DNA from: Azolla caroliniana
Lineage: Eukaryota; Plantae; Polypodiophyta
DNA: 64,000 nt
NCBI GenBank assembly: GCA_043228905.1
Contig: JBHGNT010000007.1
Location: forward strand, 21,948,001 to 22,012,000
Reading direction: 5' to 3'
In this document: positions 1 through 64,000 of the stretch, in pieces
Position numbering within the stretch: position 1 is the stretch's first letter
Layout: each line of letters starts with the position of its first letter
Notes under the pieces: generated by a model
Seen by the model: only the letters and a program-made list of their open reading frames with translations
Database searches by the model: none
What the model was told of the DNA's origin: nothing
Made by a program: the position numbers and the translations under genes

Positions 1-1052
1 CAAAAGGAAGATAGCAATTTTGGATTATTGAGCTCCCAAGCTTGAGAATGGGCCCATGTCCATATGCTTAGGATGCATTACATACATGTTTGGTCTATGT
101 TATGGCTCATCTGAAGGTTAAGATCCAAAGGAAACATTATCTATCAGAACAAGGGCTCTTATGTCAAAGAAACTTTATACATTTGATGGAATGAGAGTCC
201 TCATGCCTGAATTTTGAACCTAGGATCTTGTGTGATTAGTCTAATAGCTTATTACTGTAACAAAAATAAGAAGAAACCATACCCATGGAAATGCTTCTCT
301 AGTTCATGGACTACCCAGCCAAGTCCATGGACATATCCATCTTCATAGATCAAGACCAAACTTGGTTATTGGAATCTTTGCTGTTCCAAAGAACTGTCCT
401 ATTTTGGGTAATCATCTGATCTCCAATTACTTGAAATCTGTTACTGACTGATTCAGGCTATGTCTTAGCAGTAAGATTGTGTTAATTTGCATGCTTATGA
501 ACAATGCCGACCCGAACAATTGCACATGTTTATTGCATGGGTTGGACATTTTGTGTCTAAGCACATGAGTGTGGTCTTGTTTCAGATAATACATTTGTAT
601 GCAATTCTTTAATCACCGAGTTATAATAGCCACTTTGAGACCATTGGCTCCCAACCTATGGCGAGGGCCGATGTTTGATACTAAAGCTTACGCATACATT
701 TGTTTTTATGTGATTTCTTGTGCAAAGGTTAAGATCCAAAGGAAACACTATCTATTAGAGTTAAAAGGGTTTCTATTGCAAAACAAATTTATGTACATTT
801 CATGGATTGAGAAACCTTCTGCCTTTACTTTAAATAGATGATCTCAAGTATATTTACATACTCCCTCAAATTGCAGCAAAAAAAGGAACAATATACTTCC
901 AATTTTAAAAAATTTACCATTCCTCTAGGATACCATTATCATTGATTGTGTGCTCAAGTTTGATTCCCAGGTTATTAACTATCTGAAAGTTACATTTGTC
1001 GGAAATGTTTGGCGAAAAAAATGCCATTTTTTTTCGCCATCCTTGCAAGCCC

Positions 1053-4000
1053 TTACATTGTAACCCCCTTCATAAGATCTAGAATAATGCTTTCCATAGC
1101 AAGATTGGATGTGCCACCTTGTTGAATAGCTTGATGAGAACATATCTTCCATCTAGAGGCCCTTTCTTTGATGTCGTCGGACCGCATAAGAGTAACGATA
1201 CCTTTCTCGACCTCATCTCCCACTATCCCACCATCCTTGAACCCCTTGGACAAACTTACCCCAAGTTTCCACACATCTTCTACCAACAATGCATTCAAAT
1301 GTTGGTCTCCAAATACAGGGAAGCATAGCATGGGAACACCCGCGTGAATGCTTTCCAATGTTGAATTCCATCCGCAATGTGTCAAGAAACCTCCGACCGA
1401 TGGGTGGCTTAGTACACGAAGCTGAGGAGCCCATTTGATGACTAGGCCACGCGCATATGTCCGCTCTATGAATCCTTCCGGGATACTTGTAATGCTATCC
1501 CGGACAACCCATAGAAATGGCTGTTTACTCGCTTCCACACCAGAAGCAAGCTCGTGTATTTGGTCTTGTGCCAAAGATACGACACTACCGAATGAAATGT
1601 AGATTACGGAACCGGGCTCTTGTTTATCGAGCCAATTTAGGGACTCGGTTTCTTCTCGGAAGAAATTCGCGCTAATTGTGGCATTGTTCTCGAGAGGAGG
1701 AGGTGCCAAGGGACCTATATATCGCATGGGGGTTTCACACATAGTTGCTTTTAAGCTAGAATCCTCGAGCTCTTCGAATGTGTTGACCACGATGCATGTA
1801 GTCTTCTCGATCCCATCGAGACGGGCCTTGAAACTTGAAAAGAGTGTCGGATCGCGAAATATGGGTGTTGAAGTTAGAAACCGCAGTGCGTTCAACTTCA
1901 CACCTCCTGTCCAAAAACAAAATAGAAGATGGATAATTCCATTGTGGTTTTGTTATAGAATGAGTGTAACCATGGCAAAGAGAGGATATTCACCTAGAAC
2001 TATGTCACCTTCCATAGGCCCATTCAGATCTGCAAGGATCACATACAATATTCGATCAATCACTACTGTAAACCTTGGAAACCTTAAACCCTAGGTCCAC
2101 AATCCAACACTTCAATTCTTCAGGAACACATACATATCCAAACTACCCATCAATGATGCCCAAGCTTTTCATAATCATGCACACAAACTTGAAGCCTTTA
2201 AATGCCTGTACATAATTTGCATATAAATGATTTTAACACTCAAATCTAAATACAACTAAACATCATTTCTTCAAATGATTCATATAGAGATGCATACATT
2301 CATCCAAAAAAAGAAAGATACATGACATTTCATCAATACTACACCATGGCTATGGATAGATGCAAAACATTTCTTGAGTAATGGATACTCACAATGCACA
2401 TAAACCAAACCAACAACCCAAAAATCAGCATGTTGATTCTTTAACGACTTGACATGGTGGTATACATATATGACTAAAGTTTAAATAGCCATATCCAACT
2501 AGTAATGGCCAGAGTGTCTCAATCTTGCATGTGTATTAGAGGGGAAACATGTCTTCTACATAGCAATCTCAATGGGAATTATCACATGGAAGCATGGTTT
2601 TGCTCACACTTTTATTACATTATTGAATGCTTCTTTTATTTTTTACTTGATTCTTGGAACTCTGGAAATTGGGCAAGACTATTGCATGACTATAGAGGGA
2701 CAATTGTCCATATACTAGATTAGCCATGGCCAGTAGGTGGTTGGTCAAGTTAGCATTGGATTGCGAGCGATGTGTGTGTCCATTTGTAAAGCCGTGCCTT
2801 ATATAAATCGCTTTTTGTTAGGCCCTACATACATTATTTCACCCAAAAGCTATACATTTGGACACCTCACAAGTCGCAAACATGAGAAAGACTTGTCTTA
2901 TCCAAACGAACCTCTGTCTTGACAAACGCTCGAAAAGGAGAGTCATGTTGGAGATGAAAAGTTTATAAAACTTATTAGTGATGTACTCCCTCTGCTCATG
3001 TGCCTAGTCGAGAATACCGCGGAAGCTCTATATATGGGTTTAAATGCCGAAATAGGCATAACACCTAAAGAGTTTGGGGACTATCGACTTATTTCATGAT
3101 CGATATAAGAAACACCGAATGGTCGCCAATGAGCTAACAACATGACCAATTCTTTGTTTAGAATTTCCATACAAGCAAAATTAGCTCATAGTGAGTGAAA
3201 GTATCTTTATGTAGATCATTCTCCTTCACATAAAACCTCTTTGAGTGGTGAAATTAACCAAAATCGGTGATGCAATTTGACTTTGTTACCATACTCTAAA
3301 AATGCCTTAGGCCAGTTTCAGCTATTTATGTCTATCATGAAGGTTAGAAGTTAGAACCAGTCTTTTGAATTGGGCCATTTTGGCATGGATTTTCATTCCC
3401 TTGCATCAAGGGCACATACCTACATAGATTTTAATTGTTGTCTTCGGGGGTCAAATATGACATCGGTGGTGGTGTTCGATGTAACCAACCCATTGATACA
3501 TGTATGCCAATTAATTAACAAGGTAGATCTAGCATATGCTAGATCCACCTTCTCAACCATACATGTATGCTTGACCATTGTTTTGATTAACATAACCTTA
3601 ATAGACCTATCCATAACCTTTGATCTATCATTGAAAGATTAGACATGAACTTCTACAAGCTACATATAGCTTCCGAGACTATAGTCGTTCGGGGATTCGG
3701 GATTCGGATTATGTTAGGCCAGTTGTTTGTTGTTTCAAGATAAACACAAACTTTTAGGGCATCTTGTTTGTTTGAGAAACTAGAAACTTAAGGGGGCATG
3801 ATAAAAAAAAGTAGCACTTAACTTAGGGCCCATGCTTCTCTCGAGAAATAGATGGAGAACTTACCGGGAAAGCGGAAGTGAGGACTCCTCAACTCCGTGA
3901 TGGACGCGAGGCTTAACCCATTGGTGGTCCAGAAGAGGATTCTTTGAATCCCGAGTTTGTCGGCGAGGGGTTGTGTCCATGGAAAGAAAGGATCGGAGAC

Positions 4001-4399
4001 AATACAAGTGATGGGGTGAACCGAAGACCGGGAGTCGACGATAAGGTCCTCGATAACGTGACACTGGGATGCAATGGTGGCCAAAAGGGAGGCGAATTGG
4101 GAGGGGTCCATGGTGGTGCCAGGAGGACCGGGCTCTTGGTATGGTCCGGCGATGGTGTGAAACCGAATGTCGGGGATGTGCATGCTCGGATCATCTGGTG
4201 GAAGGTCATGTGGTGATGGGGTGATTGGAGTGGTATTGAGGTTGATTCTCTCTTGAGCTTTGGTTGTGTTAATGAAGGTGATGATGACACCTCTAAGGGA
4301 CAAGTGTGTAGAGAAGCTTAGCATTGGGTTGATATGGCCAGGGGAAGGCAATGGGAGCACCAAGACATGGGGGCTAGGGGGAGGTCTCTTAGAACCCAT
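1053..4399 (-). CDS. Family-1 UDP-glycosyltransferase (UGT), intact, 3 exons, 474 aa
   Basis: Exons 4399-3865, 2029-1994 (36 nt) and 1906-1053, all with GT-AG introns, sum to 1425 nt in frame. N-terminal HVLVLPLPSPGHINPM contains the catalytic His. PSPG box [44 protein letters not shown]. Confidence 0.93.
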
Positions 4400-4485
4400 C
4401 ACCAAATGTCTCTATGCAGTGTGAAAAGGAGAAGAAAGACAAGATACAGACTAATTGGGACCTTCTCTGCTACTGTTATAACTTA

Positions 4486-4509
4486 TACACACACACACAC
4501 ACACACACA

Positions 4510-4548
<39 letters not shown>
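4486..4548. repeat. Compound (AC)n(TC)n(AC)n microsatellite upstream of the UGT
   Basis: Directly visible dinucleotide runs. Confidence 0.95.
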
Positions 4549-4553
<5 letters not shown>

Positions 4554-7500
4554 TATTATATATCCATACAAGGGAAAGTGCAAAGTTGAATTAACTTTGA
4601 CCACTCCCACACTATTGTCTTATTCTTTTGTTGTTCTAGAAGAAAGAAGACTAGTGGGGTGGGGGTGGGGGGGCACACCTCATCGTCACTCATTGAAACA
4701 TTTTGTAAAGTACCCTTGAATTCACCCTACCTAAATGCCATTCGTCTTTGCTTTATTATTTCAAAAATGCCCTTCAAGTTTTTCTCTATTTCCCCCATTG
4801 CCCCTATGCATTCTTCGTTAGTATGGCAATGCTCATGGAGGTAATCACATGCATCATGTGTTAACCATCACCTCAAATATAATAGCATAATGATATTAGT
4901 ATGGCATTTGAATCATGTTAATGATCATATATACATGTATGATGTGAAGATGCATTGGAGCATGACACTTTTGTGGCATTGCTTGTCTTGTCCCTTGCGC
5001 TCATGCTTTAGTGCGAATATGGACTTGCAATTGAAATCAACGTGAAATCCTTTTTCTACAATTATCTAAAAGTGAAACTCTAAATATCCGCGATGCTTTC
5101 TTTATTTCTTTTAATGCCTATGAGTTTTTTCTTTGTTTCTTCAGTGCCCCTAGTAGGCTATCCCCTCTTGGGCATTCATAGGTGTTAATAAGCAACATTT
5201 ATTCTTTTAACCGGGGGCCCAAAGAAGGATAACTACTAACCTAGTAATGTGATGCATTCACCAAAACAAAAGCAAGACCTTATGTGCTCATTTTAGGATG
5301 GATGGAGAAGGGTCAAATGCATTTGTTGAGTAAGAAGATATGGATGTTTGGGATTTTCTAGTTGTTGGTATGGGTATTGCTCCTACTAAGTGCATGGTGT
5401 AAATTTGTTGATAAGATGGTTGGAGGGCTGGTTTTTGCCATATGAATTTGTTAAACCAAGTAATTCAATCTCCTATACTTCTTTCTACCCAATTTTTATA
5501 ACTAAATTCAATTCAATCATAGCTAGCAATATTGTCAACCAAAGGATTTTATCAACTCTTAATTAGTAGTATCCCTAACTTTGGATCTTAAATGCTCTAA
5601 ATTTTAAACCTTTCCATTATTGAGTATCACTAACATTTTCTCCGAATGACCCATTTGCATTCTCTAGGCAAAGCCTCAAAGATGTCGACTTCTCCATGAT
5701 CATATCAAATTTTAATTTGAGTTGAACCAAAATGCCAAAGATGTCATTCTCCTGGTCGTTTTTATTTACGTAAAACACACATGCCATTAAAATCCGAGTT
5801 ACCGGGATCAAGAGTTATGGCCAAAATATTGCAATTTGTTCTGTTTTATTTTGAAATGATGTGGCCTACACTTTGGGTAGGTTGCTAGCAACATTATTAG
5901 GATTTGACACGCAAACCTCAGTTTCACTTAGCATGTAGTGTTAAAGCATGCTAGTCTTCTTAGAATGGCCAATTTCTAACTTGGCTTGTACATTGGCATT
6001 CTAAATATTTTGTTAATTGCCCCAAAAGAACAAAAACTAAGATATTTTCATAAATTTACATACGATTATAGAATGTGTCATGTATTTCCTTTGCTTTTAC
6101 TTAGCTTGCTATAATGAAAACAAATGTAAAGTTTACTCAGAACCCCATACCATAGTGTAAAAATGATTTAATCAACCGCGAAAAAATATGAACTATATGA
6201 ACTCCATAATACCATAGAAACATGATATGCCTACGCATATGTCATGGTATATTCATTGATCAACACTATGATATTGTTAATGATCCAATTATTCTATTTT
6301 TCATATCTTTTCAAGCTTTAAAATGTAACCTCTTGAAAATGGGTATCATTTCATGAATTGATGGCCAAAAGTATTAATAAACATCAAAGTTTGAGACAGT
6401 TGGTTTCAAATTTTGTTTTTAACACTATTCATCTTAGAAAAAAAACACTCATCAAGTTCTACGAACTTATTTCATGGTCCCATTGACAAATTATGCTACT
6501 TTTTATCTTCGTTAAATGATGCTCGGTTTGTTATGGAAAAAAATATAAAAGGAAATATGAGGCAATGGCAAACCAACTAGAAGACATTATGAAAGAAGCT
6601 TCCTAGTAATCCCTTAGGATCCATCTATCGTTACCGAATTCATGAATCATGGAAAGGAGTTATGAAATAATAAAATGCTTGGTAATATCTATGTCGTGCA
6701 AATATTTTTGATATACTATTTAATAATTTATTTCTAAATCATGATATGTCTAGCTATGAACTTATGGTGTAGATTATAGTCATGATTCACAATTGATCAA
6801 TGAGGACTCAATACATTGCTAAGTATATATCATTGCCCTTCAAAAGTACAACATATGTTATGTTTTAAAATGTACCATATGCTATACTTTTTTATGAATA
6901 ATGACATTTCACAAAATTAATTGTCTACGTACAAGGAATGTATTTTCCATGTATGTGTTCATGGGTAAAGGTTTTCCATTTATGTTCTTTTAACTCTTTA
7001 AAAGAAACTTTACACGTCATTGACGTTTTCGAAGGCCTTGGATGGTGGACGATAGTAGCATGAAGAATTGATCAAGGACTCAATGAACAAAAGCCATGTG
7101 CAAAGACAAGTTTTTGATGTAACTTTGCTAAGAAAACCTTGCGAGAGAGAAACAAAGAAGATTTAGTAGATCCAAACTATATGAAAGAAGACATGTAGAC
7201 TTTGCATGAATTGAATTAACATGATAGATATTTCTTAAAGAGAGGAAATGTGATGCTTTATTTTGGAAAGAAATTCAATTCGTCCTCAATCTTATCATGC
7301 AACCTTTGTCTAGTGCTACGGAATCTTGTTGTACCAAATCTATGAACATATCTAGCTTTGTAGACCAAGTCAAAACGTTAGAGGATTTCCTTCGGATTAT
7401 TTGGTTATGAGGCTTCCAAAATGTGGATCCATGGAATTCACCGTTGTCGAGGTAGTTGTGGTTCGTGCGGTGAAGTTGCGGGGACTAAGGTTAAAAGGAG

Positions 7501-8046
7501 TTGGCTATATATTTTATAAGGCTTGTGCAACAATGTTAGAAAGATTAAGGATAGGAAGAACAAGAGTTAGAAATAATGTGCGAGAGACAGACGAGCATAG
7601 ATAAGAGACAGAGACAATATATGATTGAAGAATTGAAATGGTATGATAAAAACAAGCTTTATATTAAGAATACAAGATTTTCCCAATTGTACAATATCGA
7701 TACAAGATACGACTTTTTCTTCGTTAAACTCTAGATTTGAACCCTTTACTCCAACTTCGAAACACGAGCCTCTTCCCAAATGAGCTAACTTATTTGTTTA
7801 ATCATATTATTTCTCTCACTTTTTCTTGATTTTCCTTCTTGTTTTCCTTGCCCCTCTTTATATAAGTATTGTCATGCATATGGTAATGTGTGGAAGGATG
7901 GCATGCATGCAATGCATGACTTTCATGTGATGCATGATTGCCATTTGGCGCACATGCATTACATGTGATGCATGATAGCCATCATGCTCATTTGAGCTCT
8001 CATGTATGAAAATAGATATAGGATAAGTAAAGTGATAGAAGTATAT

Positions 8047-8290
8047 GTTTTAAAATAAATAAGCTTGTGCTTGGTATACAAGGTTGAGGGTTCAAATCTC
8101 TCAATTTTACTCAATACAATATTTAGCTTCATTTTTATATCATGAAGCATATTCTTTACAATACTTTTAAAAATAAATAGCCTAGCCTAGTGGTATGTAT
8201 ATTGTACTTTGTATATAAAGTTGTGGGTTCAAGTCTCTCAAATACTACTAAATGTGATAAGTTCACTTTTATACCGTGAAGCACATTCTT
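8047..8290 (+). repeat. Two degenerate ~120-bp tRNA/SINE-like remnants
   Basis: The second copy has A-box-like TAGCCTAGTGGTA (~8183) and B-box-like GGTTCAAGTC (~8226). The first has GGTTCAAATC. The flanks are similar between copies. No cloverleaf. Confidence 0.35.
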
Positions 8291-10034
8291 CACGACATCG
8301 TCGGAATCATTGTTTCTTTATATGAAAGAAATGTCTTCTTACATATATGATATGACCATCATCTTAGCTTATTTAGACTCTTTTCAACCATGCATTAGCA
8401 CTAAGATCGTGTGTATGCATGATTATGGACAATGTATTCACATTCATTGTATTTTTATGTGTCGTGTCTCAAGGACCTTGTGCAGGTCCAAACATTCCAT
8501 GCCCAAGCACTCAAGTGAGGTATTGTTTTGGATAATACCTTGATCCTTGGCCACCAAGTCCATGGTGGGCCAATGTCCATGATTGAAATGTGAGTACATG
8601 CTTGGTCTATACGATGTGTCTTGTAAGAAGGTTAAGATATGGAGGCAATACAATCACCAAATTTATACATTTAATGGATTGAGAGTCCTCGTTACCATTC
8701 TTCTAAGATACCAATAGCATTAGTCATTCTTGACTTCAAATCTTGTGGGACCATAAATAGTGGAAGTTATATTGATCGAAAATAATTGCAAGGTAAAAAT
8801 GTTTCTCCATTCCCTTCAGCCTTGCAACCCCTTCATAAGATCTAGAAGGATGTTTTCCAGAGCAATGTTGGATGTGCCACCTTGTTGAATAGCTCGACAA
8901 TAACATAACTTCCATCGAGATACCCTTTCTTTGATGTCTTTACACTGCATAAGACAAATAACGGCCTTCTCGACCTCGTTTCCCACTATCCTACCATCTT
9001 TCCCTTTATGCAAACTTACCCCAAGTTTCCACACATCTTCTACCAACAATGCATTCAAATGTTGGTCTCCAAATACAGGGAAGCATAGCATGGGAACACC
9101 CGTGTGAATGCTTTCCAATGTCGAATTCCATCCGCAATGTGTCAAGAAACCTCCGACCGATGGGTGTCTTAGTACACAAAATTGAGGAGCCCATTTGATG
9201 ACTAAGCCACGAGCATATGTCCGCTCTATGAATCCTTCTAGGATACTTGTAATACAAATGGTTGCTTACTTGCTTCCACACCGGAAGCAAGCTCATGTAT
9301 TTGGTCTTGTGCCAAAGATGCGACACTACCAAATGAAATGTAGATTATGGAACTGGCCTTTTGCTTATCAAGCCAATTTAGGGACTCAATTTCTTCTCGA
9401 AAGAAATTCGCGCTAATTGTAGCATTGTTCTCGAGTGGGGGTGGTGCAAGGGGACCTATATATTGCACGGGTGTTTCACATATAGTTGCTTTTAAACTAC
9501 ATTCCTCGAGCTCTTCGAAAGTGTTGACCACAGTGCATGTGGCCTTTTCGATCCCACGGAGTCGGGCCTTCAAGCATGAAAAGAATGTTGGATCTTCAAA
9601 TGCAAGCATTGAATCTAAGAACCGCAAAGCCCTTAATTTCACACCTCCTACCCAAAAAACAATAGAAGATGGATAATTTATTATTGTGCTGTTTTGTTAT
9701 ATATCAATTGCATTCTTTACAAAGAGAATGTTTACCTCTAACTATGTCATCTTCGATAGGCCCATTCAAATCTGCAAGAAGTTCAATGGATTTTTGATCA
9801 ATCATCACAAAAAACCTTAGAAGCCATAAACACTAAACACTAGGCCTAAAGTGCAACATGTGAATTCTTCATAGATACTCTAGTTGTTCCTAAAATATTA
9901 GACGTGTTCCATTAATGATGTCCATGTAATGCATTATCACGCAAAAAAAACTACATGTATTGGCCGATATGCATTTGGATAGATTATGTCAACCCTAAAA
10001 TGTAAATACAAAACACAAAGCTAAGCACATCAAT

Positions 10035-10238
10035 GGATTATTTACGTATATATTCATGCCAAAAGCTAAGTGTATTGGCCTATATACATTTGGATAGATT
10101 ATGGATTATTTACGTATATATTCATGCCAAAAGCTAAGTGTATTGGCCTATATACATTTGGATAGATTATGGATTATTTACGTATATATTCATGCCAAAA
10201 GCTAAGTGTATTGGCCTATATACATTTGGATAGATTAT
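10035..10238. repeat. Tandem repeat, 68 bp x3
   Basis: Unit GGATTATTTACGTATATATTCATGCC...GGATAGATTAT starts at 10035, 10103 and 10171. Confidence 0.92.
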
Positions 10239-10875
10239 GTCAACCCTAAAATGTAAACACAAATCTAAGCACATCAATTCATCAATGGGTCAATATTTAT
10301 GTATATATTCATGCCGAAATAGCACGTCATTGCTTCTTCAATGCGTAATGGAAAGCCCTACGATGGGTACATGTTTAATTGAGTTAGCAATGAATTGTGA
10401 TGTGTGTGTGCTCAAATGTAAAGTTGTGCCTTAAAATTTTGACTTTAAGTACAAGCCTACATACCATTCAAAAGTTATGTGGATGAATGAGAGGGATTAA
10501 TACTTTCTTTTAAAGAGATGATTTTGGCAACATGTGGAAGACTTTTCTTGTTCAAATGAGCCTCTCTTTTGAAGAAAACTTTTAGTTTTTAGGAGAAAGA
10601 AAAGAGTCTTACTAGAGAACAAAAATTTGAAGAAATCATAGTTGATTAACTCTCTTTGTTACTATGCTCGACAGGGAGTACTTTGTAAGCTATATAAAGA
10701 ATGCTAAGATACGCTTGAAAGCTATAAGTGTGTTTGTATGGTTTTGGCTATATCTTATTGTATTGTATTTCGCTAATTATCAATAAAAGGGCATAGAATT
10801 CTAGGTTAAACATGGGCTCGAATTCATTGATCATGAGAAATTTGGCTTGATAATCTTCAGTAAATATTTCTTTAT

Positions 10876-11000
10876 TTAACAACATAGATCTACCTTCTAC
10901 AACATAGGCCATCGAAGATTTAAGATTGGGATTGTGTTTAACAACATAGATCTACCTTCAACAACATAGGCCATCGAAGATTTAAGATTGGGATTGTGTT
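10876..11000. repeat. Tandem duplication, ~62 bp x2
   Basis: TTTAACAACATAGATCTACCTTC...GGGATTGTGTTT occurs twice in tandem. Confidence 0.88.
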
Positions 11001-11225
11001 TGGGCACATGCTTGTTTGAAATATTAGAAACTTTTCAGGCAAATATTTTGTTCGCAATAACTCAAAATTGAGGGGGATATGCTTAGAAAAATAATGTAAG
11101 CTTAGGAATCATATGCTCGCTAAATTAATGTGAACTTACTAGGAAGGGAACAGAAATTGTGCCTCATCTCTGTAATGTTAGCAAAAGTCATCCCATTTGT
11201 GGTCCAAAAGATGATTCGTTGGATC

Positions 11226-11682
11226 ATGGATCATCCCTTAAGGTGGGTGTTGATCACATTGCTTTACATGACGGTATGTTCATACATGTTGGAATCATGG
11301 ATCGAGGCATACAAAATGACCTCTATACCATAATGCTTTGATTGAGTTTTACGTTGAATATGGAAAATAGAGGATGCTTGGTCATTGTAAATGTGGGGAT
11401 ATATTGGATGCATGCGATGGATGACCCAAAGGTGGTATCTGGATATTTTGAATATGAACATGATGAGGAAGTTTGATTTGGTTTGAACATATGCAAATTC
11501 ATGGTATGTTTCAACTATTGAGGAAGTGTTCAATCAAGTCTATCAAAAGAAGGATTCATGGCTAGCTATTGTCTTACACAGGATGGGTTGGGGAAGGATA
11601 ATCATCTCCGTTCCATCATTTTGTATTGTAGTTGATATGGTTTTTTAAAGTAATGGAAGGATATGTTTTCTAAAATAAATAA
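11226..11682 (+). pseudogene. Retroposed degenerate PPR-gene fragment inserted in UGT pseudogene exon 1
   Basis: Flanked by a 20-bp direct repeat of UGT coding sequence (11206-11225 and 11683-11702, 1 mismatch). Ends in an A-rich tail. Translates to PPR-like pieces ALHDGMFIHVGIMDRGIQND, NALIEFYVEYGK/IEDA and KCGDILDA. Confidence 0.6.
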
Positions 11683-12514
11683 AAAAGATGATCCGTTGGA
11701 TCCCAAGTTTCTTAGTTAGGGGATGTGTCCATGGAAAGAACGAATCCGAGACAATACAAGAGATGGGATGATTTGAAGATCGTGAATTGACGATAAGGTC
11801 CTCGATAACTCCACATTGGGACTCAATGGAGGCCAAAAGGGGGCCAAGTTGTGCGGGTTCGAGGGTGGTGCCATGTGGGGAAGGAGGAATTGGGTCTTGA
11901 TAAGGGCCAGTGATTGTGTGGAAGTAGATGTTGGGGATGTGTGGGAGGGATTCATCTTGTGCATCTAGAAGGTGATGTGGGGTAGGTGTTATAGAGGTTG
12001 ATTCTCTCTTGGGTTTTGCTTGTGTTGATGAAAGTGACAATGAAACCTTTAAGAGATAGGTGGGTAGAGAAGCTTAGCATTGGGTTGATATGGCCAGGTG
12101 AAGGGAATGGGAGAACTAAGACATGGGGAGGAGGAAGTTCCTAAGAACCCATGTCTAGTGTTTACCTGAACTGTAGAGAAAAAGATAGAGTGCAATAATG
12201 TTTTTCTCACATACTCTTATATACACACAAACATGCATGGAAGGTCTGTAAAGTTGAATGAACTCGTTACTCAACATTCCCAGGCATGTACGTGTAATAG
12301 TGTCCCCCAAACATTGATTGGGGTGGGGGGTCATCTCGTTGTCATACACATATGTTGTCAATATTCATCACATGTGTACAATATTCAAGTTTTCAACATA
12401 TGATTACACAAATGTAGGAAAAAAACACTTTGTAAAATTCCAATTGAGTTCTTTATCCACAAGAAAAACAAATTTTTTTGATGTGCGTGAAAAAAACTCC
12501 TCCTTTTGAACTTT

Positions 12515-15500
12515 CATATCCAAGCGGAGCAGTGGCAGCAGGCAGCAGAGCAACGGAGGCAAGCAACGGAGTAGCAGAGGCAGCAACCTCCAGGGAAGAT
12601 TGTTAATAGAAGGGAGACGGGGCAGTAACCACCACAACAGAATGAAGCGAGTGTAGGAGCAAGAGCTGAATCGCGCAGAGCTAAATGTGAAGCTTAGCTC
12701 AACATAGCTTTCCGAAGGGCGGTGGTCGCCATAGCCCCCCCCCCCAGAGGCCAATCGGCTCTTAGCGGAGGAAATCGAACGCCTACGTCGTACTTCCTTT
12801 GTATGTAGGTTCCTTGCAGGTAGACCAAGTCGTGGCATGGTTCGGGACATGTTCCAAGTGCCCGTGATGGAAAACATGCCGACGATCAAGAGCGTCCAAG
12901 GTTTGGGGAAAATTTTCTTCCACATTGAATTGGGTGATGGCGCGTTGGTGCAACCATTGGTAGAGCTCAAGGTTCTTGAATTGAAGTACAGTAAGGTGCT
13001 CCTCTAGTCGTGGTCACCAGCGTTCAATCCAATTGAGGAGTTGCGGAAACTTAACAATCCTAGGGTGATCACCGCAACATTTCATGGCCTCCCTCCCCAC
13101 TTGTGCCATCTGCTTCCTTTTTTTGGCGAACAAATAGGGACGATTTTCCCTAAAAAAATGTCCATTGCAGATACAGTAGCGGAAGTGCCCAAGCTACGCA
13201 TCTTAGTGCCTTCCCTCCATGGACTTCCATCGAGAATTAGGCTCTACTATGAGGAGCTAGGTCTCACAATGGTGAATGTGGTATATGAGGGACTCCCTAG
13301 GCAGTGTTTCATTTGCAAACAAAAAGGGCACCTAGCTAAGGAATGTCCTCGTAAGACTGGAAAGGGAAACTCGGAACCTCAAACCTCAGTGAAGGCCGCA
13401 CCACCCAAGGGCAGCAAGGCTCCTTGGCACCCTGTTAAGAAGTAGGGGAAACTTCGAAGCCTAGGTGCAACCTCTCCCCCCCTCTTTCAAGACTATCCCG
13501 TAGAAAGAAGTTCTCCTACCTTGTCACCAGCAAGTGTGGACGAATAGCCCTTGAAACAAGTGAAGATCCTCTCAGGGAGTGCGGAGACGCACAACCTATA
13601 GGTGAGAGCGTCCAACAGATTTTACATTACTCCAAGGGCTAGGGGATGGTGACCCAGAAGCGTTGGCAGCAATGTTGTCTCCATGTGAATCCTTGTCCCC
13701 CAAGCTCGTGTTCTCCACCTCAATGGAGATGCAACCACAACATGTACCATCCACCCCGGAGGAGATGTTGACAAAGGCCCCCCTCATGATGGAACATGAA
13801 TGTGGTGGTGACCTCAGATTAGTGAAGTCGTGGATCCGGACGGGCACGATCAAGGGCAAAATAGGCAAACCATCACCTGGTTTGGCGACGTCTCTTTGGG
13901 CTAGAGGGGTGCAGGATATGCAACCGCTTAGGAGCCAAACTGTATCGCGGGAACTATTTGAAGCGGGCCACGAACAACAGGCTGGGAATCCCTTAGGGGC
14001 TCTCCAATCTACTGTGGAGTCACTACCCCCTGAAGTAGATGATAGTTTGACCTCTGACATGGGGGTCGGCCAACATGGGCGTCAACTTCACCGCCTTCAG
14101 ATGAGGATCCTAACGTGGAATGTGTAGGGCCTTGGTGGAGGCCGGCAACAACATGAGTGCAAAAGACTTCAGGAGGAGTTGAATCCCCTTAATATTGGGG
14201 GCAACATTGACATCTTGCTTTTGCAGGAACACCACCTCTCTCAAGAGAGAACTCAGAGCCTTGTAAACCCCTTGTCGGGTGGATGGACCACGTGGTGGTC
14301 GACTGCACAGGGTGACCTCCACCGAAGAGGAGGGGTCTGCATCTTGATTAGCGATCAGGCCTGTTACGAAGTAACATCACATAGCACGCTAGTGGCAGGT
14401 AGAGCCCTCTATGTGCTTTTGAAATGGAATCGCCTTCAAATTGGGGTGCTAAACTTTTATGCCCCTAACTCTTCCCCCGAGAGAGCAATCTTTTGGAGGA
14501 CGTTAGCGACAACATTTCCTGATGCAAAGGCGTGGGTAATGGCCGGAGATTTCAACATGACTAAGCATCTCGGAGATAGGAAAGGGGGGACCCAAAGACT
14601 GCTTCATGGTACGGAGTTGGACTCATGGGCTTTCCTAGTTGGAAAAATTGGGGTGAAGGATGCATGGGGCTCTTCCCTTAGGAGATGCTCACATTCGCTA
14701 CACTTCTCCCGAGCTGCCGTGAATGCTAGGGGTGGTAGTCTTGCATGGCTAGACCGCATATACATCAGCTCGTCCCTCGAAGAGCTGGGGGGCTCCTTCA
14801 CTATCTTGGCAGGTCTTACCTTCTCGGATCACCAACCGATGAGACTAGACCTTAACCCACCCCGCGGTAGCAAGGGGAGTCTCAATGTGAAAATCCCCAC
14901 AAAGATCATGAAGTGTGCAAAGGTGAAAGCAGGGTTGCAGAGCATATGGCGGGAGACGATTGTAAGTGAATCGGCTAGTGAGGATTTGCAGAAGAAACTA
15001 GCCCTCTCCTCCTCCTTTTTACAACAGGAAACCAAGTTGGCCCTCCAGCAGGCTAGAGCCATTGAAACAAAATTACGAAAGTCCGTTGTGGCCGTGCAAC
15101 GATTGCTACAAGCAGACCCTAACTGCAATTGGTCTAGAGCTAAGTTGGAGGAAGCAAAGTTGAAGTTGTGGGAAAGGACGTTTGAGAAGAACCGAATGCT
15201 ATTTCGAAGGACCGCAACATGGTGGGCTAGAACAGACGACAAGGTCAACCATCATTTCTTTCACTCCAGGGCACCCAAGGGTGGTGGTGGACATATACAA
15301 GGGCTACGCAAACCAGACGGATCAATAACGGAGGATAAGGATGAGATTCTACATATGGCAACACAATACTATCGCGACCTGCTCGCACCTATGCGGCAAA
15401 ACACGGAACTGGCTAAGAGAGTGTTGGCTTGCATTCAACCCAAGGTAACCCATGAGATGGAAGTTGTGCTCGATTGCCCCATTTCTCGATTAGAACTCTC

Positions 15501-17602
15501 GGAGGCACTTAGGGATTTGCGGAGAGGAGCATGCCCCGGCCCCGATGGTCTCTCACGAGATTTTTTTCAGATTCATTGGGAAACTGTTATTCCCTCATTG
15601 GAAGCCGGGATTCAAGAGATTTGGACCTCAGGAGCGATGCCAACTGGCCTGGCTGAGGGGATGATCTATCTCATCCCTAAAGTGGCCAGGTGAAGCCTCG
15701 AGCTGCATCAATGTCGTCCAATCACGATCCTTAACACGATATACAAGATACTCGCAAAAGTCCTAGCTAGGCTAATAGCAAGCTTCCTACCAGACATCAT
15801 ACATGAGAATCAAATAGGGTTTATCAGGGGTAGGTGTATCTTTGATAATGTGTTGCTTCTCTGGGAAGTTATGGCATTGGCAGATCGCGTCGTATCGAGC
15901 TCAGCTATTTTGATGTTAGACTTTGAGAAGGCCTACAACAAAGTGTTATGGGTCTCAAACTCCATCTTGCGGGCATGGTGTCATGTACGACATCATTTGG
16001 TCAAGCACAAGCCGAAGACACTAATCGAGTGGTCTAGACAACCATTATTTTGGAACCCTCAGGTGCGAACAAGTGACGACATGATGTTAGGGCAGCTTAA
16101 GGGCCTAGCATGGGGAAAGCTACCGCAAATAGGTCTCCACTCTATAGATGATTGGCGACGCACGGTGGCTTTAGGAGGAGCCCAAGAGGTCCCATTCCCT
16201 CCCCTCAAGGGAGCCATGAAAATGCAGAGATTGATAGCTGAGGTAGTTGATAGGGTTCCAATGGGGGAGGTGAGAGAAGATGCTTGGTTCGGTCTCTTTG
16301 ATGAGGCTGGAAGGGTTAAGTTGCTTAAGGGCATGAGCGGATCGGGAAGAGATACAATTTTTGGGGAGAGTCAGAGTAGGGGCTCTTGGCACCCTATCCG
16401 CGTGGTGGTGCAGGTTGGTAACACCTGGAAGACAGACCCGGATGTTGGTAAGGTGGAACCCCATTGGAAGTTATGGGTATATGGTTGTTGGCCCCTCGTC
16501 GAACTGGAATGGGATCCAAGGGATTTTAGGTGGAAACATGATGGCAGATTTCGCCATTTCTTCAAATACAACACTAAACTAGGCCAGACTTTTCAACTGC
16601 AGCTAGACGGCCCCTTACGCAATGGCTGGCGTACATTGGGCATCCCTGACGAGGTGTTCATTACCTTTTGGAAGGGTCTTTGGCGTCTCCACATGCCGGA
16701 AAAGATAAAGTTTTTTTGGTGGCAAATCGGTCATAATGTGGTTCCCATTGGCGAATGGCTAGGTAAACATGGCGGCCCATTAGGCTGCCCACGTTGCCAT
16801 TCACCTATTGAGACTCTGAGGCATTATCTGTGGGATTGCCCTCAAGTTCAAAATGTATGGGATAGAGTGACTTGCCTCCTTGTGGCATGTGAAGTGGAAG
16901 GAACAACATCGTGGAGTGCTGCGGCATGGCTTGATCACTCCGTTTATAGGTGGACGGACGCCCTCAATGTAGATAGTTGGTGCTATGTATGCATGAGAGG
17001 CAAAATTGCCAAGATTCGATTTGAGAGAGGGTTGCAATCCGCATCCCCTAGGTTCCCAGACATTTGGATGTTGATCGCAGGCTTCACCCTGTGGTATGTA
17101 TGGAAAGCGTGTTGCCTAAAGTTCTTTCAAGATCTGGTGCGGCCCCCGGAGGAAGTGATAATGGACATATGGTTTGCGTTGATCAGCTGCTTACGAGGCC
17201 AATTGGACGAGGTTTGTAGCCATTCCAATGACGTGGTTATTGCCCGTTTGTGCTTTTGGCAAAAATGGCGGAACATGCCTATGGTGACACAAGGAGGAAG
17301 TGGCCCAAGGTGGAACTACCAACCCCCACGTTGGCTGTTTCCGGCTCACTTACCACCCTCCCTTCGTTGTCGACCCCAAGAGGTGTCTCGTACTAGCCAT
17401 CACTGAAGGGCACCGTTTTTAGCTATAGGTACTTACATTAAGTAGTCAGTTTGAAACGCAATGTAACTAGTCTCATTTTCTTGAACCTGATCGGAGGGAG
17501 ATTCCCCGTTCTATATGTAAGCCTCCTTGTACAGTCTCTTTGTAATGATCCTTCCTAACTAATGGGAATGTAGCTTCATTTTCGAAAAAAAAAACAAAAA
17601 AA
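12515..17602 (+). mobile_element. L1-clade LINE, decayed (ORF1, APE endonuclease, internally deleted RT, zf-RVT), with poly(A) tail
   Basis: ORF1 has zinc knuckle CFICKQKGHLAKEC. ORF2 from 14101 has MRILTWNV, DILLLQE, AGDFN, LDRIY and FSDH. RT start PGPDG...LDFEKAY is followed by a jump to the C-terminal region with CPRC...ETLRHYLWDC. A-tail at 17585-17602. Several stops. The 5' boundary is approximate. Confidence 0.9.
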
Positions 17603-17622
17603 TTCGCCTTTTCATTAATTTC

Positions 17623-18041
17623 CCTAAAAGCACCCCCTCACTTTTCATAAACCCTAAAAGCACTCCCTCACATTTCATAAACCCTAAACGCACCCCCTCA
17701 CATTTCATAAACCCTAAAAGCACCCCCTCGCATTTCATAAACCCTAAAAGCACCCCCTCGCTTCTCACAACCCTAAATTACCCCTCACTTTTCATAAACC
17801 CGAAAAGCACCCCTTGCATTTCATAAACCCTAAAAGCACCCCGTCACTTTCTCATAATTCCTAAAAGCACCCCTCACTTTTCGTAAACCCTAAAATACCC
17901 CTTCACTTTTCGTAAACCTTGAAAGCACCCCCTCACTTTTCGTAAACCCTAAAAAATACCCCTTCACTTTTCGTAAACCTTGAAAGCACCCCTCACTTTT
18001 CCTAAACCCTAAAAATACCCCTCAGTTTTCATAAACCCTAA
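17623..18041. repeat. ~30-bp minisatellite (~14 copies), each carrying a telo-box AAACCCTAA
   Basis: Consensus TAAACCCTAAAAGCACCCCCTCACTTTTCA, repeated up to ~80 bp before the PPR ATG. Confidence 0.9.
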
Positions 18042-18118
18042 ATTGCCCCTCCTTGTTCAAATTTCCCTCTGTCCCTGTCTCTGTCTCTGTGTCTTTGTCT
18101 CCCTCGCCATGGAAGGGT

Positions 18119-20029
18119 ATGGAACGCCTTGTTCAGAAGCTCTGCGAGCAGGGTCGCCTTCATCAAGCTCTCCATGTCCTCTCCCGTCACTGCGGAACAC
18201 CCGTCTCTGACTCCACTTATCTTTGCCTCCTCAAGGCTTGTAACACTATACCAAGAACAAGAAGAAGAGGACCCCACGGCCATGGAAATTCCACCGTCGT
18301 TCAAGAATTGACCCATCGGGTCTATGCACATATCCAGAATCATAGATCAAAACCCAGCTTTAATGGCTCCCTTGGAGATCATTTGGTTATGAGCCTTGCA
18401 AGGTGTGGATCCATGGAATCTGCCCTCGGAATCTTCGCTTCTTTGTCGGAGAGAACTGTCTTCTCGTGGACGGCCATCATCACTGCTTATTCGGATTCTT
18501 GTACAAAATCTGACAATGCATTAGCCCTAAGAATGTATGAATGCATGCTTATGGACAATGTCTGGCCAAACGGATTCACATTCGTCGCGCTTTTCCGTGC
18601 CTGCGCCTGTCTCAGGGACCTCATGCATGGTCAGACATTTCATGTTCAGGCACATGAGCAAGGTCTGGTTTCTGATAATGCCTTTGTGTGTAATGCTTTA
18701 ATCACCATGTATGGGAAGTGTGGGGCCATCATTGAGGCGGACAAAATCTTCTTCATATCGATGATACCCACCCAACGCGATATTGTGACTTGGACAGCCA
18801 TGTTATCTGCATATGTCGATGATGGCCTTGTCGAGGAGGCATTACTTCTATATATGCAAATGATGGAGGATAATTGTAGTATAAAACCCGATCGAGCCAT
18901 GTTAAGTATGGCTCTTGTAGCCTGCCGGATGCTCGCAGAGAAGTCTATGACTACTATCCACTCATCATCAAAAGGAAAGATGTGTTTGGAGATCGGACGG
19001 GCATTACATTTCCATGCACACCAAGAGGGCTTTTCCTCTGATCCTTTTGTCCAGACCAACCTTGTCAGTATGTATGCAGAGTGCGGCTCGATACTTGATG
19101 CTGAGAGTGTTTTCCTTGTATTGATCCAACGAGACCCTGTCGCATGGACAGCCATGCTTGCTGCATATGTCCGGCAATGTGAAGGTCACAAGGCTTTGCA
19201 ATTGTATAAGCGCATACGAATCGAGAAGGCTAGTTTAGATGATGTGATGCTAATGTATATATTACAAGCTTGCTCGGAGAGGAGAGACTTGACGGCATGT
19301 AATGCTGCCCATTTTGATATTGTCTGTGGTGGATATGATGATAACCCTTCCATTGCGTCCACACTTGTTCACACATACGGGCATTGTTCAAGCATAGCTG
19401 ATGCTCAAGACGTCTTTAGCCGGCATCCAGAGCCGGATATTATAGCATGGAATGCTTTCATTTCAGGGCATATAGAGGAGGGGAACATCTCATCAAGCTT
19501 GGAGCTATTCAAAGATTTGAGCCGTACAAGCATTCAACCTGATGGAGTTACTTTTGTACTGATTATTTCAGCTTGTCGCCGTGTGGGCCTTCTTGGAGAA
19601 GCTATAGAGTACCTTCAGTCAATGAGAACTCGATATAATTTGGTTCCAGAGGTGAAACATTATAACATAATCATAGATCTCCTTGGCCGAACAGGGGATT
19701 TTAAAGGAATAGATAGCATTTTAGGAAGCATGCCGATGCGAGCGGATGTGATAATTTGGTGGTGTGTGCTATGTGCATGTCAAGTTCATGGAAATTTTGG
19801 GCTTGCGAAACAAGCATTCAAACATGCCATGAATTTGGAGCCACACCGATCATTTCCGCATGTTATGATGTCGAAGATTTATGCAGAGTCTGGGTTGCAT
19901 GAGTTTGCACCGGAGGTGGAACAGTTGAGGTTGGAAAGAATCAATCCGAACGAAGAAGAGTATGTGCCCAAAAGGTGCTCAACCAAGTGTGTTGAGTCAG
20001 ATGTGTATTCATTGCCATACTTATTTTAA
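18119..20029 (+). CDS. PLS-class pentatricopeptide repeat protein with E domain and no DYW, 636 aa, intronless
   Basis: Repeats of the form NALITMYGKCG...DIVTWTAMLSAY. E1/E2 region DLLGRTGDF...MPMRADVIIW...ACQVHGN. First in-frame ATG at 18119. No HSE/CxDC/DYW motifs. Confidence 0.92.
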   Translation: MERLVQKLCEQGRLHQALHVLSRHCGTPVSDSTYLCLLKACNTIPRTRRRGPHGHGNSTVVQELTHRVYAHIQNHRSKPSFNGSLGDHLVMSLARCGSMESALGIFASLSERTVFSWTAIITAYSDSCTKSDNALALRMYECMLMDNVWPNGFTFVALFRACACLRDLMHGQTFHVQAHEQGLVSDNAFVCNALITMYGKCGAIIEADKIFFISMIPTQRDIVTWTAMLSAYVDDGLVEEALLLYMQMMEDNCSIKPDRAMLSMALVACRMLAEKSMTTIHSSSKGKMCLEIGRALHFHAHQEGFSSDPFVQTNLVSMYAECGSILDAESVFLVLIQRDPVAWTAMLAAYVRQCEGHKALQLYKRIRIEKASLDDVMLMYILQACSERRDLTACNAAHFDIVCGGYDDNPSIASTLVHTYGHCSSIADAQDVFSRHPEPDIIAWNAFISGHIEEGNISSSLELFKDLSRTSIQPDGVTFVLIISACRRVGLLGEAIEYLQSMRTRYNLVPEVKHYNIIIDLLGRTGDFKGIDSILGSMPMRADVIIWWCVLCACQVHGNFGLAKQAFKHAMNLEPHRSFPHVMMSKIYAESGLHEFAPEVEQLRLERINPNEEEYVPKRCSTKCVESDVYSLPYLF

Positions 20030-20535
20030 AGAATGCTTCACTCAGAGTTGTGCTCATTTCTGTGGTCTGAAGACTTTGATTCGAAGTGAAATTGTGGACG
20101 ATGTGACATTTTGAAGGTTGAGTCTTAACAGTGCTACAAAGATCATGGAAATTATCGCATAAAGAACATGACTCTCTAAAACTCGATTGTTTGAAGAGTG
20201 AACATAATGAACATGATATCTAATTAACTAACTGATCCAGGCTAAATTCACCCAATCAACATGAACTGATCGAAACTGTACTGAGTTGAATGAAGAGGAC
20301 GAGGCGGGTACGAAAAATACTCATCAGTAGATATGGAAACTCGGACCTTAGACCAACATAAATTAACAACAAAGCTTATTAAAGCAATGTATATATACTG
20401 CAGCAGCATAAACATAATAGCAGCATTTTGCTGCCAACAACCAAAAGGACCATTCATTTTAATGTTTTTATTTGAAGACAAAAGTGGATATTACTGTGTT
20501 AAATGGATGGAAAGCAGAACATTAAAAAAGCTGAA

Positions 20536-20608
20536 TGCGAATGCAGGGTTTCGAACCCTGTACATCTTGCACGTCAAGCAAGTGCTCTACCAATTGAGCT
20601 ACATCCGC
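20536..20608 (-). tRNA. tRNA gene, anticodon GAC (Val by anticodon) on a tRNA-Ala-like body, copy 1
   Basis: GCGGATGTAGCTCAATTGGTAGAGCACTTGCTTGACGTGCAAGATGTACAGGGTTCGAAACCCTGCATTCGCA folds fully (7/4/5/5-bp stems, A73). A T6 run follows a few nt downstream. Confidence 0.9.
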
Positions 20609-21020
20609 TTATATCAAAAGGGAAGAAAAACTTTTCTATAAAGTTGTCTTTATCACAAAAAGCATCAAGCTCCACACATTCTCTATTATCTCTGCACAAC
20701 ACATGTGTCTGTCTCCACATGTCTATGTCTCCTGAAGGCTTGAAACAAGAAGAATCCACGGCCATGGAAGTTATAGTTAGGCCAAGAAATATCCATGTGG
20801 GTGAAGAAGCTCTACAGAGAAGCAATCTATATATGTATGTATGTATACCAACAAGCAAAAAAGTACCATTCATTTTTCTTTATGTAGAGAGCATGTGGGT
20901 GCGAGAGGATGGAAACAGACCATAGAAAACGTGAATGCAAAATGCAGGGTTTGGAGGCATGTCTGTATGTGTAATAAGGACAGAAAGCAGATAGGGAAGA
21001 TTAAAATATGATGGTGATTT

Positions 21021-21093
21021 TGCGAATGCAGGGTTTCGAACCCTGTACATCTTGCACGTCAAGCAAGTGCTCTACCAATTGAGCTACATCCGC
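21021..21093 (-). tRNA. tRNA gene, anticodon GAC, copy 2 (identical to copy 1)
   Basis: 73/73 identity with 20536-20608 and unrelated flanks. CAA just upstream, TTTT ~15 nt downstream. Confidence 0.9.
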
Positions 21094-21279
21094 CTTGATG
21101 CTAAATACATAATATCAATTCAATTAATTCTAATATTTCATTGAATTGTGCAATAGAAGAGTCCTCTAGAACTAGTAATAGAAACCAAATGTTATACAAT
21201 TTTGTTACTTGCAATGCATTAGAAAGACTGGGAGAACTGTATAAGATGAAACCTCATTTCGGCTTTGAAATTTAAACTT

Positions 21280-22260
21280 TGGTATCGTATATGCATTGTT
21301 GCTTGTCGAGTAAAAGGCCTATAGATAGTATTTCGAAGACTCCCTATAGAAATAGTGTTGGACATATGCTAGGCTCTAGACAGGAGATAACACTTCGTTG
21401 ATCATCACATCTAGTACAAATGTCACTACTAGAAGACATTGGGGACGATGCGTGTTGGAAGAAAAACCTTTTGTATTCGCTAGATATTGCCAAGACAATT
21501 GTGCCAAGTAAGCTCTACGTGTCTCTATGCCTTTCTCTTTGAGAGGGGATATACCTTCAGTGTTAGCCATATTTCTCTCAATCCATGCACCACGGTTGGA
21601 ATATGATAATTTATTAGTCATCATGAAATGTTGGTGTTAAATGCACGACCTTTTCTTCGAGTGGGTGATACACCCTAGTAATTGATAAGCCAAATTTTTT
21701 TATTAGTCTATGCACCATACTTCGAAACTTGCTAATGGCACTAATTTACCAGACATTATGGAATGTAAGCATTGAGCATATGACCTTTGGGGCTGTGCCA
21801 CACAAGCTTATGAATCGAGCAACATCAGCTCCATGAAACCCTCGACACAATATGGAGAAGAAACCATGTCCACGAGGGCAAAACGCATATCCAAGGCTCA
21901 TACTTGGGCACCCATGTCCAATAGGGCGAAACGCACCATCACACTCATGCACACAAGCTGACACATTGAAAATAGTAACTTTACGGTCAAAAGCATAAAA
22001 AGGGAACATATAATGGATGTTGTTGCTTCAATATATGAGGAATGGCAGAATGGTTCTTTTGAAATACATTTCATATGAGGACATTAGGCATATGCTTTCT
22101 TCAGGAATTCCCACAAGGTTGTACTAGCTTTGAGGAATTCTTGATGAGAACCAAACCTTTGCCAACAACATTTGACATGCTCTACGATCGTCTATTCAAG
22201 CACAAAACTGATCTCATGGCAAATAAAAACAGTGAAGTCAACAACCAGCTTAGTTTTTCA
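21280..22260 (+). mobile_element. Possible old Copia gag remnant
   Basis: TGGTATC PBS-like motif at ~21280. Gag-like fragments KLANGTN and LQEFPQGCTSFEEFLMRTKPLPTTFDMLYDRL. Heavily decayed. Confidence 0.3.
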
Positions 22261-22623
22261 TTTTCAGCTTTCACGTTTTCTTTTTGCTCCCATATATTAA
22301 TGTGACATCTCACCTTTGCATTTTCACAATCCGCTTCTAATTATGTCATTACAATAATCGTGTAGTGCAACATTGACTCCCTAGTAGGACATTGTTTTCT
22401 GCATGCATGACAACTTTAAGACCCTGATATTGCTCAACAACGTATTATGCATATAAAGCATTTTTCCAAGTATGATGGTTCTAATGCATGCATGTTGGCA
22501 AACATTGGTTCATCATGAACAGCACAAGACATTACTTGGAAAACATTTTTCCAAGTAAATTTTTTTTTTATGTGATCTATATTTTCAATTAAAAATCATA
22601 TGATACAAGACATGAGAACCATC

Positions 22624-25620
22624 CTATTCCCAAGCCACCCCCTCACTTTCATGAATAGTGACATGACTTTGAAGCCCCACATCTGTATAGATGTTTGACA
22701 TCAAAATATATGCGCTAGCTTCTTGCTTGAATGCTAAATTAATTACTCGATTGAAGAACTCCTCGGCAAGCTCAACATTCCCACCATGAGCCCGACATGC
22801 TGTTAACACTGACATACAAATTGTGACATCGATTGGCATTGGTATCTTCATCAACATACTTTCTAACCTCCGGAAATCTCCGGCACGTCCAATTCCATCT
22901 ACCAATAGACCATAGTGTCTCAACCCTGGCATCATCTTATACTCTCCTATCATTACTTTGAAATATTCTATACATTGGGAAACAAGGCCATCGTGGCTAC
23001 AAGCTAATAGAATGCAATTGAATGAGACTTGGTCAGGATCTATACCTGACATTTTCAACCTCTCATACATGCACAAGCTACATATTGCATTTCCCTCCCC
23101 AGCGTATCCTTGAATACAAGTCGTCCATAACACAATGTCAGGCTCTTCAAAACCTTCAAAGATTGCTTGTGAATCAAGGGTGCTTGCGCATTTCCCATAT
23201 GTTTGTATCAAACTAGATGCAACCCAAGAAATCCAATCACATGCTGATGCTACAATGTCAAAGTGAAGACATTGGCATAAGGTAAAGCTTCCTATTTCTC
23301 TACACGACTGAAGAACACCCCCAAATGAGTATTCATTGATCGTGCCATCTTTCTTTCGTATTTCACTATAGAGTTGCAAAATCTTTTCATCTTGATGAAC
23401 TTCGATGCAGGCAAAGAGTAAAGCATTCCATGCACTGGGAGTAAGTTCAGGTAATGCCAAAAGCACATCTTTGGCTTTATGGACATTTCCACACTTACAA
23501 TACATGGTCATAAGCATGTTAGCAACAGTAGGCTTGGAAGCATATCCTTGCTTAATCGCATCCATGTGTAATGCATTTCCAATTTCTAATATTATCTCTT
23601 TGTCAGATAATTGAAGAATACTACAGGCGCGAATGGCAAGTGCCACAGTCATTTGATCTTGGATAACTCCCTCTTCAGTTTGCATATCCCTATAGAGTCT
23701 CAATGTCTTCTCCCCTTCACCTTGTTTCAGATATGCTGAGAGAATCGCATTCCAAGATATTGTGTCATGACATGGCATTGCAAAGAAGATACTGTTTGCT
23801 TCTTCAATGGAGCCACATTCAGCATAAGCGGTCAATAATGTGGTGCTGACTATAGGATCAGACAAAAAATCATTTCTTTGAGCAACATCGGCATGTAATG
23901 CTCGACAAATTTCAAGGAAAACTAATGTAGTTAATCTACTCTCTCTGAAGAGAGTTTCTTCCCTCTTTCCAAAGCTACCACATCCCCGGAGGGCACACAC
24001 AAAACTATGTTGGTTTGGTCTCCACCCTTGGACTTGCATCTGCCTAAAAAGTTGCAAAGCCTTCATTCTCTGGTCACTATCCACATAGGCTGATAACAAA
24101 GCAGTCCACAACACTACATCTTGACAAGACAAGGAAGTGAACACATGCTCTGCATCCAATATTGCTCCACATTTTCCAAACAAAATTATAAGGCTTGCAG
24201 CGACCAGCAATACTTGGCCTTTTCTCCAAGCATCAGCATAAACCGACCATCCAATTTCCAAAGACATTGCTTTAGACAACTTTTCTTGTCCAAAAACCGA
24301 CGCAGCTTCTTCGGACTCTGCGAGAATGCTACATGCCTGACAAACACTAACAAAGGCCATGTGGTTGAGATCTACAATTTCCTCTTGCATCTGTCGATAT
24401 AGGCGCAAGGCTCTCTCTGCGAGGCCATGCTCGACATACGCTGATAGCATGGCATTCCAAGTAACAATATCCCTCTGAGAACATTCCACAAAAACCTCCT
24501 CAGCTTTCCTTATATCCCCACAATTGTTGTACATACCCAAGAGTGATGTAGCGACAAAATGACTACCAGACAACAGTTTCTTTGACAGAGCATCCACATG
24601 CAATGCTTGCCCAATTTCTAATGCCATAGCTTTGATTTCTTGTCCATTGGTACGAAAAGCTTTCCCCTTCTCTATAGCCATCATGCCACATGCCTTTAGG
24701 GAATGTACCAACGTGTAAGCATTAGGAACAATGCCTTGTTCATGCATTTGCCTATACAACCATAAGACAAGGTCTGCTCGGTCACCACATTGTTTCAAAT
24801 ATGCAGACAACAGAGTATTCCATGATACAACATCGGGTCTACTCAATGCACTAAACACATGCTCTGCATCCTCAATGGCACCACACTTGCTATACATATC
24901 TACTAGGGTAGTGGCCATTGATACATCATCCAAGAGACAAAGGTCGTTTGAACAGGCATCTGCATGCAATGCTCGGCCAATCTGTAACCACATTATTCCA
25001 TTGTTTATGACATCATTATCATCACTGCCACCATCACCATTACTGTCACCAAGAATGCCACATGCCCGGAAAAGGGTCATGAAAGTCACTCGGTTTACAC
25101 CGGCACCACATTCAACCTTCATCTGCCGATATAAAAGCAACGCTTTCTCAATTGGACCATACTCGACATAAACCAAAAGCATCGCATTCCACAAAAACAC
25201 ATTCAATTGCGAGGCTGAATCCAAAAATATTCTCTCGGATTCTGAGAGGAAGCCCAATTTCCCATACATGCTCACAAGCCCACATGCCACGTATGGATCA
25301 TCTGAGAGACCTGATCTATAAGCAAATCCATGGAGTTTCATACCTTGTACATTACCATTAGACAGGTTTCCACAAGCTTTGAGAAGGCTAACCAAAGTGT
25401 ATTGATTAGGTTGTACACCATCATCTTGCATAAGGTCATATATTTTGAGGGCTTCTGAGCTTGAAGAAGCAGAGATGAGAGTAGTCCATGAGAAAACAGA
25501 CCTGTGTGGGCATTCCATGAAGACATGGATTGCTTGATGAACGAGACCACATCTGGCAAGAGAAGAAATGACATGTTCAGAGACATGAGGTCCTGTGAGG
25601 AGTGTACCAAGGCTGACCAT
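22624..25620 (-). CDS. PLS-class PPR protein with E domain and no DYW, 998 aa, intronless
   Basis: Many P-L-S triplets, e.g. TTLVDMYSKCGAIEDAEHVF...DVVSWNTLLSAY. E region GIGRAGDF...ACRAHGGNVELA...AYILMSNIY. The true start codon is uncertain. Confidence 0.92.
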   Translation of the reverse strand: MVSLGTLLTGPHVSEHVISSLARCGLVHQAIHVFMECPHRSVFSWTTLISASSSSEALKIYDLMQDDGVQPNQYTLVSLLKACGNLSNGNVQGMKLHGFAYRSGLSDDPYVACGLVSMYGKLGFLSESERIFLDSASQLNVFLWNAMLLVYVEYGPIEKALLLYRQMKVECGAGVNRVTFMTLFRACGILGDSNGDGGSDDNDVINNGIMWLQIGRALHADACSNDLCLLDDVSMATTLVDMYSKCGAIEDAEHVFSALSRPDVVSWNTLLSAYLKQCGDRADLVLWLYRQMHEQGIVPNAYTLVHSLKACGMMAIEKGKAFRTNGQEIKAMALEIGQALHVDALSKKLLSGSHFVATSLLGMYNNCGDIRKAEEVFVECSQRDIVTWNAMLSAYVEHGLAERALRLYRQMQEEIVDLNHMAFVSVCQACSILAESEEAASVFGQEKLSKAMSLEIGWSVYADAWRKGQVLLVAASLIILFGKCGAILDAEHVFTSLSCQDVVLWTALLSAYVDSDQRMKALQLFRQMQVQGWRPNQHSFVCALRGCGSFGKREETLFRESRLTTLVFLEICRALHADVAQRNDFLSDPIVSTTLLTAYAECGSIEEANSIFFAMPCHDTISWNAILSAYLKQGEGEKTLRLYRDMQTEEGVIQDQMTVALAIRACSILQLSDKEIILEIGNALHMDAIKQGYASKPTVANMLMTMYCKCGNVHKAKDVLLALPELTPSAWNALLFACIEVHQDEKILQLYSEIRKKDGTINEYSFGGVLQSCREIGSFTLCQCLHFDIVASACDWISWVASSLIQTYGKCASTLDSQAIFEGFEEPDIVLWTTCIQGYAGEGNAICSLCMYERLKMSGIDPDQVSFNCILLACSHDGLVSQCIEYFKVMIGEYKMMPGLRHYGLLVDGIGRAGDFRRLESMLMKIPMPIDVTICMSVLTACRAHGGNVELAEEFFNRVINLAFKQEASAYILMSNIYTDVGLQSHVTIHESEGVAWE

Positions 25621-25747
25621 GGATACTCCTCCTCCTCCTCTTCTTCTTCTTCTTCTTCTGATTCCTCCATCTCCTCTGAAGGAAAAACCACCTCTTTTTT
25701 TTTTCTCAGATGATGACTCTTAAGAAGCTAATTGCATTCATGTAATG

Positions 25748-25878
25748 CAATATATATGTCTATGTATATAGATATAGATATAGATACATATATATATATA
25801 CATATACATATATATACATACATACATACATACATACATACATACATACACACATGTGTGTATGTATGTATGTATGTA

Positions 25879-25922
<44 letters not shown>

Positions 25923-25960
25923 TATGTGTGCTTGTGTGTATATCGTATGCATGTATGTAT
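25748..25960. repeat. Compound microsatellite (TA)n/(TACA)n/(TATG)n/(TG)n
   Basis: Directly visible. Confidence 0.95.
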
Positions 25961-26499
25961 AGGTAGATGGATCGATTGATGGAAGTTGATTAGATTGCTC
26001 GTATGCTATCCATGTCATATGTATTTGCTTATTAGACCTCATGATCACATGCTACTCAAGAACATGTTGGTGAGCAAGATTGTACATGTTAAACCCTAAA
26101 CATTAACCGATGAGATGTCAAATCACCAAAACCTGGAAGATAAGATGTTTCACCATAACCCTAAAACCAAACATTGACCACTCAAACCTAGGAACATCAT
26201 GCTGCTAAACCTTGAAATGGAAAATTGATGTTAAATCAAGGACACGAAACGTGTGATTCATTGCGATGGTTCACCGCGTCAACTAATCAAGATAGGAAAC
26301 TTTCCACCCTAATTGTTTACGATGACCTCTCACCAAAAATGGGAGAGGTTGACTTTTTCCATAGCATGGGAGTAGCTCAAAACTCCATACAATCGTTTCT
26401 ATTCAGTTTTTTTGCCTCTACTCAATTGTTACAATTCATAGCTCAATAAGATGGTTGGGATTCAATTCCAAATAATGGTTACCATTACAACATCACATA

Positions 26500-26692
26500 A
26501 TGGTAATGTTGAGTTTCTTGACCCTCAACATTGTGGTTACAATCGAGTGTGTTGAGCCTCTAGACAATGGTTACAAAATGAGTTTTTGGGCTTTGACATG
26601 ATGGTTATATTTGAGTGTTTTGGGCTCTACATGATGAATATGATTTAGTGTTTTGGGCCTCACATGATGGTTCCAGTTGATTGTTTGGGTCT
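26500..26692. repeat. Degenerate ~33-bp minisatellite, ~6 copies
   Basis: Recurrent TGGTTA...TGAGTGTTTTGGGC...ACATGA. Confidence 0.6.
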
Positions 26693-26757
26693 AACTTCCT
26701 ACAATGGGGCCCAATCACTTACCCACACAATGTTGGTTGTTTATAGTTCCCTTTTTT

Positions 26758-27376
26758 ACCCTTTTGTTGATGTTTGTGTATACTTACACACGTTTCAACA
26801 CCACAAAAGTAAGTTGTTGGTTGTGCTTAGCTTAAAGAGATTTTATGAAAAACTCTTAAAAGGTACACTTGAAACTTTTAAATTTACATATATAGATAGA
26901 TAAATAGATATTGTTGTAGGACTACCACATCTTGAGAAGAGAATATATTTATGACACTTGACTAACAATTGGCACTTAGTGATAGTTATGGTTATACTTG
27001 ACAATAAATCATTTGGTTATGAAAACAATTTAACATTAGATATAAGATTAATCAATAGGAGAAAAAAACAAAAAATTAGCAAAAAAAGTGATCACTTAAT
27101 GCTCAATAATTTGATCTATTAATTAAATCACTACAAAAAAGAAGAAGAAAAATAAAAAATTAGCCATAAGTATCAAGGTAGGGACTGTTTCTTCGTCACC
27201 ACAATAGCTTATAAATGGTTATGGGAGAGAAGACAAAAAGCTCACTTGTAGCTTCACTCAGCAATTCTAATCCTCAATAAGAATGCCAACAATCTAGTAA
27301 CTTTCGGTGTTTTTGCAAAAAAATACATCTTACAATGGTGTTCCTCTTGAGAACCACCTCAAAACCGACATGTAGA
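26758..27376. repeat. ~620-bp dispersed repeat, copy A
   Basis: Colinear with 33571-34186. Both start ACCCTTTTGTTGATGTTTGTG and share TTAAAGAGATTTTATGAAAAACTCTTAAAAGGTAC. Confidence 0.85.
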
Positions 27377-27850
27377 ACCTAGGTACATGGCAAGAACAAG
27401 GCAAAATCACAAATAACCACAAATGGAAGAATTTGAGTTGATTGATTGTCAACATGATGAGGTTCATTGAATGCCAGACATACGTGTGTTGCAGGGTCTG
27501 TTGCAGGGTCTAAAATAAGAACATTCGTTGATAGCAAAACCTCAAATCAAATGTCAAATGTTACGGTTAAACAAGCATACAACAAACGAATTGTGATCAA
27601 ACTATGGATGGGTGTCACACAATCCATGGATGAGTGTCACAGGTTCCAAAGCTTACACAATGTATCTAACACAATCTGTGCATCATCATTTCGACATAAT
27701 TAGAGTTTAGGGTTTAGAGTATCTTAATTACCATTAAGATACCAAGGCACATTTAAGCATGTGTGCCCATATTCCCCTCATTATTAACAACTTAACAATA
27801 GTTTTAGCAATAGCTAATCTTTAAGTATTTTCCGAGGGCTTTCTACCTAT

Positions 27851-27852
<2 letters not shown>

Positions 27853-27892
<40 letters not shown>
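27853..27892. repeat. (CT)n microsatellite
   Basis: About 20 CT units. Confidence 0.95.
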
Positions 27893-27895
<3 letters not shown>

Positions 27896-28637
27896 TCGAT
27901 TATAAAATTTATATATATGATATTGCATCCATAAATTCACTTTATGAAGATTATTTTTATGTAGCTTTCATGGAAGTGGATACTTCTACCTAAGTATTTT
28001 ACCTAAGTATTAGCACTGAAATCAATGCACCACATATATGCTCAGCAACCATGCGGATTTTATTTTCCAAATAAGGACTTACAAAACAAATGAAATTAAA
28101 AAGCTCTAACTTTGACGCGTACATCTTTTCACCAGGAGTCGAGATGGAAAACCAGCTCAATTAAATCTCTAAAACAATATCAATATATTAAAGTGTGGAG
28201 ACCATCATCACCTCTCAGGCTTAGGATATCGCGGAGCTGAGAATAAATTACAGTCCATAATATATGGCCACATCAAAGGATATTCCTGCATATATTCAGA
28301 CGAATTATCCGAATATATAAGAGTTAACCATGAAGCAAAGAAAATCCACTTGATGTTTATTTGAGTTGAGTGTGTGAAAACCTTTTATCTATTCTTAATT
28401 GGCTTCATTTGAGAGGTAAAAGATATAATGTTGCATACCCTGCAAAATTTGACAAAACTAAACACTCGATTTTGATATAATACTGTGAAACTAAGAAAAT
28501 TTGATCCAAAAAAGACATTTACACCAGCTAAAAGGCAATGCCTACTAATACACATTAGAAAGGATGGATAATTGATATTACTTTCAAAATACACCGCAAA
28601 TGGAAAAAGAAGATTTACCATTTAAAATTATCGGTAT

Positions 28638-31383
28638 TCAAAAGTTCTTCAAAATTCGGTCCTCAGTTACACCTTTGCTTGCCAAAAGGGCTGTCACATC
28701 CTGAAAGACAAAACATAACCTTAGGTTATGACATGTTATGGCAACGTACTTGAGTATTGATAACAGTAAAACCGATCCTTTTTTCCCTCTTACCTGTGCC
28801 ATTTCTTTCTGCCCACATAAGATTGCACCTGTCTGAAGGGGATCAAATGGCAATACTGACTTTGCAAAGGCAGCCTGGATGGGCAAAATTTCAAAAGATG
28901 CATGAAATCAAGTCAAAAATATTATTAGGAAAAACGTCGAGTGTAAGGTGAGTGTTTTTATTTTAAAGGCATATTGGGCAATGGCTTGATATGGGTCACC
29001 AAGTTCTCAGAGAACCTCAGTTTCAATGGATAAAGAAATAGTTGATAAATACACACATTTAAAGACATCATTAAATAGAACAGCAGAACACCAAACATAC
29101 CCATAAGTTTTTTTAGCTCCACCAGAATACTACCCCCCTTAAGTTTTCCAAAGCTACTAGGATACGCACCCTTCTGCAGTAGTAAATCTTGTACAATAGA
29201 GGGGTATCCCAGTTATTGTTTTAAATTTAGGGCATCAGGAAAATATCCAAAAAATGGTACAGGTGTTTTGGCCTTAAAAATAAAGAAAGAACATCACTGA
29301 TATTCGTAAAGGTAGAACTCAGATAAATAAAGATAACAAGCCCAATTCAACTACATTCGTATATATGCCCCAGAAAATTATCCTCCACATGCATAGAACA
29401 GCATGATTATAAACTTAGAATTGACTACACACATACCTGGACATAGCCATGTTCTCCAAGCCAATCTTCATCAGGTTGTGATAGAACAGGCACGACCTTT
29501 ACTCCTGAAGTTTCCCATTCCTTGAACCTCTCCTGTTACAACAAATACATGTAATGTTCTCCACTTGATTACTCTGGCATTTCATCAAGCCAAGCAAAAA
29601 AATGATTCAGCAGATTGTCGCAAAATACCTGATATGCCATTCTTTTCAGATTTCTGGTGCCATAGTATAATCTTACATCGGATCTCTTACTCGCATCAAA
29701 TCCAGCTTCTATAAGCGACCGGATTGGACTGTTTTAACCAAGACAATGCTTCCAAAACATTATAAAAAGGAAAAGCTGGTGTATCTGCAGTTATGATTCA
29801 CATTCAGCTCTTGTAAGCTTGTCATATTATAACTAGAATAAACTCAGTCCATAACTTCATTCGGTGCAAATGGTAACTGTTATCATAACAAAAGACCAGT
29901 GCCTGAGTTTTTGGAAATCTTGGAACTGCATTTAAATACTGATATATGTACATTTGCGGCCAATGTTTCTCTACCCTGAACTAAAATTAACATTTCTAAG
30001 GTGACAAAACATATGAAACATAAATCTTTGCACATTACTTGGCATACCAAGATATTGGAACCAATCTTTTTGACATGTCTTATCTTTTACTGTCATTCTG
30101 CTCAAGGCCAAATGCTACTTTTCTATTCCAAACCCACAAAGGGGTGAGCTCAAGTAATGAAAATGATGGAATCTTAATACCATAAAAAGGCTGAATTCAA
30201 AAAATGAAAATAATCAGATGTTAACAAAACAAATGTGAACTCCAACAATGAAATGCGATAAAATTTTAAGAGTACAAAGGGATGAGTTCAAACAATGAAA
30301 ATGATCAGAATTTCGCACCATAAAAAGGTGAACTCAAACTCTGAACGTGGTGTAGTTATATAAACAAAAAGAATGAATTCAACAATGACAATGGATCAAA
30401 ATGCTAACAACACAAGAGGGTGAATTGCAGTAATAAAAACGATCATATTTTAACATCATAGGCATCTACGAGGATGAATTGAAACAAGAAAAATGATCCA
30501 GTCTTAACAACAAACGGACTGAATTCAACAATGCAATTGATCAAAATGCTAACAGAGCAAAAGGGTGAATTGCAATAATAAAGATGATCAGATTTTAACA
30601 TCAGAAACTTCTACTAGGATGAATTGAAACAATAAAATCGATCCAGTCTTCACAACAAAAGGACTGAATTCAACAATGGAGAAGATCATCTATTAACAGC
30701 ACAAGTATATATCAATATGGAAAGATAGATAGATATATAGATAGCAACACACCCAATTTGTACAAGTATATGGATAGACAGAATACATCAAGAGTTGGAA
30801 CTGTTTCTAACCTTATACCCGATCCTGTCGCGAATAAGAAAACAGTGGAGTATTGTTGAGGCGGTGAGATCTTATCTAGATCAAATCCATTTCCCATGAC
30901 TTGGCTAATCTCGACCTTATCTCCTTTCCCGAGTGCACAGAGCAATCCGGCGGTTGATCCATCCACATACTTGATCAGAAACTCTAATCCTCCTGATTCT
31001 GCCAACTGAGGTGGTGAAGCTATGGCTAAGAAAGAAGGTTTGCTCTCGCCCACTTTCAACTGAACGAATTGCCCTGGTTTCCTGTGACCTTTCCTTAGCT
31101 CTGGATTCGCAGATATGTCGATGACCAGGTGGAAGAGGTTCTCTGCTTCTTCCTCGATCCCTGCGATTGGAGCTTCAGCGAAGAGCACCTCTTGCTTCCA
31201 CACAGCCATAGCAATGGCGGAAGAGCTTGAGCGCCTGCATCTGTCTCTGTCTCTGTCTCTGTCCCGAGGTTTCATGGTGGAGTGCTGCCTCAAGAGAAAG
31301 AGGTGGGCGAAACGCGAGAGAGATGAGACGCTTGTACGCAGGTGGAGAGAAGAGGGATTGGCCATCGCGACGGCCATGGCCAT
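28638..31383 (-). CDS. FAD/NAD(P)-binding FNR-like oxidoreductase (fruit protein pKIWI502-like) with probable plastid transit peptide, 5 exons, 303 aa
   Basis: Exons 31383-30812, 29728-29629, 29532-29437, 28874-28794 and 28700-28638 with GT-AG introns, 912 nt in frame. Motifs PGQFVQL, FLAIASPP, FATGSGISPIRSLIE, LYYGTRN and LCGQKEM, ending ILKNF. The N-terminus is Ser/Arg-rich. Confidence 0.9.
30141..30700. repeat. Degenerate ~45-bp intronic minisatellite
   Basis: Recurrent TGAA(T/C)TCAA...AATGAAAATGATCA...TTAAC units in intron 1 of the oxidoreductase. Confidence 0.6.
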
Positions 31384-31525
31384 GGCTCTGCAGAATCCTC
31401 GGAGCAGGAGGAGGAGGAGACAGATGTGAGGAAGTGGATGAGATGAGTTCGGAGGAGTAGAAGGAAGAAGGAGGAGATGGCGGGTCCATCACTTCTGGCC
31501 ATGGGCAGCTAGTAGAGGCCTACTG

Positions 31526-31687
31526 TAGGGTTAGGGTTAGGGTTAGGGTTAGGGTTATTAGGATTAGGGCTAGGACTAGGGTTAAGATTAGGATTAGGGC
31601 TAGAGTTAGGTTTAGGATTAGGTTTAGAATTAGGACGAGGATTAGGATTAGGTTTGGGGTCAGGGTCGGGGTTGGGCTTAGGTTTGG
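31526..31687 (+). repeat. Interstitial (TTAGGG)n-like hexamer tract
   Basis: Perfect TTAGGG x4 grading into TTAGGA/CTAGGG/TTAGGT variants, ~26 hexamers. Confidence 0.9.
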
Positions 31688-32718
31688 CAATCAGAGACCA
31701 TCGGCCATCGCCCACCTCGAAGAGTTGTCAAATGACCGCCCATCATTTTCTTGTCGGCTCCATTTGATCCATTAGGAGACGCCTGTCTAGACCATCGGGG
31801 CGAAACCTATTGATGTATGATCGCCATACACGAGCTCTCTATCTTAACCTTTGAGACCCACACCCCTTCAGCTCCCTCGATCTCAATACGATCGTGTCGG
31901 AAGAAACCCTTCTACGTAATCGATCGTGACGGAAACGACTCGGAGTCCGACCAACCCCCTTGCTTCTCTCCCAATCCCAATACAATCGCATCGGGAGTAC
32001 ATTTTGGAATCAAGTTTGGACACTGTCACATTCGGGCAATGTCATGCAATCCAAATGCTTCGTCTCGCACACCTCGTTTGGCTACATCACACATAAGTGG
32101 CATTTCTTCCTCATTGAATAAATTTGAGTAATCTCAATCAAACAATTGACCATCACAAAAAAGAAGTGTACCATATTTGCCTTTGATTACTCTCCATCCT
32201 TTTTTCTCCTCTAGTGTTTCATGACATCCCCTTTCACTGCCATTGTTTAAGCTAGATATATCGTTCTGGAGTCCATGAAGATGTTTGTGCGTGTTTGATG
32301 TCCACAAGCACTAGCTACTTCCATATTCATCATTTCTAACCCCATGTGTTCTACTAGCGTCTTGTCATAGAATTTACCCTTAGTTGTTCCAATCAAAGGT
32401 TTGTCCCACTATTTAAGGCCTCGGATTTGAATTTGTGTCCTCTTTTATATACAAGAGGTATTCTATGTTTAACTCTCGCCAATTCTTACTATGGGAGGAG
32501 GCAAATGTACTATGGAACCTTTCTCATTCAACCCTTAGTTCCTACTTTTTGTGGTTAAGCACCAACGGAGGTGCACTTTTCGAGGGCTCTTACAAACCTT
32601 GAAAACTAAACCATTCCATGAACCTAGAAGCGATTCGTGAACATGTTTGCCTTGTTGTAGACTTGATTTTCAAACTCAATTGGGAAACAATACATGACAA
32701 TTCTATACGATGGAACTC

Positions 32719-33570
32719 CAAAATGAAGCTACTTTCCCATTAGTTAGGCAAGATTATTACAAAGAGATTGTACAAGGAGGCTTATACACAAACGGGGAAT
32801 CTCCCTCTGATCAAGTTCAAGAAAATGAGACTACTTACATAGCCTTTTGGACTGACTACTTAATGTAAGTAGATACCTATAGGTAAAACCAGTGCCCTTC
32901 AGTGTTGGCTAGTATGAGTCAACTCTTGGGGCCTACAACGAAGCGAGGGTGGTAGGTGAGTAGGAAACAACTAGCGTGGGGGTTGGTAGTTCTACCTCAA
33001 GCCACTTCCTCCTTGCGTCACCATAGGTGTGTTTCGCCATTTCCGCCAAAAGCGCAAACGGGTAGTGACAACATTGTTGGAATGGCTGCAAACCTCGTCC
33101 AATTGATCTCGTAGGTAGCTGATAAGCGCAAACCACATGTCCATAATCACTTCCTCCGGGGGCCGTACCATATCTTGGAAGACCTTTAGGCAACACACTT
33201 TCCATATAGATCATAGGGTGGAGCTTGCGATCAACATCCAAAATTCCGGAAACCTAGGGGACGCGGACGACAAGCCTCTCTCAAAACGGATCTTGATGAC
33301 TTTGCCTCTCATGCATGCATAGCACCAACTATCTGCATTGAAGGCGTCTGTCCACCTATCAACGAGTGATCAATCCATGTTGTAGCACTCCACAATGTTG
33401 TTCCTTCCACTTCACATGCCGCAAGGATGCGAGTCACTCTATCCCATACCTTTAGAGCTTGAGTGCAATCCCATAGACAATGTCTCAGAGTCTCAATAGG
33501 TGAAGAGCAAAGTGGGCAACATAACGGGCCGCTACGTTTACCTAGCCATTCGCCAACGGGAACCACATTA
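32719..33570 (-). mobile_element. 5'-truncated LINE 3' fragment (same family as 12515-17602)
   Basis: Translates to VPVGEWLGK...CPLC...ETLRHCLWDC and RPPEEVIMDMWFALIS. Shares the 3' UTR CTAACTAATGGGAAAGTAGCTTCATTTT. No poly(A). Confidence 0.9.
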
Positions 33571-34186
33571 ACCCTTTTGTTGATGTTTGTGAATATTTAC
33601 ACAATACTTCAACACCACAAAAATAAGTTGTTGTTTGTGCGTAGCTTAAAGAGATTTTATGAAAAACTCTTAAAAGGTACGCTTGAAACGCTTAAATTTA
33701 CATATATACTTTGTCGTAGGACTAGCCCATTTTGAGAAGAGAATATATTTATGACACTTAACTAATAATTAACTAATTGATAGTTCTTGTTATACTTAAC
33801 AATAAATTATTTGGTTATGAAAATGATTTATCATTAGATATGATATTAATCGAATCATAGTAGATAAAAAAACAAAAAACTAGCAAATAAAAAGTGATCA
33901 CTTAAAGCTTTGTAATTTGATTTATTAATTAAATCACTACAAAAAAGAAGAAGAAAAAATAAAAAATTAGCAATAAGGATCAAGGTTTGGAGTGGTTCTT
34001 CATCACCTCTGTAGCTTATACATGGTTGGATGTCGGAAAGCATACGAAAAGCTCACTAGTAGCTTCAAGCAGCAGTTCTAATCCTCAATAAGAACGCCAA
34101 AGATGTGGCATCTTTCGGTGTTTTTGCCAAAAATACATCTTACAAAGGTGTTCCTCTTGAGAACCACCTCGAAGTGGACGTGTAGA
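33571..34186. repeat. ~620-bp dispersed repeat, copy B, running into ~95-bp tandem units up to ~34420
   Basis: Homologous to 26758-27376 in the same orientation. Confidence 0.85.
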
Positions 34187-34840
34187 TACATACCGCCATC
34201 CCTTTTGTTGGCAATAAGGTGAGAATGATTGTTTGTTAGGTGTTCTTCTTGAGGAACACCTTGACAGTCTTTGTGCAAGGACATACCACTATCTAGCCTT
34301 TTTTTAGCAATATAGGTGAGAGTGAGTATCTATTAGGCGTTCTTCTTGAGAATCGCCTCATAATCGATGTGCAAAGACATACCATCGTCTACAAGTTTTT
34401 TGGCAACATGGGTGAGAGTGAGCTCTATCATGATTACCATATCACCTCTTTGGTGACCACGAGTAGTGAGAACAACGGTTAATCCTTTTGATGTCATTTG
34501 CTTCATAATCTCTAACCCTACCCCTTTATTAGTGCTAATAACAATAACAAGAGTGTCTTTATTTCAAACATTGCAAAACAAAATGGAAGCATCGTCAAAG
34601 GAACTCTGAAAATTTAGCGTAAAAAAACTCAGAAAAAGAGGGGCACAAATTTGCAAGCGTAGGTGTAGGAAACATTGAGAAATGACACACATGTCCAAGA
34701 TCATGGTTCAATCAAAGGTAATTACAACTAGATACAACTTGGGAGCTAAATACTAGCAATGGACTAGAATGTTCCATCTTAATTGTGAACCTTTTTAAAT
34801 AGGTTTTGCTTTGAATTGTATGGACACTTGGCACACATAT

Positions 34841-34948
34841 CAAGCCGCCGATTATCGGAGACAAGCAGTAGCACTTTCCCCTGGTAATTACATTGAAGCG
34901 CAGAATCGGTTGAAGATTACGGGACGTTCTTCTCCCCTGAGTGAGTGA
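34841..34948 (+). pseudogene. ycf3: Plastid ycf3 3' end (NUPT fragment, unedited)
   Basis: Translates [30 protein letters not shown], against conserved Ycf3 [30 protein letters not shown]. Both W positions are CGG codons (C-to-U sites). Confidence 0.88.
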
Positions 34949-35364
34949 GGGAAGCACAACCACTTACATGGAGAGATAGACTAAAAAGAATGGCAGAAAA
35001 AAAAGCTAACCCGAACCGATCCGGTTGCATGGACCCAACCCCCTGCGGGATTAAAAGAGTGATTTTTTTGCGTGAGTGGGCGGAGAGCATGGAGATTTCC
35101 AGCTCTCCAGCCACGTTCTCCACACACGCATGGCTATACCTATAAGATAAGGGAAGCAGGTAGCCGGTAAACCAAAATTGGAATTGGCATTTGAGTGGAA
35201 AATTCTTTGAAAAATCGGGTCCGGTAGGATTTTTCAAGGGAGTTCTTTTTCTTGCAAGGTGATATTACTAATAAGATAGAGAAAGGATTAAGTAGATAGA
35301 TAATTTATCTCAAAATAAGTATGAAAGATATCTTCAAAAAACTACTTTACGGTCGGTCGAATCC

Positions 35365-35394
35365 ATGGAAGCACTGGTTTATACATTTCTACTG
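35365..35394 (+). pseudogene. psbT: Plastid psbT 5' fragment (NUPT)
   Basis: ATG GAA GCA CTG GTT TAT ACA TTT CTA CTG = MEALVYTFLL, the conserved PsbT N-terminus. Similarity stops abruptly. Confidence 0.8.
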
Positions 35395-35652
35395 GAAGTG
35401 GCCGAATGAAAAAAGCGTTTGATTTCAGTAAATCCGCTTTCAAAAGAGAGATTCGAATCGTATCTCCTCCCTTAATGCCAAAGTATACTTCGTATTCAAG
35501 AAGGAAAAACGAAGTGCAATGAGTTTAATGGTGCTCGACCTTTCATGCGATTAGGAAATTCCACGGCAATGGTCCCGCGGGAGCTATAGTAACTACCAGC
35601 TCAGCTAGTGTCGTATTTATAGTAGGAGATACCATAGTCACTCGGCTTTGGG

Positions 35653-35928
35653 GTTTGTGATTAATCAGGTCCCGGCGATAACACTAAGGTTAGTAATCTG
35701 ACTCGGCACTAAATTGACCAGATTAGCATAATAGTACGTTGAAACAATTTCCTAGTTGATTCGGAATTAAAGAGAGAAATTTAGTAATATATCAAATGAT
35801 TAATTAATATCAGCCGTTACCGCGGATTCCGTCACAAAGTAGGATTGCCATTACGTGGTTAATGAACCTACAGCAATGTTAAGATCTGTCGCAAGTCAAG
35901 AAAAGTTTCAATCAATCAACGAAAGAAG
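35653..35928 (+). pseudogene. rps13: Mitochondrial rps13 fragment (NUMT, unedited)
   Basis: One frame reads VCD*SGPGDNTKVSNLTRH*IDQI...FLVDSELKREI**YIK*LINISRYRGFRHKVGLPLRG**TYSNVKICRK. This matches the S13 signature CYRGxRHxxGLPLRGQRTHTNAKT. Confidence 0.85.
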
Positions 35929-36456
35929 AATAATTCGTTTTTCATTCACAAAATTATAATGATGAGTTTAAGTTTTATAGTTTGAACAACCTAATGGTTT
36001 GAATTTATTTCATAATATGTAAGGTCATGGGTTAGAATCTCTATAGTAATGAGAGTGTCAATCACATCAAAATGCTAATAAAGAGAACTATAATCTTATT
36101 TATGAATTAATCACATATACAATATTAATTAAATACTTGAATCATGTGAAACTCCACAAGCTAAGGCCTCGAAAGAAGAGCAACAATACACACAAAAATA
36201 CATACATAAGTGCATACAAGCTTGGATATTTCACACCAAAGAATGAGCTCCCCTCTCACTTTTATAAGTTTTCATAGGACCCTTACCAAAATAGTAAGTT
36301 ACTTTTCGTAGCACTTGACATCATTTTTACCACATACCTTGCTGCTTACAACATATCACTTTTCTCCATTCAATCATTCATTACAATATTCAAACCTCTC
36401 ACTTTTTGCTTATAGTGTAAGCTCTTGACGGCTAAGCTAAGTCTTTTTGTTGTTTT

Positions 36457-37700
36457 GACTGTCCCCAAAGATTGTATCTCTCCCCGATCCGCTCACACCC
36501 TTAGGTCCGAGTGGTGGCACAGGTGGATAACATCTGGAAGACAGACCCAGATGTTGCTAAGGTGGAACCCCATTGGAGGTTAAGGGTATACGGTTGTCGC
36601 TCCCTTGTCGATTTGGATTGGGACCCAAGGGATTTCAGATGGAAACATGATGATAGACTCCACCACTTCTTCGATCACACCACTAAATTGGGTCGGACTT
36701 TGCAGCTGCAGCTAGGCGGCCCCCTTCGCAATGGCTGGCGAACATTGGGCATCCTCGATGAGGCGCTCATTACTGTTTGGAAGGGTCTCTGGCGTCTCCA
36801 CATGCTTGAAAAGATCAAGCTCTTTTGGTGGTAGATCGGTCATAATGTGGTGCCCGTTGGCGAATGGCTAGATAAACGTGGCGGCCCGATAGGCTACCCA
36901 TTGTGCTCTCGACCTATTGAGACTCTGAGACATTGTCTGTGGGATTGCCCTCAAGCTCAAAAGGTATGGGATAGAGTGACTCGCCTCCTTGCGGCATGTG
37001 AAGTTGAAGGAGCAGCCTCGTGGACCGCTGCGGCATGGATTGATCACTCGGGCGAAGGGTGGACGGACGCCGTCAATGCGGATAGTTGGTGCTATGTATG
37101 CACGAGAGGCAAAATCGTCAAGATCCGTTTTGAAAGAGGCTTGCAGCCCGCATCCCCTAGGTTTTCGGAAATCTAGATGTTGATCGCAGGTTTCACCTTG
37201 TGGTATATATGGAAAGCGCGTTGCCTCAAGGTTTTCCAAGGTACGGTACGGCCCTCGGAGGAAGTGATCATGGACATATGGTTCACGCTTATCAGCTGCC
37301 TACGAGGGCAACTGGAAGAGGTTTGCAGCCACTCCAACGACGTGGTCACTGCCCGTTTGCGCTTTTGACAGAAATGGCGGAACACACCTATGGTGATGCA
37401 AGGCGGGAGTGGCCCGAGGTGGAACTACCAGCCCCCACGTTGGCTGTTTCCTACTCACCTGCCACCCTTTCTTCGTTGTAGGCCCCAAGAGCTGACTCGT
37501 ACTTGGCAACATTGAAGGGCATCACCTTGGATATAGGTAGCTTCTTACATTAAGTTAGGCCGCAAGGCATTGTAAGTAGGCTCATCTTCTTTTACTTGAT
37601 CGGAGGAAGACTCACCGATGTGTGTATAAGTATCCTTGTAGACTCTCTATGTAATACTCCTTCCTAACTAATGGGAAAGTAGCTTCATTTTGAAAAAAAA
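36457..37700 (+). mobile_element. 5'-truncated LINE copy with 5' inversion, poly(A) and 18-bp TSD
   Basis: TSD AAGTCTTTTTGTTGTTTT at 36439-36456 and 37701-37718. The body matches 16397-17590. 36457-36504 is the reverse complement of ~16325-16371. Confidence 0.92.
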
Positions 37701-38196
37701 AAGTCTTTTTGTTGTTTTTAATTTCTTATTTTCTCATGACCTTCTTTTCGTACTTTTGCCTTGCCCTTCAATCTTTTATATATACATAGTTTACCTCATT
37801 TCCTCATGTGCACTCCCCATGTCATGAAATTGTATTGATTGGTTATTACATGGCTTAAGATGCTCACTCAAACAAAGTCAATAATAGGTTTTAATATCAC
37901 TTCGAAGTCTTCATCAAAACTAGTTGAGGAGGGTTGGTTCATTTTTAGAATCTTAATTAACATTAAGCAAAATTAAAGAGGAAAATAATGAAGAAAGGGT
38001 GCTACTCCACCCAACCACCCCCTAGTGAAGGTAGAGACGGATCCAAGTCCCCCGCCGATGTCCCATACCACTGTTGTCATGAAATTACACGTGTACGTGT
38101 GTTACTTGAGAGGGACCACCGGAGACTTGATCCAGAGAGGATGGGTGACTCGAAGGTTCATCATAGTCTAATGATTGTCAAAGTTGACAGAAGTTA

Positions 38197-38542
38197 AGAG
38201 TCGAAAGGTCGCTAGAGTCAAAAGTTGTTCGAGTCAAAAGATCGCATTAGTCGAAAGATCATTAGAGTCAAAAGTCATTAGAATCAAAGGCTTTCCAGCT
38301 CGAAGGCTCATTAGAGTCGTGGGTTCATTAGAGTTGAAGGCTCTACAAATTCGACGGTAACCCAGAGTCGAGGGTATGTCAAAGTCGAAGGCTTTGCAGA
38401 GTCGAAGATAACTCATAGTCGAAGATAATGCAAAGTTGAAGGTAGTTTAGAGTCAAACATTCGTCACAGTCAAATGCTCGGCAGAGTCGAAGGTAGGTTA
38501 GAATCGAAGGCTCCTAAGAGTGGAAGGCCCTATCGAGTCGAA
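38197..38542. repeat. Degenerate ~17-bp minisatellite (~20 copies, core AGAGTCGAAGG)
   Basis: Recurrent (A/C)GAGTC(G/A)AA(G/A)G core at ~17-bp spacing. Confidence 0.7.
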
Positions 38543-38981
38543 TGTAGCAGTGTTTCGAATAGTGAATTATGCACGAGACTAACACGCAATGAACCAAAGC
38601 ACTTAAGATTATGAATGGATTCTACAATACTAAGTCTAGATTGTCCTCTTTATAGGCCGAGAACATTGAATTATGAAAGAAATTCCCTTATATAATGTAG
38701 AGAACCACTTTAGAATATAGTTCGGCCACAACCGAGTAATGAAACACTTCGTTTAATGATAAAACACAGAAATGGGAAATGGAGAGAGAATGCACGTACC
38801 CACGCAAACAATAGAGAGTACACAAGATGTTTACGTGGAAAACCCTAATAGGGAAAAAACCACGTGAGCCCACAAACTCCAAACTAACACTATGAAGAAA
38901 GAGGGTACACTCAAAAACTCGGAGGCAACGACCTCGAGCTCTGTATCTTCGCCAGCTGGTGGTTACAATAGAGTATTGCTC

Positions 38982-39021
<40 letters not shown>

Positions 39022-41318
39022 CAACAGTTATACACATACAACAATATGACCACATAACAAAAGTGTTTGCCCTAAGTCATATTTATACTTCTATGAACTT
39101 AGGGCTATTTCCAATTATAGCCTCAATAGGCTTACTCAAAACATATTCACAAATATGTCTTCTCTTCCAGTTCTCACCAGGTCCTCTTCATTCAACATCG
39201 GATCCCATCCGGAGGGACCGAATTCCCAACAATCTCCTCCTTCACTCCGACATGGGATGTCTCATCAACCCGATCCGCTTTCGGCACACGTCCAACTTGT
39301 CGGTTGTCAACACCTTGGTCAGCATATCCGACCCGTTCTCCTCCGTGTGGATCTTCGTTAGCATGAACTCTTGATCTTCTACTCTCTTTCGGATCCAGTG
39401 GTACCTCTGCTAGATATGTTTCATCCGGGAATGGTTGGCCGCGTTCTTTGCAAGGTGGATGACACTTTGACTGTTGCAGTAGAGCCGATATTCCTCCTGT
39501 TGGATCCTAGCTCTCCGATGAAGTCCTTCATCTAGATTATCTCCTTGTCGGCTTCTACAACTACCATGTACTCCACCTCCGTGGTTGACAATGCAACCGT
39601 CTTCTGCAGCCTCGATTGCCATGATATAGCTCCCCCTACATAAGTCATGACATATTCAGATGTAGACTGGTTGGTATCCGCATCAGTTGACATATCCGAA
39701 TACGTGAATTCGTCAAGTTGGGGGTTACCGGAGCCAAACAGGAGGCACATACTCGAGGTGCTTTTCAGATTCCGGAGTATCCACTTGACCGCGTTCCAGT
39801 GCTCTTTTCCGGGATTGCTGATGAACCGGCTTACCACTCCGACTGCATATCCGATATCTGGCCGGGTACATACCATTGCATACATCAAGCTTCCGACGGC
39901 AGAGGCATATGGTATCGTCGTCATATCCATCTTCACCGCCTTTGTCCTCGGACTTTGTTTTTTCGGATAGCTTGCAGTTTGCCGGAAGCGTCGATCCGAC
40001 TGGCTTTGCCTCTGACATGTTGAATCGTTGGAGCACCTTTGTCACGTACTTCTCCTGTGACAACCACAACAGCTTCTTCGACTGGTCCCGGATGATGTGC
40101 ATTCCCAATATCTGTCTTGCCGGCCCTAAGTCTTTCATTGAGAAGGTCTGGTTAAGATCCTTCTTTAGCATCCGTATCTTGACTTGGTCTCGTCCGACGA
40201 TCAGCATATCATCCACATATAGGAGGAGTCTCAGGAAATCTCCTCCGTAAAATTTCTTCACAAACACGCAGTGATCGGCCTATGTCTTGTGGTACCCTTG
40301 GTCGGTCATAAAAGAGTCGAACTTCCGGTACCATTGCCGGGGAGCTTGCTTCAATCCATATAAGCTCTTCTTCAGCCGGCACACTAGGTGCTCCTTCCCT
40401 TTCTTCTCCAATCCTTCCGGTTGATGCATGTAGATCTCTTCTTCGAGGTCGCCATGTAGGAATGCCGTCTTGACGTCCAATTGCTCTACCTCGAGGTCCA
40501 TACTTGCCGCTATGCCCAATACCGTCCGGATGGATGTCATCTTTACTACCGAGGCAAAGATCTCATTGAAATCCACTCCTTTCTTCTGCTGGAACCTCTT
40601 CACCATGATTCAGACTTTGTATCTCGGTGGGTTTCCGGCATCCCCCGGATTCAGCTTGTACACCCACTTGTTCCGGAGTGCCCTCTTTCCTTTCAGCAAC
40701 TCTATTAGTTCATATGTGTGGTTCTCATGCAAGGAATCCATCTCATCTTGCATGGCACTCAACCACTTGCGGCTATGGGTGTCTCTCTTTGTTTCTTCGA
40801 AGCTTTCTGGCTCCCCCTCATCAGTTAGCAACATGTGCTCTGCATCCGGAAATCTCTAGGGGGCTCTTCTCTCTTTGAGAGGATATCTATGTCCTTGGTT
40901 TCTAACTACCGGTTCCTCCGTTTGTTCCTTATCCGAATTCGATTCAGGATCTTGTCTGTATCCGATGTCTTCTTCTTCTTCTTCTCCTTCTTCGGTCGGT
41001 TCGGTTTCTTGTCTATATCCGGCCGATTCGTCGAGAGTCATCCTGTTACTATCTAACATCCGGTTTTCAACCGGGTCTGTCCTTATGTCCTCAAGCCGGT
41101 TTTCATTGGATGATCCGGGGTTTATCACCTTCATCTCCGACTCCCAGTCGACAATGGTCATGTCTTCCATGAAGACTATGTCTCGACTCCAGAACACCTT
41201 CTTGTCGATCAGATCCCACACCCGATAATTGAACTCATCATCGCCGTATCCAAGGAATATGCATGGCCTAGACTTCGGATCCAACTTTGCTCTCTTGTCC
41301 TTTTCTATCGGTCCATAC

Positions 41319-42858
41319 TGTCTTAGGTGAGTCTCCTCCCAAAGGTACTGAGGGTGATCTGTTTATCATGTAGGTCGCGTAAGTATTTAAGATTAGCTTA
41401 ATGGATTGATATGGGAAGATAGATATCTTTAAGAGCTTCATATCTCATTTTTCTACGCATAAAACGGATAAATAAGTATCAAGATATGTGAATATAAAGT
41501 TTGAGAAGATAAGGAAAATAGAATTGTGAAATATCCCACATAGATATGAAACTTTAGGATCCATCTATATAAGTAGATTAAGAACCATTAGTTTTCATCT
41601 ATGTGTTGAGAGCACAAAAGGAATGGTTGAACTTGGACCAATTTGTCTACATGGACAAATGTGGCTAAGGAACTGGCGACCGGATGGAGCCGGCAACCGG
41701 ATAGAACCGGCAACAAAGCTAGGAACCGGAAACTGGATGGAGCCGGCAAGTGGATAGAACCAGCAACAAAGTTGGGAATTGGAAACCGGATGGAACCGGC
41801 AATCGGATAGAATTGCCAACAAAGTTGGGAATTGGAAACCGAATGGAGCCGGCAATCGGATAGAATCGCCAACAAAGTCGGAAACTGGTTTACATGGACC
41901 AATTTGTCTACATGGACAAATGTGGCTAAGGAACTGGCGACCGGATGGAGCCGACAAGTGGATAGAACCGGCAACAAAGTTGGGAATTGGAAACCGGATG
42001 GAGCCGGCAATTGGATAGAATCGCCAACAAAGCCGGAAACCGGATGGAGATGGTAGCCGGAAACCGGATGGAGTCGGCAATCGGAAAGCGGAAATCGGAC
42101 GGAGCCGGTGATGAAGTTGGGAACTGGAACCGGATGGCGACGGAACCGGCAACCGGACAGAACCGGCAATCGGACGACAACGGAACAGAAACCGGATGTA
42201 GACCAGACGGATCGGATGGGTGGATGATAGGATCATGATGGGTGGATGATAGGATCATGCAGCGAATTAAAGTAAAGAAAAGTAAAGTAAAAGTAAAGGC
42301 GAAGCAACTAAAAAAGGAGGCCATGCAACTAAAAGTAAAGGCGAAGCAACTAAAAAAGAAGAAGCCATGCAACTAAAAATAAAGGCCAAGCAACTAAAAA
42401 TGGAGGCCATGCAACTAAAAGGGGGCCGCACTCCATTTATTTTTCTTTTCCTTCTCGGTTTCCTTATCTGACAGAAGCCATAACACTCAAAAAACCCTAA
42501 TTTTCCCTATAGAAGCCATAAGACTCAAAAACCATAATATTCCTTACGGAAACCATATCTCTCGAATACCCCTATTTTTTTTTCTTATGAAAGCAATATC
42601 TCATAAATTTGAAACCTAATTTTCTTATCGAAACCAAAAACCCTAATTTTTCTTATCTATTAATCTCTTTAAACCTAAACTACTGTAATCCCAATCTTGG
42701 GATAGATGGTAAATTTTCTTTCCCTTTACTAATAAACTTTATTAAATTTTCTCGTTTATGTTAATTCTTAAAGTATAAACGCACGAATGTGATATCCTCT
42801 GGTCGGAGGCCCCAAGGTCCTGCCTCAAGTTCACGTGTCTTCGTCGTTTTTCGCGACA
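41319..42858. mobile_element. Non-coding LTR-like insertion (TGTC...GACA) with internal tandem repeats, inside the Copia integrase
   Basis: Inverted 4-bp termini. Interrupts integrase between WAEALT and KDKRAKLDPK, with loss of the intervening codons. CCGGATGGAGCCGGCAA repeats at 41630-42230. No clean flush TSD. Confidence 0.55.
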
Positions 42859-44223
42859 CTATCGTCAGCGCCTCAGCCCAAAATGTCTTGGGTAACTTGG
42901 CATGTCCGAGCATGCTCCAGACTCTCTCCATTATGGTTCGGTTCATCCTTTCGGCCAACCAGTTTAGTTCCGGCATCTTCGGCACGGTAAATTCGAGCCG
43001 GATTCCCTTCAACCGACAATACTCCTCGAATTGCTCCCGATATTCTCCTTCATTGTCCACTCGAACCGCCTTCAGCTTCCAACTGGTTTCTCTTTCCACT
43101 CTCCCGTGGAGTTCCTTGAAGACGGATAGCACTTGATCCTTCATCTTCAACGGTGAGACCCACAACTTCCAGTTGTGGTCATCTATGAACGTCACAAAGT
43201 ACTGTGATCCAGCATGTGACTTTGTGTCCACTTGACACACATCGGTATGCACCAGCTCCAATGGTGCATTTCGTCTCATCGGTGGTCTTGACCGGAAGGA
43301 GGTTCAATTTTGCTTCCCGGCCAAGCAGTCGGTGCACTTCTCAAGTTGCATATCCTTTACCGGAATAAGATTGTCTTCGACAAGCCTCTTCATCCCCTTC
43401 TCACTCATGTGACACAGTCTCTTGTGCCATAGTTCACCGGTAGTGTCGGATGCTACCTTCAGTTCTTCCCAACATATTCGGGCATTCATCAAGTACAGTG
43501 TGTTGGCCTTCTAGGCTCGAGCCACTACTAGGCTCCCTTTGCAGAACTTCATGACTCCGTTCCGGATGGTACCCGTGTAGCCTTCATCATCTAGCCGACT
43601 GGCTGATATCAGGTTTAGTTGAACCTCCGAAATGTGTCGGACATCCTTCAGCAGCAACTTGCATCCGGTTGATGTCGTCAACAACACATCTCCTATGCCG
43701 AAAATTCAGCATGTACCTTCATTCCCCATCCGGACACAACCATGATCATCGGTAGTGTAGGATGAGAAGCATTTCCGATCCGGTGTCAGGTGGAACGACG
43801 CTCCGGAATTGACAAGCCACGTTGTCTCGTCGTCGACAAGGTTTAGCTCATTCTCCTCGGTAATGAGCATAAGTTCTTCTTCACTTGTTGCAATCGCCGA
43901 CGTTCCTTTTCGATTCGGGTGTCATGATATGGCAAGGCTCGAACCCATGACCTTAGGTTATATGGGTCGAGCTCTTGACCATTAGACCATCTATTGTAAT
44001 ACGTAGGATATTATTTTCATTTACATTTTATTATAGGAAATTAGTGTATATTCCAGATTTCTCTGGAACATTCTAGAAGCTTCAGGATTACTCCTGAAAA
44101 CACTATAAAAGAGGGCACTAGGCATTATGTTGAACCAAATTGGTTCAACGCCAGTCTTAAGCCTTTTAGCCACCGTTGTATATTCTCTTCATATAATAAA
44201 TATCTTTCTTATCATCACTCTCA

Positions 44224-44255
<32 letters not shown>

Positions 44256-44434
44256 GTCTCGCTCACTTCTTCCTTCTCTCGAAGAAGTTCCACACCTCTC
44301 ATAGTACTAATCCTTCGTTTAGTACTAATTCCTTCTCTGTCTCAGTACTGTTCATGACAGTTTGAACCAATTTTTCCCTACCTTCTGTCTCTCTCATTTC
44401 CTACTAATCTTTTATTCCTCTTTTCTTTCATCCC

Positions 44435-45586
44435 ATGGCCACTGTTAGCGCTGAAGAATATCAATCTGTTTTCTCGGAATTCCAATGCTTGAAGGAGAAG
44501 TTCCATGCTTTGGAACAAGAAAACCAACGGTTGCTGGGGGATCTTCAGCAAATCTCCTTAGAAAAGCAGCAAACGCAACAACAACATGGGGAACTTGCGT
44601 TACGTGTGCAACAACTCGAAGCCACCATCGTAGCGATGCAACAACATGGGCCCGGAACACAAGGGATTCATAAAGAACCTAAGATTGGCCTTCCCACGAA
44701 GTTCGATGGAACGCGATCGCAGTTTAGAGGGTTCCTTAACCAGGTACGATTAGTTATTCAAATGCATCCTTCCCGATATCCCACCGATGCATCACGAGTG
44801 GGTTTAGTAGGCACTTTGTTAAGTGGCTCAGCCTTGTCATGGTTCGCTCCACTATTAGAAAAGGAATCTCCGTTACTCAACAATTTTGAAGAGTTTCTAG
44901 GTGAGTTTAAAGCATGTTTCGGAGATACTGACAGCATCAGGACCGCAATCAACAAAATCCGGCGATTACGCCAAGGTGACCGTCCAGCCTCCGCATACGC
45001 TGCAGATTTTCGCCTACTCGCCGCCGATATCCCTTGGGATGATCAAGCGTTGATGGAGCAATTCCCTTATGGTTTACGCAACGACGTCAAGGATTTACTC
45101 TTGACCTTCCCCGAAGAGCCAAAGTCCTTAACAAAAGCAATCAGTCGCGCGGTGAGATGTGACAACCGCCTCTTTGAGCGACGTTCGGAACGACAGCTAC
45201 AAATGCCGAGGGCAAGATCAGAGCCCACCTACGCCTCAGTGGTAGCAAGACCTTTTCCGAGGGAGTCATATAATGCGTCTCCAGCGAATACTCCGACTCC
45301 GATGGAGATTGACACTACACGTCGTCGAGGGCCATTATCCGAAGAAGAAAAGCAGCGACGCCGTACAAATCGACTATGTCTTTACTGCGGTGGACCAGGA
45401 CATATCGCAATAAATTGCCCCCATAGGCCAAGAAGACAGGTAAACCAAATAGTCGCTAGTTCTAATTGTACTAAATCCGAGCCTATTTCAGTAGGGATAT
45501 CTGATAGTCCTAATAGTATTAATATCCCAGATCTAGCAAACAAATTTGATGTCCTTAGTCAGTTAGAAGAAGAGTTAAACGACTAA
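44435..45586 (+). CDS. gag: Chromovirus Gag
   Basis: 383-aa ORF with coiled-coil N-terminus, LRQG, PMEID and zinc knuckle CLYCGGPGHIAINC. Confidence 0.92.
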   Translation: MATVSAEEYQSVFSEFQCLKEKFHALEQENQRLLGDLQQISLEKQQTQQQHGELALRVQQLEATIVAMQQHGPGTQGIHKEPKIGLPTKFDGTRSQFRGFLNQVRLVIQMHPSRYPTDASRVGLVGTLLSGSALSWFAPLLEKESPLLNNFEEFLGEFKACFGDTDSIRTAINKIRRLRQGDRPASAYAADFRLLAADIPWDDQALMEQFPYGLRNDVKDLLLTFPEEPKSLTKAISRAVRCDNRLFERRSERQLQMPRARSEPTYASVVARPFPRESYNASPANTPTPMEIDTTRRRGPLSEEEKQRRRTNRLCLYCGGPGHIAINCPHRPRRQVNQIVASSNCTKSEPISVGISDSPNSINIPDLANKFDVLSQLEEELND

Positions 45587-48500
45587 GTCCAGCCAAAATA
45601 GGAGCCGTTTGGTTGGATAACCCTAGATCTGTGCAGCCCATTAGTGGTTCCATTCCCTCTAAGCAAGTTAGTGATGTGTTCGTAGCCCAAGTAATAGTTA
45701 GTACTAAAAGTACCCCTCCAGTACATGTCCTAGCACTCCTAGATTCCGGAGCTAACTCTTGCTTTATGGATAAGAAATTTGCTCAAGCTCATAAGATATC
45801 CCTAAGAAAACTCTAGTGTCCAGCCTCTGTAGTAGTCATTGATGGACGTCCCATTGCTTCCGGAAATATCCTAGAAGAGTCAGAACCCATTAATATTGTC
45901 CTAGATAACTTAGTATGTGTAGTATCATTTAATATTATTAGTATCCCAGAACATCCTATAGTTTTAGGACTACCGTGGTTCGAGTTACATAACCCTGACG
46001 TAGATTGGAGAACAAGAGAAATCCGGTGTCGACAAACCCAAGGGTCAACTCAGAAGATGGCAACCATTTCGCTACGTCAGTTGCATAAAGAAGGGCACAA
46101 GGAGGAAATGTTCCTCTTTGCAATATCAGTAAACCCCTCCAACACCACTAAAGAAGAATCCACCGTTCAACTTCCCGAGAAGTATCGCCATTACACCGAT
46201 GTGTTCGATAAAGTACAAGCCAACACACTTCCTCATCATCGACCGTACGATTGCCCCATCGATTTACAACCGGGAAAAGAGCCGCCATGGGGACCGATCT
46301 ACAATTTGTCACCAACCGAGCTGGAAGTCCTTCGGGCCTATATAGAGGAGAATTTGGAAAATGGTTTCATTTGGCATTCGAAATCTCTAGCCGGTGCGCC
46401 CATTTTCTTCGTCAAGAAAAAAGATGGATCGCTTCGTCTCGTTGTAGATTACTGTGGCTTGAATAAGGTTACAATCAGGAATAGGTATGCTCTTCCCCTT
46501 ATCTCAAGTCTTTTAGAACGGATCAATGGTGCCAGGTTCTTCACGAAGATCGACTTACGGGGAGCATATAACCTCGTACGGATCCGACCAGGAGACGAAT
46601 GGAAGACCGCATTTCGCACCAGATATGGGCACTTCGAGTATACTGTCATGCTGTTCGGCCTCACTAATGCGCCGGCAGTCTTCCAGCACATGGCTAATGA
46701 TATATTCCGAGATCTATTGGATGATTGTTTGATCATCTATTTGGATGATCTACTGGTTTATTCAAAGACCCAAGAAGAACATGATTCTCATGTACTATTA
46801 GTACTAAAACGACTTCGAGAACATGGTCTGTATGCAAAGCTAGAAAAATGTAGTTTCGGGTGCAACCAAGTGGAATTTCTCGGCTACATCATTTCGTCAG
46901 AAGGCATCTCCATGGACCCAGCTAAGGTCAGAACGGTGGTAGAATGGCAGACTCCACGTTCGGTATGGGATGTGCAATGCTTCTTAGGCTTTGCCAATTT
47001 TTATCGGAAGTTCATACAGGATTACTCAAAGATCGTTCTACCTCTCACACAACTTACCAGGAAGGGACAACCGTTCATCTGGTCTGAAGAAACGGACATG
47101 GCTTTCGAGAGTCTTAAAAAAGCATTTACATCGGCTCCAATTCTAGCTCATGTCGATCCGGAGAAACCATTCATCATCGAAGCTGACGCATCGGATTTTG
47201 CATTGGGGAGCATTCTGTCACAACAGGGGAATGATGAAAAGCTACATCCTGTGGCTTTTCACTCACGCAAGTTTGATGCCGCCGAAATCAACTACGAAAT
47301 CTATGATAAGGAGCTATTGGCAATAGTGGATTCTTTTATGCAATGGAGGCATTTTTTGGAGGGATCCTCTCATCCAGTCACCGTATTTAGTGACCACAAG
47401 AATCTTGCCTACTTTCAGGATGCTCGTGTGTTGAATTGACGTCAAGCTCGGTGGGCCCACTTCCTCACGCGTTTCGACTTCAAAATTACATATCGTCCGG
47501 GGAGGCACCAAGGGAAGGCAGATGCATTATCACGGCGTTCGTATCTAGCACCCCGTCCCGGCGAGCCAACTTTCGATAACCAAAAACAAGTCATCTTGGG
47601 ACCGGCACGATTACAAGCAACACAAATCTTTGACATGCCTATGGTATCCCGCGTTGTCGATACCATACGTGAAGACTTGAAGACAGATGCGTTCGCCCAA
47701 GCTATACTAGCACAAATTGATCCCTCTCGAGCGTCGTGTTCACAGTCGCAACCACCAGGTACGGACTATCGGCAATTCAAATACCATGATGGATTACTCT
47801 TCTTTAAAGAACTTTTGTATGTTCCTAATGGTTCTTGCCGCCTTCGAGTAGTACAAAACTGTCATGACACATATACAGCTAGGCATTTTGGTAGTACTAA
47901 AACATTACATTTAGTACAACGATCATTCTGGTGGCCCTGTATGCGACAATTTGTCGAGGATTTTGTTCGGACTTGTGATACATGTTGCAGAGCGAAAATG
48001 CCAAGGCATCATCCATATGGTTTATTAGAACCATTATCAATTCCAAGCAAGCCGTGGCAATCCATTGCTCTAGACTTCATCACAGATCTTCCAGTCTCTA
48101 AGGGGTTCAATGCGATTCTAACGGTGGTCGATCGATATACGAAGATGGCTCATTTCTTGCCATGTACTAAGGAGATCTCCAGTGAAGACACTGCCGAAAT
48201 TGTCATGCGTGAAGTATGTCGGCATCATGGACTCCCCGATAGTATCATCAGCGACCGTGGACCCCAGTTCGTGTCAAAATTCTGGAAGCACCTTTTTAAC
48301 ATGCTCAAGGTCACTTGTAACCTCTCTTCCGGCTACCACCCACAAACTGACGGCCAAGCTGAACGAACAAATCAAACGTTGGAGCAGTATCTGCGGTGCT
48401 TTCTCAGCTATCATCAGGACGACTGGGCAGATATTCTCCAGTTCGCCGAATTTGCCTATAACAACTCTATCCACGCATCCACTAAAGTTACGCCATTTTA

Positions 48501-49170
48501 TGCTTATACGGGATGTCACCCCCAGTGGAGTGTACTTGAAACCCCAGAGGTGTCCACAAATCCGTGCGCGGAGGATCGTTTGGAGCGGTTACGCAAGATA
48601 CAAGCGGATTTATCTACTCATCTCCAGCAAGCTCAACAAACACACAAGGTCTACGCGGATCGTCATCGACTTCCATCTAGTTTTAATATTGGAGATCGGG
48701 TGTGGTTGCTACGACGACACATCAAGACTACTCGCCCATGTGAGAAGTTGGATTATCGGCGATTAGGTCCTTTCCGTATTATTGGAAAGATTAATGATGT
48801 TGCTTTTCGTCTCGATCTACCTCCTCAACTTCGGATACATCCGGTGTTTCATAGTTCTCTCTTCGAACCCTACCACGAGAGCACCATCCCAGAACGTCTT
48901 ATCCAACCTCCACCCCCGATCGAGCTTGAAGATGGGCCGGAGTACGAGGTTGCCGCCATTCTTGATTCCAAGATTGTTCGCAACAAGCTCTACTATCTAG
49001 TCGATTGGCTAGGCTATAGTCCCAGCGAACGTACTTGGGAACCGATCGAGAATGTAACCAATGCTCGTGCTCTTCTTGAAGACTTCCATCGTCAATATCC
49101 ACACAAACCGGGTCCTCAATCCAAGACGACTCGTGACACTCGTCGTTTTAAAGGGGGGATAGTGTCATGA
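45580..49170 (+). pseudogene. pol: Chromovirus Pol (protease, RT, RNase H, integrase, chromodomain) with two nonsense codons
   Basis: ORFs 45613, 46057 and 47596 share one frame, -1 relative to gag, split by TAG 45814 and TGA 47437. Motifs LLDSGA, YLDD, DASD, HHCC, DFITDLP, SDRG, and chromodomain YEVAAILD...YYLVDWLGY...TWEP. Confidence 0.92.
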
Positions 49171-49463
49171 TATGGCAAGGCTCGAACCCATGACCTTAGG
49201 TTATATGGGTCGAGCTCTTGACCATTAGACCATCTATTGTAATACGTAGGATATTATTTTCATTTACATTTTATTATAGGAAATTAGTGTATATTCCAGA
49301 TTTCTCTGGAACATTCTAGAAGCTTCAGGATTACTCCTGAAAACACTATAAAAGAGGGCACTAGGCATTATGTTGAACCAAATTGGTTCAACGCCAGTCT
49401 TAAGCCTTTTAGCCACCGTTGTATATTCTCTTCATATAATAAATATCTTTCTTATCATCACTC

Positions 49464-49504
<41 letters not shown>

Positions 49505-50734
49505 GTCTCGCTCACTTCTTCCTTCTCTCGAAGAAGTTCCACACCTCTCATAGTACTAATCCTTCGTTTAGTACTAATTCCTTCTCTGTCTCAGTACTGT
49601 TCATGACATCGGGCCTCTTCAGTCCGAACTCTTCTTCAAATCGGTAGTGCCAATTTCCTTCTCTTTTCGGAAATGCCAATAGTTCTTCTAAAAGTGTCCT
49701 GGCTTCCTGCAATATAAGCACGTGGGCCTCCCCTTGACTTCGACCTCGTCCCCGATTTGTCCCGGTTTTGGGGACTCTTATACCGGCCTCTTCCCCGGTT
49801 GTAGTCATCTTCCGTGCCCAAGGCCTTCAGATCGGTTCCAGACTCCCGGTCCTTCCGGCGAGCTTCTTCATCTAGAGAGCTTGATTTTACCCTTGCTAGG
49901 GACAACTGTTTTCCTTCCGGCCCGGCGTTGCCCAATGTGACAACTAACGTCTCCTAGCTTTCCTGGAGGGAACCGAGCAGGAGCAATGCGAGTACCTCAT
50001 GGGCGAGAGGTACTTCCAACGAGTTTGCTTGGTGTATCAGCCCCTGGAAGGCATTCATGTGCTCCACCATACTAGAGTCGTCCTGGTACTGGAGCCTCAC
50101 TAGCTTCGGGAATACCGAAACCCGATTAACAACAATCTTGTTCTGGAACATGATGCTGATCTTCTCCTAGAGTTCATGAGCCTTACTTTCTATATTGAAG
50201 TTGTTGTACAAGCTCATGTTGATGAAGCACTGGATGTATGCCATCGTCTTCATGTGCATCACCTCCCACACTGTGGCGTCTATCTTGTTTGGTTTCTTGT
50301 CCCCGAATTGAACTGGCAACCAAAGATCTTTAAACACCAACATATCCCTCATCTTCAAGTTCCACATTGAGTAGTTGGAGCCGGTGAGCTTGAACATGCC
50401 GTCGAACGATTCTTCCATTTCCTGTGTTGTTCGCTCTAATACCAGTTTGTAAAGAACCGCTTTAGAATATAGCTCAACCACAACTGAGTAATGGAACACT
50501 TCGTTTAAGGATCAAACCTAGAAATGGGAAACGGAGAGGGAACGCACATACCCACGCAGAAAATAGAGAGTACACATGATGTTTACGTGGAAAACCCTAA
50601 TAGGGAAAAAACCACGTGAGCCCATAGACTCCAAACTAACACTATGAAGAAAGAGGGTACACTAAGAAACTCGGAGGCAACGACCTCGAGCTCTGTATCT
50701 TAGCCAACCAGCAGTTACAACAGAGTATCGCTCC

Positions 50735-50777
<43 letters not shown>

Positions 50778-51334
50778 CAACAGTTATACACATACAACAA
50801 TATGACCACACAAAAAAAGTGTTTGCCCTAAGTCATATTTATGCTTCTATGAACTTAGGGCTATTTACAAATATAGCCTCAATAGGCTTACTCAAAACAT
50901 ATTCACAAATATGTCTTCTCTTTCGGTTCTCACCGGGTCCTCTTCATTCAACACCGGAGGGATCGATTTCCGAACATATAATTGGTTTTACAAGATTTTA
51001 GAGTAGTTGATTACAACGATGGTAAATTTTTAGAAATTAAGCATGAACTAAGAACTCTAAATTTCAGGAAAAAGATGTAAGTAAAACCCCAAAATAACAA
51101 GAATGTTATGGAGAAGAAGAAGAACATGAAGAAGAAAAGAATAATCGACAAAGATAAGTTCTTGAGTGAAACTTTCGAGGGAAATCTTTGAGTTTCAGTG
51201 TAATTTTCCAACGATCAATGACCACGTCACCTCTTGTCAATGTTGGTCTTACACGTGATCATGGTACGCTACCCTAGCTTCCTTATTTCTCAATTTGGCA
51301 GAGCTTCCACATCTCTTTTCTTCTTTTTCTTAAA

Positions 51335-51554
51335 TAATGGCTTTCTTTACAAAAGAAAAAACACCAGTTAGAGACATCCACACTGAATTGACACACCTCC
51401 AAACCATCCTTGCCATCGGGCATGAAAGAAATCGATGCCTACTATGTTCCAATTCCAGTGAACAAAAGAAACACAATCCTTTAGTAATGTTTCTTTTTTT
51501 TAATGCATCCCCCATACGTTGCAAACCTCCATTGAATAATGCATAAGACGTCAA
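51335..51554 (-). mobile_element. Short LINE zf-RVT remnant
   Basis: CFFC...EHSRHRFLSCPMARMVW resembles the CxxC...E...H....C...W zf-RVT pattern. Confidence 0.5.
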
Positions 51555-53832
51555 GTTGAATTACTGTATCGTTTTGGAGACCTCCATCGACTTATGTACA
51601 TGAAATCTAGACTCCGTTCGGTAAGGTACCTTATCTCCTTGAATTAGGGTGCAACTGGGGTTGAATCCGTGACCTCTTGGAATGCAACCGATTGCTCCAT
51701 GAGTGAGATATAGACCCGCGCACAAAAGAAACATTACGTCATAATTCTACATTGATTCATATAGAAGAAATCCAGTCGAATTATTATGTCGTTTCAGATA
51801 TCTCCATCTGGGTAGAAGAGTGTGTTCGGGAAGACACCTCATCCACTTCAATCAGGGTGCAACCGGAGTTGAACCCGTGAGATATCGGACTGCAATTCTT
51901 TGGTGTACCTCTTATCTATACATGTGTGCATAACAGAGACATTACTTTGCAAACCTCCTTTGATGCATGTACAAGATGTCTAGTCGACTAATGTTTCATG
52001 TACATGAAATCTCAATTCCGTTCGGTAAGGCTCCTCATCTCATTCAATCATGGTGCAATGGGGGTTGAACCGCTGACCAATCAAACTCCTGCTGATTGCT
52101 CTACCACTAAGCTATACACCTGCGCAAAAAGGGAACATTTCATCGCGAACCTCTATTGATTCATGTACAAGAAGTCCAATCAAATTATTATGTTGTTTCA
52201 CATAGCTCTATCGATTCATGGACATCAAGGCTAGAGTCTATTTAGCACACACCTCATCATCAGACACCTCCATTGATTCATGTAGATGAATTCTAGAGTA
52301 TGTCCGGTAAGGCACCTCATCTCTTTGAATCAGGGTGCAACTGGGGTTGAACCGGTGAGCTATCAGACTGCATCTGTTTGTTCTACCTCTGAGCTATACA
52401 CGTGTGCACAAAAGAAACATTACTTCGCAAACCTCCTCTCATTCATGTACAAGACCTCTAGTCGACTTATTATGTCGTTTATGAGACCCCCATCGATTCG
52501 TGTAAATGAAATCTAGACTTCGTTCGCTAAGGCTCCTCATCTCCTTGAATGAGGGGTCAAACCGATGACTTATCAGACTGCAGCCGATTGCTCTACCACT
52601 AAGCTATACACCCGCGCAAAAAGGGAACATTACGTTCCAAACCTCCATTGAATCATGTATAAGACGTCTAGTCAAATTATTATGTCGTTTCGGAGACCTC
52701 CATCGATTCATGTACATGAAATCTAGACTCTGTTCGGTATGGTACCTCATCACCTTGAATAAAGGTGCAGCTGGGGTTGAACCGGTAACCTCTCGGACTG
52801 GAGTCAACTGCTCTACTAGTGAGCTATACACCCACACACAAAATAAACATTATGTCGCAAACCTCCACTGATTCATGTAGAAGAAGTCCAGTGGAATTAT
52901 AATGTTGTTTTGGATATTTCCATCCATGTAGAAGAGTGTGTTTGGTAACACACCTCATCCCCTTAAAATAGGGTGCAACCGGGGTTGAACCGGTGAGCTA
53001 TCGGACTGCAGTTGTTTGCTCTACCTCTGAGCTATACATGTGTGCACAAAAGAAACATTACTTCGCAAACCTCCTTTGATTTATATACACGATGTCCAAT
53101 CGACTTATTATGTCATTTTTGAGACCTGAAACCTCCTTTGATTCATGTACACGATGTCCAATCAACTTATTATGTCGTTTCCAATACCTCCATCATGTCA
53201 TTTCCGAGACCTCCATCGATTCATGTACATAAAATCTAGATTCTGTTCGGTAAGGCTACTCATCTTATCACTAAATCAAGGTGCAGTCGAGGTTGAACTG
53301 GTGACCTATCAGACTGCAACCCATTGCCCTACCATTGAGCTATAAACCAACGCACAAAAGAAACCTTACGTCGCAATCATCCACTGATTTATGTAGAAGA
53401 AGTCCAGTCGAATTATTATGTCATTTCGGATATCTGCATCGATTCATGTACATGAAATCTAGAGTGTGTTCGGTAAGGCACCTCATCTCCTTGAATTAGG
53501 GTGTAGCCAGGGTTGAACATGTGAGGTATCGGACTGGAGTGGTTTGTTCTGTCTCTGAGCTATACACGTGTGCACAAAAGAAACATTACATCGCAAACCT
53601 CCTCTGATTCATGTACAGGACGTCCGATTGACTTATTATGTCATTTCTGAGACTTCCATTAATTCATGTACATGAAATCTAGACCCCGTTCGGTAAGGCT
53701 CCTCATCTCCTTGAATCAGGGTGCAACCGGCGTTGAACCGATGGCCCATCAGACTGCAGCCGATTGCTCTACCATTGAGCTATACACCGGCATAAAAAGG
53801 GAACATTACGTCTCAAATATCCATTAAATCAT

Positions 53833-56800
53833 TGTTGGAAAACAAGCTCAACATTGGCCGGATCGGCTGTGCAAGCTGAGAACCGGATCGGTTGGGATCG
53901 ATCAGTTAGGCCGGACCGGTGCGTAAACCGGTGCGCAGACAGGTACACAATGAGAAGTCGTAGTGGTGCGTAAACCGCAAGGCCGTTGGGAAGATATTCC
54001 GCATAGGAATATATTTTGGGAGTTAGTGTAGAGCTCACTTATGAGCATTGAAGTACGTGTCAGTACTTCAATGCCCAAATTTAGTGGCCAGAAGGCACAA
54101 ATTTGTGAAGCCTGCCAACTAGGGAAGTAACACCGACTTCCTTTTCCCAATGAGCATAACTGGAGCCGGAACAAGCTCGACTTGATACATTCCGATGTAT
54201 GGGGGCCGTCACAAAACATTAGTCTTGGCAAGAGTCGATACTTCGTCTCCTTCATCGACAACTATACGCGACACACGTGGATCTACCTCATTGAGAAGAA
54301 GAGTGAAGTCTTCGACTGTTTCTGGGACCTCAAGAGTTTCGTCGAAAGGGAAACAGGAAGAAAGATCAAGTGCTTGCGGTCGGATGGCAGAAAAGGGTAC
54401 TTTTCTGGTCAATTGAATGAGTACCTGCAACAGATGGGAATTCGGCGCGAATTCAGTTGCAGATATGCGCCGGAACAAAATAGCGTGGCCGAAAGGAAAA
54501 ATTGGTCAGTTGTGGAAGCGGCGCAGGCAATGCTGGAAGAAAAGAGCTTGCCCAAGTTCTATTGGGCCGAGGCGGTACGAACCGCGGTATACATCTAGAA
54601 TCAGATCGGAGACAAAGTTTCGGCGCATGAGCAGTATTTCGGAAGGAAGCCGAACCTACGACACTTGAGAGTCTTCGGTAGCATTGCGTATATGCATTTA
54701 CCAAAGGAGAAACGGAGGAAGTTGGACGCAAAAGCCGAGAAGTGTATCTTGGTCGGTTATTCAGACGAGCAGAAGGGTTATAAGTGTTATAACCCTCGCA
54801 CCAAACAAGCGCGCGTGAGCTGCGACGTTGTGTTTGACGAGTCCGCGTCCTGGTACTTGCCTCCGACTCCGGACCTCACCTCCAATTCGAGTTCTGACGA
54901 TGAGGTTAGCGAGGCCGAGATGCCTCTGGATGAGCCTAAAATCGGGACCCCCGAAGAGAGTCCGATTTCGTTTCGGTTAAACGAACCGAATGGACGACTG
55001 AGTCGGATCGACCAGTCCGATGAAGAGCCGGCGAGTAGTGGAGACTCGACTGTGCATTCCCCACACAGGACGCTGAGGAGACGGCTTACGCGCAAGGAAA
55101 AAGGGAAGAAGAAGGTGTCAGATTACGACATGGATAGGAACGAGTTGGATCGACGCGAGTCCGACTCCGAGGGAAGTGATGACGGGTCTTTGGGAGCGAA
55201 GTCCGCGTCGGCCAAGAAAGCCTCAACTTCAGCTAATGAGCAATTACGCCAATCTACCTGCCAGAATAACCTTGTTGTACGATTCGGTTACAACGAGTAC
55301 ATGGCGCATCACTATGCGTACATAACGCGTGTAGCGGAAGTGCGTGAGCTAGAGAGCTACGCGGAAGCGGCAAAGGATGCGAATTGGCGTGCCGCGATGG
55401 AGGAAGAGATGCGCGCATTGGCGGAAAATGAAACCTGGGACCTGGTTGACGCACCGAAAGGTGTGAAGCTGATCGGATGTAGGTGGGTGTATAAGTTCAA
55501 GTACAACACTGACGGCTCGGTCAACCGATACAAGGCCCAGTTAGTAGCAAAAGGTTACTTGTAGCAACACGGCATTGACTACGATGACGACCGTCCGTGT
55601 TTTGCTTGCAGTAGCTGTGACGAAGGGGTGGCACTTACATCAGATGGATGTAAAGAATGTGCCATTCCTACAAGGTGAGCTTGAGGAACATGTGTACATG
55701 GTACAACCCCCCGGATTTCACTCCGAAACGAACACTTCGGCGGTGTGGTGATTGAAGAAATCCCTTTACGAACTAAAGCAAGCTCTGCATGCCTGGAACG
55801 CGAAGATCACGCATCAACTGTGTCGGATGGGCTTTGCGACATCGAAATCAGACTCCTCATTGTTCATCCGGAAAGGTCGACTCGGGCCGGTTAGTATTTT
55901 ACTTTATCTTGATGACTTGGTCATCACCGGCGCCGACTTGAGTGAAATCAACAGTGTGAAGCTCCAGCTTGCGGCATCATTCAACATGAAGGATCTGGGG
56001 GACCTTCATTGCTTCCTCGGGATCGAAGTGATCCGTACCCCCGAAGGCATACTAATCAACCAACGGCATTACGTGCTGACTATGCTCTTCAAATTCGGGA
56101 TGGTTGATTGTAAGTCTATCTCGACTCTAGATAGAACCGTCAAGCTTCACCCCAATTTCGGAAAGGTATGCGACCCGACGAGGTTTCGACAGATAGTCGG
56201 AAGCCTTATATACTTGACCATCACCCAACTAGATCTCAGCTACCCGGTCGGGGTGATTAGTTAGTTCATGGCGTGACCTACCGAGGAGCATCTTCAGTGT
56301 GCGCAACGCGTACTGCGGACCGGGGGCTACTATATTGGACCAGTGCAGCCCCGAAGTTGGTCAGCTACACCGATGCCGACTGGGCCGGCAACATCACCGA
56401 TCGTCGATCCACGTCCAGTTTCACGTTCTCTCTTGGGAGTGCCGCGATCACGTGGAGTAGCAAGAAGCAGCCGACAATTGCGCTGTCGAGCACCGAAGCT
56501 GAGTATAGAGGAGCGGTTGTCGCGACATGCGAAGCCATATGGTTGAAGTGGCTACTTAAGGATCTCCAAGTGGAGGTATCCGATCCAACGACAATCTACT
56601 ACGACAACCTCAGTAGCATCCAGCTAGCAAAGAACCCCGTCTTCCACACCCGGACTAAGCACATTGAGGTGCACCACCATTTTTTCTGCGAGCGTGTACT
56701 CTCCGGTGAAGTCGAACTTCAGTATGTTCTGACGGATCGGCAGACCGCCGACGTCTTCACCAAGCCTCTTGGTTTGGACAAGTTACGACAATTCTCAGGT

Positions 56801-57735
56801 GCGCTTGGGTTGCGTCACCTCGACGTGCCGAACTTGAGGGGGAGAGAAGTCCCGAATGACCACGGAAGGGGGAGAGAAGTTCTAGAAGACCGCGACGCTG
56901 AGTTGAATGACGAATTAGATTTCGGATCGGCTGAAGAAGCTGAGGGCGGATCCGCGGAAGATTCTGAAAGTGGACATAAGGGGAGCAACCGAAATAAAAG
57001 AGACGAAGCCATCAAGGGCGAGAGACCGAAGATGAGTTGGAGATAACCAACTTGGACGAGAGGGAAAACCGATCGGAGGAAGCCGAGTCGGTTCGGATGT
57101 TTGATTCGAATACGCTGAATCAACCAAGGGCCAAGCGGAAGAGAAGGCAACAGAAGAGGCGCCAACACCGCAACAACACGGAATCTGAGAAGGGCCGTGT
57201 GAGGAGACAAGCCGACCGGAGCGCGAGCAAGGTGTGAAGCCAGAAAGAACCAGAGCGTAGATCTGGAAGAGCGTATAGAACCTCAAGTTGAGCTTGAGGG
57301 GGAGTGTTGAGAAACAAGCTCAACATTGGCCGGATCGGTTGTGCAAGCCGAGAACCAGATCGGTTGGGATCGATCGGTTAGGTTGGACTGGTGCGTAAAC
57401 CGGTGCGCAGACGGGTACGCAACGAGAAGTTGTAGCGGTGCGTAAACCACAAGACCGTTGGGAAGATATTCCGTGTAGGAATATATTTTGGGAGTTAGTG
57501 TAGAGCTCACTTATGAGCATTGAAGTACGTGTCAGTACTTTTGTCAATCCGTATGGACTTGTATAAAAGTGCTCACTGAGCACATCCGATTTATAGATTG
57601 AGTATTATTTTGAATTGATTTTTCTTTGTGTTCTCTCTATGTCTCTCCCGTGTACTGTGTATATTCAAGCTCTCCATTAAACTTGCGTATTTTCTGTGTT
57701 CAGTTTTCTATTGCTTCCGCACGCTATTCTTTACA
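53833..57735 (+). mobile_element. Ty1/Copia element with internal deletion (gag and protease lost), inserted in the tRNA array
   Basis: TSD ATCAT at 53828-53832 and 57736-57740. The 5' LTR is truncated at ~54069 and fused to integrase (CEACQLGK, IHSDVWGP). RT (QMDVKN, LYLDD) and RNase H (YTDADWAG, ALSSTEAEY) follow. PPT GAGGGGGAG, 3' LTR 57305-57735. Confidence 0.93.
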
Positions 57736-58980
57736 ATCATGTATAAGATTTCCAGTCGAATTATTATGTCGTTTCGGAGACCTCCATTGATTCAAGTACA
57801 TGAAATCTACACTCCTTTCGGTAATGTACCTTATCTCCTTGAGTTAGATTGCATACGGGGTTGAACTAGTGACCTAACGAACTACAACCGATTGCTCTAC
57901 AAGTGAGCTATACACCTGCGCACAAAAGAAACATTACGTCGTAAACCTCCATTGATTCATATATAGAAGTTCAATCGAATTATTTTGTTGTTTCGGATAT
58001 CTCCATCCATGTAGAAGAGTGTGTTCGGTAAGGCACCTCATCCCCTTGAATCAGGGTGCAACTGGGGTTGAACCGGTGAGTTATCGGACTGCAGTTGTTT
58101 GCCCTACCTCTGAGCTATACACATTTGTAGAAAAGACACATTACTTTGCAAACCTCCCTTGATTCATGTACAAGATGTTCAGTCGTCTTATTATGTCGTT
58201 TCCAATACCTCCATCGATTCATGTACATGAAATCTCGATTCCGTTCGGTAAGGCTCCTTAGCTCATTGAATCTCAAGACCAATCGAACTGCAGTTGATTG
58301 CTCTACCAGTGAGCTATACACCCACGCAAAAAGGGAATATTACATTGCAAAACTCCGTTGATTCATGTCCAAGAAGTCTAGTCGAATTATTATCTCATTT
58401 CACATAGCTCTATCAATTCATGTACATGAAGGCTAGACTCTGTTTAGTACACACCTCAACTTTGGACACCTCCATCGAAATCTAGACTTTGTACATGAAA
58501 TCTAGACTTTGTTTGGTAAGGCACCTCACATCCTTGAGTCAGGGTGCAGCCGGGGTTGAACCAGTGACCTATCGAACTATAGTCAATTGCTCTTCCACTG
58601 AGCTATACACTCGCACACAAAAGAAACATTACGTTGCAAACATCCACTGATTCATGGAGAAGAAGTTCAGTCAAATTATTATGTCATTCCGGATATCTCC
58701 ATCGATTCATGTATATGAAATCTAGAGTGTGTTCAGTAAGGCACCTCATCTCCTTGAATTAGGGTCCAGCAAGGGTTGAATTAGTGAGCTATCGGACTGC
58801 AGGTGTTTGTTCTACCTCTGAGCTATACATGTGTGCACAAAAGAAACATTATTTCGCAAACCTCTTGTGATTCATGTACAAGACCTTTGATCGACTTATT
58901 ATGTCGTTTCTGAGACCTCCATTGATTCATGTACATGAAATCTAGAGTCTATTCGGTAAGGCTCCTCATCTCCTTGAATC

Positions 58981-59052
58981 AAGGTGCAACTGGGGTTGAA
59001 CCGGTGACCTATCAGACTGCAGCCGATTGCTCTACCACTGAGCTATACACCC
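58981..59052 (-). tRNA. One of the best-preserved tRNA-Cys(GCA)-like copies (possibly pseudo)
   Basis: A and B boxes are intact, anticodon GCA, U73. It has G1-U72 and one T-stem mismatch. Confidence 0.55.
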
Positions 59053-61177
59053 GCGCACATAATTAACCCTTTCTTAATCACATAATTAGGTACTAATTAA
59101 CCCTTGCTGAATTACCTAATTCTTAACACTCTACCATTAGGCTATACACCCACGCACAAAAGAAACATTACGTTGCAAACCTCCATTGATTCATGTCCAA
59201 GACGTTCAGTCGAGTCACAAACATCCATTGAATTATGTAGAAGAACTCTAATCAAATTATTTAAAGTCATTCCACGCACCTCCATCTATTCAAGTACATG
59301 AAAATTAGACTGTGTTCGGTAAAGCAACTCATCTCCTTGAATCATATTGCCGATGGGGTTGAACTGGTGACCTATCAGACTACACCTGATTACGCTACCA
59401 CTCGGCTATACACCCACACACAAAATAAACATTACGTTGCAAACCTCCATTGATTCATGTACAAGACGTCCAATCAACATATTATGTCATTTCCGAGACC
59501 TCCATTGATTCATGTACATGAATTCTAGACTCTGTTCGGTAAGGCTCCTCATCTCCTTGAATTTAGGTGCAGTCAGGGTAGAATCGGTGACCTATCAAAC
59601 TGCAGCCAATTGCTCTTTCACTGAGCTATACACCCACGCACAAAAGAAACAGTACATCGGAAACCTCCATTGCTTCATGTACAAGACGTGCAATCGTCTT
59701 ATTATGTCGTTTCCGAGACCTCCATCGATTCATGTACATGAATTCTAGAGTCCGTTTGGTAAGGCTCTTCATCTCCTTGAATCATGGTGCAGCCGGGGTT
59801 GAACCGGTGACCTGTCGGACTGTAGTTGATTGTTCTTCCACTGAGTTATATACCCACGCACAAAGGGAACATTACGTCGCAAACTTCCGTTGATTCATGT
59901 ACAAGACGTGCAATTGAGTTATTATGTCGGTTCCGAGACCTCCATCGATTCGTTTACATGAATTCTAGAGTCCTATCAGTAAGGCTCCTCATCTCCTTGA
60001 ATCAGGGTTGAACCGGTGATCTATTCGACTGCAGCCGATTGTTTTTCCATTGAGTTATACACCCATGCACAAATGGAACATTATGTTGCAAATCTCCATT
60101 GTATACATTGGCTCTTCCACTGAGTTATACACATGCGCTCAAATGGAACATTACGTCGCAAACCTCCATTGAATCATGTATACGATATCCAATTGAATTG
60201 TTATGTCGTCTTAGAGAACTCCATCGATACATGGATACATGAAATCTAGACTTAGTTGGGTAAGGCACCTCACCTCCTCGAATCAAGCTCCAGGCGGAGC
60301 TGAACCGGTGACCTATCGGACTGCAGCCATTGCACTACCACTGAGCTAGACACCCGTGCACAAAGGGAACATTACGTCATAGACCTCGATTGATACATGT
60401 CCAAGATGTCCAGTTGAGTTATTATGTCATTTCGGAGACCTCCATCGATTCATGTACATGAAATCTAGACTCTGTTCGATAAGGCTCCTTCTTGAATTAG
60501 GGTGCAATCGTGGTTGAACCGGTGACCTATCAGACTGCACCCAATTGAACTACCACTGAGCTATACACCCGCACACAGAAGAAACATTATGTTGCAATCC
60601 TCCATTGACTATTATGTGGTTTACAAGACCTCCATCGGTTCATGTACATGAATTGTAGAGTCTGTTCGGTAAGGCTCCTCATCCCCTTGAATTAGGGTGC
60701 AACCGGGGTTGAACCGGTGACCTATCGAACTGTAGTTGATTGCTCTACCACTGAGTTATACACCCGCACACAAAGGGAACATTTCGTCGCAAACCTCCAT
60801 TGATTCATATCCAAGATGTCCAATAGAGTTACAAACATCCATTGAATCATGTAGAAGAATTCTAATCAAATGATTAAAAGTCGTTTTGCACACCTCCATC
60901 TATTCATGTACATGAAATCTAGACTTCATTTGGTAAGGCACCTCATCTCCTTGAATGAGGTTGTCGACGGGGTTGAACCGGTGACCTATCGGACTGCAAC
61001 TGATTGCTCTACCAATGGGCTATACACTCGTGCACAAAAGAAACATTACTTCGCAAACCTCCATTGATTCATGTACAAGAAGTTCAGTCGAATTATTATG
61101 TTGTTTCACATAGCCGTATCGATTCATGTACATGAAGCCTAGACTTTCTTTAGTACACACCTCATACTTGGACATCT

Positions 61178-62275
61178 TGTTAATGGGTGGGGGGTGTAGC
61201 CTAGAATGGCTTTACCCCCCTCCCAAGGGGGTTACGATAGAGAGAGAGAGAATGAGAGTGAAAATAAGAAATGACACAAAAATGAGAGGGGAAAAAGCTC
61301 CCTCATTATGCCCCATGGGTGGGGTTTATATAGTACAAGAGGTAACCGTTGTACAAATAAAGAATAAGACAAGTATGGAGTTACATTACTTACCCACTTT
61401 CTCACCTTTCTACACGTGCACACAAATGTTACACATACTCATACTCACACACTCATTCATGTTACACATTACACACCTTACACATTATACACCATACACA
61501 TTACACCTTAACCCTCCTGTACACCTATACGGGTAACACTTGGCACGCTTGTGGGACAGTGCATTGCACGTTGAACCCACAAGCCCATGCCAAAAACTCT
61601 TGTTGACCGGAACTCCATCAGTCTTCTCTTCTCTAATGGTCGGAAATCCCTCCACCAGATTACTAGTCTACGATCGATAACTTTGATTGGAGCTGGCTTG
61701 ACACGAACCTTCTCATTCGGTTAGCATATCGCACGATTGGATCGCACACCAATCCTCTTCTCCATTGTGGTAAAGTCGTTTAGGTTTAACAATGATTGTG
61801 GGTGTATGTGCGTGCGTGCGTGCGTGTGTGTGTGTGTGTGTTTTTCTTCATTAGTATGAGTGGTGATGAGTTTTTGTACCCTTGCGTTTCCGAAATTATA
61901 TGTCGTACCCCTCAATTTTTTGAATTTTATTGGTTGCCCTTATGAAATTTAGGCTTATGCCCTCCTATTTTCAAAATTCTATGAGGGGCCTTTGAACTTT
62001 TGAAATTGTCCATGGACCCCTCTGTTGTTTAAGTTTCTTTTTCTTCTACTTTCTTTCTTTCTTTTTTTATTTCTTCTTCATCACTTTTCCTCTTTTCTTC
62101 TTTCTTCTTTCTCCTTCTTCTCTTTTGATTGTTGTCCTGTATGTGTTTTGCTAACTCTGATTTCCACGTTCTCAATTATTTGTTTATGTGAATTCCTTTC
62201 CCTCTTCTTTTCTCCTTCGGTCATTCGAATGTTATTTGGCCGGCTTTCCCTTGGTCACATCTTGGTTGACCCTCG
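61178..62275. mobile_element. Unclassified insertion with an LTR-like left part (TGTTA...TAACA, 61178-61538)
   Basis: Interrupts the 220-bp array. Inverted 5-bp termini, with TATA and CT-rich tract on the minus strand. No TSD or coding remnant recognised. Confidence 0.4.
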
Positions 62276-62798
62276 GTCGTCACTTTATGTGAATCAGGAG
62301 GCAACTGGGGTTGAACCGTTAACCTATCGTACTACAAACGATTGCTCTACCACTGAGATATACACCCGGGCACAAAAGAAATATCACGTCCAAAACTCCA
62401 TTGATTCATGTACAAGTCTTCTAGTGGAATGATTATCTCGTTTCACACACCTCCATCGATTCTTATGTGTATTTGTATGCGGTAATGTATTTGAGAATCT
62501 ATAGATTCGTGCTTGACAAACAACACAGAAGTATCGACTAGAAAGTAGACGCGATATCAACTTTAATGGACGCTCTATTAGTCATCTCTCTCTCTCTCTC
62601 TCTCTGAGACTCGTTACAAAAGTTATCAAGATATCTTACAACGGTAGGTTATTGCTTATATACTAAGTGTCACGACACAACGACATCAAGTACATAGTTA
62701 GTGAGGATTGAACCTGCAACCTCACATTTAGAGGACATCATGCTCAACCATTTTGACATGAGCATACATTTGTATATAATACATAGTCTAGCTTATAG

Positions 62799-64000
62799 TT
62801 TTGGGAAATCGGTCTCTCCAGATAGAACCTGGTGATGAATAAAGAGGACCCGATAAGAATCAGAAGAGAGCCAGTAAGAACCGGAAGAGAAGACAGATTT
62901 GTAAATATGCCTTGAATAAGCCCATTGAGGCTATAGTTGTAAATAGCCCTAAGTTCATATAACTATAAATATGACTTTGGGCAATCACTTTATGCGTGTG
63001 ATTGCATTGTTGTGATATTGTTGTAACTGTTGTACAGAGAGAGAGAGAGATATACATAGTGATAATCTGTTGTAGCCACCACTATGTGAAGAAACAGAGC
63101 TCAAGGTCGTTGCCTCTGAGTCTTTGATTGTATTTTCCTCTCTTTATTGTGATAGTTCGGAGTTTGTGGACTCCCGTGGTTTTTCCCTATTAGGGTTTTC
63201 CACGTAAACATCTTGTGTCATTTTTCTTGTGTACTCTCCACTTCCCATTTTTGTGTTTGGGTCTTAAGGAGTGATTTACTACTCGGTTGTGGCTGAGCGA
63301 TATTCTGCGCGTTTACTCATCAAAGTGGTATCAGAGCAAACAACACAGAAAATGGAAGAATCTTACGGCGGCATGTTCAAGCTCATCGGCTCCAACTACT
63401 CAGTGTGGAAGTCGAAGATGAGGGACATGCTGGTGGTTAAAGATCTTTGGTTGCCGGTTCAGTTCGGGGACAAGAGATCGAATAAGATCGACGCCACAGT
63501 GTGGGAGGTGATGCACATGAAGACGACAACATACATCCAGTGCTTCTTCAACATGAGCATGTACAACAACTTCAATGAAGAGAGCAAGGCTCGTGAGCTC
63601 TGGGAGAAGATCAACATTATGTTTCTGAACAAAAAATGACGTTAATTGGGTTTCGGTATTCCGGAAGCTAGTGAGGCTCCGGTACCAGGACGGCTCCAGC
63701 ATGGCGGAGCACATGAATGCCTTCCAGGGGCTGATACACCAAGCAACCTGGTTGGAAGTACCTTTCACCGATGAGGTACTTGCTCTACTCCTGCCCGGTT
63801 CCCTCCCGGATAACTGGGAGACGTTAGTTGTCATGTTGGGCAACGCCGGGCTGGAAGGAAAACAATTGTCCCTAGCAAGGGTAAAATTAAGCTTCCTAGA
63901 TGAAGAAGCTCGTTGGAAGGACCGGGAGTCCGGAACTAATCTGAAGGCCCTAGTCACGGAAGATGACCACAACCGGGGAAGACGCCGGGATCGGAGTCCC
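62799..64000 (+). mobile_element. 5' part of a second copy of the 38696-50976 Copia family (LTR, PBS, frameshifted gag), running off the window
   Basis: LTR 62799-63322 is homologous to the reverse complement of 50448-50976. PBS TGGTATCAGAGC at 63326-63337. Gag MEESYGGMFKLIGSNY starts at 63352. Confidence 0.92.

Follow-up and report, generated by a model that had tools for sequence, protein, structure and literature searches.

The window analyzed here, a stretch of 64,000 nucleotides of DNA, contains two identical tRNA genes in which an alanine-type body is combined with the valine anticodon GAC. These genes belong to a real and conserved family, and while the remoulding of tRNAs is itself known, no description was found of a GAC form with an alanine body. 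Judging from the sequence, the chances are about even that the gene is an alanine tRNA remoulded into one that is charged with valine.

The twin genes and their locus

The original prediction placed two identical 73-nt GAC genes in the segment 20536..21093, and both ARAGORN and the Rfam model RF00005 find them there, with the anticodon GAC and with 73 of 73 positions the same (Table 1). At 67.4 bits against a gathering threshold of 29, each copy is a member of the tRNA family. The acceptor pairs and loop that had been listed can be read directly from the letters of both copies: G1-C72, C2-G71, G3-C70, G4·U69, A5-U68, U6-A67 and G7-C66, the discriminator A73, and the anticodon loop UUGACGU (U32, G37, U38). 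The stems, also described as complete, are recovered in the predicted fold (z = -3.9, with none of 200 shuffles equally good), in which the acceptor, D and anticodon stems match the cloverleaf and the T arm has two extra predicted pairs. Both copies have internal A and B boxes that agree with the consensus, as well as a downstream T-run (T6 for copy 1, T4 for copy 2), and neither encodes CCA. These are the features of a type-2 tRNA gene of RNA polymerase III.

Table 1. Features of the GAC tRNA locus, in window positions
Feature	Position	Strand	Remarks	Basis
tRNA gene, copy 1	20536..20608	-	alanine-type body, GAC anticodon, G4·U69	ARAGORN, RF00005 67.4 bits, fold
tRNA gene, copy 2	21021..21093	-	same sequence as copy 1; orthologue L001 73/73	ARAGORN, RF00005 67.4 bits
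T6 run, likely RNA polymerase III terminator	20524..20529	-	7-12 nt downstream of copy 1	sequence (putative function)
T4 run, weak likely terminator	21003..21006	-	15-18 nt downstream of copy 2	sequence (putative function)
Decayed 3' end of third GAC-type copy (half T arm, acceptor strand) and trailer	20848..20955	-		local alignment; BLAST seed 20941-20952

The flanks of the two copies had been called unrelated. This is correct upstream, where they align with a score of 15 against a shuffle maximum of 25, but not downstream, where beyond copy 2 lies the decayed end of a third copy, followed by a trailer homologous to that of copy 1 (score 37, shuffle maximum 30). The locus is therefore an old tandem duplication in which one of the copies died while the other two have stayed exact.

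Among the 13 open reading frames of the window that were scanned, 10 have Pfam matches; the window contains PPR genes, a UDP-glycosyltransferase gene and the remnants of LINE, Ty3 and copia elements. For the larger PPR protein, the top named matches come from Adiantum and Ceratopteris (34-40%), with a moss and a liverwort below the ferns at 30-31%. The tRNA pair sits in nuclear DNA of a land plant, likely of a fern. Two long PPR reading frames flank the pair, at 18035-20029 (+) and 22624-25719 (-), and the larger has a weak E-motif match. Elsewhere in the window are a Ty3/gypsy element at 44408-49170 (+), whose gag, RT, RNase H, integrase and chromodomain are spread over three frames or over pieces divided by stops, and an internal degenerate telomere-like repeat of the TAGGGT type (31526-31682, about 27 copies). 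In addition, 26 decayed copies resembling tRNA-Cys(GCA) are arrayed in tandem at 51646-62367 (-) with a period of about 195-220 bp; several of their anticodons have drifted, and a copia-type fragment interrupts the array near 54.1-57.3 kb.

Conservation and ancestry of the family

Orthologues, proposed in the original prediction as a check, were found both in metagenomes and in sequencing runs. A metagenome scan with a pattern that includes the GAC loop returned two loci. One of these, L001, is the orthologue of copy 2: the gene is identical at 73 of 73 positions amid flanks that are 81% (306/379) and 85% (156/184) identical, and at that divergence a perfect gene match has a chance probability of 2e-7 to 6e-6. 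The downstream flank of L001, which comes from a related species, also carries the remnant of the third copy. The other, L002, is a separate locus with G2-C71 where the window copies have C2-G71, a two-sided compensatory swap. Loose ends in runs X1, X2 and X13 resemble the downstream flank of L002, and organisms A and D likely carry an L002-type locus as well. Among the rows listed, which leave out organism B, a 68-nt core is identical (68/68) in runs of organisms A, D, G and H; in G and H its flanks are unrelated and partly very GC-rich, and the ends read G2-C71. Runs X11 and X12 contain orthologues of copy 1 whose listed differences are confined to the flanks, and X11 has in addition a GAC copy with deletions of 1 and 9 nt. 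Both full variants and all of the 68-nt cores seen retain the G4·U69 pair, while pair 2:71 varies. Within the window, the roughly 26 tRNA-Cys-like copies, all drifted and all different, serve as a control for the exact GAC pair. The compensatory stem change and the selection that had been proposed are both apparent in these comparisons, which show a gene family under purifying selection. In runs X1 and X2 a further 5' end, aligned at window position 21091, reads G1-U2, which suggests that there is a fourth locus and that position 2 can have a third base.

The number of copies is estimated from contigs rather than from a whole genome. Contigs that match the gene at 80% likeness number 12-13 per run in X1, X2 and X13 and 28 in X3, and the 64-kb window has two full copies only. 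Over the core, the contig depths add up to about 2-4 times the flank depth, which is not a measure of copy number; in three runs guessed to be RNA, contigs extend at a depth of 2-3.5 into genomic flanks with no CCA join, and these have no bearing on expression. As far as contig counts can tell, the GAC genes are a low-copy family and not a repeat family.

An anticodon-free pattern taken from the 5' half of the gene and run on IMG/VR and GTDB gave 26 matches in 18 loci, every one with an alanine (xGC) anticodon. Most of these are eukaryote-type genes, taken to lie on giant-virus or contaminant contigs; two of the loci (L015 and L020), on short contigs of an alphaproteobacterial MAG, consist of eukaryote-type tRNA-Ala genes in tandem, with AGC, CGC and UGC anticodons intermixed, and are likely eukaryotic contamination. 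The GAC gene is identical at 53-59 of 73 positions to the 17 distinct full-length ungapped alanine genes (the nearest, L017, at 59/73, or 61/73 for the L002 variant). A second pattern, with the GAC loop fixed, gave 23 viral-collection loci, one of which yielded no gene call; the Val-GAC genes from these loci are identical to the GAC gene at 44-50 of 73 positions, and one Val-AAC gene at 32. Over the 26 positions that neither pattern fixes, the GAC gene agrees with alanine genes (17 distinct sequences) at a median of 17 and with bacterial Val-GAC genes (5 distinct sequences) at a median of 10. In a 63-row tree with bases 34-37 masked, the GAC gene falls among eukaryote-type alanine genes with support of 85/78, which is not strong and lies below the tool's bar. 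The reference sets for both the position count and the tree were picked by query-derived patterns and hold neither a named plant alanine gene nor a cytosolic plant valine gene.

Like eukaryote-type cytosolic tRNA-Ala (AGC, UGC or CGC), the GAC gene has the same D arm and acceptor pairs 5-7, U32·U38, and the alanine-family marks A15/A48 and C49-G65; it differs from the fetched alanine set in its anticodon and in G37, A26 and U29-A41. The acceptor stem differs as well. Each of the 17 alanine references has G3·U70 and G4-C69, whereas the GAC gene has G3-C70 and G4·U69, so that the loss of the AlaRS determinant G3·U70, as originally predicted, is seen in both copies. A tRNA with alanine acceptor ends, differing by 8 positions over 63 nt, occurs in runs of the same and related organisms. 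As had been claimed, then, the body is that of tRNA-Ala: outside the anticodon it is nearer to alanine than to valine genes, and by sequence likeness it is a descendant of tRNA-Ala, although with G3-C70 it does not belong to that family by functional identity.

Three sources of such a gene other than descent under selection have been weighed. A tRNA-derived SINE was rejected because each run has few contigs, the flanks differ from locus to locus and the window has two full copies; the many decayed copies that would mark a SINE head, raised in the original prediction as a danger, were not found. More generally, the genes might be inactive or selfish copies, pseudogenes or SINE heads whose identity would reflect recent duplication or gene conversion. 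Fern genomes do contain thousands of tRNA-like sequences (PlantRNA 2.0 preprint), no mature RNA turned up, and both the decayed remnant between the copies and the deleted copy in X11 would fit; but recent copying does not account for gene identity across species despite diverged or unrelated flanks, nor for the compensatory swap at 2:71, and the contig counts are low, which makes this a very unlikely explanation. The remaining source is a bacterial or organellar tRNA-Val(GAC) that moved into the nucleus and came to resemble tRNA-Ala by convergence. Plastid trnV-GAC and bacterial tRNA-Val(GAC) share the 7-nt anticodon loop, A73 and G3-C70 with the GAC gene, the adjoining anticodon stem also resembles that of bacterial-type genes, plastid pairs 2, 3, 5 and 6 are those of the L002 variant in the plastid sequence available, and uptake of bacterial tRNA genes is known in ferns and Selaginella (available portions of PMC10027690 and PMC11573648). 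However, the GAC-gene pattern has no exact match in 185,579 GTDB genomes or in IMG/VR, and BLAST against phages, plasmids and E. coli gave a best near-full-length match of about 77% or lower. Apart from its identical loop, the grass plastid trnV-GAC agrees at only about 41 of 73 positions (a hand count from the supplement of PMC6341768, seen in part) and has G4-C69 rather than G4·U69. The GAC gene, unlike these valine genes, is nuclear, with A and B boxes and a T-run, and it has A15/A48 rather than G15/C48. A plastid insertion (NUPT) was rejected for the same low plastid identity and for flanks made up of nuclear PPR genes and repeats. The worry about a bacterial origin is therefore largely settled: transfer from bacteria or organelles appears largely refuted, and we regard it as extremely improbable.

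Charging, decoding and destination

The case for valine begins with identity rules. According to the available portions of PMC9976931, A35, C36 and A73 are valine determinants, of which A35 and A73 are strong, and Arabidopsis tRNA-Ala is no longer alanylated once its G3·U70 is changed to G3-C70. The GAC gene has A35, C36 and A73, as the original prediction stated, together with G3-C70. Other valine features are missing: G4·U69 replaces U4-A69 or a regular helix, U20 and U45 stand for G20 and G45, and U38 stands for C38. The same portions report that E. coli tRNA-Val suffers significantly from a G·U at pair 3 or 4 and that wheat-germ ValRS also uses or prefers C38 (PMC9976931). With U38 and with G·U at pair 4, both valine routes thus carry a cost. 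Cytosolic decoding has a further difficulty, in that eukaryotic genomes contain almost no G34 tRNAs for four-codon boxes, plant cytosols read GUU and GUC without them, and in eukaryotic systems those whose bases 32 and 38 are not Watson-Crick partners miscode, although valine is not among the cases given (available portions of PMC7293025).

For a valine decoder, we infer all steps from transcription onward. The U70-to-C change would have removed alanine charging; RNA polymerase III would transcribe the genes, valyl-tRNA synthetase would recognize A35, C36 and A73, and the charged tRNA would decode GUC and GUU codons with valine. Since the loop, with U32, G37 and U38, is like that of bacterial and plastid Val-GAC and not of the C38 type, an organellar, bacterial-type ValRS and ribosome would be likelier partners than the cytosolic plant enzyme. 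After import into plastids, the tRNA would replace plastid trnV-GAC, and any alanine loaded through G4·U69 would need to be edited off.

Is there a vacancy for such a tRNA? The available text of PMC9134734 reports that Schizaeales and core leptosporangiate ferns have lost plastid trnV-GAC and that plastid trnV-UAC was validated in few samples; the host plant has presumably lost trnV-GAC too. Given this loss in most ferns and the identity of the loop to that of plastid trnV-GAC, plastid import is plausible. Selaginella imports dedicated nuclear tRNAs into its plastids (PMC11573648, in part). The loss need not be compensated, however, because tobacco plastid trnV-GAC is dispensable through superwobbling, with almost no phenotype (available portions of PMC3499367). 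Also on the opposing side, the fern Haplopteris keeps a mitochondrial trnV-UAC (PMC10027690, in part). Moreover, a nuclear 'Val-GAC-1' of S. kraussiana has 16-20 normalised reads in three libraries taken as total RNA and 0-5 in plastids (log2FC -3.06; PMC11573648, in part), so that import fails there if it is of the same family. Reads of inosine-modified Val-AAC could also be mapping onto that reference, and neither the Val-GAC-1 sequence nor the GAC-gene motif occurs in the supplements of PMC11573648 that were searched. The available part of PMC7678280 lists GAC among the anticodons that S. moellendorffii and Klebsormidium nitens lack. If organisms G and H, with their GC-rich flanks, keep plastid trnV-GAC, the compensation story weakens. 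Taken together, the identity rules, the loop, the loss of trnV-GAC and the Selaginella precedent favor a valine decoder and, given valine charging, would make an organellar destination somewhat more probable than a cytosolic one.

The real puzzle is G4·U69, which needed a second mutation and is not part of plastid trnV-GAC. Through this pair, alanine charging may have been kept, alone or beside valine, with alanine inserted at GUC and GUU as conserved low-level mistranslation. The wobble has moved one step by two changes (U70C and C69U) and stays in place while 2:71 varies, the rest of the body is a native AlaRS substrate, and both types of ValRS have reason to disfavor the tRNA (G4·U69; U38). 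The earlier claim that some eukaryotic AlaRSs charge G4·U69 tRNAs is supported for vertebrates by the available portions of PMC5802732 and PMC7337962, which attribute the ability to eukaryotic and not bacterial enzymes; plants, however, go unmentioned in the main texts of both, and in mammals mistranslation from G4·U69 is not detectable, the cognate synthetase editing it (PMC7337962, in part). G3-C70 blocks Arabidopsis AlaRS, presumably as tested beside G4-C69, and some GAC copies have C2-G71 where every known cytosolic tRNA-Ala keeps G2-C71 (both rules from the available portions of PMC9976931). On this balance continued alanine charging is unlikely. Its fullest version, in which the alanine mark was shifted and not lost and cytosolic AlaRS would charge the tRNA via G4·U69, giving selected Val-to-Ala mistranslation or a dual-identity tRNA in ferns and other lineages, strikes us as rather improbable. 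It is also doubtful that the gene makes a conserved tRNA-shaped RNA outside decoding, for instance one that donates aminoacyl groups, senses uncharged tRNA or gives rise to tRNA fragments. A mixture of identity elements that is a poor fit to both synthetases would be expected of such an RNA, as would the absence of G34 tRNAs from plant GUU and GUC decoding, the miscoding-type U32·U38 (PMC7293025, in part) and the very low abundance of Selaginella Val-GAC-1, if homologous (PMC11573648, in part); on the other side, the anticodon loop is invariant and equal to that of working Val-GAC decoders, and the T arm and all stems are canonical. A retroelement primer-binding site complementary to the 3' end of the tRNA was sought in the window, with none beyond chance.

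Relation to known tRNAs

Remoulding of tRNAs by alloacceptor anticodon shifts has reportedly been described before (PMC3923123, PMC4783518). In such shifts a duplicate gene acquires an anticodon for a different amino acid but remains nearer to its parent family, as here. What differs is that the parent identity pair lies in the acceptor stem, so that the stem has changed along with the anticodon, and that the outcome, a G34 isoacceptor for a four-codon box, is of a kind nearly lacking in eukaryotic nuclei. The plastid-imported tRNAs of S. kraussiana (plastid-like Pro, bacterial-like Arg and Ile-CAU) are likewise nuclear, with organelle-type features, and offset lost plastid genes, but they arose by gene transfer or by anticodon change within one amino acid, and none in the available account crosses from alanine to valine. 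The vertebrate tRNA-Thr that is mischarged by AlaRS also combines a conserved G4·U69 with a non-alanine anticodon; that tRNA has a threonine body and ThrRS/ATD editing, whereas the GAC tRNA has an alanine body, is from a plant and has no known editor (PMC7337962 and PMC5802732, in part).

In full-text literature, a search that leaves PlantRNA, GtRNAdb and most subscription journals outside, an Ala-bodied GAC tRNA of plants is not described. A 13-base loop motif has no literature match and is absent from the supplements of PMC13437025. A GAC tRNA goes unmentioned in the available portions of a 2026 review of plant tRNAs (PMC13578239), of PMC13437025 and of a preprint on import in Silene, as well as in the text of the PlantRNA 2.0 preprint; in the available appendix of PMC13578239, Val GAC stands only in organellar gene tables. 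The gene may already be catalogued as a plain tRNA-Val(GAC). That is the label it receives from automatic annotation, under which it is easily mistaken for a plastid insertion or a pseudogene.

tRNA-Ala is a family whose identity lies outside the anticodon. A conserved switch from alanine to valine is for this reason unusual twice over, the other reason being that eukaryotic nuclei hardly ever keep G34 tRNAs of four-codon boxes. If the tRNA is charged with valine and imported, a host tRNA would have been converted from one amino-acid family to another in replacement of a lost chloroplast gene, and the family would offer a way to study how fern plastids import tRNAs. If it is charged with alanine, plants would have a mistranslation tRNA that is kept by selection.
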